From an uncultured beta proteobacterium (GTDB lineage Bacteria > Pseudomonadota > Gammaproteobacteria > Burkholderiales > Burkholderiaceae_C), in NCBI GenBank assembly GCA_963784775.1, contig CAWAST010000010.1, positions 81,875 to 145,874 of the forward strand: DNA of 64,000 nt, in the 5' to 3' direction. Below are positions 1 through 64,000 of this stretch, piece by piece (position 1 is the first letter of the stretch; the number at the start of each line of letters is the position of its first letter). Under the pieces are notes generated by a model. It was not told the origin of the DNA and did not search any database. It was given only the letters and a program-made list of their open reading frames with translations. A program made the position numbers and the translations under genes.

Positions 1-204
1 CGAGCCGTCATCATGCAATGTAACCTTGATCTTTTTGCCATACCCGGCCAAACATTCGTCAGCCGCGTTGTCCAGCACTTCCTGGATCACGTGAAGCGGA
101 CTGTCGGTGCGCGTGTACATCCCGGGGCGCTGCTTGACCGGCTCCAGGCCCTTGAGGACGCGAATGGAATTCTCTGAATATTGCGGGGGTGATTTGACTG
201 CCAT
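1..204 (-). CDS. parE: DNA topoisomerase IV subunit B, first 68 codons only (gene runs off the left edge)
   Basis: Reverse-strand ATG at 204. MAVKSPPQYSENSIRVLKGLEPVKQRPGMYTRTDSPLHVIQEVLDNAADECLAGYGKK has the GHKL N-terminus GLEPV..RPGMYT.T / EV.DN..DE.LAG typical of ParE, not GyrB (GMYIGDT). Confidence 0.8.
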   Translation of the reverse strand, partial: MAVKSPPQYSENSIRVLKGLEPVKQRPGMYTRTDSPLHVIQEVLDNAADECLAGYGKKIKVTLHDDGS

Positions 205-326
205 AGCGGGCGATTCTAATTCACTGGATATTCTTACAGCCTTTTCAGACAATCCAGGCTCATCCGCCGCACCGCCCTGCCTTTCAGGGGCAGGAAACCC
301 GAGAGAAATTCGCGGGCAACGCCGCG

Positions 327-821
327 CTACAAACCCAGGGTCGAGGCCGGGAACCCCACGCTGCTCTCACGAATTTGCTCGTCCAGACGTTCACGCAGCT
401 CGATGGAACGCTCGCGATCGGTGCCACAAACCCCGCTGCTGTGACGGCCATCAAGCCGATGCAGAAACCAGCTGCGGCTCCAGATGGCACTGGGAATGTC
501 GCCAGGGCTGGCCGTCGGACGAACCCGGCAATCGATGATGTGGCTCCAGGCCTTTCTCCAGGCCACAAAGCGGGCATGCTGGCGGATCAGCTCGTCATAC
601 CGGTTGGCCAACAGAATCATGCGCCGACCCGTTTTGGACCAAGCATGCAGGGATTCCACCACGGCGCGCTCGCGCAGGGGCCAGTCTTCAAACGTGGCGT
701 CGCTCAGCACAATTTCCTGCCAGCCTTCCTGGGCGGCGCGCTCCAGTGCACCGCGCACGAGCTGCTCAAAGGCCTCTCGGCCGGAAAATCGGCCACTGTT
801 CAGGGGTTCAAGCGGGTCCAT
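327..821 (-). CDS. conserved hypothetical protein (~164 aa)
   Basis: ORF 327..1097, trimmed to internal ATG at 821 (MDPLEPLNSGRF...) because the upstream part overlaps the divergent slyD start. No recognisable domain. Confidence 0.5.
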   Translation of the reverse strand: MDPLEPLNSGRFSGREAFEQLVRGALERAAQEGWQEIVLSDATFEDWPLRERAVVESLHAWSKTGRRMILLANRYDELIRQHARFVAWRKAWSHIIDCRVRPTASPGDIPSAIWSRSWFLHRLDGRHSSGVCGTDRERSIELRERLDEQIRESSVGFPASTLGL

Positions 822-881
822 AAATACTCCTTTTGCCACCACCACCGATTCATTCTCGCTCCAAACTGCGACAATCGGGAC

Positions 882-1415
882 ATGGAAATCACACAACAAT
901 GCGTGGTCGCGCTGACCTGGACCCTCAAAGACACCCTGGGCGAAGAACTTGACGTACTCGATCGGCCCGTGGAGTTTTTGGTGGGCGGCACCGATCTCTT
1001 CAAAACCATCGAGGACGCCCTTCAGGGCCATGAGGCAGGGGCTCGGGTGGACCTGCAAATTGAACCCGAACAGGGCTTTGGCGACTTTGACGACCAATTG
1101 ATCATTCTGGAGGCCCGCTCGCTATTCCCCGCAGAGATCGAGGAAGGCATGACCTTTGAAGGCGCATCACTGCCCACGGGCTGCAGCGCCGAGGTTGTCA
1201 AGGATGCACTCTACACCCTGACCGACATTTATCCCGATCACGTGGTGCTCGACGGCAACCACCCGTTGGCCGGCCTTGCACTGCGCTTGAGCCTGAAGGT
1301 CGAGACCGTGCGTGAAGCCAGCGAAGAAGAAATCGGAAGGGGAACTGCCGGCACTGGTTTTTTCAAGATCCAGCCGGTGCACACCGCAGCCCCAGGCAGC
1401 AACAGCCTGCACTGA
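882..1415 (+). CDS. slyD: FKBP-type peptidyl-prolyl cis-trans isomerase, SlyD-like
   Basis: Internal ATG at 882 of ORF 375..1415. MEITQQCVVALTWTLKD...EFLVGG...IEDALQGHEAGARVDLQIEPEQGFG...VVLDGNHPLAGLALRLSLKVETVREASEEE matches the SlyD FKBP and IF-domain pattern. Confidence 0.8.
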   Translation: MEITQQCVVALTWTLKDTLGEELDVLDRPVEFLVGGTDLFKTIEDALQGHEAGARVDLQIEPEQGFGDFDDQLIILEARSLFPAEIEEGMTFEGASLPTGCSAEVVKDALYTLTDIYPDHVVLDGNHPLAGLALRLSLKVETVREASEEEIGRGTAGTGFFKIQPVHTAAPGSNSLH

Positions 1416-1541
1416 GCTCACCCCGGGCTCAATTTGGAGCGGATTCGGAGCCATTCGACCCGCTCCGGTCCGTTCCATCAGCCTGAAATAGCGGTGACAA
1501 CGCGGCCGTAGTGCGTGTCGCTGCGTTCCTCCTCACAGGAA

Positions 1542-1988
1542 TCAGGTTTTCCCGGTCGATCCGTAGCCGCCCTCGCCGCGCTCGCTGGCGGGGAATTCCG
1601 TCACCACATTGAATTGCGCCTGCACCACGGGCACGATGACCAGTTGGGCAATGCGCTCCATGGGCTCAATCGTGAACGCCACATCGCTTCGATTCCAGGC
1701 ACTGACCATGAGCTGACCCTGGTAGTCGCTGTCGATCAGTCCGACCAGGTTCCCCAGCACAATGCCGTGCTTGTGGCCCAGGCCCGAGCGCGGCAGAATC
1801 ATGGCCGCAAAATCTGGGTTTTTCAGGTAAATGGAGATACCCGTGGGCACCAGTTGCCAGGCATTGGGTTGCAAGGTCAGGGGCTCGGTCAAACAGGCCC
1901 GCAAGTCGAGGCCAGCACTGCCGGGCGTGGCGTAGGCCGGCAATTGATCGCCCATGCGGGCATCGACAATCTTCACATCTATCTGCAT
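1542..1988 (-). CDS. dut: dUTP diphosphatase
   Basis: 148 aa; [48 protein letters not shown] motifs. Confidence 0.95.
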
Positions 1989-1991
1989 TTT

Positions 1992-4973
<2,982 letters not shown>

Positions 4974-4974
<1 letters not shown>

Positions 4975-5831
4975 TGAAACTCTGCGGATTTGACATTGGC
5001 CTGCAGCATCGCTTCTTTCTGATCGCCGGCCCCTGCGTGATTGAGTCTGAACAACTGCAGATGGACACGGCCGGCTCGCTCAAAGAAATCACCTCAAACC
5101 TGGGCATCCCGTTCATCTTCAAAAGCAGTTTTGACAAGGCCAACCGATCCAGTGGAAGCACGTTTCGCGGTCCGGGAATTGGCAAGGGGCTGGAGATTCT
5201 GGCCAAGATCAAGCGTGAGTTGCGGTTGCCGATATTGACCGACATCCACTCGGAAGCCCAGATCGCTCAGGTCGCTGCGGTGGTTGACGTGCTGCAAACG
5301 CCGGCTTTTTTGTGCCGCCAGACCGATTTCATTCGTGCCGTGGCCCAGTCAGGCAAGCCCGTAAACATCAAGAAGGGGCAGTTTCTGGCACCCTCGGACA
5401 TGAAAAACGTCATCGACAAGGCGCGCGCGGCGGCCCGCGAAATGGGTCTGGAGGAAGACAACTTTATGGCCTGTGAGCGTGGAGCTAGTTTTGGCTACAA
5501 CAATCTGGTGAGCGACATGCGCTCGCTGGCCATCATGCGCGAAACCGGCGCGCCCGTCGTGTTCGATGCCACCCACTCAGTCCAGTTGCCCGGCGGACAG
5601 GGCACCAGCAGTGGCGGTCAGCGTGAGATGGTTCCTGTGCTGGCACGCGCGGCAGTGGCGGTAGGCGTAGCTGGCCTGTTTATGGAGACCCACCCCAACC
5701 CGGCCAAGGCAATGAGCGATGGCCCCAACGCCGTGCCACTCAAGCACATGAGGGCGCTTCTTGAAACGCTGCTCGAACTCGATACAGTCACCAAGAAGAA
5801 CGGTTTTCTGGAAAACGATTTTGGTGTCTGA
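4974..5831 (+). CDS. kdsA: 3-deoxy-8-phosphooctulonate synthase
   Basis: ATG 4974 overlaps the pyrG stop (TGATG). [25 protein letters not shown]...[12 protein letters not shown]. Confidence 0.95.
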
Positions 5832-5961
5832 ACCATGACCAGAACCTGTCTTTTTGCCAATGCCACCGTGGCCAACCCACAACAGTATGAGCCGTGCAGG
5901 CACCCGGTGAGCAAGGCGGATTGTGCGCACGGTGAAGGTCGAAGACATAAAGATTTCTTAA

Positions 5962-7260
<1,299 letters not shown>

Positions 7261-7268
7261 AATCTGCC

Positions 7269-7544
7269 ATGGGCCCTCGCGCTGTCCCGGCCATCCTGAT
7301 CGCGCTGCTGGTGATTTTCCAGGCGCAGTTGTGGTTTGGCCGCGGTAGCGTGCCCCGCGTGGCGCAAATGTCTGAAGAGTTGCTCCAGCAGAACCAGCAA
7401 AATCAGCTCGCCCAACAGGCCAATGTTCGATTGTCGGCCGAGGTTCGGGATTTGAAGGAAGGCCTTGACATGGTCGAGGAAAAAGCCCGCGCAGAGCTGG
7501 GCATGGTCAAGCCCAACGAGATCCTCGTTCAGATTGCAAAATAG
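7269..7544 (+). CDS. ftsB: cell division protein FtsB
   Basis: 91 aa, N-terminal TM segment then coiled coil, ...EEKARAELGMVKPNE; conserved position after eno. Confidence 0.85.
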   Translation: MGPRAVPAILIALLVIFQAQLWFGRGSVPRVAQMSEELLQQNQQNQLAQQANVRLSAEVRDLKEGLDMVEEKARAELGMVKPNEILVQIAK

Positions 7545-7563
7545 AGAGCCACGCGGGGGCAGC

Positions 7564-8142
7564 ATGAAGATCGCCCTTCTGGGCGCGGAGTGCACAGGCA
7601 AGAGCACACTTGCACGCGAACTCGCAAAGGCGCTGGATCAGCCGTCTGCCCGGGCAATCTGGGTCCCAGAGGGACTTCGCGAATGGTGTCATCAGCACGC
7701 CCGCACTCCACAGTCCCATGAGCAGCACGGGATTGCCAAAGAGCAAATCCGAAGGGTTGATTCGGCGCAGCCAGCCAGGTTCCTGATCGCTGATACGACG
7801 GCATTGATGACTGCCGTGTACAGCGACCTGCTCTTTGGTGACCACTCGCTGTACAGCATCGCGCTTGATCACCAGCGTGGTTTTGATCTCACTTTGCTCA
7901 TGGAGCTTGACCTGGTTTGGGTGGCCGACGGAGTGCAACGTGACGGAGCCCGGTCCGCCGCCTTGGTCGATGCACGACTGCGTGAAGTGCTGCACAGCCA
8001 AGCCCTGCCCTTCAGGCTGGTCCGTGGCTCTGGTAAATCGCGCACCCAATGCGCCCTGGACGCAATTGCCAGCCGCATAACACCCGGCCTGCCAAGTGCT
8101 ACTGGACTGCTGAACTTGAGGGTGGAAGATCGCCCGCGATAG
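7564..8142 (+). CDS. P-loop ATPase (AAA_28 / NadR-kinase-like)
   Basis: ATG 7564 inside ORF 7465..8142. MKIALLGAECTGKSTLAREL Walker A. The 3' end overlaps convergent hslO by 44 nt. Confidence 0.6.
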   Translation: MKIALLGAECTGKSTLARELAKALDQPSARAIWVPEGLREWCHQHARTPQSHEQHGIAKEQIRRVDSAQPARFLIADTTALMTAVYSDLLFGDHSLYSIALDHQRGFDLTLLMELDLVWVADGVQRDGARSAALVDARLREVLHSQALPFRLVRGSGKSRTQCALDAIASRITPGLPSATGLLNLRVEDRPR

Positions 8143-9076
8143 TGAACAGTTGCGCCACATCGACCGCGTCAAAACGGTATTGGGCACCACAAAACTCACA
8201 CCCAACTTCAAGCTCACCGCGTTCGGCCAGAACTTCCTGCGCTTCATTGCGACCCAAGTCCAGCAGCATCCGACCGACCCCCTCGCGGCTGCAGGTGCAG
8301 GCAAAGTGGGGCTTGCCTGCGCCTGCCGTCGGCTCATAAAGGGTCAATTTTTCTTCCCAGAAGAGACGACGAAGAATTGTTTCTGCGTCCAGCGTCAGCA
8401 ACTCCTCGCGCTTGAGGCTTGAAGCCAGTATGGAGATGCGGTTGAAATCATCCTCGCGGTCCATCTCTGGCGAGTGCCCGCCGCCAGCCAGATTGCCCAC
8501 GCCTTCCAGGGGCACGCGCTGTAACAGCAAACCCGCGGCGAGCTTGTCATCGGCCGCCAGCACCAGCGTTGTCTCCAACTGCTCACTTTGGTCCATGTAA
8601 TGCTCAAGCACCTTGTTCAGGCGTTCGATCTTTTCGCCACGCACGTTGTTCAGCGGGACGACTCCCTGATAGGGTTGTTGCCCCGGAAAACCCGACTTGG
8701 GATCAAGCGTGATGGCGCATTTGCCCGCATCGCCGACATTGAGCATCGTGCTCAGACTGGCATCGGGTGCGACATCACCAACCACCTTGGCCATGGCCCG
8801 CAGTCCAAAGTCGCTCTGAACTTCGACCACGGCCAGCTTGACCGGCCCATCGCCAAAAATCTGCAGGATCAACGAGCCATTGAACTTGATGTTCGATTGC
8901 ATCAAGGTCGCTGCGGCAAACATTTCGCCCAGCAGACTCTGAACCGGTTGCGGATAGTGGCCGTCCCCTCCCGCGCCCGCACGCCGACGCAGCACCTCAG
9001 TCCAGGCATCGGTCAAGCGCACCAGCACACCGCGTACCGATGCACCCTCAAACAAAAACTTGTGAATCTCGGACAC
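8099..9076 (-). CDS. hslO: redox-regulated chaperone Hsp33
   Basis: 325 aa; C-terminal zinc centre CTCSRE...CEFCGAQY. Confidence 0.9.
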   Translation of the reverse strand: MSEIHKFLFEGASVRGVLVRLTDAWTEVLRRRAGAGGDGHYPQPVQSLLGEMFAAATLMQSNIKFNGSLILQIFGDGPVKLAVVEVQSDFGLRAMAKVVGDVAPDASLSTMLNVGDAGKCAITLDPKSGFPGQQPYQGVVPLNNVRGEKIERLNKVLEHYMDQSEQLETTLVLAADDKLAAGLLLQRVPLEGVGNLAGGGHSPEMDREDDFNRISILASSLKREELLTLDAETILRRLFWEEKLTLYEPTAGAGKPHFACTCSREGVGRMLLDLGRNEAQEVLAERGELEVGCEFCGAQYRFDAVDVAQLFTIAGDLPPSSSAVQ

Positions 9077-9119
9077 GTCACTCTCTCAGTCAAATCAGAC
9101 ACTCAGCCAGAATCCCATC

Positions 9120-9644
9120 TCACGAGACCTTTTTCAGCCCCCTGCGAAAACGCTTTGCATTGTCAACATAGTGCCTGGCACTTTGGCGCAGCCCCTCCAG
9201 CTGGTCTGCGGACAGCTGGCGTACCACCTTGGCGGGACTGCCCAGAATCATCGAACCATCGGCAAACTCCTTGCCCTCCGTGACCAGAGAGCCGGCCCCG
9301 ACCAGGCAACCCTTTCCAATCTTTGCCCCGTTGAGGATCACGGCGCCTATGCCAATCAGCGAATCATCGCCAATGGTGCAACCATGCAGCATCACCTTGT
9401 GCCCAACTGTCACTCCAGAGCCCACGGTCAACGGCATGCCAAAGTCAGCGTGCAACACACTCATGTCCTGGATGTTGGTGCCCGCGCCCACCTTGATGGC
9501 ATCGGTATCGCCACGAATCACCACGCCAAACCAGACGCTGGCCTCCTCGCCCAGTTCAACATCACCCACGACCTGGGCACTGTCGGCGACCCAGGCCGAG
9601 TCGGGCATGCTTGGGGTGTGATTGTCGAGCTGATAAATTGCCAT
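9120..9644 (-). CDS. gamma carbonic anhydrase family protein (left-handed beta-helix, YrdA/PaaY-like)
   Basis: ORF 9120..9674 trimmed to ATG 9644 ([29 protein letters not shown]). Hexapeptide repeats. Confidence 0.8.
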
Positions 9645-9740
9645 GTCCGTTCCTTGCGTTGCATCGGTCCTCAATTGTAGAGACTGCCCTACCGTTGAAT
9701 TGCCCCCTTAGAATCAAACCACACTCATTCACTGCGTCCA

Positions 9741-10982
9741 ATGTCAACTCAATCTGAAACCGGGGGCCCGTCCCACGCGAATGCCATAGCACGGCAGGCA
9801 ATCGTGGACAAGAATCGGGCCGTTTTTGGCTACGAGCTTTTTGATCGCTCGACGCCACTCGACACCCACACAGCCGCCAGCGACGCCGCATTGCTGTTCA
9901 ACGTGTTGTCACACGCGGACAACGAAGGGTTGATGGACACCAAGGTCATCTTCATCAACTGCACCCATCAAACGCTGGCTGGCGGCCATCTTGAACTGAT
10001 TCGCCCGGATCGTGCCGTTCTTGAAGTTCCCCCGCTGCCTGGCGCAACCGATGAGGAAATCGAAGCCTATGCCCCCATGCTGAGCGCCGTTCGGGCGCAG
10101 GGCTTTAGGCTCGCCTTTGACCATACGGCACTAGGCAAGTCCTATGCGAGCTGGCTGCCAATGGCGGCATTCATCAAGCTCGACCTCTCCCGGCTAACCC
10201 CTGAGATTGTGAAGACGGCCGCTCAATTTTCCCGGACGGACACCAGCACCAAGCTGATCGCGGAAAAGGTGGAGACCGCCGCGCAGCACGAGCTTGCGAT
10301 CAAACTGGGCGTCCACCTTTTCCAGGGCTATTGGTTTGCAAAACCGGTATTGCTCGCGGGCCAGACCGTGCGCCCGGCGCAGGCAGCGATCATCCAGTTG
10401 ATCAACCTGGTTCGCCAGCAGGCCAGCACGTTTGAAATTGAGGAAGTTCTGAAACGCGACCCGACGCTGTCCTTCAATCTCCTTCGTTTCATCAACTCGT
10501 CCGGCTTTGGCCTGAGCTGTCAGATCACATCGTTCCGGCATGCCGTGATGATCTTGGGCCTCAAAAAACTGTTCCGCTGGGCCGCGCTCCTGATGACCAC
10601 CTCGCGCGTGAGCGGTGTAGCTCCGGCAGTGGGCAGCATGGCCATCGTGCGAGGTCGACTGATGGAACTGCTGGCCGCCGAGATGCTGCCTGCCGAGGAA
10701 TGTGACAACGCCTTTGTCGTGGGCGTTTTCTCCCTGCTCGATACCATGCTGGGCATTCCGATGGAGAAGGCCCTGGCGTCGATTTCCCTTCCCGACACCG
10801 TGATCGACGCCCTGCTCCATGGCACGGGCGCGCTGGCCCCGTTTCTTGAATTGGTCAAGGCCTGCGAAAGCGCCGATGATGAATCCTTTGCCCGAACCGC
10901 CGATGCGTTGCAATTGACCAACCGGCAGGTCAACTGGGCCCATCTTCAAGCTTTGGCCTGGGCCGAAACACTCACCCATTAG
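9741..10982 (+). CDS. EAL-like and HDOD domain signalling protein
   Basis: 413 aa. N-terminal QAIVDKNRAVFGYELFDR (EAL-type fold start); C-terminal half has an HDOD-like pattern (LKRDPTLSFNLLRFINSSGFG...). Confidence 0.7.
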   Translation: MSTQSETGGPSHANAIARQAIVDKNRAVFGYELFDRSTPLDTHTAASDAALLFNVLSHADNEGLMDTKVIFINCTHQTLAGGHLELIRPDRAVLEVPPLPGATDEEIEAYAPMLSAVRAQGFRLAFDHTALGKSYASWLPMAAFIKLDLSRLTPEIVKTAAQFSRTDTSTKLIAEKVETAAQHELAIKLGVHLFQGYWFAKPVLLAGQTVRPAQAAIIQLINLVRQQASTFEIEEVLKRDPTLSFNLLRFINSSGFGLSCQITSFRHAVMILGLKKLFRWAALLMTTSRVSGVAPAVGSMAIVRGRLMELLAAEMLPAEECDNAFVVGVFSLLDTMLGIPMEKALASISLPDTVIDALLHGTGALAPFLELVKACESADDESFARTADALQLTNRQVNWAHLQALAWAETLTH

Positions 10983-11019
10983 CTTGTTGTGCCCGGTGCC
11001 ACGACGGCCAATGCACTCG

Positions 11020-11919
11020 TTAGCCGCGTGGATGATGTCGGGAATGCAAGGCGTTGAGCCGCTCCCGCGCCACATGGGTATAAATGGTCGTGGTTGAAAT
11101 ATCTGCGTGACCCAGCAGCATTTGCACCGCGCGCAGGTCTGCCCCATGATTGAGCAAATGGGTTGCAAACGCGTGACGCAGCGTATGAGGCGACAACGGC
11201 ACGGTGACGCCCGCGCCCTGTGCGTGTTTTTTCACAATCATCCAGAACATGACGCGGCTCATGGCGGTGCCGATTCGAGAACCTCTTTGAGTCACGAACA
11301 GGTCTTCGGTCTGCTTGCCCGCCAACAGGGCCGGACGCGCATCCGCCAGATAAATCTTTATCCAGAGGCTCGCAATCTCGCCAAAGGGAATCAGGCGTTC
11401 CTTGTTGCCCTTGCCGGTGACCCGCACCACATTGTCCTGGAGGCTGATGTTAAAGACTTTGAGGGTGACCAATTCGCTTACGCGCAGACCGCTGGCGTAC
11501 ATCAGCTCCAGCATGGTTCTGTCGCGCACGCCAAGCGGTGTAGCGATGTCCGGTGCTGCCAGGATTGCCTCAACCTGCGCCTCGGTCAATGTCTTTGGCA
11601 CCCGCAACGCCTGGCGCGCCGCCTGCAGCTTGAGTGTGGGGTCCACCGCAATATGATGCTCGCGCAGTGCCCATCGAAAAAAGCGCTTGAAAACCGTAAG
11701 CCGCCGATTGGCGGTGGTGGCTTTGCTGGTGGCGTGCTGCGCAGAAAAATACCCGTTGAGGTCGATCTCCGTGGTTGCCAGCAGGACTTGTCCGTGACCG
11801 ACTAGCCATTGCTCGAACTGTGTCAGGTCCCGCCGGTATGCCGCCAGCGTGTTGCCCGACAGGCCGTCTTCCAGCCACAGTGCGTCGATGAATGTGTCAA
11901 TGAAAGGCTCTGTTGTCAC
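11020..11919 (-). CDS. xerD: site-specific tyrosine recombinase XerD
   Basis: ORF 11020..12009. GTG at 11919 gives VTTEPFIDTFIDALWLEDGLSGNTLAAYRRDL, colinear with the E. coli XerD N-terminus, and removes the overlap with the divergent transporter gene. HTLRHAFATHLL, LLGHADISTTTIYTHV. Confidence 0.85.
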   Translation of the reverse strand: MTTEPFIDTFIDALWLEDGLSGNTLAAYRRDLTQFEQWLVGHGQVLLATTEIDLNGYFSAQHATSKATTANRRLTVFKRFFRWALREHHIAVDPTLKLQAARQALRVPKTLTEAQVEAILAAPDIATPLGVRDRTMLELMYASGLRVSELVTLKVFNISLQDNVVRVTGKGNKERLIPFGEIASLWIKIYLADARPALLAGKQTEDLFVTQRGSRIGTAMSRVMFWMIVKKHAQGAGVTVPLSPHTLRHAFATHLLNHGADLRAVQMLLGHADISTTTIYTHVARERLNALHSRHHPRG

Positions 11920-11994
11920 GCTAGCTTGTAGAAGGGTAAATCGGTCCGGTCGTCCGGCGTGCTGCGGGTCGAGCCGCACTGGTATTCTCGCAGG

Positions 11995-12906
11995 GTGAAT
12001 TACGCTCAACTGCTCATCCCGGATTTTTCCCTCATTTTGATGGGCTACCTGATCTGCCGCTTCACCGCGTTGAATCGAACGGTGTGGGCTCAGGTCGAGG
12101 CGCTGGTGTATTTCTTTCTATTCCCGGTTCTGCTCTTTCACTCGATCATACGAAGCCCATTGGAGTTGACTGCCGCTTCCAGCCTGATCGGCGCGGGCTG
12201 GGCAATGGGCTTGACCGGTATTGCCCTGGCCTACTCCATCCCGTACTGGCCCGGCCTTCGCTCCCATATTCCGGACCGCGCTCATGCCGCCAGCGCGCAA
12301 GTGGCCTTTCGGTTCAACTCGTTCATCGGCTTGGCCGTGGTGGGTCGCCTGGCCGGACCACAGGGACTTCAGATGATCGCGGTGCTGATCGGCGTATGCG
12401 TGCCCTTGTTCAACGTGGGCGCGGTCTGGCCCATGGCACGGCACGCCCAGCGCGGTTTGTGGCGCGAGCTGGCGCAGAACCCGCTGATCATCGGCACTGC
12501 GGCTGGCTTGAGCGCCAACCTGGCTGGTCTGACCCTGCCAGACTGGCTCGACCCCTCCTTGGCCCGCATCGGCTCTGCCTCATTGCCCTTGGGATTGATG
12601 GCCGCCGGTGCCGGCATGCAGTTGGGCGCGCTCAACAAGACCAAGTCCCTCACGGTGGCCCTCATGTCGATCCGGCATTTCCTGATCCCCCTGGCGGCCT
12701 TCGGGTTTGCGCGGCTCTTTGGCCTGAACCCCACACAAACCACGGTGCTGCTGATCTTCTCAGCGCTACCGACGGCATCGAGCTGTTATGTGCTGGCTTC
12801 GCGCATGGGCTACGACGGCGCCTACGTGGCCGCACTTGTCACCCTTTCTACCCTGCTGGGCATGCTCAGTCTGCCCTTTGCCCTGGGCCTTCTGGGCGGT
12901 CATTGA
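11995..12906 (+). CDS. AEC (auxin efflux carrier) family transporter
   Basis: ORF 11959..12906. In-frame GTG at 11995 (VNYAQLLIPDFSLILMGYL) preferred; start uncertain. Polytopic membrane protein. Confidence 0.7.
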   Translation: MNYAQLLIPDFSLILMGYLICRFTALNRTVWAQVEALVYFFLFPVLLFHSIIRSPLELTAASSLIGAGWAMGLTGIALAYSIPYWPGLRSHIPDRAHAASAQVAFRFNSFIGLAVVGRLAGPQGLQMIAVLIGVCVPLFNVGAVWPMARHAQRGLWRELAQNPLIIGTAAGLSANLAGLTLPDWLDPSLARIGSASLPLGLMAAGAGMQLGALNKTKSLTVALMSIRHFLIPLAAFGFARLFGLNPTQTTVLLIFSALPTASSCYVLASRMGYDGAYVAALVTLSTLLGMLSLPFALGLLGGH

Positions 12907-12955
12907 CCGAATAGGCACTCGGCGAGCCTCACGTTCAGGCTCGCTCCGATCACCG

Positions 12956-14923
12956 TCAATCCTGGCGCGCCGGGAAATCGGCATCCAGACGCGCCTTGAG
13001 AAAACCACCCGTGCCGTAGCGGGTCACCCGGCTGTAGAAGCGGGCCGTCAAGCGCTTGACCATCGCGGAATACTCGTCGACCAGTGTCGGCAAAATGGTG
13101 AAGCTGTCGTAGTTGACCACGACAGAGACCCGCTGCTCGGCAGAGGTCACTATCGGTGCCAGCAGGGTTTCGACCATGCGCTCAACCTCGACAATATCGG
13201 AGCGCGCGTCAATGGCCAGTCCCTCGCAATTGATGAACAACAGCCTGCGCTCCTTGTCCAGTTCAAAGCGTTGGGCCAGCGGCGTGGCGAGCATGCGTTC
13301 ACGCAAACCCATGGGCGCGTCCCGAAACAGGGCCGCATCCATCAGTTTGAGCGTTGAACTGACACTGGGCATGAAGTCCATATGAGCCAGAATGTCGCGC
13401 TGCAGGTCGATGCCCGGCGCAATTTCGATCAACTCCAGAGCGCCGCTGTCACCTTGGCCCGTGAGTTGGAACACGCAGCGCTCCGTCACATACAGCACGC
13501 GCTGTCCGCGCTTGAGCGCCTCTCGACCGCTGAACGTACGATGCTCCACCTCGCGAACAAATTTGCGCGTCCTACCCTCGCGCACCACCTGCAGTCGCCC
13601 CGCGTTCACCCGCACATCAAGGTCATCAGCTGTAAAGGTACCGGCAAAGACGAGGTTCTTGGCATTCTGGCTGATGTTGATAAAACCGCCGGCGCCAGCG
13701 AGCCGGGTACCGAATTTGCTGACATTCAGATTGCCGTGGGCATCAGCCTGGGCCAAGCCAAGCACCGCAACATCGAGCCCGCCACCATCATAAAAGTCGA
13801 ATTGGCTGGGCTGATCAATCACCGCCTGGGTATTGACGGCCGCACCGAAACTCATACCACTGACGGGAATGCCGCCAATGACCCCAGGCTCGGCCGTCAG
13901 CGTCAACAGGTCGATCACCTTCTCCTCGGTGGCCACCCCGGACACGCCTTCGGGCATGCCAATGCCCAGATTAACCACGCTGTTGGGGCGCAACTCCAAC
14001 GCAGCACGGCGCGCAATCACCTTGCGTTCAGTCAGAGGTAGCAATGCCAGCGAGTTGATGGGGACACGAATTTCGCCGGAGTAAGCCGGGTTGTACTGCT
14101 CCGAGAACGTCTGCATGTGATGGGCGGGATCAGTGGCCACCACCACGGCGTCAACAAGCACGCCGGGGACCTTGACCTGACGCGGATTCAGGGTGCCGCG
14201 CGCTGCCAGACGCTCCACCTGGGCAATCACGATTCCGCCTGAATTGCGGGCAGCCATAGCCACGGCAAGCGCCTCCAGGGTCAGTGCTTCACGCTCCATG
14301 CTGAGGTTGCCGTCCGGATCGGCCGTCGTCCCCCGAATGATGGCCACCGAAATCGGAAAAGCCTTGTAGAAAAGATATTCCCGACCATCGATTTCCATAA
14401 CCCGGACCAGGTCTTCGGTGGTGCGTGCATTGATCTTGCCGCCACCAAAACGCGGATCGACAAAGGTATCGATTCCCACATGCGTCAAAGTGCCCGGTTT
14501 GCCTGCAGCGATGTCGCGAAACAAATGCGAAATCACCCCCTGCGGCAGGTTGTAGGCCTCAATCTCGTTGGCAACCGCCAGTTTCTGCAGCGCGGGCACC
14601 AGCCCCCAATGCCCGCCAATAACGCGCCGCAGCAGACCCAAATGCCCAAGATGGTTGAGCCCGCGCTTGTCTCCGTCGCCCTGGCCCGCTGCGTACACCA
14701 ACGTTAAATTGCTCGGCACGCCGACACCGGTTTCACTTTGTGCAGCCAGAAATCGGGCCTCCAGAGCCACGGCAATTTCTTCGGCAAAACCGATGCCGAC
14801 AAAGCCGGTGGTGGCCACCGTGTCACCGTTGTTGATCAAAAGAACGGCCTCGCTGGCGCTGACAACCTTGTCGCGCCGCGTGCCCGGCCCCAGGTGTTCT
14901 TCAACATTGAAATTGGTATGCAA
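12956..14923 (-). CDS. family I CoA-transferase (acyl-CoA:acetate/3-ketoacid type, YdiF/Pct-like) with C-terminal extension
   Basis: 655 aa; [19 protein letters not shown], fused alpha/beta CoA-transferase halves, then ~120 extra residues (…[19 protein letters not shown]…RYGTGGFLK). Confidence 0.8.
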
Positions 14924-15085
14924 GCACCTTCTCCTTGATGGCTTAGCGCCGCGGGCATCAAGTCCAGTTCGCTGGTGCGCCCATCCACCGTTGACCAGCA
15001 GACTTTACCGCGCCAGGCCGACCAACTCAAGAACCCTCCTGTCCATGGGCAATGCAAAACCGGGAAAAATTGCTGATAATGGGCC

Positions 15086-15415
15086 ATGGCTATACCACAC
15101 GCACCCTCTGGTCATCCCATTGACGTCAGACCCTTCGGCAACGAGCTGCCGTCGGCGCAAACCGTTGCACTGTTCAAGACCGACGAGCTTGAAGTCATCC
15201 GCATGGTGTTCTCGGCGGGAAAGACCTTTCCGCCGCACAAGGTCGCGGGTGCGACCACGATTCAGTGCATCGAAGGTCGCATCGAAGTCAGCTCCGAAGA
15301 CTGCACCTGCACGCTGGAACCCGGACAGCTTCTATACCTGCCCGGCAATATGGAGCACGGCGTGCTCGCGCTTGAAGACGCCTCGGCACTGGTCACCATC
15401 ATCCTGCCCGATTGA
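15086..15415 (+). CDS. cupin domain protein
   Basis: 109 aa; GKTFPPHKV...IQCIEGRIEV...LPGNMEHGV cupin motifs. Confidence 0.7.
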   Translation: MAIPHAPSGHPIDVRPFGNELPSAQTVALFKTDELEVIRMVFSAGKTFPPHKVAGATTIQCIEGRIEVSSEDCTCTLEPGQLLYLPGNMEHGVLALEDASALVTIILPD

Positions 15416-15445
15416 CCCGGCGGCGGGTGACCGCGGGTGCTTTTT

Positions 15446-15494
15446 GCTATTTTTTATATGGCTTCTAAAGCTTACTGGACAAGGGCTGCAAGCC
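15446..15494 (+). repeat. dispersed ~48-nt repeat, copy 1 (head GCTAT.. to tail ..GGGCT)
   Basis: GCTATTTTTTATATGGCTTCTAAAGCTTACTGGACAAGGGCTGCAAGCC; between convergent cupin and queG stops; aligns without gaps to the other copies. Confidence 0.7.
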
Positions 15495-15502
15495 AAAAAA
15501 CC

Positions 15503-16592
15503 CTATATATTTGCGTCCAGTGCCCAGACCACGTGTTCACGCACCAGTTCGCTGGGGTGGTTCAGTTTTTGCTGCAGGGCCGCTCGGATGTCCGGGCTTT
15601 GAGCCGCCCGAAGTGCGTTGCCAAGCGCCACGGCGAGATTCCTCAACCAACGTTCGTGCCCGATGCGTCGGATCGGGCTGCCTTCGGTAAACTGCAGGAA
15701 CTGAGTTTCGGACCAGCCGAACAACGCCAGCAGAGAGCTTCCCGTCAGTGCCTCTCGCGGATCGAAATCGGGCAAACCGCTGCGCTGCGCATACTTGTTC
15801 CACGGGCAAACCAGCTGGCAGTCATCACAGCCATAGATGCGGTTGCCCATCAGCGGGCGTAGTTCAAGGGGAATGGCACCGGGGTGCTCGATGGTGAGAT
15901 AGGAAATGCAGCGCCGCGCATCGAGCCGATACGGCGCAACGATGGCCCGCGTAGGACAGACGTCCATGCAAGCCTTGCAGCTGCCACAGTGATCGGGAAC
16001 CTCCTCGCTTTGGGGCAAAGCCAGGTCAACGTAAATCTCACCCAGAAAAAACATCGACCCAGCCTCCCGATTGAGAAGCAGGGTGTGTTTGCCGCGCCAG
16101 CCCTGGCCACTGCGCGCGGCCAACTCGACTTCAAGCACCGGTGCCGAGTCGGTGAACACCCGATGCCCGAAAGGGCCTGTAAATTGGGCAATACGCTCGC
16201 ACAAGCTCTGCAGGCGCTGGCGCAATACCTTGTGATAGTCCCTGCCGCGGGCGTACATCGACACAATGCCCTCTTGTGGATGTCCAAGCCGCTCCAGTTC
16301 CATGGCTTGCCAGCCCTGAGGCGTGGACTTAGGCAGGTAATCCATGCGCGCCGTGATCACGCTCACCGTGCCCGGAATCAGTTCCGCCGGGCGGGCCCGC
16401 ATGAGCCCACGCGCGGCCATGTAGGCCATATCCCCGTGAAACCCACGCTCCAGCCAACGCAGTAACCCTGCCTCCGAGGACGATAAATCAACACCCGTCG
16501 TGCTAATTTGCGAGAATCCAAGCTCCCGAGCCCAAACCTGAATGCTGGACAACAATTGATTTCTGTCGAGATGAGTGATGGGGTGGTTCACA
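15503..16592 (-). CDS. queG: tRNA epoxyqueuosine(34) reductase
   Basis: ORF 15503..16747. GTG at 16592 (VNHPITHLDRNQLLSSIQVWARELGF) is colinear with the E. coli QueG N-terminus. 4Fe-4S CGSCKACMDVCP and CDDCQLVCP. Confidence 0.85.
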
Positions 16593-17095
16593 CCCCCATT
16601 GTAAAAAGCCTGCGCTGGCCCACCGAGGCCGCGACCCGATTGTTTGCTTGCGCGCTGGCCGGGCAGCCTGCCCTGCGCCACGCCTTCATCGAATTGCGTG
16701 GGGATCTCGGGGCAGGAAAAACCACCCTGGTGCGCCACCTGTTGCATGCGCTGGGGGTGCAGGGTCGAATCAAGAGCCCAACCTACGCAGTGGTGGAGCC
16801 CTACGAATTACCTGACCTCAACATATGGCACTTTGACTTTTACCGCCTGGACCATCCGCAAGAGTGGGAGGACGCCGGTTTTAGGGACATTTTTGCCAGC
16901 CCGGGACTCAAACTGGCCGAGTGGCCCGAGAAGGCCGCAGGCTTTGCGCCACTCGCCGACCTGGTCATTGGTCTGGAAGTTTCCGTGGATGAGTCTCGCC
17001 TGGTCACTCTGGCGGCCCAGACTGCCGCAGGGTTCGCTCTGCTCCAGGCAATTAATGCGGCGCAGCCGGTCAAACCAGGCGAGGTTCACGCGTGA
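16571..17095 (+). CDS. tsaE: tRNA t6A37 biosynthesis ATPase TsaE
   Basis: ATG 16571 in ORF 16508..17095. LRGDLGAGKTTLVRHLL, SPTYAVVEPY. The start overlaps the divergent queG start by ~20 nt, so one of the two starts is uncertain. Confidence 0.8.
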   Translation: MSDGVVHTPIVKSLRWPTEAATRLFACALAGQPALRHAFIELRGDLGAGKTTLVRHLLHALGVQGRIKSPTYAVVEPYELPDLNIWHFDFYRLDHPQEWEDAGFRDIFASPGLKLAEWPEKAAGFAPLADLVIGLEVSVDESRLVTLAAQTAAGFALLQAINAAQPVKPGEVHA

Positions 17096-18420
17096 AGCGT
17101 CGCAGCCTTTTGCAATCGGGCGCGCTGGTAATGCTGCTGGGCGCTCAGGAACTGGCACGCGGCGCGACGATTGTGGCGGTGAGGATATGGCCAGCCCCTG
17201 ACTACTCACGCGTGACCATTGAGTCCGACAGCGAGCTCAAAATCAAACAATTCTTTGTGCCCAGCCCGCCCCGGTTGGTGGTCGACATCGAGGGCATTGA
17301 CCTCAACGGGGCCCTCAAGGAGCTGGTGGCCAAGGTTCGCGCTGACGACCCCAACATCGACGGCATTCGGGTTGGGCAAAACACGCCCGGTATCGTGCGT
17401 CTGGTGCTCGATCTCAAGCAGCCCATCGCCCCCCAGGTCTTTACCCTGCCTCCGATCGCAAGCTACCAGCATCGGCTGGTATTTGACCTGTACCCAACCC
17501 AGGTTGCCGACCCCTTGGAGATGCTGATATTGCAGCGACTCAAGGACGCCCGGCAGAGCGCTACTGCGCCGCCTGGAAAAGCTTCCGCACCCGATCCGCT
17601 GGGTGAATTGATTGCGCGTCAGGATCGCAAGATCCTGTCCATGCCAAAACCCACACCACCCGCCAATCCGGTGGCGATTGATACCGCCAGCGCAACCGAT
17701 CGCCTGATCATCATTGCCCTGGACCCTGGCCACGGGGGCGAAGATCCTGGCGCTATTGGACCGGGCGGCACCCGCGAAAAGGACGTGGTGCTCAGTCTGG
17801 CACTGCGCCTGCGCGAGCGCATCAACGCCAGCGCCATCCATGGCAACACGGTGCGCGCCTACCTCACGCGCGAAGCCGATTTTTTTGTTCCGCTGCAGGT
17901 GCGGGTGAGCAAGGCGCAACGAGTCCAGGCCGATCTGTTTATCAGCATACACGCCGATGCATTCTTCACGCCCCACCCCCAGGGCGCCAGCGTGTTCGCC
18001 TTGAGTCAGGGCGCAGCATCGAGCAGCGCGGCCCGCTGGATGGCAAACAAGGAGAACAAAGCCGATCTGATTGGCGGGCTGAACATCAAGGCCAAGGACG
18101 TGCAGGTCAAGCGCGCCCTGTTCGACATGAGCACCACGGCCCAGATCAATGACAGCCTCAAACTTGGCAGCGCCATGCTCGGGGAAATCGGCCGGATCGG
18201 CAAACTGCACAAGCCCCGGGTAGAGCAGGCCGGATTTGCGGTGCTTAAGGCGCCCGATATTCCCAGCGTGCTGGTCGAGGCAGCGTTCATCAGCAACCCC
18301 GAAGAAGAAGCCAAACTCAACAGTGTCGAATACCAGGACAAACTGGCCGATGCCCTGATGCGGGGCATCGAAGGCTACTTCTCCAAAAACCCGCCACTGG
18401 CCCGCAACCGTGCGGTTTAG
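17092..18420 (+). CDS. amiC: N-acetylmuramoyl-L-alanine amidase (AmiC-type, Tat-exported)
   Basis: GTG start overlapping the tsaE stop (GTGA). Twin-arginine MKRRSLLQSGA, AMIN domain, IIALDPGHGGEDPGA, ISIHADA. Confidence 0.85.
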   Translation: MKRRSLLQSGALVMLLGAQELARGATIVAVRIWPAPDYSRVTIESDSELKIKQFFVPSPPRLVVDIEGIDLNGALKELVAKVRADDPNIDGIRVGQNTPGIVRLVLDLKQPIAPQVFTLPPIASYQHRLVFDLYPTQVADPLEMLILQRLKDARQSATAPPGKASAPDPLGELIARQDRKILSMPKPTPPANPVAIDTASATDRLIIIALDPGHGGEDPGAIGPGGTREKDVVLSLALRLRERINASAIHGNTVRAYLTREADFFVPLQVRVSKAQRVQADLFISIHADAFFTPHPQGASVFALSQGAASSSAARWMANKENKADLIGGLNIKAKDVQVKRALFDMSTTAQINDSLKLGSAMLGEIGRIGKLHKPRVEQAGFAVLKAPDIPSVLVEAAFISNPEEEAKLNSVEYQDKLADALMRGIEGYFSKNPPLARNRAV

Positions 18421-18472
18421 TGCAAAATCCCGGCCACGGGAAACCGTAACTTAAAAATAGAGGAGGACAGCG

Positions 18473-18868
18473 ATGACGATACTGGTAGCCTATGTGCCGC
18501 GCCCCGAGGGGCAGGCCGCCCTGGACAAGGGCATTGAAATGGCCAAAAAATCCAACGAGCACCTCGTGGTGGTCAACACCAGTCCGGGTGGCCGCAAGGA
18601 AGATCCTTCGTTTGCAGATGTTCAGGATTTTGAGCGCGTTCAACAAATGCTTGACGACTCGGGCCTGAACGCCGAGTTGAAGCAGTTCGTACGGGGCAAC
18701 AACGCGGTGCAGGAGATCGAAGCGCTGGTGGACTCCATGTCCGTATCGCTTTTGATCATCGGCCTGAGAAAACGCTCACCCGTGGGCAAACTGGTGCTGG
18801 GCAGCGTCGCCCAGGATATTCTGCTGTCGGTTTCCTGCCCTGTGCTGGCAGTCAAATCCGAGACCTGA
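18473..18868 (+). CDS. universal stress protein family
   Basis: 131 aa; ...LLIIGLRKRSPVGKLVLGSVAQDILLSVSCPVLAVK; GAGGAGG SD. Confidence 0.8.
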   Translation: MTILVAYVPRPEGQAALDKGIEMAKKSNEHLVVVNTSPGGRKEDPSFADVQDFERVQQMLDDSGLNAELKQFVRGNNAVQEIEALVDSMSVSLLIIGLRKRSPVGKLVLGSVAQDILLSVSCPVLAVKSET

Positions 18869-18901
18869 ACGCAGGCGCCCTGGGTGGCTTGGTCCGGCGG
18901 G

Positions 18902-19540
18902 TCATCCCCGGCGCCGCGATCTCCAGGCACCCATCAGGATCACCACACCTGGAATCAAAATCATCGCCCAGATGATTTTGTCCAGGTGCTCCTTCACAAA
19001 CGGAAAGTTGCCGAAGAAATAACCGACGGTGATGATTCCCGCCACCCAGAGCGTGCCCCCCGTCACGTCGTAAAACGTAAATTTGGCACGGCTCATTCCA
19101 GCCACACCAGCCACAAAAGGCGCAAACGTGCGCAAAAACGGCATGAAACGGGCCGCTACGATGGTGACGCCACCGTAGCGTTCGTAAAAATCATGGGCCC
19201 GGTTAAAAGCCGCCTTGTTGAACATCCTGGAGTCTTCCCATTGGAAAACCCGGGGCCCGAAGTAGCTTCCGATTGCGTAATTGGATTGGTTACCCAAAAT
19301 TGCGGCCACGAGCAACAGGCCCACCGAGAGTGGATAGCTCATCAACCCGACACCGCACATGGCACCCACCACAAAGAGCAGGGAGTCGCCCGGCAGAAAG
19401 GGCATGACGACGACGCCGGTCTCGACAAAAATCACCACGAACAGCAGCGCATAAACCCACAGACCATAGTTGGTGACAAACGACTCCAGGTATTTGTCGA
19501 CGTGAAGAATGAAGTCAAAGAGAAAGGTAACGAGTTCCAT
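18902..19540 (-). CDS. DedA family membrane protein
   Basis: 212 aa; FVETGVVVMPFLPGDSLLFVVGA signature. Confidence 0.85.
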   Translation of the reverse strand: MELVTFLFDFILHVDKYLESFVTNYGLWVYALLFVVIFVETGVVVMPFLPGDSLLFVVGAMCGVGLMSYPLSVGLLLVAAILGNQSNYAIGSYFGPRVFQWEDSRMFNKAAFNRAHDFYERYGGVTIVAARFMPFLRTFAPFVAGVAGMSRAKFTFYDVTGGTLWVAGIITVGYFFGNFPFVKEHLDKIIWAMILIPGVVILMGAWRSRRRG

Positions 19541-19636
19541 GGGTGCCGATTATCGACTCAGCCCAACCTGCGGCGCAGCGCCCCTATGGCATGATGCAGC
19601 GCATTCACATCCCTTAAGAAAATTGACATTCACCGC

Positions 19637-20602
19637 ATGAGCGTCCCAACGATGTCCACCACCACCCAACGCCTGACGGCCTTTCTTGCACTGGCACTGA
19701 GCATGTCACTGGTGGGCAGCTATGTCGCGCTGTCCAAACCGCTGGTCCACGCGTTTCCTGTGTTTTTGCTGGCCTGGATGCGTTTTGGCATCGGTGGCCT
19801 GGCGATGCCACACTGGCTCAAAGCACCTCCCACCGAGCCCGTGATGACAGCTTCAGTCAAAAAACTGCTCTTTCTTGAATCCCTGCTGGGCAACTTCCTT
19901 TTTTCGATTTTCATGCTGTATGGCGTGAGCATGACCAGCGCCGTGTCAGCGGGAGTGGTCATGGCGTCGATTCCGGCCGTGGTCGCGTTGCTGAGCTGGC
20001 TCATCCTGCGCGAGCGCATCGGCCTTCGGATCTGGCTCGCCATTGCCTGCGCCGCCGTGGGCATTGCCCTGTTTTCGCTATCAAAAGCAGAGCTGTCTGT
20101 GCAGGCTACACCTGGGATTGATGGCGATTCTTCTCATAAAAACATGTTGCTTGGCAATTTTCTGGTGTTTTGTGCGGTGCTGTGCGAGGCGGCCTACGCC
20201 GTGATCGGCAAGAAGCTGACTGGAACACTGACTCCCAAACGCATCACGGCCATCATCAACCTGTGGGGCTTTGTGCTGACCGCGCCGATGGGAATGTACT
20301 TGGCGTGGCATTTCGAGTTTCGGGCGGTGAGCGCCGGATCCTGGACGCTGCTGGTTTTTTATTCGCTGGCGGCCAGTGTCTGGACCGTCTGGCTCTGGAT
20401 GACCGGACTCAAGACCGTACCGGCCGCAAAAGCGGGCGTCTTCACGGTGATGCTGCCCATTTCCGCGGCGTTGGTGGGCGTCTTTGCGCTGGGCGAGCCA
20501 CTGCGCGGCTTGCAGCTGCTCGCTTTCGGCATCTGCCTGGTCGGCGTGATTCTGGCAACGCTGCCCTCGCGCTCGGAGCTCAGGTCAAGGCACCTGCGCT
20601 GA
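19637..20602 (+). CDS. DMT superfamily (EamA-like) transporter
   Basis: 321 aa, ten predicted hydrophobic segments, two EamA-like halves. Confidence 0.8.
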
Positions 20603-21101
20603 CCACCGTGCCGTCTTCGTCGGCGTACAGCCAGTCGCCCGGGCGCACCCACTGTCCCTGAATCTGCACTGCAAGGTCTTGTTGCCCCTGATTGCGCTTT
20701 TCCGTGGGCAAGGGCATGCTGGCCAGCGCGCGAATGCCCACTTCAAGCAGGGCCAGTTCGGCCACATCGCGCACACACCCGTCCACCACCACCCCGGCCC
20801 AGCCATTTTTGGCGGCGGCAGCACCGAGGTTTCCACCCACCAGGGCTTTGCGCAGCGAGCCGCCCCCATCGACCACCAACACTTTGCCAACCCGCCCGGC
20901 CGCAGTGTCTTCGTAGCCCGGGGAGTCAAGCATTGCCTTGACGAGTGTGTTGTCCTCATGGCATTTGATGGTCACAACCGGGCCTGCGAACTTGCGTACG
21001 CCGCCAAAATCCCGGAACACCGGCGGCAAGACCCGAAAATCGCCCGACGAATCACTCTTGTGCGCATCGCACAGGTCACAGGTCGCAAAAGATGGGGACA
21101 C
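20580..21101 (-). CDS. rraA: RraA family protein (RNase E regulator / HMG aldolase family)
   Basis: 173 aa; CDLCDAH...FGG...[31 protein letters not shown]. Confidence 0.8.
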
Positions 21102-21376
21102 GTTCTGACTCCTTTAAGTTGAAATTACTGGCAAGCCGCACTCGCCCTGACTCGCGGATGCTGGTGATCACGGGTGCAACAGGAACATGACCGCACCAAA
21201 AAGTGAATAATTCTTCTGTAAACTAGCGAACTTTATTGCGTTGGAATGTTAAATTAAACAACGAGCACTTGGAATAGCCTGCAATATCGGTTCGAATCAG
21301 TCGCCCTCGGCCGGACCAGGCGCGCGGTTCTTTCTGGCATGATTCACTCCCACCCCTCTCCAATCACAAGCCCACG

Positions 21377-22381
21377 ATGCTGCGTTTTCTCCTGACCCGA
21401 TTCAGTCTGATCATTCCAACCTTCATCGGGATGACGCTGGTTGCTTTCTTCATGATTCGCCTGGTGCCGGGCGACCCGATCGAAACCCTGGCCGGTGAGC
21501 GCGGCATCGACGCAGCGCGCCACGCCACGCTGCTCAAGGAATACGGACTGGACCGTCCGGTGCTGGTCCAGTACGGCATTTACATCGGCAAAGTGCTCCA
21601 GGGCGATCTGGGCAACTCCATCATCACCCACGCACCGGTCATGAAAGAGTTCACGGCCCTGTTTCCAGCCACGATCGAACTTGCCGTGTGCGCCATCATC
21701 TTTGCGCTCTTAATCGGCATACCGGCAGGCATCCTGGCAGCGGTCAAGCGAAACACGATTTTTGATCATGGCGTCATGGGGGTCTCGCTCACGGGCTACT
21801 CCATGCCCATTTTCTGGTGGGGCCTGCTCCTGATCTTGCTGTTTTCCGTTCAACTTGACCTCACGCCGGTCTCGGGACGCATCTCGGTCATGTATTACAT
21901 TGAGCCCGTCACCGGCTTTTTGCTGATTGATACGCTGATGGCGGGTGACAAAGGCGCCTTCGTCTCGGCGCTCACCCACTTGATATTGCCCACCATCGTC
22001 CTGGGAACCAACCCGCTGGCGGTCATCGCCCGCATGACGCGCTCGGCCATGCTGGAGGTGCTCGGTGAAGACTACATCCGAACGGCCCGCGCCAAGGGGC
22101 TCTCCAATTTGCGTGTGGTCGCCCTGCACGCCCTGCGCAATGCGTTGATCCCGGTGGTCACGGTCATTGGGTTGCAGGTTGGGGTTCTGTTTACCGGGGC
22201 CATCCTGACCGAAACCATTTTCTCCTGGCCTGGCGTGGGCAAGTGGATGATCGAAGCCATTGGCCGACGCGACTACCCCGTACTTCAAGGCGGCATGCTC
22301 ATGCTGGGCGTCATCGTGATGACGGTCAACCTGTTGGTGGATGTGACCTACGGCATCATTAACCCACGCATTCGACACTGA
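21377..22381 (+). CDS. peptide ABC transporter permease (DppB/OppB family)
   Basis: 334 aa; MLRFLLTRFSLIIPTFIGMTLVAFFMIRLVPGDP, EDYIRTARAKGLS. Confidence 0.85.
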   Translation: MLRFLLTRFSLIIPTFIGMTLVAFFMIRLVPGDPIETLAGERGIDAARHATLLKEYGLDRPVLVQYGIYIGKVLQGDLGNSIITHAPVMKEFTALFPATIELAVCAIIFALLIGIPAGILAAVKRNTIFDHGVMGVSLTGYSMPIFWWGLLLILLFSVQLDLTPVSGRISVMYYIEPVTGFLLIDTLMAGDKGAFVSALTHLILPTIVLGTNPLAVIARMTRSAMLEVLGEDYIRTARAKGLSNLRVVALHALRNALIPVVTVIGLQVGVLFTGAILTETIFSWPGVGKWMIEAIGRRDYPVLQGGMLMLGVIVMTVNLLVDVTYGIINPRIRH

Positions 22382-23286
22382 TGGCAACTACAACACTTCA
22401 AGATAACCAGGACGCGGTGATCGCACCGCCCCACCCGCTGCGCGAATTCTGGTCCTACTTCAGTGCCAATCATGGCGCGGTGGCGGGCTTGGTCATTGTG
22501 CTAGCGGTGCTGCTGCTGGCGGCATTTGCGCCCCTGGTGGCACCCTACTCCCCCATCCTGACTGACCCGGCCGTGTTCCTGACGCCTCCGGCCTGGCAAA
22601 CCGGCGGCTCCAGTGCCCACCTGCTGGGCACCGACGCGATTGGGCGCGACATTCTGTCCCGATTGATCCACGGCGCGCGCCTGTCACTTTCCATCGGTCT
22701 GGCCGTGGTGACGCTGTCGGTGATCATTGGAGTTATTTTGGGGCTGGCTGCGGGCTATTTCCGCGGGGTCTTTGAAGTTGCCGTCATGCGCATGATGGAC
22801 ATCATCCTGACCTTACCCAGCCTGCTGCTGGCCATCGTGATTGTGGCCATTTTGGGACCGGGCCTGATGAATGCCATGCTGGCTGTGGCGGTCGTGGTGC
22901 TGCCGCACTATGTTCGGATCACCCGAGCGGCCGTCATTTCTGAGGTTTCGAAAGACTACGTGACCGCGGCGCGCATGAATGGCGCCGGGCATTTGCGGCT
23001 GATGTTCAACGAAGTGCTTCCCAACTGCACCGCGCCGCTGATTGTGCAAGCATCCCTGGGCATTTCCACCGCCATTCTGGATGCTGCGGCGCTGGGCTTT
23101 CTGGGTCTGGGCGCCCAGCCACCCTCACCCGAGTGGGGCACCATGCTCGCCGATGCCAGGGAATTCGTGCTGCGGGCCTGGTGGGTTGTCACCTTCCCCG
23201 GCCTGGCCATTTTGATCACCGTGCTGGCATTCAATTTGCTGGGCGACGGTTTGCGCGATGCGTTTGATCCCAAACTCAAGCGTTGA
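22381..23286 (+). CDS. peptide ABC transporter permease (DppC/OppC family)
   Basis: 301 aa; start overlaps the previous stop (TGATG); LLGTDAIGRDILSRLIHGAR. Confidence 0.85.
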   Translation: MATTTLQDNQDAVIAPPHPLREFWSYFSANHGAVAGLVIVLAVLLLAAFAPLVAPYSPILTDPAVFLTPPAWQTGGSSAHLLGTDAIGRDILSRLIHGARLSLSIGLAVVTLSVIIGVILGLAAGYFRGVFEVAVMRMMDIILTLPSLLLAIVIVAILGPGLMNAMLAVAVVVLPHYVRITRAAVISEVSKDYVTAARMNGAGHLRLMFNEVLPNCTAPLIVQASLGISTAILDAAALGFLGLGAQPPSPEWGTMLADAREFVLRAWWVVTFPGLAILITVLAFNLLGDGLRDAFDPKLKR

Positions 23287-23298
23287 AAGCACATTGAT

Positions 23299-24324
23299 AT
23301 GCCTTTACTAGAAATTGAGAATCTCTCGGTTGATTTTCCGTCCAAGGACAGCGTGATGCACGCGGTCGACGGTGTCAGCCTGTCGGTCGAAGCGGGCGAT
23401 GTTCTGGGCATCGTGGGCGAATCGGGCTCTGGCAAAAGCGTGACGATGATGGCGCTGATGGGCCTGGTCTCCTACCCGGGCGTGGTCAGGGCGGACAAAT
23501 TACGCTTTGACGGGCACGACCTGCTGTCCCTGTCCTCGGGCGAGCGCAGCAAGCTCACCGGCAAGGACGTGGCCATGATCTTCCAGGATCCAACCACCAG
23601 TTTGAACCCCTGCTTTACCATTGGCTTCCAGCTCGCTGAGACACTCAAGTTGCACATGGGCCTGAGCCCCAAAGACGCAACCCGGCGCTCCATCGAACTG
23701 CTGGAGCAAGTCGGCATTCCAGCCCCCGAGAAGCGGCTGCGGGACTACCCGCACCAATTGTCGGGCGGCATGAACCAGCGGGTCATGATCGCCATGGCCA
23801 TTGCGTGCAATCCCAAGCTTCTGATTGCCGACGAGCCCACCACCGCGCTCGATGTGACCATTCAGGCCCAGATTCTTGATTTGCTGCGCAGCCTGCAGCA
23901 GGAGCGCGGCATGGCGCTGGTGCTCATCACCCACAACATGGGCGTGGTCTCCGAGATGGCGCAGCGCGTTGCCGTGATGTACGCCGGCCAAATCATGGAA
24001 GAGCGCAGCGCGCAAACCCTGTTTTCCGAGCCGCAGCACCCCTACACCGAAGCCTTGATGGCCGCCATGCCCGAGCGCAGTGATGGCCTCACGCGCCTGG
24101 CCACCATCCCGGGCATGGTGCCTGGCCTCTATGACCGCCCCAGCGGCTGCCTGTTCGCACCCCGCTGCGCTTACGCGGTTGATAGCTGCCGGGCGCAGCG
24201 ACCGCCGCTGCGGGCATGGCAAGCGGGCATGGTGCGCTGCCAGTTCCCGCTCAGTGGGCAACCCAAATCTCATTTTGCCGACCTGCCACGCGCAGATCAG
24301 GCGCCTGCGGGAGTGGCCCCATGA
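23299..24324 (+). CDS. peptide ABC transporter ATP-binding protein (DppD-like)
   Basis: GESGSGKS Walker A, LSGGMNQR signature, C-terminal oligopeptide-type CxxxC region. Confidence 0.85.
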
Positions 24325-25346
24325 GCGCACCCCACAAACAAGCGGGCGCGCCCGACATGCCCGTGGTCGTTGCCAAGGACCTGCGCCAGGTTTACCGGAT
24401 TGGCCGCGGATTCATGCGCCAGGCCGACCATTTGCAGGCGGTGGGGGGCGTGTCATTCACGATCCGTCCAGGCAAGACCATGGCGGTTGTGGGCGAATCA
24501 GGCTGCGGCAAATCCACTTTGGCGCGCATGGTCGCGCTCATCGAGAAACCCACCGCGGGTGAGCTCAAGCTCAACGGCGTGGACGTGGTTGCCGCCGACG
24601 AGTCCTCGCGCCACGCGCTGCGCCGCACGGTGCAGTTGGTGTTCCAGAACCCCTATGGCTCCCTGAACCCGCGCAAGAAGATCGGCGCCATTCTGGAAGC
24701 ACCGCTGGAGATCAACACCGAGTTGACAGCCTCAGAGCGTGCCGAGAAAGCCCGCGCGATGCTCAAAATGGTGGGCCTGCGCCCGGAGCACTACGACCGC
24801 TACCCCCACATGTTCTCGGGCGGGCAGCGCCAGCGTATCGCCATTGCACGCGCGCTCATGCTCAACCCCGCCCTGATCGTGGCCGATGAGCCCGTCTCGG
24901 CGCTGGATGTGTCCATTCAGGCCCAGGTCCTCAATCTTCTGGCCGATTTGCAGCGCGAGATGGGGCTGGCCTATCTGTTCATTTCCCACGATCTGGGTGT
25001 GGTTCGCCACATTGCACACGACCTGATGGTCATGTACCTGGGTCATGCCGTCGAGCAGGGCGAGAAGAAAACCATCTTCACCCAGCCACTGCACCCCTAC
25101 ACCCAGGCTCTTTTGGCTTCCACACCGGGCATCGCCGGCAGCGGCCCTGCCCAAAACCGCATTGTGCTCAAGGGCGAGTTGCCCTCCCCCTTGAATCCGC
25201 CCAGCGGTTGCGTTTTTTCAACACGCTGCCCCAATGTCACGGCACAATGCCGTGTGGAGCGTCCCGTGCTGCGCGAGCTTGCCGGTCGGCAGGTGGCGTG
25301 TCATGAGGCTGAACAATTTATCCAACCCGCTGCCCAGCAGCACTAA
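24321..25346 (+). CDS. peptide ABC transporter ATP-binding protein (DppF-like)
   Basis: ATG 24321 overlaps the previous stop (ATGA). [17 protein letters not shown]. Confidence 0.85.
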
Positions 25347-25365
25347 CCCCCGAGGAGTCCAAGCG

Positions 25366-26997
25366 ATGATCAAATCGAAAACAAATGCGCGACTGAAGCT
25401 GGCGGTCAAACGAACGGCCTTGTGCGCATTGGCGCTGCCCGCCCTGATGGCGCTCGCGCCTGTTTCGGCCAAAACACTGGTGTTCTGTTCTGAAGGAAGC
25501 CCTGAGAACTTCTACCCCGGCATCAACACCACCGGAACCTCTTTTGATGCCAGCGAGCAGATCTACGACAACATCGTCAAGTTTGAACGCGGCGGCACGA
25601 AAGTTGTGCCTGGCTTGGCCGAGAGCTGGACCATCTCCAAAGACGCGCTGGAATACACCTTCCACCTGCGCAAAGGCGTCAAGTGGCAATCCAACAAGAA
25701 CTTCAAGCCTTCGCGCAATTTCAACGCCGATGACGTGCTGTTCATGATCGATCGTCAATGGATCGAGACCGATCCGTACTTCAAGGTCACCAGCTCCAAC
25801 CACGCCTATTTCGGCGACATGGGCATGCCCAAGTTGCTCAAATCGGTCGAAAAAATCGACGACTACACCGTCAAATTCGTCTTGAACAAGCCAGAGGCGC
25901 CCTTCCTGTCTGACCTGGCCATGCAGTGGGCCGGCGTTCAGTCCAAGGAATACGCCATCGCCATGCTCAAGGCCGGCACCCCTGAAAAAATCGACCAGGA
26001 ACCCGTGGGAACTGGTCCGTTCATGCTGGTCCAGTATCAAAAAGACGCAATCATCCGCTACAAGGCCAATCCCGACTACTGGGCCGGTAAAGCCAAGATT
26101 GATGATCTGATCTTCGCGATCACACCCGACGCGTCGGTGCGCTGGGCCAAGCTGCAAAAGGGTGAGTGCCATGTCATGCCCTACCCCAACCCGGCTGATC
26201 TGCCCGCGATGCGCAAGGACGCCGACGTCGCCGTTCTGGAGCAGCCCGGCCTCAATGTGGGCTACTTGGCCTACAACACCACAAAGAAGCCGTTTGATGA
26301 CGTTCGCGTGCGCAAGGCCGTCAACATGGCCATCAACAAAAAAGCCATCGTCGATGCGGTGTACCTCGGAACCGGCATTCCCGCCACCAACCCGATTCCG
26401 CCGAGCATGTGGTCTTACAACAAGTCCATCAAGGACGATGCGTTTGACCCGGCAGCAGCCAAGAAACTGCTGGCAGCGGCCGGATTGCCAGACGGTTTCT
26501 CGACCGACCTGTGGGCCATGCCCGTACAGCGTCCCTACAACCCCAACGCCCGTCGCATTGCCGAGTTGATGCAGGCGGACCTGGCCAAGGTTGGCATCAA
26601 AGCTGAAATCAAGAGCTTTGAGTGGGGCGAGTACCGCAAGCGCATGCAGGCTGGCGAGCACCAGATGGGCATGTTGGGCTGGACTGGTGATAACGGCGAC
26701 CCAGACAACTTCCTCAACACCCTGCTCGGATGCAGCGCGGCCAAATCCAACGGCTCGAACGTCGCCAAGTTCTGCTATCAGCCGTTTGAAGATCTGGTGC
26801 AAAAGGCCAAGTTGGTGACCAACACCGCCGAGCGCACCAAGCTTTATGAAAAAGCCCAGGTGATCTTCAAGGAGCAAGCTCCCTGGTTCACCATTGCCCA
26901 CGCGGTGCAGCTCAAGCCCGTGCGCAAGGAAGTCATCGACTTCAAACTCAGCCCGTTTGGCCGCCACACCTTCTACGGCGTGGACATCAAACAATAA
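25366..26997 (+). CDS. periplasmic peptide-binding protein (family 5 SBP, DppA-like)
   Basis: ATG 25366 preceded by GAGGAG. Signal peptide [35 protein letters not shown]. Last gene of the operon. Confidence 0.85.
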
Positions 26998-27015
26998 GCG
27001 CCCCTGGCGTCAGTC

Positions 27016-27050
27016 AAAAAGGCCGGTGTGAACCGGCCTTTTTTTGTTTT
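27016..27050 (+). terminator. rho-independent terminator of the dpp operon (A-tract/T-tract flanked, potentially bidirectional)
   Basis: AAAAAGGCCGGTgtgaACCGGCCTTTTTTTGTTTTT, 7-bp GC stem, 4-nt loop, T-run. Confidence 0.8.
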
Positions 27051-27158
27051 TGAAGGGGTTTGATAACGCGATTGGCTGTTGACTTCCAGCGCCGGTTTAG
27101 ACACAAAGCCGACAGCCAAATTTCCTGACAACGGTCATACAAATCACTGGATTTTGTG

Positions 27159-27287
27159 TTTTAACGTTCGAGCTAAGCGGGCGACGACGGCAGGCCGCCA
27201 GGCCCGGGATGGTGAAAATGTACCGCGTACCACCAGCCCGGGCCTGGTGGCCTGCTGTTGGCGCTCCGCTTGAGCGAGGGGTTAGGC
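27159..27287 (-). mobile_element. attC recombination site (129 bp) of the cassette
   Basis: Cassette strand: R''=GCCTAAC (27287-27281, contains the cassette TAA stop), spacer CCCTC, L''=GCTCAAG, long imperfect stem (CAGGCCACCAGGCCCGGG / CCCGGGCCTGGCGGCCTG), L'=CTTAGC (L'' carries one extra unpaired base), spacer TCGAAC, R'=GTTAAAA (27165-27159). Confidence 0.7.
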
Positions 27288-27755
27288 ATCGCCGTGCGCG
27301 GGCCGAACGCGATAGGTACGCATGGCCGACGCCACCTGCGACTCTTCGGTGGTCTCGGCGGCGTATAGCCGATAGCTTGGAGCAAGGATTGGCTCCACTG
27401 CCACGGCCTGGACGACCAGCACACTGTGAATCTGGAACCGAGGACCAGCCTTGGCTGCCAGTGGCGTGGACCAGATTGGGAACTCCGGGTCTTGCCTGCC
27501 CACGTTCCGTGCGATGCCGATCACCTTGAAGCCCTTCTGAACGAAAACATCGACGAAGCTGACACACACGCGAGGGTTGGCTCCGATGTTGCGTACGCTT
27601 TTCGGTGACGCGATGTTTGCGATGACAAGGTGATTCGAATCGAAGCCAGCGAAGATTTCCTTCGGCGAGACGTTCGGCTGGCCAACTTCGTCGACAGTTG
27701 CCAACCAGCAGAGGACGCTGCGAGTGGCGGATTCCTGGACTTCGGGTGAAAGCAT
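27282..27755 (-). CDS. integron cassette gene: pyridoxamine 5'-phosphate oxidase-like (split-barrel flavin-binding) family protein
   Basis: ORF 27282..27836 trimmed to ATG 27755, downstream of the GTTAGGC cassette boundary. MLSPEVQESATRSVLCWLATVDEVGQPNVSPKE...NPRVCVSFVD...GFKVIGIA matches the PNPOx-like pattern. No SD of its own. Confidence 0.7.
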   Translation of the reverse strand: MLSPEVQESATRSVLCWLATVDEVGQPNVSPKEIFAGFDSNHLVIANIASPKSVRNIGANPRVCVSFVDVFVQKGFKVIGIARNVGRQDPEFPIWSTPLAAKAGPRFQIHSVLVVQAVAVEPILAPSYRLYAAETTEESQVASAMRTYRVRPAHGDA

Positions 27756-27782
27756 GGGGACAGCGATAGTTGGTTTTGCGAT

Positions 27783-27845
27783 GCCTAACGTAATGTCCAG
27801 AGCATACCTTGCTCTATAAGTTGGACGTTGCTCCATAAGTTGGCC
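27783..27845 (-). mobile_element. attI site: two direct repeats plus GTTAGGC crossover core
   Basis: Cassette strand CCAACTTATGGAG (27843-27831) and CCAACTTATAGAG (27824-27812), then ...ACATTAC GTTAGGC (27789-27783). Confidence 0.6.
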
Positions 27846-27847
27846 AT
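27785..27847 (-). CDS. candidate 20-codon attI leader ORF (MANLWSNVQLIEQGMLWTLR)
   Basis: AGGAGG (27858-27853) 5 nt before ATG 27847. The TAG stop is the TAG of the GTTAGGC core (27787-27785). Confidence 0.35.
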   Translation of the reverse strand: MANLWSNVQLIEQGMLWTLR

Positions 27848-27867
27848 GAAATCCTCCTGAAAACGGC

Positions 27868-27896
27868 TTGCAGCCTTGTTATTTGCCATGTATGCT
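27868..27896 (+). promoter_or_regulatory. candidate Pint promoter
   Basis: TTGCAG -17 nt- TATGCT, 28 nt upstream of the intI ATG; the -10 overlaps the LexA box. Confidence 0.4.
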
Positions 27897-27910
27897 GTAC
27901 AAACATACAG
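27895..27910. promoter_or_regulatory. LexA (SOS) box
   Basis: CTGTACAAACATACAG fits CTGT-N8-ACAG (13/16 to CTGTATATATATACAG), 14 nt upstream of the intI ATG. Confidence 0.65.
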
Positions 27911-27937
27911 TTATAATTTTTCCATGAAACCCGGCAA
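27910..27937 (-). promoter_or_regulatory. candidate cassette promoter Pc (inside the first codons of intI)
   Basis: Minus strand TTGCCG -16 nt- TATAAC, immediately followed by the LexA box. Confidence 0.35.
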
Positions 27938-28933
27938 CCCTCCACTGCAATCCGTCCGTGTGCTGGATCAGTTGCGTGAGCGCATTCGGTACATGCACTA
28001 TAGCCTCAGCACCGAGCAAGTTTATGTGTATTGGGTGCGTTTTTTCATTCGCTGGTCGGCTCGCGACGGCGGCATGCGCCATCCGCGCGAAATGGGTGCT
28101 GCCGATGTGGAAGCATTTCTCACCATGTTGGCCACCCAGCGCAAGGTTTCTGCCTCCACCCACAACCAGGCTTTGAGTGCCATTTTGTTTTTGTACCGAG
28201 AGGTGCTGGGCGTGGCATTGCCCTGGCTTGACAACGTCAACCGGCCCACGCAAAAGCGGCGCATTCCCAGCGTGCTGACCAAAGACGAAGTGGCAGGCTT
28301 GCTTGCACATACAGATGGGCCAGCCGCGCTCGTCGCACGCCTGCTGTATGGCACTGGCATGCGGCTGATGGAGGGCATGCGCCTGCGCATCAAAGACGTG
28401 GACTTTGACCGCCAAGTCATCATCGTGCGCGATGCCAAACGCGGCAAAGACCGCGTTGTGATGCTGCCGCGTTCGCTGGAACCGGCCCTGCGCTTGCAGA
28501 TGCTTGCGGCGCGCGCGCAGTGGGAAGCTGATCGACAGGCGCAGCGGGGCGGCGTCGAGACACCGCATGCGCTGGAGAAAAAATACCCCAAGGTTGGCTA
28601 CACGTGGGGATGGTTCTGGATGTTTCCCTCGCCCACTCTGTCGATTGACCCGCGCAGTGGTGTAGAACGCAGACACCACTTGTACGAAGACCGGGTTCAG
28701 CGCGCACTCAAAAAGGCCGTGCCACTGGCGGGAATTTGTAAACCGGTCTCGGTTCACACGCTGCGTCATTCGTTCGCCACGCATCTGCTGCAAGCTGGCA
28801 CCGACATCCGAACGGTTCAAGAGTTGTGGGGCACAGCGACGTTTCAGCCACCATGATTTACACCCACGTTCTCAAGGTGGCTGCAGGTGGCACGGCCAGT
28901 CCGCTGGATGCACTCAGTAGCCCAACTTGGTGA
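27924..28933 (+). pseudogene. intI: integron integrase IntI, interrupted by a -1 frameshift near 28827
   Basis: [42 protein letters not shown]..., IntI-specific insertion [50 protein letters not shown]. Frame 0 stops at 28856 after ..[14 protein letters not shown]. Frame -1 continues (L)[21 protein letters not shown]..., including the catalytic Tyr, to TGA 28931-28933. Confidence 0.88.
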
Positions 28934-28981
28934 CGGGCCGCTTACGCAGCCCACCTGACACTCATCGTCGAAACTTTTCAC

Positions 28982-30259
28982 TCAAGTCGCCGCGGGCCGC
29001 AGCGTGATTCGTTGCCCCACTCCCAGCGCCGCGCCCACGCTCAGCAGCAGAACCGCGGCCGCACCGAACAGCGTGGCACCGTACCAGCCGCGATCCATGA
29101 ACGTGCCAAAAATAAGTGGAGAGAGGGCAAAGCCGACGTCCAATCCGGAATAAACGAGTCCATAAACCCGGCCTGTCGCGCCTTTCGGCGTCGCTTTTTT
29201 AATCATCATGTCGCGCGAAGGCCCGCCAATACCCACGGCAAAACCCGTGGCGGCCAGCACCGCCATTGTTCCGGTGCCACCCAAAAGACCCGTGGCGCAC
29301 AGGGCCAGCAGCGCGGCTCCCACGCTCATCGCAACGGCCACCACCCGGTCGCTGTCCGAGCGCCGCACAGCAACAAAGCCGCCCACAAACATGCCCAGCG
29401 CCCCGCACAGCATGTAGGCCGTCAACGTGAGGGTTGCCGCCTCGAAGCTGACGCCATGCATGGCCTTGAGGATGGAGGCCGAAAAACTCTGCACCACGGC
29501 CAGCGTCATGGTCGAGAGCATGAAAAATGCAAAACACCACCAAACCACCGGCAGCTTCATGAAGGCCATGCCGTGCTCGGCGTTCGCGTGCTCGTCGGTG
29601 GCAGCGGCTTGTGTGCGCAGCTTGTCGCGCTGCGCCAGCAGCAATGCAATAACGCCAACATACATGACTGCCGCAGCCAGATAGGCTGTGCGCCAGCTGT
29701 ACAGGCTGCTCACGGTGACCAAAAAGACGGGCGCCAGGGCCCACCCGAGATTGCCCGTGAGGCCATGCGCACTGAAGGCATGGCCCAGCCGGGCCCCGGA
29801 GACGCGCTGGTTGAGGATGGTGAAGTCAACCGGGTGAAAGGTGGCATTGCCCAAGCCCGCCAAACCCGCGGCCAGCAGCAAGCCGCCATAGCCGGTGGCC
29901 ATCGAGGCTGCCACGCAGGCCAGCACAAACAGGCCCAGCGCCGAAAAAAGCATGGGACGGGCTCCAAGCCGGTCCACGGCAAACCCGGCACTGGCCTGTC
30001 CCAACCCGGAGACCACAAAAAAGGTGGTCATCAAGAGGCCGAGCTGCGAGTAGCTCAACCCGAACTCCGTCATGAACACCGGAAACAACGGGGGCAACAA
30101 CAGGTGGGCAAAGTGTGAACTGGCATGCGCCAAGCCGACCAGGGCGATGATGGCAGCGTCTTGCCGCAAAGGGGTCGGTTGGGCGAGGGGAAGTGTGGTG
30201 CTGGACATGGCGTCTATGGTATGCGAAGGTGGTGCAGCTTGTTGCCAGAGCGACATCAT
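28982..30259 (-). CDS. MFS transporter
   Basis: 425 aa, 12 hydrophobic segments, GFAVDRLGARP motif. Confidence 0.85.
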   Translation of the reverse strand: MMSLWQQAAPPSHTIDAMSSTTLPLAQPTPLRQDAAIIALVGLAHASSHFAHLLLPPLFPVFMTEFGLSYSQLGLLMTTFFVVSGLGQASAGFAVDRLGARPMLFSALGLFVLACVAASMATGYGGLLLAAGLAGLGNATFHPVDFTILNQRVSGARLGHAFSAHGLTGNLGWALAPVFLVTVSSLYSWRTAYLAAAVMYVGVIALLLAQRDKLRTQAAATDEHANAEHGMAFMKLPVVWWCFAFFMLSTMTLAVVQSFSASILKAMHGVSFEAATLTLTAYMLCGALGMFVGGFVAVRRSDSDRVVAVAMSVGAALLALCATGLLGGTGTMAVLAATGFAVGIGGPSRDMMIKKATPKGATGRVYGLVYSGLDVGFALSPLIFGTFMDRGWYGATLFGAAAVLLLSVGAALGVGQRITLRPAAT

Positions 30260-30283
30260 GCGGTTTTTATAGGAAAAATTGAC

Positions 30284-30329
30284 CTCTAGCCCCCGTCCAA
30301 TAGGCGCATACAGCTATTCTAAATATAGC
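30284..30329 (-). repeat. dispersed ~48-nt repeat, copy 2
   Basis: rc = GCTATATTTAGAATAGCTGTATGCGCCTATTGGACGGGGGCTAGAG; between the hutF stop and the MFS start, co-oriented with both. Confidence 0.75.
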
Positions 30330-30396
30330 TAATGAGTCGCGAATTTGACGCAGAATTGAACCAATCCAGCCGGGCGCACCCTCAGTCGCGCAGGCT

Positions 30397-31794
30397 TCAC
30401 AAACAGCTCAAACCCTTCATCACCTGAGCAAACTGCCACGCCAACTCAAGATCGGGTTGGCCGTCGGACACGGCCTGCCCCGCCACAAACACCTGCTTGA
30501 AACCGGCATCGGGGCTGGAAAACACCAGTGCGTCGAGCACGTGGTCATCGGGCACGCCCACAAGTGCATTCGACTGCGAATCGAGCACCAGAAAATCGGC
30601 CCGGTTGCCGATGGCAATGCCGCCCAGAGGCTGCCCGCTGGCCGCTCTTCCCCCTGCCAGTGCGCCCTCAAACAGCGCCGCGGCGGTGCTCGCCGCACCA
30701 CCGGGCACCGCAGCAACATTGCGGCGGCGTACGGTTAGACGCTGCGAATACTCCAGCAGCCGCAGTTCCTGCGTCCAGCAGCGGGTGACGTGGCTGTCCG
30801 ACCCGATGGACCAGTTGCCGCCCACCGCGCTCAAGCCGGGGTAGTCAAACACGCCGTCACCCAGGTTGGCCTCGGTGCTGGGGCAAATGACCACCGAGGC
30901 GCCACTGCCGGCCACGGCCCGCAACTCCGCTGGCGTGGTGTGGGTGGCGTGCACCAGATTCCAATGCCTGTTGACGGCCAGATGGTCCATCAGCCACTCC
31001 ACCGGGCGCTGGCCGGTGTGGGCCAGGCAATCGTCCACCTCCTGGGTCTGCTCGGAGATGTGAATGTGCACCGGCAGCGCCGCTGCCGCAGCAAAGGCGG
31101 CCAGCTCCTTGACGGCCGCTGGCTCAACCGCCCGCAGGGAATGCAGGGCCACCCCGACGTTGACCGCGCCCGCAGACTGCGTTTGCCGTTGCACGCTCTC
31201 CACCAGATGGGCAATGCCGTCGGGTGTGCAGGCAAACCGGCGTTGATCCTCGCGCAGACCGCCTGCATCAAAGCCGCTGCGCCGGTACAGCGCGGGCAGC
31301 AGGGTGAGCCCCATGCCCACGCGCTGCGCCGCACGCACCAGCGCCAGTGACATCTCCAGCGGGTCTGCATACGGCCTGCCGTCCACCGCGTTGTGAAGGT
31401 AATGAAACTCGCACACCTGCGTGTAGCCGTTGGCCAGCAATTCGGCATACAAGAATGCCGCAATAGCCTCCAGCTGATCGGGCGTGATTCGGTTGGCCAG
31501 CCGGTACATGGCATCGCGCCAGCTCCAGAAATCGTCGCTGGCCGCCACGCCCACGGGACCGATGCGCTCGGTAAGACCGGCCATGGCCCGCTGAAACGCA
31601 TGACTGTGAGCGTTGACCAGCCCGGGCAGCACCGGGCTATCCAGCACGGTGGCGCCCTTGCGGTCGGCCTGCGGCACATCGGTTTGCACGCCTGACCACA
31701 GCCCAGCGACATCGACCGACAGCAGTACGTTGCTCGCCCAGGTGCCCTGCACCCAAGCCTGCGCGGCAAAGAAAGTCTTGTTGCTATTTTTCAT
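30397..31794 (-). CDS. hutF: formimidoylglutamate deiminase
   Basis: ORF 30397..32088 trimmed to ATG 31794 ([14 protein letters not shown]). PGLVNAHSHAFQRAMAG, amidohydrolase fold. Confidence 0.85.
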   Translation of the reverse strand: MKNSNKTFFAAQAWVQGTWASNVLLSVDVAGLWSGVQTDVPQADRKGATVLDSPVLPGLVNAHSHAFQRAMAGLTERIGPVGVAASDDFWSWRDAMYRLANRITPDQLEAIAAFLYAELLANGYTQVCEFHYLHNAVDGRPYADPLEMSLALVRAAQRVGMGLTLLPALYRRSGFDAGGLREDQRRFACTPDGIAHLVESVQRQTQSAGAVNVGVALHSLRAVEPAAVKELAAFAAAAALPVHIHISEQTQEVDDCLAHTGQRPVEWLMDHLAVNRHWNLVHATHTTPAELRAVAGSGASVVICPSTEANLGDGVFDYPGLSAVGGNWSIGSDSHVTRCWTQELRLLEYSQRLTVRRRNVAAVPGGAASTAAALFEGALAGGRAASGQPLGGIAIGNRADFLVLDSQSNALVGVPDDHVLDALVFSSPDAGFKQVFVAGQAVSDGQPDLELAWQFAQVMKGLSCL

Positions 31795-32584
31795 AGAGGG
31801 CGCAGCAGGCTGCAATGGCGCTTTTAAGCATGGTCTTGAGCAGTGGCCGGATTGCCGCCGCCCTTTGTGGGTCAAATTCGAACGGCGTGGCTTCCTGCAT
31901 GTACAGGTTCTGGCACATCTCCAGTTGCACCGCATGCACGTGGTCGGCCGGGGAGCCATAGCGGCGGGTGATGTAGCCACCCTTGAATCGCCCATTGAGC
32001 ACGTGGCTGACGTGGCCATCCTGTACGCAAGCCTGCACCACGGCGGCGGCGATGGACGCGTGGGCGCTGGCGCCGTCGGCGGTGCCAATGCTCAAGGCCG
32101 GCAGGGTGCCCTCAAACAACCAGGGAATGCGCGAGCGAATGCTGTGGGCGTCCCACAAGAGCGCGTAGCCATGAATCGATTTGATTCGCTGCAACTCGGC
32201 GGCCAGGGCCGTGTGATAGGGCATCCAAAACGCTTCGCCGCGGCGTGCACACTCGGGCGCGGTGGGATCCTGGCCTGGCAAATACAGCGCCTCGCCGGTG
32301 AAAAAACGCGTCGGGCACAGCTCGGTATTCGATGCGCCGGGGTACATGGGGGCGTTGTCCAGCGGGCGATTGAGGTCGATCACATAGCGCGAAGTGCGCG
32401 GCATCAGGACGCTGGCACCGAGCTCCGGCAAAAAGTCGTAGAGCTGGTCCAGATGCCAGTCGGTATCTTCCACCGCCAGCGCACGCGGCACGTAGGCGCG
32501 GCGCAACTCAACCGGAATGTCGATGCCGATGTGCGGCATGCTGACCAAAAGCGCTGAGCTGCCGCGCCCCAGGGTGTAGGTCAT
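31784..32584 (-). CDS. hutG: N-formylglutamate deformylase
   Basis: 266 aa; [19 protein letters not shown]. Confidence 0.85.
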
Positions 32585-33795
32585 CGTGGCTTTCCTTCAA
32601 AAATCACCTGCTTGCAGGGGTTGGCCCCGAAAGCGTAGCTCAGCTGGGCCGGGCTGTGCACATCCCACAGCACAAAGTCGGCACGCTTGCCCGCCGCCAA
32701 GATGCCCCGGTCCGGCAAGCCCAAGGCTTGCGCCGCGCGACGCGTCACGCCGGCCAGCGCCTCATGCGGGGTGAGCCGGAACAGCGTGCAGGCCATGTTG
32801 AGCATCAGCAGAATCGAGCTGCAGGGCGAACTGCCCGGATTGCAATCGGTGGCAATCGCCATGGGCACGCCAAGGCAGCGCAGCAATTCAATCGGCGGCA
32901 CTTTGGTTTCGCGCAGAAAATAAAACGCCCCCGGCAACAGCACGGCCACCGTGCCGGCCCGCGCCATCGCCTGCGCACCCTGGGGTGACAACCACTCCAG
33001 GTGATCGCAGCTCAGGGCTTGAAACCTCGCTGCCAACTCTGCGCCGCCACTGTCGCTAAGTTGCTCGGCGTGCAGCTTCACGGGCAAGCCCAGTTCGCGG
33101 GCCAGCGTGAACACCCGCGCCACCTGCTCTGGCGTGAACGCGATGCGCTCGCAAAATGCATCGACGGCATCGACCAGGCCTTCTGCATTCAGCCCAACCA
33201 GCATGCGCAGTACTTCGTCCAGATACTCGTCGGGACGCCCGGCAAACTCTGCGGGCAGCGCGTGCGCGCCCAGAAAAGTGGTGCGAATGGCCACCCGATG
33301 CTGCTGCCCGAGCTCACGCGCCACCTGTAGGCACTTGCGCTCGTGCGTCAGCGCCAGCCCGTAGCCCGATTTGATCTCCAGTGTGGTGACGCCCTCCTCC
33401 AGCAGGCGCTGCAATCGCACCGCGCTTTGGCTCCGGAGCTCCTGGGCACTGGCCCCGCGTGTCGCCTGCACGGTGGCTGCGATGCCGCCGCCCTGTCGGG
33501 CAATGTCTTCATAGCTGGCGCCGTTGAGGCGTTGCTCGAATTCACTGGCCCGGTCTCCGCCATAGACCAGATGCGTGTGGCAATCGATCAGCCCGGGCGT
33601 GATCAGCGCGCCGCCGCAGTCATGGCGCCCCTCGCATTGGGCGAGCAGTTCAGGAGGCACGTCACGGCGCGCGCCGACCCATTGAATGGTGGACCCGTGC
33701 ACCACCAGCGCACCGTCTTCGATCAGACCATAGGGTGTGGCACTGTCGGCACGCATGGTCGCCAACGAGCAATGGCTCCACAGTTCAAGTGTCAT
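32581..33795 (-). CDS. hutI: imidazolonepropionase
   Basis: 404 aa; [24 protein letters not shown]. Confidence 0.92.
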
Positions 33796-34355
33796 GCATC
33801 AATCTCCATCCACAAGGCATCAAGGCTTTCAATCTGCGTCGACGTCCCTGCAGGCACGGCCTGCCACGCCAGGCTGTGCGGCTTAAGCTCCAAAACATCG
33901 TGATCAAATTGCACTCTAGCCCTCGTTGATATTGCATAGATAGCTACTGTTTTAGGAGCAGTCAGAACTTGCTCCAGGCTGCCTCTCACTCGCAGCATCT
34001 TCGTCGATGCTTCGGCGCGGCGCACCATCAGGTTGAAGTCCTGCGTGGCGCCATCGATCAGCTGGCACTGCACAGGGCTCGCTCCGTCAAACTCGAAGGG
34101 CTCGCTCTCACAGGTCAAGCGGCGCACCCCGCCTGCCACGTCCAGCGTGACGCCCTCACCGCCGAGCACGGCAAACCAGCGCTGCATCCCCTCAAAGGTA
34201 GAGAACGGCCCGTTTTGACTGATCTGCGCCACCGACATGCGCCAAGTCCACTCGGGCGTCCCCTTTGGCCAAACGACAAGTTCGCGGGTCACGCCACCAC
34301 CGTTGCGCCAGAGGCTGGCGGCAACTTCGCTCAATTGAACCAGATTCCAGCTCAT
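33792..34355 (-). CDS. hutD: HutD family protein
   Basis: ORF 33792..34487 trimmed to ATG 34355 ([30 protein letters not shown]). ATGA overlaps with hutC upstream and hutI downstream. Confidence 0.75.
33914..33959 (-). repeat. dispersed ~48-nt repeat, copy 3 (inside the hutD reading frame)
   Basis: rc = GCTCCTAAAACAGTAGCTATCTATGCAATATCAACGAGGGCTAGAG, read in frame as [15 protein letters not shown]; local AT-rich patch. Confidence 0.6.
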
Positions 34356-35071
34356 AACTGAAACTGCCCACTGAAGCTGTAGCGGGCACCCGGGTAGACC
34401 AGCCGCACCCGGCTGGCCACAACAGCCCCGCTGACCGTGCGCCGCGTCATCATCAGGCAGGGCTCGCTGCGCTTGATGCCCAGCCATTTGGCCTGCTGCG
34501 GCTCAGGCACAACAGCCTCGATGGTGTAGTTCGCCTCCGTCAAGGGCGCGTGCTCCAGCAGGTAGCGTGTGGGCGTGATCGCAGAGAAATCAGCCTGCAG
34601 AAAATTGGGTGCCGCAAGCGGATTGACATAGCGATCCTCCAGCTGGATGGGCTGCCCATCCTCGCAATGCACCAGCACGGTGTGAAACACCTCGGCACCC
34701 GTTGCCAAGCCAAGGATCTGCGCCAGAACGACCTCTGCGCTCACGGATTCGAGCTTGAGAACCTGGCTGCTGTGCGCATGGCCACGCTCCAGAATTTCTT
34801 CATGAATGTCACGCACCACCAGCTGGCTGGAGATGCGATGCAGCTGCGCCACCACCGTCCCCGAGCCCTGCACGCGCGTCACCAGCCCTTCGACGGCCAG
34901 CTCCTTGACCGCGCGGTTGACCGTCATGCGGCTGACGCCAAACTGTTGCTGCAATTCGGCTTCACTGGGCACGGCGTCACCGGGCCGCCAAGCCCCGGCG
35001 TTGATCCGGGCCTTCACGAAGGCCTTGACCTGTTCGTAGGCCGGTAGTTGATGAGTCTTCACTTGGGGCAT
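34352..35071 (-). CDS. hutC: histidine utilisation repressor (GntR/HutC family)
   Basis: ORF 34352..35116; ATG 35071 (MPQVKTHQLPAYEQVK...) preferred. SEAELQQQFGVSRMTVNRAVKEL wHTH, UTRA C-terminal domain. Confidence 0.85.
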   Translation of the reverse strand: MPQVKTHQLPAYEQVKAFVKARINAGAWRPGDAVPSEAELQQQFGVSRMTVNRAVKELAVEGLVTRVQGSGTVVAQLHRISSQLVVRDIHEEILERGHAHSSQVLKLESVSAEVVLAQILGLATGAEVFHTVLVHCEDGQPIQLEDRYVNPLAAPNFLQADFSAITPTRYLLEHAPLTEANYTIEAVVPEPQQAKWLGIKRSEPCLMMTRRTVSGAVVASRVRLVYPGARYSFSGQFQL

Positions 35072-35108
35072 GACGCGTGTGTTTTTCGGGCTCAGGGTTT
35101 TCCCCGTA

Positions 35109-35131
35109 TTGTACAAGTTGTATAGACAACT
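35109..35131. promoter_or_regulatory. candidate HutC operator(s) in the hutC / hutU divergent region
   Basis: TTGTACAA (perfect 8-bp palindrome) overlapping AGTTGTATAGACAACT (6-bp arms AGTTGT/ACAACT); GntR/HutC-type sites are GT..AC palindromes. Confidence 0.4.
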
Positions 35132-35182
35132 ATACTATCCGCACAAACCCTTAATTGCACACACTGACACCAGAGCCCGATC

Positions 35183-36890
35183 ATGTCCAACCTTTCACGC
35201 TCACGTTTTCCCGACAGCCAAGCCCGCCCGGTCCGCGCGCCGCGTGGCACCGCCCTCACCTGCGCCAACTGGCAAATCGAAGCAGCCTACCGCATGCTGC
35301 AAAACAACCTCGACCCCGAAGTGGCCGAGAACCCGGATGAGCTGGTGGTGTACGGCGGCATTGGCAAGGCGGCGCGCAACTGGGCCTGCTTTGATGGCAT
35401 TCTCGATTCCCTGCGCAAGCTCCAGCCCAACGAGACGCTGCTGGTGCAAAGCGGCAAGCCGGTGGGCGTGTTTCGTACCCATGCCGATGCGCCACGGGTG
35501 CTGATCGCCAATTCAAACCTGGTGCCCAAATGGGCCAACTGGGAGCATTTCAACGAACTCGACCGCAAGGGCCTGATGATGTACGGCCAGATGACGGCGG
35601 GCAGCTGGATTTACATTGGCTCGCAAGGCATCGTGCAAGGCACTTACGAAACTTTCGTGGAAGCCGGTCGCCAGCACTTCAACGGCGATCTGACCGGGCG
35701 CTGGGTGTTGACCGCAGGCCTGGGGGGCATGGGCGGCGCGCAGCCACTGGCCGCCACCTTTGCTGGCGCCTGCTCACTGAACATCGAGTGCCAGCAAAGT
35801 TCGATCGACTTTCGTCTGCGCACCCGCTATGTGGATGAACAAGCCACCGATCTGGACGACGCCCTGGCCCGCATCGCCAAGTACACGGCAGAGAAGAAAG
35901 CTGTGTCCATAGCCTTGTGCGGCAACGCCGCGGACATCGTGCCCGAACTCGTCAAGCGCGCCAAGGCCGGTGACATCCGCCCCGACATCGTGACCGACCA
36001 GACCTCGGCCCACGACATCATCAACGGCTATTTGCCTTCGGGCTGGAGCGTGGAACGGTGGAAAGCCGCGCAAAAAGACCCGAGCCAACATGCTGCGCTG
36101 ACGCAGGCCGCCGGACAATCCTGCGCCGTGCATGTGCAAGCCATGCTGGAGTTTCACGCCATGGGCATTCCGACGGTGGACTATGGCAACAACTTGCGCC
36201 AGGTGGCCAAGGACTTTGGCGTGACCAACGCCTTTGACTACCCCGGCTTCGTGCCGACCTACGTGCGCCCGCTCTTTTGCCGGGGCGTGGGCCCCTTCCG
36301 CTGGGTGGCCTTGAGCGGCGATCCGCGAAGATATCAAAAAGACCGACGCCAAGATGAAAGAGCTGTTCCCGCACAACGCGGGCCTGCATCGCTGGCTGGA
36401 CATGGCGCAGGAGCGCATCGCCTTCCAGGGCCTGCCCGCGCGCATTTGCTGGATCGGTCTGGGCGAGCGGCATCTGGCCGGTCTGGCGTTCAACGAGATG
36501 GTCAAAAGCGGCGAGCTCAAGGCCCCCATCGTCATTGGCCGCGACCACTTGGACAGTGGTTCGGTGGCCTCGCCCAACCGCGAGACCGAAGCCATGAAAG
36601 ACGGCAGCGACGCTGTGAGCGACTGGCCACTGCTCAACGCGCTGCTCAACACCGCCAGTGGCGCCACCTGGGTCAGCCTGCACCACGGCGGCGGGGTGGG
36701 CATGGGGTATTCCCAGCACTCCGGTGTCGTGATTGTTTGTGACGGCACGCCCGAAGCCGCAGAGCGCCTTGAACGCGTGTTGTGGAACGACCCGGCCACC
36801 GGTGTCATGCGCCACGCCGACGCGGGCTACGAAATTGCCGAAAACTGTGCCCGTGAGCACGCCCTGAACCTGCCCATGAAAGCCCACTAA
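35183..36890 (+). pseudogene. hutU: urocanate hydratase, split by a +1 frameshift near 36324-36326
   Basis: Frame A (35183..) is urocanase up to ...[10 protein letters not shown], then turns into an Arg/Gln/Pro-rich nonsense tail. Frame B (ORF 36354..36890), extended back to 36327, reads [42 protein letters not shown]...HHGGGVGMG...RHADAGY, which is the normal C-terminus. Confidence 0.85.
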
Positions 36891-36891
36891 C

Positions 36892-38520
36892 ATGTCCAAC
36901 CCTCTCACCCTTGCGCCCGGCCACTTCACCCTGGAGCAATTGCAATCCATTCACACTGAAGTGGTGCAACTGACGCTACCCCAGGCCAGCTGCGACGTCA
37001 TTCGAGCCAGCCAGCAAGTGGTGCAACGCGCCGCCGATGGCGACGCTCCGATCTATGGCGTCAACACCGGCTTTGGCAAGCTCGCCAACCAGCGCATCAG
37101 CAAGGCCCAACTGGAGACCCTTCAACTCAACCTGATTCGCTCACACAGCGTGGGCGTGGGCGCACCGCTGGCGCCCGAAGTGGTGCGGCTAATGCTCGCG
37201 CTTAAGGCGGCCAGCCTGGCGCGTGGATACTCCGGCGTGCGCGAAGTGGTGATCGACACCCTGCTGGCGGTGCACAACGCGGGCCTGGTGCCCTACATTC
37301 CGTCGCAAGGCTCGGTGGGTGCCTCGGGCGATCTGGCGCCGCTGGCGCACATGACGCTGGCACTGATTGGCGAAGGCGACATGCTGCAGGACGGCCAGCG
37401 CATCCCGGCCGCAAAGGCCCTGCAACAGGCAGGCATTGCACCCTTGACACTCGGTGCCAAGGAAGGCCTGGCGCTGATCAACGGCACCCAGACCTCAACT
37501 GCCCTGGCGCTGCATGCGCTGTTCAGCTTTGAACCCGTGTTGGAAGCTGCGCTGGTGATCGGCGCACTGACGGTGGACGCGGCGCGCGGCAGCGATGGTC
37601 CGTTTGACCCGCGCATTCACGCCCTGCGCGGCCAACCAGGCCAGATCGACGTGGCCGAGTACTACCGGGCACTGCTCAAAGGCAGCGCCATTCGCCACTC
37701 GCACCTGGACGGCGATGACCGTGTGCAAGACCCCTACAGCCTGCGCTGCCAACCCCAGGTGGTGGGCGCCTGCCTGGATCAACTGCGCCACTGCGCTCAA
37801 GTGCTGCTGCGCGAGGCCAATGCGGTGACCGACAACCCGCTGGTGTTCGCGCAAGACGGGGCAATGGATCTGGCGCTGGGCCGCCCCAAGCCAGATCAAG
37901 TCCCCCCGGGGGGCAGCGACCCTGGGGAGCGTGGGGGCTGCATGATCTCTGGCGGAAACTTTCACGCCGAACCGGTCGCGCTGGCCGCCGATGGCATGGC
38001 ATTGGCAATTGCCGAAGTGGGCGCGATTGCCGAGCGCCGCATCGCCATGCTGATCGACAGCAGTGTCTCGCGCCTGCCCGCCTTCCTGACAGCCGATGCC
38101 GGGCTGAACAGCGGCTTCATGATCGCCCACGTGACCGCTGCTGCGCTGGCCTCGGAAAACAAGTCGCTGGCCCACCCCGCCAGCGTGGACAGCCTGCCCA
38201 CCAGTGCAAACCAGGAAGATCACGTGTCCATGGCCACGTTCGCGGCGCGGCGCCTGCAGGCCATGATCAGCAATACTGCCAATATTCTGGGCATCGAGTT
38301 GCTGGCCGCGGCGCAGGGCATTGAGTTTTTGCGGCCCCTGGCCAGCTCGCAGGCTCTGGAGCAGGCCCACGCGCTCCTGCGTGAGACGGTGCCCGCGATG
38401 GCGCAGGACCGCTTTTTAGCCCCGGACATCGAGCACGCCACGACGCTGGTGCGCCACGGTGCGCTGTCACGCATCTTCCGCACGCTGAGCGGTTTGCCGC
38501 CGCTGTGGATTGCGGCCTGA
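36892..38520 (+). CDS. hutH: histidine ammonia-lyase (with a 26-aa internal insertion)
   Basis: 542 aa; [14 protein letters not shown] (MIO-forming ASG), [10 protein letters not shown] ... [13 protein letters not shown] 78-nt extra segment sits at 37867-37944. Confidence 0.9.
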
Positions 38521-38671
38521 CGCGACCGTCAATTCAATCTGGGAGGGTCGGCCTACCGGGTCGTGGTCACACCGGGCTGGGAGCTTGGGCGGCCGAGCGT
38601 TCTGCTCCGTGTCCGCCGGCCTGCGGCCTCCCCTTTTTTCACCTGCGCAGAACGCTCCGCCGCCCAGAGTC

Positions 38672-40276
38672 CTAAATTCTCTCCACGATCGAGGCGCCGG
38701 CCTGAACCACAAAACTGGCCAGGGTCTCAATCCGGGTGTCCTGGCGAGTCACGTCGTCCACCACCCGAAGCGTGGTGGTGAGACGCTGCGGGATGAACTC
38801 GGCCACGCCGTAGCCCCGGCGCTGCGCATCCGCATAAATAAAGTGCAGGTTCTCGGCCAGCCGGTCGGCCGTCTTGGCGTTGGTGCCGGAGTGCGAACTG
38901 ATGCTGGTGCCACAAAACTCAACGCCCACATTGGCGCTGCCCGGATCGGCATAGTCGGCCTTGACATGGCCGACCCAGTTTTGATGGACGTCACCGCCCA
39001 GAATCACCGGGTTGGCTACGTGATGTTGTGCCAAGGCTTTGGTCAAGCGGGTCCGAGCGGCGGGGTAGCCATCCCAGCCGTCGTTCGACAGCGTTTGTCC
39101 CGGACCACGCTTGACATCGCGCTGGCCAAACAGCGTTGACTGCCCGATCACATTCCAGCATGACTCGCGGGTCTGGGGGCCTGCGAACTCCCGCTCCAGC
39201 CAGCGCTCCTGCTCAGTGCCCAGGATGCTGCGTGCAGGGTCGTTCCACTGCGGGCAATGGGCGGGATTGAGGGCACTCGACCCCAACGCACCGTCCTTAG
39301 TGCAGGCCTGGGGATCCTTGTATTGGCGGGCATCGAGCAGGTACAGGCTGGCCAGGCGCCCAAACTGAAGGCGTGCGTAAATGCGCATCTCGGCGCCAGT
39401 CAAGAGCCCCTGCAAACCCTGGGTCAGGGCGGAAGATCGAATTGGCATGTGCTCGTAGTACGCCTGATAGGCCGCAGCCCGACGCGCCAGAAAATCTGCC
39501 GGCGAGGACGGGTCGGTAAACCCGCTGTTGCCGGGCGTACGACCCGCATAGTCGTTCTGCACCTCATGGTCATCCCAGGTCATGAGCCAGGGACAGGCCG
39601 CATGCATAGCCTGCAGGTCCGGATCGCTCTTGTAGAGGGCGTAGCGTTGGCGATAGTCGTCCAGACCCACCACCCACCCACCCGATGGCACGCGAACTTT
39701 GCTCCGGGTGCCGGGATACTCATAGATGTAGTCGCCCAAAAACATCACCGCATCGAGGTTTTCAGCCCGCATGTGGCGCCAGGCGGTGAAATAACCGTCC
39801 TCCCACTTCTGGCAGGATGCGTAAGCCAGTCGGAGCCGCGATGCCAGCGCCTCAGGCCTGGGAAATGTGCGTGTGCGCCCCACCGGGCTGACGGCGTCAC
39901 CCGCGATGAACCGGTAAAAATACCAGCGATCGGGTTCCAGCCCGCTGATTTCCACGTGGACTGAATGCGCAAACGCGGGTTGGGCCAGCGCTTGACCGCT
40001 TTGCACCAAGCGGCTGAATTTGTCGTCGTGGGCCAACTCCCATCGAACCGTCACTGCCTCGCGAGCCAGGGCGCTAAGCCGCAACTCGGGCGCCAGCAGG
40101 CGGGTCCAAAGCACCACTGAATCGTGAGTGGGCGAGCCACTGGCCACGCCCAGGGCAAACGGATCGACGCCAAGGCGCGAACCACTGTGCCCGGTGCCTG
40201 GCAGGCACATTGCTGCGGCTCCAAGACCTGCCCGCTGAAGCAGCGCTCGGCGCGCGGGCGAGTGCCGGTCGCTCAT
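38672..40276 (-). CDS. phoD: alkaline phosphatase D family protein (Tat-exported)
   Basis: 534 aa; twin-arginine SPARRALLQRAGLGAAAM; WDDHEVQND metallophosphatase motif. Confidence 0.85.
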   Translation of the reverse strand: MSDRHSPARRALLQRAGLGAAAMCLPGTGHSGSRLGVDPFALGVASGSPTHDSVVLWTRLLAPELRLSALAREAVTVRWELAHDDKFSRLVQSGQALAQPAFAHSVHVEISGLEPDRWYFYRFIAGDAVSPVGRTRTFPRPEALASRLRLAYASCQKWEDGYFTAWRHMRAENLDAVMFLGDYIYEYPGTRSKVRVPSGGWVVGLDDYRQRYALYKSDPDLQAMHAACPWLMTWDDHEVQNDYAGRTPGNSGFTDPSSPADFLARRAAAYQAYYEHMPIRSSALTQGLQGLLTGAEMRIYARLQFGRLASLYLLDARQYKDPQACTKDGALGSSALNPAHCPQWNDPARSILGTEQERWLEREFAGPQTRESCWNVIGQSTLFGQRDVKRGPGQTLSNDGWDGYPAARTRLTKALAQHHVANPVILGGDVHQNWVGHVKADYADPGSANVGVEFCGTSISSHSGTNAKTADRLAENLHFIYADAQRRGYGVAEFIPQRLTTTLRVVDDVTRQDTRIETLASFVVQAGASIVERI

Positions 40277-40557
40277 TTTGAGGATGGGTGCACGGCGACG
40301 CTACCGCCAACCCGCGCAAAAGCGAAGGTTACGGCATCATCCACCGACTTTTCGATCGAATCGCGCTCGGGCGCTGCCAAGTAAAACAACATGTCGACAT
40401 CATGAACAACGTAGCGCGGGGGCAATCGGTTTAGCGCAACGCAGGCCACGTCCGTGAACATGTCCGGCGTGAAACCGGGATAGGCGCCAGAGCGTCGCAC
40501 CACCTCGTCAAACACCAGACGCTCAAAATAGTTGTGAACTTCCTCGAAATTGATCAC
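40273..40557 (-). CDS. ComFB-like (late competence development protein family) small protein
   Basis: 94 aa, GTG start with AAGGG SD. (V)INFEEVHNYFERLVFDEVV...DVACVALNRLPPRYV matches the ComFB-family pattern as recalled. Stop overlaps the phoD ATG (ATGA). Confidence 0.55.
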   Translation of the reverse strand: MINFEEVHNYFERLVFDEVVRRSGAYPGFTPDMFTDVACVALNRLPPRYVVHDVDMLFYLAAPERDSIEKSVDDAVTFAFARVGGSVAVHPSSK

Positions 40558-40808
40558 CGCAACCCTTTCAATGCGACGCGGCCACCAGCCGAATCGTGCA
40601 GAACGTTAGCAGTTCCGACAGGGCTTGACAAGGCATACTTGTCCACATAATTTGATAGGCAAACCCTTAGAACCAGCTATGAATCTTGTAGCGCCCTACA
40701 ATCTGCGTTATAGTTTACTGTCACACTGGAAACGCCGGGCGCCAAAATCAATTTCACGCCTTGTTTCAAACTCCAGTGAGCCGTTCAAGCCTTGAGGAGA
40801 GTCACAAT

Positions 40809-41120
40809 ATGAGTTCAAAAGAAAATGCCGCCGTCGGTCAACTTCTGGGTCTGCTGGAGTCACGGTACGCCATTCGGGTGCTGTGGGCCTTGCGGGACGG
40901 CCACGCGCAAACCTTCCGGTTGCTGCAAGACAGCGTAGGCGGCATTACCCCCAATACCCTGAACACTCGAATCAAGGAAATGCGCCAGGCCGGGCTGATC
41001 AATCACGGAAAAGAAGGCTACGTCGTGACTTCCCTTGGCGCAGACCTGCTCAAGCGACTGGGCGATATCCCGGCATTTGCCAACAAATGGGCCACCAGTC
41101 TGGCCAAAAAATCCGCCTGA
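40809..41120 (+). CDS. HxlR family transcriptional regulator
   Basis: ATG 40809 after GAGGAGAG. ...YAIRVLWALRDGHAQTFRLLQDSVGGITPNTLNTRIKEMRQAGLI wHTH. Confidence 0.75.
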   Translation: MSSKENAAVGQLLGLLESRYAIRVLWALRDGHAQTFRLLQDSVGGITPNTLNTRIKEMRQAGLINHGKEGYVVTSLGADLLKRLGDIPAFANKWATSLAKKSA

Positions 41121-41282
41121 ACGCCCTGCGCCGTTGAGCCCTGACGAAAATCAGGGTTGGCAAATGAGCGCCCCTGGACGCTCCGTGGGGGGTCTCTTCC
41201 ATTCGCTCTCGCTGGGTACGCCCTGAAATGTTGGGCGGGCGGGCCGTTGTCGCCCCGCTGGCATAATTACCGGTTTTTCCGG

Positions 41283-41328
41283 TTGCAGGCCTTGTCATAC
41301 AGGCACAAATCGCTCATAAATTTATAGC
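41283..41328 (-). repeat. dispersed ~48-nt repeat, copy 4
   Basis: rc = GCTATAAATTTATGAGCGATTTGTGCCTGTATGACAAGGCCTGCAA; 17 nt upstream of the FKBP gene ATG, antisense to it. Confidence 0.65.
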
Positions 41329-41345
41329 AATCTCAAGGACACATC

Positions 41346-41705
41346 ATGAACATGACTACCACCGCATCTGGACTGCAATTCAAAGACACTCTCGTCGGAT
41401 CAGGCGCTACCGCCGCCAAGGGCCAAAACGTCACGGTTCACTACACGGGCTGGCTCTTCAACGACGGTGTCCAGGGCGCCAAGTTCGATTCCAGCCGGGA
41501 CCGCAACGATCCCTTCGTGTTCTCGCTGGGCGCTGGCATGGTGATTCGGGGCTGGGACGAAGGCGTCACGGGCATGATGGTCGGCGGCACCCGCACGCTC
41601 ATCATTCCTGCAGCGCTTGGCTACGGTGCCCGCGGTGCCGGTGGCGTAATTCCTCCCAACGCCACCCTGAAATTCGATGTTGAACTGCTGGGCGTGGCCC
41701 TCTGA
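41346..41705 (+). CDS. FKBP-type peptidyl-prolyl cis-trans isomerase
   Basis: 119 aa; VTVHYTGWL..G..FDSSRDR..PF.F.LG.G.VI.GWDEGV.GM.VGG.R.L.IP..LGYG. Confidence 0.88.
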   Translation: MNMTTTASGLQFKDTLVGSGATAAKGQNVTVHYTGWLFNDGVQGAKFDSSRDRNDPFVFSLGAGMVIRGWDEGVTGMMVGGTRTLIIPAALGYGARGAGGVIPPNATLKFDVELLGVAL

Positions 41706-41759
41706 GCCGTACAGATTGTCCTAAGTTCGGCCCACCGGCGGGGCCCGGTCGAACTCTGA

Positions 41760-41789
41760 CCCTTGAATCGCCGGACAACGCCCCCAAGT
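41760..41789 (+). promoter_or_regulatory. sigma32 (RpoH)-type promoter upstream of grpE
   Basis: CCCTTGAA -13 nt- CCCCCAAGT, compared with consensus CTTGAA-N13-15-CCCCATNT. Confidence 0.55.
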
Positions 41790-41825
41790 TGGGGCGTGTC
41801 GTAATTGAATTTTCACCCAACCCTC

Positions 41826-42404
41826 ATGTCTGAAACCAATCCACCCCAACCAGGTTCCACCCCACCCGCACCAAGCACGGCCACCACCGAGCTTTACCAG
41901 AGCGCCACGACGGCGCCCAATGTCGGCGCGGAGACCGATCCACTGGCACGGGCTCATGCCGAACTCTCAGAGTTGCAGGCCAAGAGCAGCGACCTCGCAG
42001 ATCAGTTCCTGCGCGCCAAGGCCGAGGCCGAAAACGCCCGGCGTCGTGCTGAGGAGGATGTCTCCAAAGCCCGCAAATTCGCCGTGGAGAGCTTTGCCGA
42101 GAGCTTGCTGCCCGTGGCAGACAGTCTGGAAGCCGGATTGATCATCAAGGACGCCACTGCCGACCAGCTGCGTGAGGGCTCTCAAGCCACCCTGCGCCAG
42201 TTGCTCTCGGCCCTGGAACGCAACAAGGTCATCGCGATCAACCCGGCGGTGGGCGCCAAGTTTGATCCGCACCAGCACCAGGCCATCACTGTGGTGCCCT
42301 GCGAGCAGGAAGCCAACACCGTGGTCACTGTGCTGCAAAAAGGGTACTCCATTGCAGAGCGCATCCTGCGCCCCGCTTTGGTGACGGTCGCGGCACCAAA
42401 ATAA
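41826..42404 (+). CDS. grpE: nucleotide exchange factor GrpE
   Basis: ATG 41826 (MSETNPPQ...) in ORF 41805..42404. [28 protein letters not shown]. Confidence 0.92.
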
Positions 42405-42416
42405 TCGCTTTGGACG

Positions 42417-42444
42417 CTTGAATATTTCAAGGTTGTCCGCAAGT
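42417..42444 (+). promoter_or_regulatory. sigma32-type promoter upstream of dnaK
   Basis: CTTGAA -14 nt- CCGCAAGT. Confidence 0.45.
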
Positions 42445-42534
42445 CAAACACATCTGAAACGTCAAACTGTTGCGGGACAGGCCGCCAGCTGCCCAGGCAG
42501 ACCCGCACTGTCCTTCACTACTTAAGGAAGAATC

Positions 42535-44490
42535 ATGGGAAGAATCATTGGTATCGATCTGGGAACCACCAACAGTTGCGTGTCCATCATGGAGGGCAAC
42601 ACGCCCAAGGTCATTGAAAACGCTGAAGGCGCGCGAACCACGCCCTCGGTGATTGCTTACCAGGAAGACGGTGAGGTTCTGGTTGGCGCGTCAGCCAAAC
42701 GCCAGGCTGTGACCAACCCGAAGAACACCCTGTACGCGGTGAAACGCCTCATCGGGCGCAAGTTCACCGAAAAAGAGGTGCAGAAAGACATCGATCTGAT
42801 GCCTTACAAAATTACCGCCGCCGACAATGGCGACGCCTGGGTCGAGGTGCGTGGCAACAAAATGGCGCCCCAGCAGGTCAGCGCCGACATTCTGCGCAAA
42901 ATGAAGAAGACGGCGGAGGACTACCTGGGTGAGCCCGTTACCGAGGCCGTCATCACGGTGCCTGCCTATTTCAATGACGCCCAGCGTCAGGCCACCAAGG
43001 ACGCGGGTCGCATTGCCGGTCTGGAAGTCAAGCGCATCATCAATGAGCCGACCGCTGCGGCACTGGCCTTTGGCATGGACAAGAACGAAAAGGGCGACCG
43101 CAAAATCGCTGTTTATGACCTGGGTGGCGGCACTTTTGACGTTTCCATCATTGAAATCGCCGATGTCGATGGCGAGAAACAGTTTGAAGTGCTCTCCACC
43201 AACGGCGACACCTTCCTGGGCGGCGAAGACTTTGACCAGCGCATCATCGACTTCATCATCGCTGAGTTCAAGAAAGACCAGGGCGTTGATCTGGGCAAAG
43301 ACGTGCTGGCCCTGCAGCGGCTGAAGGAAGCCGCCGAAAAAGCCAAGATCGAGCTCTCCAGCAGCGCGCAGACCGATATCAACCTGCCCTACGTGACCGC
43401 CGATGCGTCAGGTCCCAAGCACCTGAACATCAAGCTGACCCGCTCCAAACTCGAGTCGCTGGTGGAAGACCTGATCGAACGCACCATCGGACCCTGCCGT
43501 ACCGCCATCAAGGATGCTGGCGTCAGTGTCTCAGATATCAACGACGTGATCATGGTCGGCGGCATGACGCGCATGCCCAAGGTCCAGGAAAAGGTCAAGG
43601 CCCTGTTCGGCAAAGAGCCGCGCAAGGACGTCAACCCTGACGAAGCCGTCGCCGTGGGCGCGGCGATTCAAGGCCAGGTCCTCTCAGGAGACCGCAAGGA
43701 CGTGCTCTTGCTTGACGTCACGCCCCTGTCCCTGGGCATTGAAACCCTGGGCGGCGTCATGACCAAGATGATCACCAAGAACACGACCATCCCGACCAAG
43801 TTCGCTCAGACCTTCTCCACCGCCGATGACAACCAACCCGCCGTGACCATCAAGGTGTTCCAGGGTGAGCGCGAAATTGCTGCGGGCAACAAGATGCTCG
43901 GCGAGTTCAATCTGGAAGGTATTCCCCCGGCAGCGCGCGGTACTCCGCAGATCGAGGTGTCGTTCGACATCGACGCCAACGGCATCCTGCACGTGGGCGC
44001 CAAGGACAAGGGCACTGGCAAGGAAAACAAGATCACCATCAAGGCCAACTCGGGACTGACCGAGGCTGAAATTCAGCAAATGGTCAAAGACGCCGAACTC
44101 AATGCCGCCGACGACAAGAAGAAGCTCGAACTGGTGCAGGCCCGCAACCAGGGCGAAGCAAGTGTGCACAGCGTCAAGAAGAGCCTGACGGATTACGGCG
44201 ACAAACTCGAAGCAGGCGAAAAGGAAAAGATCGAGGCCGCGATCAAGGAGCTTGAAGACGCGCTCAAGGGTGATGACAAGACCACCATCGACGAAAAGAA
44301 CACGGCCTTGATGAATGCCAGCCAGAAACTGGGCGAGAAAATGTACGCCGATATGCAGGCCAAGGAAGCGGCCCAAGGCGGTTCGGCCAACGAGCAGGCC
44401 AATGCGGGTTCGGCGGGTGCGCAGGCAGAGCATGCGCCAGCAGACGACAACGTCGTCGACGCAGAGGTCAAGGAAGTCAAGAAGGACTAA
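42535..44490 (+). CDS. dnaK: molecular chaperone DnaK (Hsp70)
   Basis: 651 aa; [29 protein letters not shown]. Confidence 0.98.
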
Positions 44491-44516
44491 GCGCTTGCGC
44501 TGACAATGTTGAAACG

Positions 44517-44550
44517 CGCCGCGTTGAACACTTAGAGGTTCAACGCGGCG
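44517..44550 (+). promoter_or_regulatory. perfect 13-bp stem-loop in the dnaK-dnaJ spacer (attenuator / mRNA-processing candidate)
   Basis: CGCCGCGTTGAAC acttagag GTTCAACGCGGCG; no T-run follows. Confidence 0.5.
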
Positions 44551-44579
44551 TTGTTGCTGAAACCGGGCACTGAAAAACA

Positions 44580-45713
44580 ATGGCAAAAAGAGACTACTAC
44601 GACGTTTTGGGTGTTCCCAAGAACGCCTCGGATGAGGAAATAAAGAAGGCCTATCGCAAGCACGCGATGAAGCACCACCCTGACCGCAATCAGGGCGATG
44701 CGGCCAAAGTGGCCGAGGAAAAATTCAAGGAGTCCAAGGAAGCCTACGAAATGCTGTCGGACCCGCAAAAACGCGCGGCCTATGACCAGCATGGCCACGC
44801 CGGGGTCGATCCGAACATGCGCGGCGGCCCGGGCGGCGAAGGCTACGGCGGCTTTGCCGAGGCCTTTGGCGACATCTTTGGCGACATGTTTGGCCAGCAA
44901 CGCGGCCGCGCTGGTGGCGGGCGCCAGGTTTTCCGGGGTGCCGATCTGAGCTACGCCATGGAAGTCACGCTCGAAGAAGCGGCGCGCGGCAAGGACGCCC
45001 AGATCCGAATTCCGAGTTGGGAAGCCTGTGACGTGTGCCACGGCAGCGGCGCCAAACCCGGTACCCAGGCCAAGACCTGCGGCACCTGCGCGGGCTCAGG
45101 CTCGGTGCAGATGCGCCAGGGCTTCTTCAGCGTTCAGCAAACCTGCCCTACCTGCCGCGGCGCCGGGCGCGTGATTCCCGACCCTTGCACGGCCTGCCAT
45201 GGCCAGGGCAAGATCAAGAAACAAAAGACCCTGGAAGTGAAGATTCCGGGCGGCATCGACGGCGGCATGCGCATTCGCAGCGCGGGCAACGGCGAACCGG
45301 GCACCAATGGTGGCCCACCCGGAGACCTGTACATCGAGATTCGCCTCAAAAAGCACGATATCTTCGAGCGCGACGGCGACGACATTCATTGCACGGTGCC
45401 CATCAGCATCATCACTGCCACACTGGGTGGCGAGATTGATGTACCCACGCTGGACGGCAAGGCTGCCATCGACATTCCTGAAGGCACGCAGACCAACAAA
45501 CAGTTTCGTTTGCGCGGCAAGGGCATCAAGGGCGTACGGGCCAGTTACCCGGGCGATCTGTACTGCCACATCCTGGTGGAAACCCCGGTCAAACTCACCG
45601 AACATCAACGCAAACTGATGCGCGAGCTCGACGACTCACTGAAAAAAGGTGGCGCCAAGCATTCCCCCAGTGCGGACAGTTGGACCAACCGGCTAAAAAG
45701 TTTTTTTAGTTGA
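44580..45713 (+). CDS. dnaJ: molecular chaperone DnaJ
   Basis: 377 aa; J domain HPDRN, G/F region, four CxxCxGxG zinc repeats. Confidence 0.97.
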
Positions 45714-45752
45714 TTGAAATCATCAGGCGCTCCGACAGGGCGTGCTAAATGG

Positions 45753-45790
45753 ATGCCGCACAGTGGTTCAACTACTGTGCGGCATTTTTT
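45753..45790 (+). terminator. rho-independent terminator after dnaJ
   Basis: ATGCCGCACAGT ggttcaact ACTGTGCGGCAT TTTTT. Confidence 0.8.
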
Positions 45791-45836
45791 ATGGGCCATG
45801 AGCCAGGGGCCGCGAGCACGATAAGGAGTCCCAACC

Positions 45837-47201
45837 ATGACAGTCACTATTTCCTTTCTGGGCGGCGCGGGAACCGTGACTGGCTCCAAGTACCTGGTGC
45901 GCCACGGTCAAGAGAGTCTGCTCGTGGACTGCGGTCTGTTTCAAGGTTACAAACCGCTTCGGCTTCGCAACCGGGAGCCGCTGCCGGTCGCTCCCGATCA
46001 GATTCATGCTGTCCTTCTGACGCATGCCCATCTGGACCACAGCGGCTATTTGCCGCTGCTGGTCAAAAATGGCTTTTCCGGCCCGGTCTACGCCACCAGC
46101 GGCACCCGCGATTTGTGCCGGATTCTGCTCCCCGACAGCGGACACATTCAGGAAGAGGATGCTGCCTTCGCCAACCGCCATGGATTTTCGAAGCACGCGC
46201 CCGCTTTGCCGCTGTACACCCGACAGGACGCGCTCGATTGTCTGCTCCGGATCAAAGCGGTTGGTCTGAACAAGACGGTTACCCCCTTGCCCGGCTGGAA
46301 AGCCACGTTTTCGACGGCCGGTCACATCCTGGGCGCATCCAGCATCCTCGTGGAGGTCGCCGGGCGACGCCTCCTGTTCTCGGGTGACCTGGGCCGCCCC
46401 GATGATCTCATCATGAACCCTCCCGCCAATGCGCCCCTCGCCAATACTGTATTAATCGAATCCACCTATGGAGACCGCGCGCACCCCAAGGAGGACGTAC
46501 TGACCGAGTTGGCATCGCCCCTGAAGAAGCTCGCCAAGCGCGGCGGTGTGGCCGTGATTCCCGTATTCGCCGTGGGTCGGGCGCAAGCGCTGCTGCACGC
46601 CATTCACCAACTCAAGCTTCGCGGTGATCTTCCCCACGCCATGCCGGTCTTTTTGGACAGCCCGATGGCGGTACACAGCACGCATTTGTTCGAACAGCAT
46701 CCGGAAGAGCACCGGCTCAGCGCAAAAGAAGCTCACGCGCTCACCCGCTGCGCCACCATGGTTTCCAGCACGGATGAGTCACGGGCTCTGGCCAAGCGAC
46801 ATGGCCCGATGATCATTTTGTCGGCCAGCGGCATGGCCACTGGGGGACGGGTGCTGCACCATCTGGCACTGTATGCAGGCAATCACCGCAACATGGTCAT
46901 TCTGACTGGTTTTCAGGCGCCCGGCACCCGGGGCGCGGCACTGGCCAGTGGTGCGGCCTCGGTGCGCATCCATGGGCGCGATATTCCCGTCAGCGCTGAA
47001 CTTGTGCAACTGCAGTCTGCCTCGGCCCATGCCGACGGCAACCAACTGCTGGCGTGGCTTCGCACCATGCCCCAGGCACCTGATCAGGTCTATGTGGTGC
47101 ACGGAGAATTGGGAGCGTCAGACGAACTGCGCAAGCGCATCAAGCACGAACTGGGCTGGCGGGCCGTTGTCCCCGAGCATGGCTCGACTTGGCCCACTTG
47201 A
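45837..47201 (+). CDS. MBL-fold metallo-hydrolase of the beta-CASP (RNA-metabolising) family
   Basis: 454 aa; LTHAHLDHSG, beta-CASP and C-terminal ...SAHADGNQLL..VHGE. Confidence 0.8.
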   Translation: MTVTISFLGGAGTVTGSKYLVRHGQESLLVDCGLFQGYKPLRLRNREPLPVAPDQIHAVLLTHAHLDHSGYLPLLVKNGFSGPVYATSGTRDLCRILLPDSGHIQEEDAAFANRHGFSKHAPALPLYTRQDALDCLLRIKAVGLNKTVTPLPGWKATFSTAGHILGASSILVEVAGRRLLFSGDLGRPDDLIMNPPANAPLANTVLIESTYGDRAHPKEDVLTELASPLKKLAKRGGVAVIPVFAVGRAQALLHAIHQLKLRGDLPHAMPVFLDSPMAVHSTHLFEQHPEEHRLSAKEAHALTRCATMVSSTDESRALAKRHGPMIILSASGMATGGRVLHHLALYAGNHRNMVILTGFQAPGTRGAALASGAASVRIHGRDIPVSAELVQLQSASAHADGNQLLAWLRTMPQAPDQVYVVHGELGASDELRKRIKHELGWRAVVPEHGSTWPT

Positions 47202-47350
47202 GTTCGGAAACGAAAATGAACCCAACGCGGTTAACTTAGAAATCAAATTTCAGTATCCATGCCGACATCCCCAATGCAGCGCCAGTGGCTTTTGACCAAG
47301 CCACCCAGGCAGGCAACAGTAGAAATTGTGCCGGCCAGGTCTCAAGCGTC

Positions 47351-48046
47351 ATGATGTTTACGTCCTACCCGGTTCTCTACTCTTTTCGTCGTTGTCCGTA
47401 CGCGATGCGCGCGCGTTTGGCACTGCTGGCGAGTGCCCAGATGTGCGAACTGCGTGAGGTAGCACTTGGGCGCAAACCGCAAGCCATGCTGCAGGCATCG
47501 GTCAAAGGCACTGTGCCGGTGTTGGTGCTGCCCAATGGAGAGGTCGTGGACCAAAGTCTGGAGATTATGCTGTGGGCACTGCGCCGCCATGACCCTCAGC
47601 ACTGGCTTCAATCTCACAACGCTGGGTTGCAGGACGACATGCAACTGATTGCGCAATGTGACAGTGAATTCAAGTTTCATCTGGATCGGTATAAATACCC
47701 CAACCGATTCGACCTGCGCTCTGGAAACGATCATCGGGACCAAGGCGCGGTATTTTTGGAGCAACTCAACACCAGGCTGGCGGGTCGGCATTGTTTGTCA
47801 GGTGACCGCGAGGGGCTGACAGATGCCGCCATCGCGCCCTTTGTCCGCCAGTTCGCCCACACCGACCCGACATGGTTCGCCAGCCAACCCTGGACCGCAC
47901 TGCAAGCGTGGCTTACCACCTTTGAAAAGTCGCCAGCCTTTGCCCAAATCATGGAGAAACATGCCCCCTGGGGGCCTTCTCAGGCGCCGGTCCTATTCCC
48001 TGCCGTTACAGCAATCGTTCTCGTGCCTGGGCATACTCGCGCTTGA
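47351..48046 (+). CDS. glutathione S-transferase-like protein
   Basis: ATG 47351 in ORF 47285..48046. VLYSFRRCPYAMRARLAL thioredoxin-like N-domain. Confidence 0.65.
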   Translation: MMFTSYPVLYSFRRCPYAMRARLALLASAQMCELREVALGRKPQAMLQASVKGTVPVLVLPNGEVVDQSLEIMLWALRRHDPQHWLQSHNAGLQDDMQLIAQCDSEFKFHLDRYKYPNRFDLRSGNDHRDQGAVFLEQLNTRLAGRHCLSGDREGLTDAAIAPFVRQFAHTDPTWFASQPWTALQAWLTTFEKSPAFAQIMEKHAPWGPSQAPVLFPAVTAIVLVPGHTRA

Positions 48047-48956
48047 GCTGCACCACGTAATCGGCCGTGCTTTGAATTCTGTCGACTGCACCAATACCCT
48101 GGCCGCAGCCCCAGATGTCTTTCCAGGCTTTGGTGCGGTCGCCGCCGAAGTTCATCTTGCTGGGGTCGCTTTCGGGCAAGTGCTCGGGGTCCATGCCAGC
48201 GTTGCGGATGCTGGCGGCCAGGTAGTTGCCATGGACGCCCGTAAAGAGATTCGTGTAGACAATGTCGTCCGACGTGCTATCCACAATGGCCTGCTTGTAG
48301 TCCTGACTTGCTCGCGCCTCCAAGGTCGCAATGAAAGCCGAGCCGATATAGGCGAAGTCCGCGCCCATCGCCTGGGCCGCCAGGACCGCGCCGCCGGTCG
48401 ATATCGCGCCACTGAGCACCAAAGGGCCGTCAAACCACTGGCGAATTTCCTGAACCAACGCAAACGGGCTCTTCACACCCGCGTGCCCGCCCGCGCCGGC
48501 GGCCACCGCAATCAGGCCGTCGGCACCCTTCTCTATGGCTTTGTGGGCGTGTTTGTTGTTGATGACATCGTGCAACACTACGCCGCCATAGGAATGGGCC
48601 GCGGCGTTGATGTCTTCGCGCGCGCCCAGCGAAGTGATGATGATGGGCACCTTGTACTTCACGCACAGCGCCATGTCATGCTCCAGCCGGTCGTTGCTCT
48701 TGTGAACAATCTGGTTGATCGCAAAGGGCGCTGCGAGTTGGTCCGGATGGGCCTTGTTGTGGGTCGCCAAAGCCTCGGTGATTTCGAGCAACCAGTCTTC
48801 CAACTGCTCGGCGGGCCGTGCATTGAGCGCAGGCATGGAACCCACCACTCCGGCAATGCACTGGGCAATCACCAACTGCGGCGTGCTGATGATGAACATG
48901 GGAGAGCCGATCACCGGGAACGGCAGGCTATTGAGGGGGGCGGGAAGCCTGGGCAT
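48006..48956 (-). CDS. nitronate monooxygenase / NAD(P)H-dependent flavin oxidoreductase family
   Basis: ORF 48006..49007 (TTG) trimmed to ATG 48956 (MPRLPAPLNSLPFPVIGSPMF). ...IAVAAGAGGHAG. Confidence 0.78.
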   Translation of the reverse strand: MPRLPAPLNSLPFPVIGSPMFIISTPQLVIAQCIAGVVGSMPALNARPAEQLEDWLLEITEALATHNKAHPDQLAAPFAINQIVHKSNDRLEHDMALCVKYKVPIIITSLGAREDINAAAHSYGGVVLHDVINNKHAHKAIEKGADGLIAVAAGAGGHAGVKSPFALVQEIRQWFDGPLVLSGAISTGGAVLAAQAMGADFAYIGSAFIATLEARASQDYKQAIVDSTSDDIVYTNLFTGVHGNYLAASIRNAGMDPEHLPESDPSKMNFGGDRTKAWKDIWGCGQGIGAVDRIQSTADYVVQLKREYAQARERLL

Positions 48957-49032
48957 GAATTTTCCAATGGTTGAATGGTCCGGGAAGCTGTCCGCCCTGC
49001 AAGGCAACAGGACTGGACTTATATGCTTTTTC

Positions 49033-49080
49033 GGCTACAAGTCCGCGTCACGTATGCAATTGGACTATCAAATAGATAGC
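49033..49080 (-). repeat. dispersed ~48-nt repeat, copy 5 (most diverged)
   Basis: rc = GCTATCTATTTGATAGTCCAATTGCATACGTGACGCGGACTTGTAGCC; 13 nt after the acyl-CoA dehydrogenase stop, co-oriented. Confidence 0.55.
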
Positions 49081-49093
49081 ACGAAGAATAGGT

Positions 49094-50884
49094 TCAGAAT
49101 GCGTCCAGCTCCATGGCCGTAACGGATTCAAACCCCTCAACGATGGAATTGCGCAGGCCGCCAACTTTGGTCAGCAGGTGATCGGCATAGAACCGTGCCG
49201 TGATAATTTTGGCTTTCATGAACGCCACATCCACGCCGTTGGCCAACTCGTCCTGTGCCACCAGCAACGCGCGGGCAAGTTGCCAGCCCGACATCAGGTT
49301 GCCCGCGAGCATCAGGTAGGGCACGCTGCCCGAGAACACGGCATTGGGTTGGGTTTTGGTGTTGGTCAGCACGAAGTTGACCACGTCCACAAAAGCTTCG
49401 CGGGCGCGCCCAAGACGCTTGGCCACGGCCAGTGCGTCGGCGTTGGCGCTTCGCGTCAGTGCACCTTCCGTCGCTTCAATTTGCTGAGCGAGCGCCATGG
49501 CCGTTTTGCCGCCGTCACGCAAGGTCTTGCGCCCCACCAGGTCGTTGGCCTGAATGGCGGTGGTGCCCTCGTAGATCGGGAGAATCCGGGCGTCACGCAG
49601 GTATTGGGCGGCACCGGTTTCTTCGATGTAGCCCATCCCGCCGTGCACCTGCACGCCCAGCGAGGCGACCTCGACGCTCATCTCGGTGCTGTAGCCCTTG
49701 ATGAGGGGCACCAGAAATTCATAAACCGCCTGATTCTGCTTGCGCGTCTGCGGATCGGTGTGATGGTGTGCCGCGTCGTAAGCGGCTGCGCCCACCGTGG
49801 CCATCGCACGGCAGCCTTCGGTGTAGGCGCGCATGGTCATGAGCATGCGCTTGACATCGGGGTGGTGAATGATGGGCGCCGCTGCGGGCATGGAACCATC
49901 GACCGGGCGGCTTTGCACCCGCTCGCGGGCGAACTCGACCGCCTTTTGGTACGCACGATCGGCCACTGCGATGCCCTGCACGCCCACACCAAAACGCGCC
50001 GCATTCATCATAATGAACATGTACTCGAGGCCCCGGTTTTCTTCACCCACCAGGTAACCCACCGCACCGCCGTGGTCACCGAATTGCAAAACCGCCGTCG
50101 GGCTGGCCTTGATGCCGAGCTTGTGCTCGATGCTCACGCATTGCACGTCGTTGCGGGCACCCAGCGAACGGTCCTTGTTCACCATGAATTTGGGCACAAC
50201 AAACAGGCTGATGCCCTTGACCCCTTCGGGCGCTCCGGCCACGCGGGCCAGCACCAGATGCACGATGTTTTCGGCCATGTCATGGTCACCCCAGGTGATG
50301 AACACCTTGGTGCCTGAGACCTTGTAGCTGCCGTCCGCCTGTGGCTCAGCGCGCGAGCGCACTGCAGCCAGATCGCTTCCGGCCTGGGGCTCGGTCAGGT
50401 TCATGGTGCCAGTCCATTTGCCGTTGACCAGATTCTCCAAATAGATCGCATTGAGTTCGGGCGAGCCGGCGGTGAGCAGCGCCTCGATGGCACCATCGGT
50501 CAGCAACGGGCACAGCGCAAAGCTCACATTGGCCGCGTTCTGCATCTCGCCGCAAGCCGCGCCTATGACTTTGGGCAGGCCCTGACCGCCACAATCAACC
50601 GGATGCTGCAAACCCTGCCAGCCGCCCTGCGTGAACTGTGCAAACGCTTCCTTGAAACCGGGCGTTGCAGTCACCGCGCCGTCGTTCCAGCTCGATGGGT
50701 TCTTGTCGCCCTCCCAGTTAAGCGGGCTGAGCACGCCTTCGTTGAATTTGGCAGCCTCTTCGAGCACCGCTTGCGCGGTCTCGAAACCGGCATCTTCAAA
50801 GCCAGGCATCTGGGCAATTTGATCAATACCGGCGAGGTGCCTGATATTGAAAAGCATATCTTTCACGGGGGCGATGTAGCTCAT
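49094..50884 (-). CDS. long-form acyl-CoA dehydrogenase (FadE-like, ~596 aa)
   Basis: ACAD N/M/C domains plus C-terminal extension; GGMGYIEETG. Confidence 0.85.
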   Translation of the reverse strand: MSYIAPVKDMLFNIRHLAGIDQIAQMPGFEDAGFETAQAVLEEAAKFNEGVLSPLNWEGDKNPSSWNDGAVTATPGFKEAFAQFTQGGWQGLQHPVDCGGQGLPKVIGAACGEMQNAANVSFALCPLLTDGAIEALLTAGSPELNAIYLENLVNGKWTGTMNLTEPQAGSDLAAVRSRAEPQADGSYKVSGTKVFITWGDHDMAENIVHLVLARVAGAPEGVKGISLFVVPKFMVNKDRSLGARNDVQCVSIEHKLGIKASPTAVLQFGDHGGAVGYLVGEENRGLEYMFIMMNAARFGVGVQGIAVADRAYQKAVEFARERVQSRPVDGSMPAAAPIIHHPDVKRMLMTMRAYTEGCRAMATVGAAAYDAAHHHTDPQTRKQNQAVYEFLVPLIKGYSTEMSVEVASLGVQVHGGMGYIEETGAAQYLRDARILPIYEGTTAIQANDLVGRKTLRDGGKTAMALAQQIEATEGALTRSANADALAVAKRLGRAREAFVDVVNFVLTNTKTQPNAVFSGSVPYLMLAGNLMSGWQLARALLVAQDELANGVDVAFMKAKIITARFYADHLLTKVGGLRNSIVEGFESVTAMELDAF

Positions 50885-50936
50885 AACGAGTCTCCAGGGG
50901 GATTTTCAGTAAGAGGGTGCGAATCCGAAACCATCG

Positions 50937-50963
50937 AAAAAAAAGGCACCGACCCGCGATGCC
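50937..50963 (-). terminator. candidate intrinsic terminator after etfA
   Basis: Minus strand GGCATCGCGGGTCGGTGCC followed by TTTTTTTT, 16 nt after the etfA stop; stem is imperfect. Confidence 0.45.
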
Positions 50964-50978
50964 CCTTTTTGGTTTGGT

Positions 50979-51911
50979 TTACAGCGCAGCAATCAGCTCA
51001 GGCACTGCAACGAACAGGTCAGCTTCCAGCCCGTAATCGGCGACAGCAAAGATCGGGGCTTCCGCATCCTTGTTGATGGCAACGATGACCTTGGAGTCCT
51101 TCATGCCCGCCAGGTGCTGGATGGCTCCGCTGATGCCACAGGCGATGTAAAGCTGGGGAGCCACGATCTTGCCGGTCTGGCCTACCTGCCAGTCATTGGG
51201 CGCATAGCCTGCATCCACTGCGGCGCGGGTTGCGCCCAGGGCGGCGCCAAGCTTGTCGGCCAGCGGAGTGAGCACCGAGTCGAACTTTTCACTCGACGCC
51301 AGGGCTCGGCCACCGGCAACAATGACCTTGGCGGCCGTCAACTCGGGGCGGTCGCTTTTTGCGATTTCAGCACCCACGAAGCTCGACTTGCCGCTGTCGG
51401 CGATGGCCGTCACACTCTCAACCGCTGCAGAACCGCCCGTGGCGGCGGCGGCATCGAAGCCAGTGGTGCGAACCGTGATGACCTTGATGGAATCGGCGCT
51501 TTGCACTGTGGCAATGGCGTTGCCCGCGTAGATCGGCGTATCAAACGTATCGGCCGCGGCCACCTTGATCACGTCCGAAATCTGGCCCACATCGAGCTTG
51601 GCTGCCACCCGGGGAGCGATATTCTTGCCCGAGGCCGTGGCCGCAAACACGATATGACTGTAGTTTGAGGCGATAGCGAGCACCTGGGCCGCCACGTTTT
51701 CAGCCAAGCCGTGGGTGAAAGCCTCGCTCTCGGCATGCAGCACTTTGGCGACACCAGCAATTTGCCCGGCAGCAGCAGCCGCGGCAGACGCATTGGCGCC
51801 AGCCACCAGCACGTGGACATCGCTGTCGCACTGCAGGGCTGCGGTGATTGCATTGAGGGTGGCGACCTTGACGGACGCGTTGTCATGTTCGGCAATTACA
51901 AGAGCTGTCAT
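50979..51911 (-). CDS. etfA: electron transfer flavoprotein subunit alpha
   Basis: 310 aa; ...[29 protein letters not shown]. Confidence 0.93.
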
Positions 51912-52661
51912 TTAGATCACCTTCGCTTCGTTCTTGAGTTTAGCCACCAGCGTGGCAACGTCTGGCACCATGATGCCGGCCCCGCGCTTGGGCGGCTCGG
52001 TGACCTTGAGAGTCTTGATACCGGATGTGACGTCAACGCCGAGGTCCTCGGGTTTGACGATGTCAAGCTGTTTCTTCTTGGCCTTCATGATGTTGGGCAG
52101 CGTCACATAACGCGGCTCGTTCAGGCGCAGGTCAGCGGTGATGATGGCCGGCAGCGTCAGCGAGAGTGTTTCAGAGCCGCCATCGACTTCTCGTGACACC
52201 ACTGCTTTGCCATCAGCGACTTCCACTTTGCTTGCAAACGTGGCTTGCGGCAGGTCAGCCAGTGCTGCGAGCATCTGGCCGGTCTGGTTGCAGTCATCAT
52301 CGATGGCCTGCTTACCCAGAATCACCAGTCCCGGTTGCTCTTTGTCCACCAGGGCTTTGAGCAGCTTGGCCACGGCCAGAGGCTGCAACTGGGCCGTTGT
52401 TTCCACCAGAATGGCGCGATCGGCCCCAATGGCCATGGCAGTGCGCAACGTTTCCTGGCACTGCGCCACTCCGCACGACACCGCGATGATTTCGGTGGCG
52501 ATGCCTTTTTCCTTCAGACGCACGGCCTCTTCAACAGCGATTTCATCAAAGGGGTTCATGCTCATTTTGACGTTGGCGGTCTCTACACCCGTGTTGTCCG
52601 ACTTGACTCGGACCTTGACGTTGTAGTCCACCACGCGTTTGACTGCGACAAGGACTTTCAT
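51912..52661 (-). CDS. etfB: electron transfer flavoprotein subunit beta
   Basis: 249 aa; [20 protein letters not shown]. Confidence 0.93.
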
Positions 52662-52719
52662 TGGGACGACTCCAGATAGTTACGAATTCAAAAATGTGCC
52701 ACGCCTGTGCGCCGGGCGC

Positions 52720-52737
52720 ATTGACGTGCACGTCAAT
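52720..52737. promoter_or_regulatory. perfect 18-bp palindrome upstream of etfBA (operator candidate)
   Basis: ATTGACGTGCACGTCAAT, 59 nt upstream of the etfB ATG. A second near-palindrome, GTCATGtgCATGAC, lies ~40 nt further upstream. Confidence 0.35.
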
Positions 52738-52850
52738 CGGACAATTCTATGCCGCAACTGCCGCCCACCCCGTCATGTGCATGACACCCAAGGGCAACCG
52801 TCGCAAAATAGAACGATCGTGCTTTTTTATTATATCCACAAGAAAAATGT

Positions 52851-54119
52851 TCATTGCTCCGTGCGCATGTGCACCACGCGCTGCGGATATGGGATCTCGA
52901 TGTGGTGTGCTCGCAGCGCGGCAAGAACATCCAGATTGATCAGGGATTTCAAGTTATCACTGCCATTCTCAGGGTCGGAAATCCAGTAGCCGAGCTTGAA
53001 TTCAAGCCCGTCGGCACCAAAAGCGATCAGATTGGCAGAGGGTCCGGGGTCACGCAACACGCGCTCGTGGTTCAGCGCCGATTGTCTAAGCAAGGCCGCG
53101 ACCAGTTCCACATCGCTGTCGTAGGCCACCGAGACGAGGGTGAACTGAAAAACCAGCGTATCGGCCAGCGAAAGGTTCTCGACCCGGCTGGTGATCAGCA
53201 TTTCATTGGGCACGATAGACTCGCGTCCGGCCAGGGACCGGATCACTGTGTAACGGGCATTGATTTCAGTGATGCGCCCCTCAAAGCTGTCAATTTTCAC
53301 GCTGTCACCGATTCGCACACTGCGCTCGGCCAGAATGACAAAACCGCTGACATAGTTGGCCGCAAGCTTTTGCAGTCCGAAACCGATGCCCACACCAATG
53401 GCACCGCCCAACACCGACAGCGCCGTCAGGTCGATGCCGACAGCGGACAGGGCCACCAGCAGCCCCACAAACATCAGCAGCGCCCGGGTGGCGTTGCTCA
53501 CGGCCTTGCGCACGGAGAGCTCACTCCCCGTGGCGGAGCGCAGCAATCGCGACTCAATGGCAGAAGAGACCCACAAGGCAAGGATCAGCACCCCGCCGGC
53601 TGTGAGAATGCCTTCGATCAGGGTGCGCACAGAGAGCTTGGAGTGGCCCACCGTCCAGGTGATCTCGTCGAGCTCTGCCAGCACCAGGGGGAGCAAGCCA
53701 CTGACCCACAGCACCAAGGCCAGCCACACCGCCCATGAGATGGTTCGCTCAAGCAGTCGCACCATCGGCGTCTCGCTGAAGGCCGCTTGCAGAACCTTGA
53801 CCCCGGTGCGGATCACCAGCAGCGAGATCAAAATGGGAATGGCAACCTTGAAAACCGCCAAATCCATCCAGTGCGTCAGCACGCGCCTGGCAATCAAAGC
53901 CAGGCACAGCAACAGCACGGGGAACAACACACCATCAATGATGCGCTTGCCAAACATGATGGAGGAGCGGCTGCGCGCGCCGCCGGCACGACACACCAGA
54001 TCGGCCAGGGCCCAGGCCACCACAGCGCACAGCGCCAGCGCCCCGAGCTCCATCAGGGCCGAGGCGTGATTGAGCGCCTCCAGCCAGAGGCCCAGATCGG
54101 GAACCGTCGTCTCAGACAT
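52851..54119 (-). CDS. mechanosensitive ion channel (MscS family) protein
   Basis: ORF 52851..54149 trimmed to ATG 54119 ([10 protein letters not shown]). TM region followed by [28 protein letters not shown] beta-domain. Confidence 0.8.
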
Positions 54120-55065
54120 CGGCCAGCACCCGGATGTGCGCCTCAACACAGCGCCCCAGCGCGCTCAGGGTGTAGCCGCCTTCCAGGCAGGACACAATGC
54201 GCCCCTTGGCGTGACGCCGCGCCACATCCTTGATCCGCTCGGTGAGCCAGACGAAATCCTGCTCGACCAGACCCATCTGCCCCAGATCATCCTCGCGATG
54301 GGCGTCAAATCCGGCGCTGATGAAGATCATCTCGGGCATGAATGCCTCCAGACGCGGCATCCAGTGGGTTTCGACCAGTTCGCGCACTTCCATGCCCTTG
54401 GTATAAGCTGGAACTGGCACGTTAACCAGGTTGTCGGCGCTCGAAAGTGGCCAGTCCATGGGATAAAAAGGGTGCTGAAAAAAGCTCACCATGAGAATGC
54501 GCTTGTCACCGGCAATGATGTCCTCCGTGCCATTGCCATGGTGCACATCAAAGTCGACGATGGCCACTCGCTTAAGGCCGTGACGCTCCAGCGCGTACTT
54601 GGCGGCAATGGCCACGTTGTTAAAAAAACAAAAACCCATGGCCTTGTCGCGACACGCGTGGTGCCCGGGCGGACGCACGGCGCAAAAGGCGTTCTCCATT
54701 TCACCGGCCACCACCGCGTCGGTGGCTCCCAGTGCGGCACCCGCCGCGTACAGGGCAGCCTCCCAGGTATGGACGTTGATGGAGGTGTCCGGGTCAACCT
54801 GGGCGTGGGTTGGGCCGCCAGCGCTAATTTCCTCGCGCAGCACATCGCTCAAGCCCCGCAGAGAAGCCACATGCATGCGTCCATGCGCCAGCTCAATGTC
54901 CACCAGGGAAGCGGGCTGGACGTCGCGCCGGTCCAGCGCCACACTCAGCCCCGAAGCCAGCAACCGGTCTTCAATGGCATCGAGTCGCTCCGGGCATTCC
55001 GGATGACCGGGCCCCATTTCATGCTTCCAGCATTGGCTGTGTGTAAAGTATCCGGTCATTGTCAC
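54112..55065 (-). CDS. histone deacetylase-like (arginase/deacetylase superfamily) protein
   Basis: 317 aa; [16 protein letters not shown]. Stop overlaps the mscS-like ATG (ATGTCTGA). Confidence 0.82.
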
Positions 55066-55107
55066 AGTGCTGCTCCTCAGTCAAATCGTTTTTGTTAAGG
55101 TCGTGCC

Positions 55108-56028
55108 ATGAATGCACAAATCAAACTGAAATTACTCCTCGATCAGCTTAACACGGTGATCGCAGGCAAGCCGGTCCAAACCCGGAACTGCGTGGCCTGC
55201 CTGCTCGCGGGCGGCCACCTCCTGATTGAAGACCTGCCCGGCGTTGGAAAGACCACGCTGGCGCATGCGCTGGCCCGCACGTTTGGGCTCCAATTCTCGC
55301 GCGTTCAATTTACCGCCGACCTGATGCCCAGCGACCTCACCGGTGTCTCCGTCTATGAGCGTGACAAGGCCGGCTTTGTGTTTCATCGGGGACCCCTGTT
55401 TGCTCAGGTTCTGCTGGCAGACGAGATCAACCGCGCCAGTCCCCGCACCCAAAGCGCACTGCTCGAAGCGATGGAAGAAAAGCAGGTCACCGTCGACGGT
55501 GAAACCCGCGCCCTACCCACGCCATTCTTTGTCATAGCCACCCAAAATGCGCATGACCAGCTCGGCACCTACGCGCTGCCCGAATCCCAGCTCGACCGTT
55601 TTCTCATGCGTCTGTCGCTGGGCTACCCGGACCGGGGTGCCGAGCGAGAACTGCTGGCCGGCCATGACCGGCGCGAAATGATCAATGCCCTGCCCAGTCT
55701 GCTGGACGCCGGGGAATTGGCACAGTTGCAGCAGCAGGTCCTGGCCGTCCACGCGGCGGCGCCCCTGCTGGACTATGTGCAGGACCTCATTGCCGCCACC
55801 CGCTCGGGCCGCTGGTTTGTGCAGGGCCTGAGCCCACGCGCCGGGATAGCCGTCCTGCGCGCGGCCAAGGCACAGGCGCTGCTGGGCGGACGCGACTATG
55901 TGGCGCCCGACGACGTGCAGGCCATCCTGCCGCAAACCATTGCCCACCGCCTGGTGCCCATCAGTGATGCCAACCGTGGCCCCATCGAGCAGGTCCGCGC
56001 CATGATGGAGGCGGTGGCGCTGCCCTGA
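55108..56028 (+). CDS. MoxR-like AAA+ ATPase
   Basis: 306 aa; LIEDLPGVGKTTLA, LLADEINRASPRTQSALLEAMEE. Confidence 0.88.
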   Translation: MNAQIKLKLLLDQLNTVIAGKPVQTRNCVACLLAGGHLLIEDLPGVGKTTLAHALARTFGLQFSRVQFTADLMPSDLTGVSVYERDKAGFVFHRGPLFAQVLLADEINRASPRTQSALLEAMEEKQVTVDGETRALPTPFFVIATQNAHDQLGTYALPESQLDRFLMRLSLGYPDRGAERELLAGHDRREMINALPSLLDAGELAQLQQQVLAVHAAAPLLDYVQDLIAATRSGRWFVQGLSPRAGIAVLRAAKAQALLGGRDYVAPDDVQAILPQTIAHRLVPISDANRGPIEQVRAMMEAVALP

Positions 56029-56038
56029 ACTGCTCACC

Positions 56039-57040
56039 ATGCCCAAGGCACAGATCCCTCAAACCGCGCTGCCCAACGCGTTCGTGCATCCGGTGCGGCA
56101 TATCAAGGCACGCTTTGCACATTGGTGGCAAACCCGGCTACCGCTGAGTGACCACGTCACCCTGACCCAGCGCAACGTCTATATTTTGCCCACCGGTGCG
56201 GGCTTCATGCTGGGCGCGACGATCCTGGTGCTGCTGGTGGCGGCCATCAACTATCAACTCAATCTGGGCTATCTGCTGACCTTTCTGCTGGCTGGAACCG
56301 CTTTGATCGGCATGTTTGTATGCCACAGCACGCTTCGCGCCGCCACTATGAATATCGAAGCGCCTGATGCTGTATTCACGGGGGCTAGCGCCAGATTTGC
56401 CATAAATATTCAAAACCTGAAGCGGAGCCCTCGGTACGGCATCGGGATCTCGGTGCTGGGCTCGTCGGACTGGGCTTGGACCGACGTGCCGGCCCAAGGC
56501 AGCGCCACCGTGCACCTGGCGTTTGTCCCGCCACACCGTGGCTTGCACCGCGTTCCGGCACTCACGGCTGAAACCCGATACCCGCTGGGTACGTTCAGGG
56601 TCTGGACGGTGTGGCGCCCCGCCGTCCAGGTCATGGTCTATCCAGCGCCTGAGCCGTGTTCACCGCCGCTGCCACCCGGCGAGCCACGCTCCGGCCACGC
56701 CGGGAGTTCCGCACAGCATTCCATGGGCGAGGAATTCGATGGCGTGCGCGCCTACCGCCGGGGCGATCCGCGCAAGCTGATCGTGTGGAAGAAAGCGGCC
56801 CACTCCGACGAACTGGTGAGCCGCGATGCCGTACGTGTGCAGCGCCGGGAGCTGTGGCTGGACCGCGACCACAGCGGCGCTCGCGACCCCGAGCAACAAA
56901 TCTCGCGCCTGTGCGCCTGGGTACTGCAAGCTGAAAAAATGGGGCTCGACTATGGGCTGCGTCTAGGGAGTCTGCAGATTGCGCCCGCCTGCGGCCCGGC
57001 GCACCAAAGGCACTGTCTGGAGGCTCTGGCTTTATGTTGA
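56039..57040 (+). CDS. DUF58 domain protein (MoxR partner)
   Basis: 333 aa; two N-terminal TM helices, ...EFDGVRAYRRGDPRKLIVWK. Confidence 0.8.
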   Translation: MPKAQIPQTALPNAFVHPVRHIKARFAHWWQTRLPLSDHVTLTQRNVYILPTGAGFMLGATILVLLVAAINYQLNLGYLLTFLLAGTALIGMFVCHSTLRAATMNIEAPDAVFTGASARFAINIQNLKRSPRYGIGISVLGSSDWAWTDVPAQGSATVHLAFVPPHRGLHRVPALTAETRYPLGTFRVWTVWRPAVQVMVYPAPEPCSPPLPPGEPRSGHAGSSAQHSMGEEFDGVRAYRRGDPRKLIVWKKAAHSDELVSRDAVRVQRRELWLDRDHSGARDPEQQISRLCAWVLQAEKMGLDYGLRLGSLQIAPACGPAHQRHCLEALALC

Positions 57041-57146
57041 CCCTACCACTCGGCACTGGCTACCGCGGCAAGCCCGTGGCTCAACCTGGATTGGGCACGG
57101 CAATCCCCATAGCGCCCCGGGACCACGCCCCTGGAGGAAGATTCGC

Positions 57147-59159
57147 ATGCTAGCGGCTCTCAGGAAACTCCCGCGCGAAAGCCGTGACACCCTGTTCGTG
57201 CTGGTGGTCATCGCCTGGGTGGTGCTGCCGCAAGTGGGCCATTTACCCCTGTGGTGCAGTGCGCTCACCGGCGCGGTGTTGCTGTGGCGCGGATGGCTTG
57301 CCGCCACGGCGGGAAAGATGCCCTCCCGCTGGTGGGTGCTGTCCCTGCTGCTGCTGGCCGTGGCGGCCACGGTGTTCACCCACAAGACACTGCTGGGGCG
57401 CGACGCCGGCGTGACCCTGATCGTGGTGCTGCTGGCGCTCAAAACCCTGGAATTGCGGGCCCGGCGGGACGCTTTCGTGGTGTTCTTCCTCAGCTTCTTC
57501 ACGATGCTGACCAACTTCTTCTTTTCCCAGTCGTTGCTGACCGCAGCGGCCATGCTGGTGGCCTTGCTGGGTCTGCTCACTGCGCTGGTCAACGCCCACA
57601 TGCCGGTGGGGAAGCCACCCTTGTGGCAGGCGGCAAGAACGGCCGGTCTGATGGCGCTGCTGGGCGCGCCCGTCATGATCGTGCTGTTTGTGCTTTTTCC
57701 CCGCATGGCCCCGCTGTGGGGCGTGCCCGCCGATGCCATGAGCGGGCGCAGCGGCTTATCTAACACCATGGAGGTCGGCAACATCGCCAGTTTGGCCCTG
57801 GACGAGAGCATCGCCATGAGGGTGCGCTTTGACGGCGCGACGCCACCGCGCTCCGAGTTGTATTTTCGTGGCCCGGTGCTCTCCAGTTTTGATGGGCGCA
57901 GTTGGCAAATTCTGCGCTCACGCCTGCCCGCGCGCCTGCAACCCACGGGCAACCTGCAGGTGGCGGGCCCTGCCATTCGGTATCGGGTCACGCTCGAAGC
58001 CAGCCAGAAACCCTGGCTGATGACGCTGGACGCCACGGCAACGGCGCCCACAGTGCCGGGTTTCGAGACCCGAATGTCGCCTGATCTGCAATGGCTGCTG
58101 GATCGTCCCATCACCGATCTTCTTCGCTACGACGCAAGCAGTCATACCGATTTCCGGCACGGTCCCCTCGCCTATGTCGCGGGCCTGCAGGAGTACCTGG
58201 ATCTGCCCGCGGGCTCGAACCCGCGCACGCTGCAATGGGCCCGCCAGTTGCAACAGGACCCAGGCCACGGCGGCGCGGGGGGCCAGCAGTGGGTCGATGT
58301 CGTGCTGGCACAGCTTCGCACCGGTGGCTACAGCTACACCCTGGAGCCCGGTGTGTTCGGGCGCCACAGCGCCGACGAGTTCTGGTTTGATCGCAAGCAG
58401 GGATTTTGCGAACACATCGCCTCGAGCTTTGTCATCGTCATGCGCGCCCTGGGTGTGCCCGCGCGCATCATCACCGGCTACCAGGGCGGGGAAGCCAACG
58501 CCCTGGACGGTCATTGGGTGGTGCGTCAGAGCGATGCCCACGCCTGGACCGAAGTCTGGCTGGCTGAACGAGGCTGGGTGCGGGTGGACCCCACCGCCGC
58601 GGTGGCGCCCTCGCGCGTGGGCAGTTTGCAGCGTCTGCAGGCACCTCGCGGGGCGCTGGCCACGGCGCTTTTGGGTACGGTGAGTCCGCAGTTTGCGATC
58701 AATGTGCGCGCCCTGTGGGACGCCGTCAACAACCGCTGGAACCAGTCGATACTCAATTACACGCAGGGCAAGCAACTCGATTTGCTGCGCAATATGGGCT
58801 TTGACTCGCCCAACTGGGAGGACCTGATCTACCTGCTGCTGGTCATTGTGGTGCTGGCCAGCCTAACCGGCGCCCTGTGGAGTTGGTGGGAGCGGGTTCA
58901 CCGCGACCCCTGGTTGCGATTGCTCGCCCGCGCAACCCGGCGTCTGCAACGCGCTGGAATCGAGGTCCCACCGAATAGCCCGCCACGGCGGATCGCCGAG
59001 CAGTTGTCCAGGACAAATCAGCTCGCAGTTGCCACGGTACAACCAATGCGTGAGTGGCTGCTGCGCCTGGAGGTGCAGCGCTATGCCGCAGGCGGTGGAC
59101 ACCGCTTCAGTCTCGTTACACTGCAACGCGAGCTCAACCAACTGCCCTGGCCCAAGTGA
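57147..59159 (+). CDS. tgpA: transglutaminase TgpA-family membrane protein
   Basis: ATG 57147 after GGAGGA (ORF 56979..59159). N-terminal polytopic domain, transglutaminase core QGFCEHIASSF...DAHAW.EVW. Confidence 0.8.
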   Translation: MLAALRKLPRESRDTLFVLVVIAWVVLPQVGHLPLWCSALTGAVLLWRGWLAATAGKMPSRWWVLSLLLLAVAATVFTHKTLLGRDAGVTLIVVLLALKTLELRARRDAFVVFFLSFFTMLTNFFFSQSLLTAAAMLVALLGLLTALVNAHMPVGKPPLWQAARTAGLMALLGAPVMIVLFVLFPRMAPLWGVPADAMSGRSGLSNTMEVGNIASLALDESIAMRVRFDGATPPRSELYFRGPVLSSFDGRSWQILRSRLPARLQPTGNLQVAGPAIRYRVTLEASQKPWLMTLDATATAPTVPGFETRMSPDLQWLLDRPITDLLRYDASSHTDFRHGPLAYVAGLQEYLDLPAGSNPRTLQWARQLQQDPGHGGAGGQQWVDVVLAQLRTGGYSYTLEPGVFGRHSADEFWFDRKQGFCEHIASSFVIVMRALGVPARIITGYQGGEANALDGHWVVRQSDAHAWTEVWLAERGWVRVDPTAAVAPSRVGSLQRLQAPRGALATALLGTVSPQFAINVRALWDAVNNRWNQSILNYTQGKQLDLLRNMGFDSPNWEDLIYLLLVIVVLASLTGALWSWWERVHRDPWLRLLARATRRLQRAGIEVPPNSPPRRIAEQLSRTNQLAVATVQPMREWLLRLEVQRYAAGGGHRFSLVTLQRELNQLPWPK

Positions 59160-60247
59160 TTTTCAAGCTTTTCAAATTCGCTATCATTTTAATAGCTACA
59201 TGTGCTTTTTCCACTGGGGCTTATGCCAAAAAAAGCTCGAAGAAAAGGCCTTCTGGCACGCGTCTGACGCAACGCTGGGTCCAGGCTGGGCCGGCCTATG
59301 CCGAACGCGAAGACGCGATGCGACTGGCCGACGACATCGCTCTGCGACGCGATCTTCCCCAGGACTGGGTCCGCCAAGTCATCGGGCAGGCCAGTTTTTC
59401 CCCACAGTCCGTGCGGTTCATGCAACCGGCGCCAAAGGGCACACCCAAGAACTGGCGGGTGTACCGCAGCCGCTTTATTGACCGTTTTCGCCTTCAGGCC
59501 GGGCTGCAATTCTGGCGGGACAACCGCGAAGTTCTGGCGCGCGCCGAGCAGGAAACCGGCGTTCCGGCCCAGATCATTGTGGGCATCATTGGTGTGGAGA
59601 CCATTTACGGCCAGCAAATGGGCAACTTTTCAGTGCTCGATGCGCTGACCACGCTGGCCCTGGATTTTCCGGCCGATCATCCGCGTGCGGCCGATCGCAG
59701 TGCGTATTTCAGGTCCGAACTCGAACAGTACCTGAGTCTGGTGCACCGCGCGGATCTGGAGCCCGGGTCGTTGCGCGGCAGTTACGCCGGGGCCATGGGC
59801 ATGGCGCAGTTCATGCCCTCAAGCTGGGTCAAGTACGCGGTGGATTTTGACGGCGACGGCAAAATCGATCTGTTCAACAGCGCCGCCGACGTGATCGGCT
59901 CGGTGGCCAACTACTTTGTTGCCTTCGGCTGGCAAAGCGGGTTGCCCACGCACTACCCGGTCCACTTTGATGTGCAGTTGCTCGATCTTCCGACCCTGCT
60001 CGCGCCGGACATCGTGCCGACCTTCAACGTGGACAGCTTCTTGGCCAATGGCGCCATTGTGGTGGGTTCGGCCTTGCAACACCCCGGCCTGCTGGCACTG
60101 GTCGAGTTGCAAAACGGTAATGCACCGCCCAGCTACGTGGCGGGAACCCAAAACTTCTTTGTGATCACACGCTACAACTGGAGCAGCTATTACGCACTGG
60201 CAGTGATTGAACTCGGGGAAGAAGTGAGCCGGGCCATGGCACCGTAG
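59156..60247 (+). CDS. mltB: lytic murein transglycosylase B
   Basis: In-frame GTG 59156 overlapping the tgpA stop (GTGA) gives signal peptide (V)IFKLFKFAIILIATCAFSTGAYA. ...GIIGVETIYG, GAMGMAQFMPSSW. Codons 9-24 are a dispersed repeat copy. Confidence 0.78.
   Translation: MIFKLFKFAIILIATCAFSTGAYAKKSSKKRPSGTRLTQRWVQAGPAYAEREDAMRLADDIALRRDLPQDWVRQVIGQASFSPQSVRFMQPAPKGTPKNWRVYRSRFIDRFRLQAGLQFWRDNREVLARAEQETGVPAQIIVGIIGVETIYGQQMGNFSVLDALTTLALDFPADHPRAADRSAYFRSELEQYLSLVHRADLEPGSLRGSYAGAMGMAQFMPSSWVKYAVDFDGDGKIDLFNSAADVIGSVANYFVAFGWQSGLPTHYPVHFDVQLLDLPTLLAPDIVPTFNVDSFLANGAIVVGSALQHPGLLALVELQNGNAPPSYVAGTQNFFVITRYNWSSYYALAVIELGEEVSRAMAP
59180..59227 (+). repeat. dispersed ~48-nt repeat, copy 6 (forms the mltB signal-peptide coding region)
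   Basis: GCTATCATTTTAATAGCTACATGTGCTTTTTCCACTGGGGCTTATGCC; perfect GCTAT-N7-ATAGC hairpin; 20 nt after the tgpA stop. Confidence 0.7.
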
Positions 60248-60285
60248 TCCACAGCCCCGGCTTCTTGCCGACCAGAAAAAGCGGG

Positions 60286-61245
60286 TCAGCCTGCCGAGGG
60301 CATCAGGAAGTCGCTGCCGATGCGGTTGCCCAGGTCATTGACGCGGTCCAGAAACTGCGTCAAGTAGGCATGCAAGCCCGTGGCCAGGATCTCGTCAATG
60401 CGGCCGTACTTAAGTTCAGCGCGCAATTTGCCAGCCTGGCGCTGGGTCTCAGTCGACTGGTCGTTGGCCACCATCATCAGGTTGTTCACCACCTCGTTCA
60501 AGCTGGCGTGCAGTGAACGTGGCATGTCGGGTCGCAAAATCAGCAGTTCGGCGACACGCTCGGGTTTGATGACATCACGGTACACCTTGCGGTACACCTC
60601 AAAACCCGAAACACTGCGCAGAATGCCGCTCCAGTGGTAGAACTCGTGCTCCTGAATCCTCAGGTTGTCGGTGCCAAAAAAGTCGTCCTTGACCGCATGA
60701 AACTTCACATCGACCAGACGTGCGGTGTTATCGGCGCGCTCCAGAAAAGTGCCCATGCGCAGGAAGTGGAAGGTCTCGTCCATCAGCATGGTTCCGATGG
60801 TCACGCCGCGCGACAAGTGCGAGCGGTCCTTGACCCATTCGAAGAATTGACCAGGGTCCTGTTCAAACTCTCCGTCTCGCAGCTTACGCTTGACTTCAAG
60901 CCAGGTCTGGTTGAGCGTCTCCCAGACCTCCGTGGTGAGCGAACCCCGCACGGCCCGGGCGTTCTCGCGGGCCGCACTCAAACAGGAAATGATGCTCGAC
61001 GGGTTGGATTTTTCCTTCACCATGAAGTCCATAACATGCTCGGCATCAATTTTGTTGTGCAGCTTGGTGTAAGCGGGCAGCAGTTCGCTGATGGAAAGCA
61101 GGCCTTCCCAACCCTGCTGCGCGGCTTGCGAAGTGCGCGGCATCAACGAGGTTTCATAGTTCACGTTGAGCATGCGGGCGGTATTTTCGGCCCGCTCGAT
61201 ATAGCGGGACATCCAGAAAAGGTGATCGGCGGTTCTTGACAGCAT
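60286..61245 (-). CDS. alpha-E domain protein (DUF403/COG2307)
   Basis: ORF 60286..61344 trimmed to ATG 61245 (MLSRTADHLFWMSRYIERAENTARML) with GGGAG SD. Confidence 0.82.
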   Translation of the reverse strand: MLSRTADHLFWMSRYIERAENTARMLNVNYETSLMPRTSQAAQQGWEGLLSISELLPAYTKLHNKIDAEHVMDFMVKEKSNPSSIISCLSAARENARAVRGSLTTEVWETLNQTWLEVKRKLRDGEFEQDPGQFFEWVKDRSHLSRGVTIGTMLMDETFHFLRMGTFLERADNTARLVDVKFHAVKDDFFGTDNLRIQEHEFYHWSGILRSVSGFEVYRKVYRDVIKPERVAELLILRPDMPRSLHASLNEVVNNLMMVANDQSTETQRQAGKLRAELKYGRIDEILATGLHAYLTQFLDRVNDLGNRIGSDFLMPSAG

Positions 61246-61262
61246 TGAGTGGCTCCCTTCGC

Positions 61263-62783
61263 TCAAGTTGATTGAGATTGTGTTTGTACGGTCGCCTTCG
61301 GAGGCGTTTGTGGAACAGGCGGTTTGTCGCTCTCGAGGATCCACGTGTCCTTGGTGCCGCCGCCTTGCGACGAATTGACCACCAATGACCCCTCCTTCAG
61401 GGCCACGCGGGTCAGACCACCGGGCACCATCTGGATCTTCTTGCCGCTGAGCACGAAGGGACGCAGATCGATGTGGCGCGGCGCGATGCCACTCTCCACA
61501 AAGGTGGGACAGCTCGACAGGCTGAGCGTGGGCTGCGAGATGTAGCCGTTCGGGTTGGCCACCAGCGCCTTGCGGAAGTCTTCAATTTCCGCCTTGGTGG
61601 ATGCGGGCCCGACCAACATGCCGTAGCCACCGGCGCCGTGGACTTCCTTGACCACCAGGTCTTTCAGGTTCGCCAGCGTATAGGCCAGGTCATCCTTGTC
61701 ACGGCACATGTAGGTGGGCACGTTGTTGAGGATAGGTTTTTCGCCCAGATAAAAATCAATCATCTTGGGCACATAAGGGTAGATTGATTTGTCGTCAGCA
61801 ACGCCAGTGCCCACGGCGTTGCAGATGGTCACGTGACCGGCCCGGTACACGTCCATCAAGCCCGGGCAGCCCAGCGTTGAATTGGAACGGAACACCTTGG
61901 GATCGAGAAAATCATCGTCCAGACGGCGGTTGATCACATCCACACGCTTGGGTCCGCGGGTGGTGCGCATGTACAGGAAGTTGTCCTTGACAAACAAATC
62001 CTGACCCTCGACCAACTCAACACCCATCTGCTGCGCCAAAAAGGCGTGCTCGAAATAGGCGCTGTTGTGCATGCCGGGGGTGAGCACCACGACCGTCGGC
62101 TCGGCTGTGGTGGCTGGGCTGCACGAGCGCAGCGTGTCCAACAGCAAGTCAGGGTAATGCGCTACGGGCGCCACGCGGTGCGAGCTGAACAGCCCCGGAA
62201 AGAGCCGCATCATCATCTTGCGGTTTTCCAGCATGTAGCTTACGCCACTGGGCACGCGCAGGTTGTCTTCGAGCACGTAGTACTCGCCCTCGCCTTTGGC
62301 GTTGGCGGCACGCACCATGTCGATGCCGGAAATGTGCGAATAAACGTTGTTGACCACCTCCAGACCCACCATTTCGGGCCGGAACTGGGCGTTGTTCTCG
62401 ATCTGCTCACGCGGGACCACCCCCGCTTTGATGATCTCCTGGTCGTGGTACACGTCGTGGATGAAGCGGTTCAACGCCGTGACACGCTGCGCCAGACCAC
62501 GCTCCATACTGGCCCACTCATGCGCCGGGATGATGCGTGGAATCAGATCAAACGGAATCAACCGTTCGTTGCCAACGCCTTCTTCGTCTTTGTCACCGTA
62601 CACCGCAAAGGTGATACCGACCCGGCGAAAAATGATCTCCGCCTCTTGGCGGCGCTTGGCCATGGTATCGCCGGGCTGGCGCGCCAGCCACTCGTCATAT
62701 ACCTTGTAATGATCCCGAATCTGCTCGCCCTTGCTAAAGAACTCGTAGGGCAACTGGGTGTACATCTCATCAAATTTTTGCAT
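61263..62783 (-). CDS. circularly permuted type-2 ATP-grasp protein (COG2308)
   Basis: 506 aa; ...RRVGITFAVYGD..., VVKEVHGAGGYGMLVGP. Confidence 0.85.
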   Translation of the reverse strand: MQKFDEMYTQLPYEFFSKGEQIRDHYKVYDEWLARQPGDTMAKRRQEAEIIFRRVGITFAVYGDKDEEGVGNERLIPFDLIPRIIPAHEWASMERGLAQRVTALNRFIHDVYHDQEIIKAGVVPREQIENNAQFRPEMVGLEVVNNVYSHISGIDMVRAANAKGEGEYYVLEDNLRVPSGVSYMLENRKMMMRLFPGLFSSHRVAPVAHYPDLLLDTLRSCSPATTAEPTVVVLTPGMHNSAYFEHAFLAQQMGVELVEGQDLFVKDNFLYMRTTRGPKRVDVINRRLDDDFLDPKVFRSNSTLGCPGLMDVYRAGHVTICNAVGTGVADDKSIYPYVPKMIDFYLGEKPILNNVPTYMCRDKDDLAYTLANLKDLVVKEVHGAGGYGMLVGPASTKAEIEDFRKALVANPNGYISQPTLSLSSCPTFVESGIAPRHIDLRPFVLSGKKIQMVPGGLTRVALKEGSLVVNSSQGGGTKDTWILESDKPPVPQTPPKATVQTQSQST

Positions 62784-62846
62784 ATCAACCCTTTCTATAG
62801 TCTCTAGGGTAGCAATCTTCGCGCCAACTTGAAACCGTGTTTTCCC

Positions 62847-64000
62847 TTAGTCCAGACGGTGATGCCAGTAGCGCCGGGCATAGACACGCTGGCAATCAAC
62901 CTCAGACGGGTACTCCGATCGCCACGACGCTGCACCACAATGGGGCGAATCAATGACCCTGGCGTTCCGCGCCTGGTACCGCTCCACAACGGGGAGCGCC
63001 GGATGACCGAATCGATTTCGGTACCCGGCTTGCACCAAGGCAAAGCGCGGTTGCACCAAATCCAGAAAAACGTCGCTGCTTGAACTCTTGCTGCCATGGT
63101 GGGGAACAACAATCACATCGGACTTGATTGTGGCCCCAGTGGCAACCAGCCGCGCCTCCTGGGCACGCTCAATGTCACCGGTCAAAAGCGCTGCCTGCTG
63201 GCCATTGGACACGCGCAAGGTGCAACTCATGGCATTGGAGGCTTGAGTTTGCTCATAGTCAGCGGGTTGCGGCTGAAGAACCTCAAAATCCACACCCTCC
63301 CAGTGCCAGTGCTGCCCGGCAAAGCAGCGCCGCATGACCAACCCGCGCTGCCGCCCATATTGCGCGTCAAATGACGCGAGCACCTGCGCCTGGGGTTGCA
63401 TCGCCAGCACCGCCCCGGCACCACCCACGTGATCGCTGTCGCGGTGACTGAGCATCAGCACATCGATTCGAGTGCCCAGTGCGTGCAGCACAGGCACCAG
63501 CACCCGCTCACCGGCGTCGCTGTCACGGCTGTAGCGGGGACCGGCGTCAAACACCAGCGCGTGGCCCGCCGTGCGCACCAAAACGGCACTGCCCTGCCCC
63601 ACATCCAGTGCCAGCAATTCAAACTGTCCGGGCGGGGGAAGTGGTGCCTGCCAAAGAAACACCGGCAGCAACAAAGGCAGCCCCAGCAGGCGCACGCTCC
63701 AGGGCAGGCGCAGCGCCAGCAACAAGCCGCCCAACACACCTACAACTCCCGCCCAAAGCGGGGATTGCGCCATGGAAAGGCTTGAAAAAGGCAGTTCGGA
63801 CAGGTTTTGCAAGTACCACACCAGAGCCGCAATGGCGGCGGCCGCGCCATCCCATAGCGGCGCAAACATCGAACCCAACATGGCCAGCGGTGTCACAACC
63901 AGAGTGACCCAGGGAATGGCCAGGGCATTGGCCGCCAAACCAACCAGTGAGACCTGCCCAAACAGCAACAGGGTCAACGGCGTCAAGGCCAAGGTGACGA
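62847..64000 (-). CDS. comEC: DNA internalisation-related competence protein ComEC/Rec2, C-terminal part (gene continues past the right edge)
   Basis: TM region followed by MBL domain LDVGQGSAVLV...MLSHRDSDHVGG...VVPHHGSKSS. Confidence 0.8.
   Translation of the reverse strand, partial: VTLALTPLTLLLFGQVSLVGLAANALAIPWVTLVVTPLAMLGSMFAPLWDGAAAAIAALVWYLQNLSELPFSSLSMAQSPLWAGVVGVLGGLLLALRLPWSVRLLGLPLLLPVFLWQAPLPPPGQFELLALDVGQGSAVLVRTAGHALVFDAGPRYSRDSDAGERVLVPVLHALGTRIDVLMLSHRDSDHVGGAGAVLAMQPQAQVLASFDAQYGRQRGLVMRRCFAGQHWHWEGVDFEVLQPQPADYEQTQASNAMSCTLRVSNGQQAALLTGDIERAQEARLVATGATIKSDVIVVPHHGSKSSSSDVFLDLVQPRFALVQAGYRNRFGHPALPVVERYQARNARVIDSPHCGAASWRSEYPSEVDCQRVYARRYWHHRLD

Follow-up and report, generated by a model that had tools for sequence, protein, structure and literature searches.

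A one-cassette chromosomal integron with a frameshifted integrase gene between dppA and an MFS transporter gene of a probable Rhodoferax-like betaproteobacterium

Results

Organization of the integron

The interval bounded by the dppA terminator and an MFS transporter gene contains an intI-family gene, a divergent attI site with two direct repeats and a G/TTAGGC crossover, one 624-bp cassette and a 129-nt attC site. Taken together with the mechanism proposed below, these features are very probably best explained by a small, one-cassette chromosomal integron of the Comamonadaceae/Rhodoferax-like type. The window, that is, the whole 64-kb stretch of DNA that was analysed, appears to come from a Rhodoferax-like member of the soil and freshwater betaproteobacteria, judging from homologues only. 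The element is a new example and not a new kind; public databases already contain close relatives by the thousand. The features are as follows, in coordinates of the window.

27016-27045, no strand assigned: intrinsic terminator of dppA, left boundary; 12-bp stem with an A-run on one side and a T-run on the other (terminator scan)
27046-27158, no strand assigned: 113-bp spacer between terminator and attC, with a 14-nt imperfect inverted repeat (27072-27085 and 27106-27119)
27159-27287, minus strand: attC, 129 nt, from covariance model R1, folding and R/L boxes
27165-27788, minus strand: gene cassette, 624 bp, beginning at TTAGGC just past the attI crossover and ending at the G of R'
27282-27755, minus strand: cassette gene for a 157-aa PNPOx-like FMN-binding split-barrel protein (Pfam PF01243, PNPOx_N, E 6.4e-15)
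27783-27789, minus strand: GTTAGGC core of the attI crossover; the exchange point falls between G 27789 and T 27788
27785-27858, minus strand: attI translation initiation region and 20-codon ORF MANLWSNVQLIEQGMLWTLR, with SD AGGAGG at 27853-27858 and ATG at 27847
27806-27843, minus strand: two tandem 19-nt attI direct repeats, DR1 CCAACTTATGGAGCAACGT and DR2 CCAACTTATAGAGCAAGGT, kept in relatives
27868-27896, plus strand: candidate intI promoter TTGCAG-17-TATGCT, hexamers kept across 16 loci
27895-27910, plus strand: candidate LexA box CTGTACAAACATACAG, overlapping the -10 of the candidate intI promoter
27924-28933, plus strand: integron-integrase gene intI, ATG at 27924, stop at 28933, one nucleotide deleted between 28826 and 28827
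28982-30259, minus strand: MFS transporter gene, right boundary, convergent with intI and 48 bp from the intI stop

The initial annotation had proposed the order intI, attI, cassette and attC. This order agreed with family HMMs, with a covariance model for attC that had been trained independently, and with the position of the crossover as mapped by comparison of related loci. A string search recovered every feature that it had listed, exactly or within a few bases. Its view that the window otherwise consists of core genes holds for those sampled (pyrG, eno, hslO, xerD, queG, amiC, the dpp and hut operons, dnaKJ and etf). A complete integron in the IntegronFinder sense, reportedly that of Cury in 2016, has at least one attC within about 4 kb of intI; our own covariance model places one there. 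Base composition gave no signal of foreign DNA at the integron block, the window holds no tRNA genes, and a scan of the whole window at the Rfam gathering thresholds gave no match. To our knowledge, Rfam has no attC family.

The slot itself is a variable intergenic interval. The two arms of the dppA terminator are complementary at 12 of 12 positions, and because an A-run and a T-run lie on either side of the stem, the terminator can stop both the dppA and the cassette transcripts. The 113-bp spacer showed no similarity to any fetched locus and no attC signal by the covariance model. Remnants of a second cassette, or junctions shared with other loci, were sought in 27046-27158 and 28925-28990 without a match.

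The attC site

The 129-bp imperfect palindrome running from GCCTAAC to GTTAAAA, which had been claimed from the sequence, was found at 27159-27287 with canonical boxes and both extrahelical bases. R'' (GCCTAAC, 27281-27287) is followed by a 5-nt spacer, L'' (GCT[C]AAGC, 27268-27275) and a long variable stem, and on the other arm L' (GCTTAGC, 27172-27178) is separated by a 6-nt spacer from R' (GTTAAAA, 27159-27165). L'' carries an extra C, followed after 6 bp by an extra A; in the MFE fold of the bottom (+) strand these positions appear as a bulged G and a bulged T, 6 bp apart. R' has an A in place of Y at position 7. The R' end of attC is derived from the old attI or from downstream DNA.

A covariance model, R1, was trained on 22 attC sites of related loci from which this attC and its 129-nt kin had been excluded. 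R1 matched 27159-27287 on the minus strand over its full length (57.4 bits, E 3.3e-14), the sole match in 64 kb, and so bore out the attC that the initial annotation had expected such a model to find. Applied to 81 related loci, R1 gave 129 matches; 128 lay upstream of intI and on the opposite strand. A heuristic attC finder, whose strictness excludes many real sites and which matches both strands of near-perfect palindromes, was used solely as a seed for the covariance model. With both strands of the 64 kb scanned, each of the two returned exactly one site, and it was the same site, so that the attC signal is far beyond chance. On folding, the bottom strand had a z score of -8.5 and the top strand one of -5.7, none of 200 shuffled sequences folded as well, and in the alignment of the 129-nt attC family 22 of the 36 base pairs showed compensatory changes.

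The integrase

Repaired at the deletion, IntI scored 449.6 bits against NF011946 (cut-off 435) and 439.6 bits against TIGR02249 (cut-off 265), full length in both cases. The insertion specific to integron integrases that had been noted in this plus-strand tyrosine recombinase is indeed present as a 38-residue stretch and aligns with VchIntIA and IntI1; the 12-residue stretch noted with it is present too. The equivalents of VchIntIA W219, P232, H240 and H241, which we take to be the residues that bind the extrahelical bases, are also present. Thousands of database proteins share 84-96% identity with IntI.

These results bear on the suggestion that the gene encodes a recombinase of the XerC/D or phage type that happens to lie beside a REP-like or terminator palindrome, with no integron present. 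Matches to Xer models were indeed obtained, as secondary hits of a kind usual for any tyrosine recombinase, but at 144-164 bits they fell far under the cut-offs of those models, and both integron models were exceeded. The true XerD of the window, which served as a control, behaved in the opposite way: its score on the integron model was only 115 bits, below the cut-offs. Moreover, the palindrome fits the attC model over its full length, with R/L boxes and bulged bases. By the HMM scores, the covariance-model match and the XerD control, we consider this suggestion refuted and give it practically no probability.

The initial annotation was also right that the integrase gene is broken. DNA alignment with five relatives showed that one nucleotide has been lost between 28826 and 28827; the deleted base is a C that lies outside any homopolymer run. 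The reading frame closes at 28856 and does not extend to the box-II His or the catalytic Tyr (the Tyr of MIYTHVL), which leaves the catalytic RKHRHY set incomplete if the assembly is taken as correct. The truncated product was found in one assembly only. The gene has been under strong purifying selection (omega 0.086), and among 114 sequences its private substitutions at conserved sites do not make it an outlier. Two of these substitutions fall at positions invariant in 113 homologues: G173R, in a KG turn that IntI1 and VchIntIA share, and T309A, which lies within the DVSTTMIY motif. The inactivation of intI looks recent.

We also considered that the integron is fully functional and that the deletion is an error of sequencing or assembly. 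The deletion is the only lesion in a gene that is otherwise under strong purifying selection and has not gathered private substitutions in excess; the regulatory and recombination sites of the integron are all intact, and the truncation is confined to a single assembly. However, the lost base is not within a homopolymer, and G173R and T309A affect invariant positions. Broken integrase genes are also common: about one third of intI genes are frameshifted (Nemergut 2008, PMC2426708) and 43-46% are inactivated (Cambray 2011, PMC3108266), a reported range of 30% to 46%. An error is accordingly improbable.

The attI site and its short ORF

Conservation across 16 related attI regions ends exactly at the crossover, immediately after ACATTACG and before TT, in agreement with the GTTAGGC core first read from the sequence at 27783-27789 (minus strand). 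The direct repeats were also present as claimed, but their length had been given as 13 bp and they are tandem 19-nt copies (27825-27843 and 27806-27824) that are 89% identical. By analogy with attI1, they are presumed to be accessory IntI-binding sites.

The TAG stop codon of the attI ORF occupies positions 3-5 of GTTAGGC and is therefore supplied by the cassette. An attI ORF with SD and ATG was found in 27 of 75 related loci, and in 23 of the 27 it is exactly 20 codons long and ends in the core. ORF-11 of attI1 is likewise short, has an SD of its own and stops in positions 3-5 of the cassette GTTRRRY core (PMC8876359). The ORF described here matches that of class 1 in design and could account for translation of a cassette gene that lacks an SD.

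Promoters and the LexA box

A palindrome, CTG(G/T)-N8-(C/A)CAG, is kept across 16 loci at the candidate LexA box; its half-sites change in step in 12 of the 16 and mismatch in 4. With such a box over the intI promoter, the element would by its motif be an SOS-regulated integron, a category reportedly due to Guerin in 2009 and Cambray in 2011. The candidate box matches the LexA motif of beta- and gammaproteobacteria, CTGT-N8-ACAG (PMC3108266). This LexA box over the intI promoter and the conserved 20-codon attI ORF with its strong SD are newly described here.

A consensus scan of the minus strand for a Pc promoter found none. By eye, the family has a consensus of TTATAA-16-TATATT, represented in the window by TTATAA-16-CATACA with a poor -10. 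Pc may lie inside intI, as it does in class 1.

The cassette

The first 12 nt of the cassette, counting the G (GTTAGGCATCGC, 27778-27789), are complementary at 12 of 12 positions to GCGATGCCTAAC at R'' (27281-27292). Complementary ends of this kind are the signature of a cassette that can circularise. The single ORF had been described as PNPOx-like and without its own SD, and both points held: the product matches Pfam PNPOx_N, and no purine-rich SD precedes the ATG. This start codon was fixed because most homologues are 157 aa long. The stop codon, TAA, lies within the R'' box. The gene is not a resistance gene.

By tblastn, homologues of the cassette protein were found only at loci L162-L167 and at none of the related integron loci; no attC lies beside the homologues in L162-L167. 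The copy most closely related to the cassette, that of L162-L165, does not lie in an integron; it has kept 23 nt of attI-like sequence and lost its attC.

In the working that we propose, a LexA-repressed promoter would drive expression of intI under SOS stress, and IntI would join attI to the folded bottom strand of attC, reading the bulged G and T. The cassette, having neither promoter nor SD of its own, would depend on a promoter of the platform for its transcription, and the PNPOx gene would be translated by coupling to the 20-codon attI ORF through the strong SD and the cassette-supplied TAG. With the native IntI truncated, the cassette would thus be frozen unless an integrase acted in trans.

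History of the locus

The initial annotation had suggested comparing the dppA-MFS interval with related genomes, where the block might be absent or carry more cassettes, and both situations were found. In one other genome, L001, the same slot is occupied, with the same gene neighbours in the same orientation, by an integron with an intact IntI, two attC sites and an IS21 element. Among 80 metagenomic loci with an orthologue of the MFS gene, none has an integron, and one (L086) is a clean empty site in which the dppA hairpin is directly followed by the MFS stop codon.

What can be said of the history comes from one genome pair, the window and L001, in which dS is 0.32 for intI and 0.86-1.42 for eight flanking genes; the platform is thus 3-4 times less diverged at synonymous sites than its surroundings. 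This low dS points to more recent shared ancestry or to transfer, and against long residence. The attI sites of the pair are 91% identical, and no junction sequences are shared. Relatives with about 90% identical IntI are located at other loci, and no conserved intI neighbour that would mark a mobile backbone was found among 67 loci. The platform appears to be younger than the chromosome around it.

The element had been called sedentary, a term said, after Cury in 2016, to apply to integrons present in all genomes of a species or carrying more than 19 attC sites. There is one attC here, and the dppA-MFS site is occupied by an integron in one related species (L001) and is empty or different in the 80 metagenomic loci. 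It had also been suggested to be decaying in place. The only damage is the single frameshift in intI; the LexA box, promoter hexamers, attI repeats and attC are intact, the gene has evolved under strong purifying selection and it is no outlier in private substitutions, so that decay is weakly supported overall. Arrays in related integrons usually have 1-6 attC sites; a single cassette is at the low end of the family range and is not aberrant.

Both labels would apply to an anciently resident integron inherited vertically with the dpp-MFS region and losing its cassettes and integrase where it stands. Such an origin accords with the shared neighbours and orientation in L001, the lack of transposition genes adjoining the platform in the window, the frameshift and the one cassette left. 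It is unlikely, however, given the divergence of intI and attI relative to the flanks, the unshared junctions, an empty site in a relative at similar distance (L086), the 0 of 80 occupied loci, the close IntI relatives elsewhere in genomes, and the absence of damage piling up beyond one indel. A composite account is also less likely than not: lateral replacement or independent insertion of the platform, a general ORF-11-like coupler, and conversion of a cassette into a chromosomal gene. The platform would have moved at a hot spot between Rhodoferax lineages without a recognisable transposon or IS vehicle, and the L162-L165 copy may be a snapshot of a cassette gene becoming an ordinary chromosomal gene.

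Discussion

Environmental Comamonadaceae are rich in chromosomal integrons. Those of Rhodoferax, Polaromonas and Hydrogenophaga, among other Comamonadaceae/Burkholderiales, whose IntI proteins bear the annotation 'integron integrase' at NCBI and JGI, share with the integron described here the same attI, LexA box, 20-codon ORF and attC types, and the 129-nt attC type also occurs in Polaromonas and Hydrogenophaga MAGs. Their arrays are small, mostly with 1-6 attC sites. The copy in the window differs in its frameshifted intI, its single cassette and a dppA-MFS site shared with one sampled genome.

The class 1 platform is alike in its divergent intI and attI, a LexA box just upstream of the intI start, attI direct repeats, and a short ORF in attI that is preceded by an SD and has its stop in positions 3-5 of the GTTRRRY core (PMC8876359). 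The shared layout, with its LexA box and ORF-11-like element, might indicate a mobile integron of class 1-5 that had inserted into the chromosome on a transposon or plasmid. We regard this as extremely unlikely, since the identity of repaired IntI to IntI1 is no more than 61.4%, over 97% of the length, its best plasmid match reaches 72.7%, tni, IS and resistance genes are absent from the block and the cassette does not encode resistance. The attI ORF has 20 codons and not 11, and there is no Tn402 backbone, 3'-CS or resistance cassette. With that identity to IntI1, no tni genes and no 3'-CS, the element is not a class 1 integron.

VchIntIA of Vibrio cholerae, whose structure on the folded bottom strand of a VCR is available (PDB 2A3V), is homologous to repaired IntI over the full length (E 2e-81), and its attC substrate likewise has two extrahelical bases on the '' arm. 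The V. cholerae integron differs from the single-cassette chromosomal integron described here in its hundreds of cassettes and its attC type, and the integrase here is truncated. A premature stop in the integrase is also found in class 2 and some other integrons, in which the array is static unless IntI is provided in trans (PMC8876359, PMC2426708). Inactivation of the integrase usually correlates with loss of the LexA box (PMC3108266), whereas the candidate box in the window is intact; the lesion also differs from those of class 2 and other inactivated integrases in being a frameshift near the 3' end of intI.

As an integron, the element adds little, since such integrons and pseudogenes of intI are already well known. 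Judged by sequence comparison, however, the locus offers a natural series at one site: empty (L086), with one cassette and a broken intI (the window), and with two cassettes, IS21 and an intact intI (L001). Such a series may help in studying how small integrons are gained, turned over and lost. The apparent youth of the platform relative to its flanks may also bear on the movement of integrons called sedentary. The device known as ORF-11 from clinical class 1 integrons appears to have been kept, at a fixed 20 codons, in one environmental attI subfamily. If the composite history given above were true, stop codons supplied by cassettes would be a general feature of integron design beyond class 1.

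Structure of the integron and its integrase

The arrangement of intI, attI, cassette and attC proposed in the initial annotation was correct and now rests on tests. The features discussed here are listed below.

Features of the integron and its surroundings (window numbering)
11020-12117, minus strand: XerD, the second tyrosine recombinase of the window
27016-27045: dppA terminator, a hairpin with an A-run and a T-run; left boundary
27159-27287, minus strand: attC, an imperfect palindrome of 129 nt from GCCTAAC to GTTAAAA (covariance model and fold)
27165-27788, minus strand: gene cassette, 624 bp
27282-27755, minus strand: cassette ORF, 157 aa, PNPOx_N (PF01243, E 6e-15)
27783-27789, minus strand: crossover core GTTAGGC
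27806-27824 and 27825-27843, minus strand: attI direct repeats, two tandem copies of 19 nt each
27847 (ATG), cassette strand: short attI ORF of 20 codons with a strong SD (AGGAGG, 27853-27858)
27924 (ATG) to 28933 (stop), plus strand: intI, tyrosine recombinase with one base missing
28982-30259, convergent with intI: MFS gene; right boundary
30397-38520: histidine-utilisation (hut) cluster of two amidohydrolase genes and FGase (N-formylglutamate amidohydrolase), these three assigned from Pfam matches in syntenic locus L001, followed by genes for a GntR/UTRA regulator, urocanase and histidine ammonia-lyase

The intI reading frame breaks after TVQEL and continues in another frame up to W* at 28933. 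DNA alignment with five relatives showed that a single base is absent between 28826 and 28827 (GAGTTG-TGGGG compared to GAGTTGCTGGG). The repaired protein (336 aa) matched NCBIfam NF011946 (449.6 bits, cut-off 435) and TIGR02249 (439.6 bits, cut-off 265) over the full length, but scored only 144-164 bits on the XerC, XerD and XerA models, far under their cut-offs. The XerD of the window, which served as the internal negative control for the integron-integrase models, behaved in the opposite way, with 352 bits on TIGR02225 (cut-off 329.6) and only 115 bits on the integron-integrase model. Over its whole length, IntI-specific insertion included, repaired IntI aligned with the V. cholerae integrase of known crystal structure (PDB 2a3v, E 2e-81), and the stretch from which an integron integrase had been recognized is present. 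Since identity to IntI1 was 61.4%, this is not a class 1 enzyme. Proteins 84-96% identical to it number in the thousands in public databases, many of them labelled integron integrase, from Rhodoferax, Polaromonas, Hydrogenophaga and unclassified Burkholderiales.

Both the LLGHSD His and the MIYTHVL Tyr are missing from the truncated product (310 aa), which therefore should be inactive and for which an identical entry already exists in NCBI/ENA. Sequencing error is an unlikely source of the missing base, and a less typical one because the position lies outside any homopolymer. Inactivation of the integrase is probably recent; inactivated intI genes are common, with estimates of about one third (PMC2426708) and 43-46% (PMC3108266). 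When 114 homologues were aligned, the window IntI differed at three positions that are at least 95% conserved, a count that is not an outlier (rank 21st; median 2, maximum 8). Two of the three, G173R and T309A, alter residues invariant in 113/113 other homologues, and G173 sits in a KG turn also kept in IntI1 and VchIntIA. These two changes are a hint of relaxed constraint on intI that proves nothing.

The attC site

The 129-nt palindrome was much more stable in folding than shuffled sequences (plus strand, z = -8.5; minus strand, z = -5.7; 0/200 shuffles equal), and an Rfam search gave no match to it. A structural attC finder (R'' RYYYAAC, R' GTTRRR, single hairpin, short unpaired spacers) returned exactly one site on either strand of the 64 kb, 27159-27287. 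We also built an attC covariance model from 22 aligned sites with R and L box pairs, taken by the finder from integron loci fetched with IntI; the window site and its three near-identical 129-nt relatives were left out of the training. The model made one match in the window, at the same position on the minus strand (full model, 57.4 bits, E 3.3e-14), bearing out the identification of the palindrome as attC. Its specificity is shown by 81 related loci, where 128 of its 129 matches were upstream of intI and on the strand opposite to it. The sole match downstream of intI on the same strand (L059:2006-2065, plus, a Paenacidovorax caeni contig) may belong to a neighbouring array or to an integron arranged in another way.

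The anatomy of the site is canonical. On the minus strand, R'' (GCCTAAC) and a 5-nt spacer are followed by L'' (GCT[C]AAGC, with one extra base), six base pairs, an extra A and a long variable stem; L' (GCTTAGC) and a 6-nt spacer then lead to R' (GTTAAAA), which closes attC. In the minimum-free-energy structure of the folded bottom (plus) strand, a bulged G and a bulged T lie six pairs apart, as they do in attC-aadA7 and in the VCR of the 2A3V structure. The 129-nt type was also found in L001 and in MAGs labelled Polaromonas, Hydrogenophaga, Ramlibacter, Rhodoferax and Betaproteobacteria. In an alignment of 11 such sites, 22 of the 36 consensus pairs showed compensatory double changes.

The cassette

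Two independent signs delimit the cassette. The first 12 nt at the attI junction, GTTAGGCATCGC (27778-27789), are complementary at 12/12 positions to GCGATGCCTAAC at R'' (27281-27292), as expected if the cassette was once a circle closed at its own attC. When the intI-proximal regions of the window and 15 relatives are aligned, the conserved stretch extends from the start of intI to ACATTACGTT and ends exactly at the crossover, past which the 16 sequences are unrelated save for the RYYY pattern. The GTTAGGC core and a PNPOx-like ORF without an SD were both found as described, with no purine-rich SD present before the ATG. The start codon is fixed by homologues that are mostly 157 aa, and the TAA stop falls within R''. 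Most loci with 10 kb upstream of intI contained 1-6 attC sites by the covariance model, and L063 at least 15; a single cassette is thus at the lower edge of what is usual in this family.

JGI metagenome contigs (L162:4943-5472, also L163-L165) contain the closest relative of the PNPOx gene (95% aa, 92% nt), flanked by a KefB-type antiporter gene and a MarR gene, and neither intI nor attC was found near it in these contigs. At the nucleotide level the homology reaches 23 nt across the cassette boundary into attI-like sequence (AGCAAGGTGTGATGTCGATATTGAA|TTAGGCATCGCA), and its other end is exactly at the start of the window's R''. This looks like a cassette that lost its attC and became fixed outside an integron, although the opposite course is possible, and the copy may be a domesticated or fossil cassette. 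More distant members of the family are ordinary chromosomal genes.

The attI region

The two direct repeats reported initially are present, although at 19 nt rather than 13 bp. A palindrome, AGAGCA-N5-TGCTCT (27801-27818; columns 50-66 of A2, the alignment of attI regions), spans repeat DR2 and the simple site. Both arms change together in some relatives (e.g. CCGCA...TGCGG in locus L008), and they may be paired IntI-binding sites.

Two features go beyond the initial annotation: a candidate intI promoter with a putative LexA box, and the short attI ORF. The promoter candidate, TTGCAG-17-TATGCT, is conserved and is overlapped by CTGTACAAACATACAG (27895-27910), which matches CTGT-N8-ACAG, the LexA box of beta- and gammaproteobacteria (PMC3108266). 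The half-sites match in 12 of 16 aligned loci (4 CTGT...ACAG, 8 CTGG...CCAG) and mismatch in the other 4. In class 1 integrons CTGTTTTTTTGTACAG lies just upstream of intI1, and the putative LexA box of the window occupies the mirroring position.

The stop codon of the attI ORF is supplied by the cassette, since its TAG is positions 3-5 of GTTAGGC. An ORF with SD and ATG was present in 27 of the 75 related loci with enough upstream sequence, and in 23 of these 27 it is exactly 20 codons long and ends in the core; the peptide sequence is variable while SD, start and length are kept. The same logic holds for ORF-11 of attI1 in class 1 integrons: through translational coupling, it boosts translation of cassettes that have no initiation region of their own (review, PMC8876359). 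The PNPOx ATG lies 29 nt past the attI ORF stop, and coupling to this ORF would be a concrete way in which the SD-less gene could be translated. A promoter scan and alignment found no cassette promoter; in the best candidate the putative LexA box serves as the spacer, and the -10 of this genome is poor. An ATG in repeat DR1 (27836) is in frame with PNPOx across the crossover and opens a 184-aa ORF (27282-27836, minus strand), consisting of PNPOx with a 27-residue attI-encoded N-terminal extension. This start is probably not used, because no SD lies at the proper distance. Cases in which attI is fused to the first cassette are known from class 1 integrons.

Genomic setting and descent

The block lies between the dpp terminator and the MFS gene, as first described. 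Flanked by an A-run and a T-run, the terminator is bidirectional and would also end any transcript reading through the cassette and attC. The hut cluster begins just past the MFS gene. The sampled remainder of the window consists of housekeeping genes (pyrG, eno, hslO, queG, amiC, dnaK, dnaJ, etfA, acyl-CoA dehydrogenase), in keeping with its description as a core-gene region.

Among the fetched genomes, L001 alone (3.16-Mb contig, ENA sample ERZ25039499) has the integron in this slot, and in matching orientation. The order there is dppBCDF-A, IS21 (istAB), two attC, a Cass2/GyrI-like cassette, an intact IntI (95-96% identical to the window IntI, depending on the alignment), three extra genes and MFS. 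The IS21-family istA/istB genes (L001:5811-8188) are at the distal end of the array, and past them is a short second cassette with an 87-nt attC (8417-8503). The other 79 IntI loci have different neighbours, no gene recurred beside intI in more than 6 of 67 loci, and intI was found at 0 of 80 metagenomic loci with an MFS orthologue (70-82% identity). At L086:2459-2596 the MFS stop codon comes immediately after the dppA terminator, making this a clean empty site, and unrelated genes occupy the interval in L085, L111, L121, L132 and L135. The dppA-MFS interval is therefore a variable spot and the ~1.9-kb block is accessory, as had been suspected. A TPP-enzyme/SBF/epimerase trio adjoins the MFS gene in L001 (11011-15127) and L110; the window is without it.

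We compared the window intI (27924-28933) and its flanks with L001 (intI, 10001-11011). The intI genes gave a dN/dS of 0.086 and a dS of only 0.32, and the non-coding attI region was 91% identical, whereas dS for eight flanking genes (among them dppA/B/C/F, MFS and two hut genes) was 0.86-1.42. Codon bias does not explain the low dS of intI, because its GC3 (0.69) is below that of the flanks (0.76-0.79). The window's junction sequences had no match in other fetched loci and are unique to it. The platform (intI and attI) thus seems to share a more recent common ancestor with that of L001 than does the surrounding chromosome, which accords with published work that attributes the distribution of integrons to repeated transfer and loss (PMC2426708). 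The far lower divergence suggests lateral replacement or recent acquisition of the platform. The integrase is probably broken, as first described, by a 1-base deletion. In the light of these comparisons the proposal that the platform is decaying in place is weak.

Overall, this is a small chromosomal integron of a sort typical for environmental Comamonadaceae. Three points alone might repay more work: the conserved attI ORF of 20 codons as a putative coupler, the apparently lower age of the platform relative to its flanks, and the cassette copy that has no attC.
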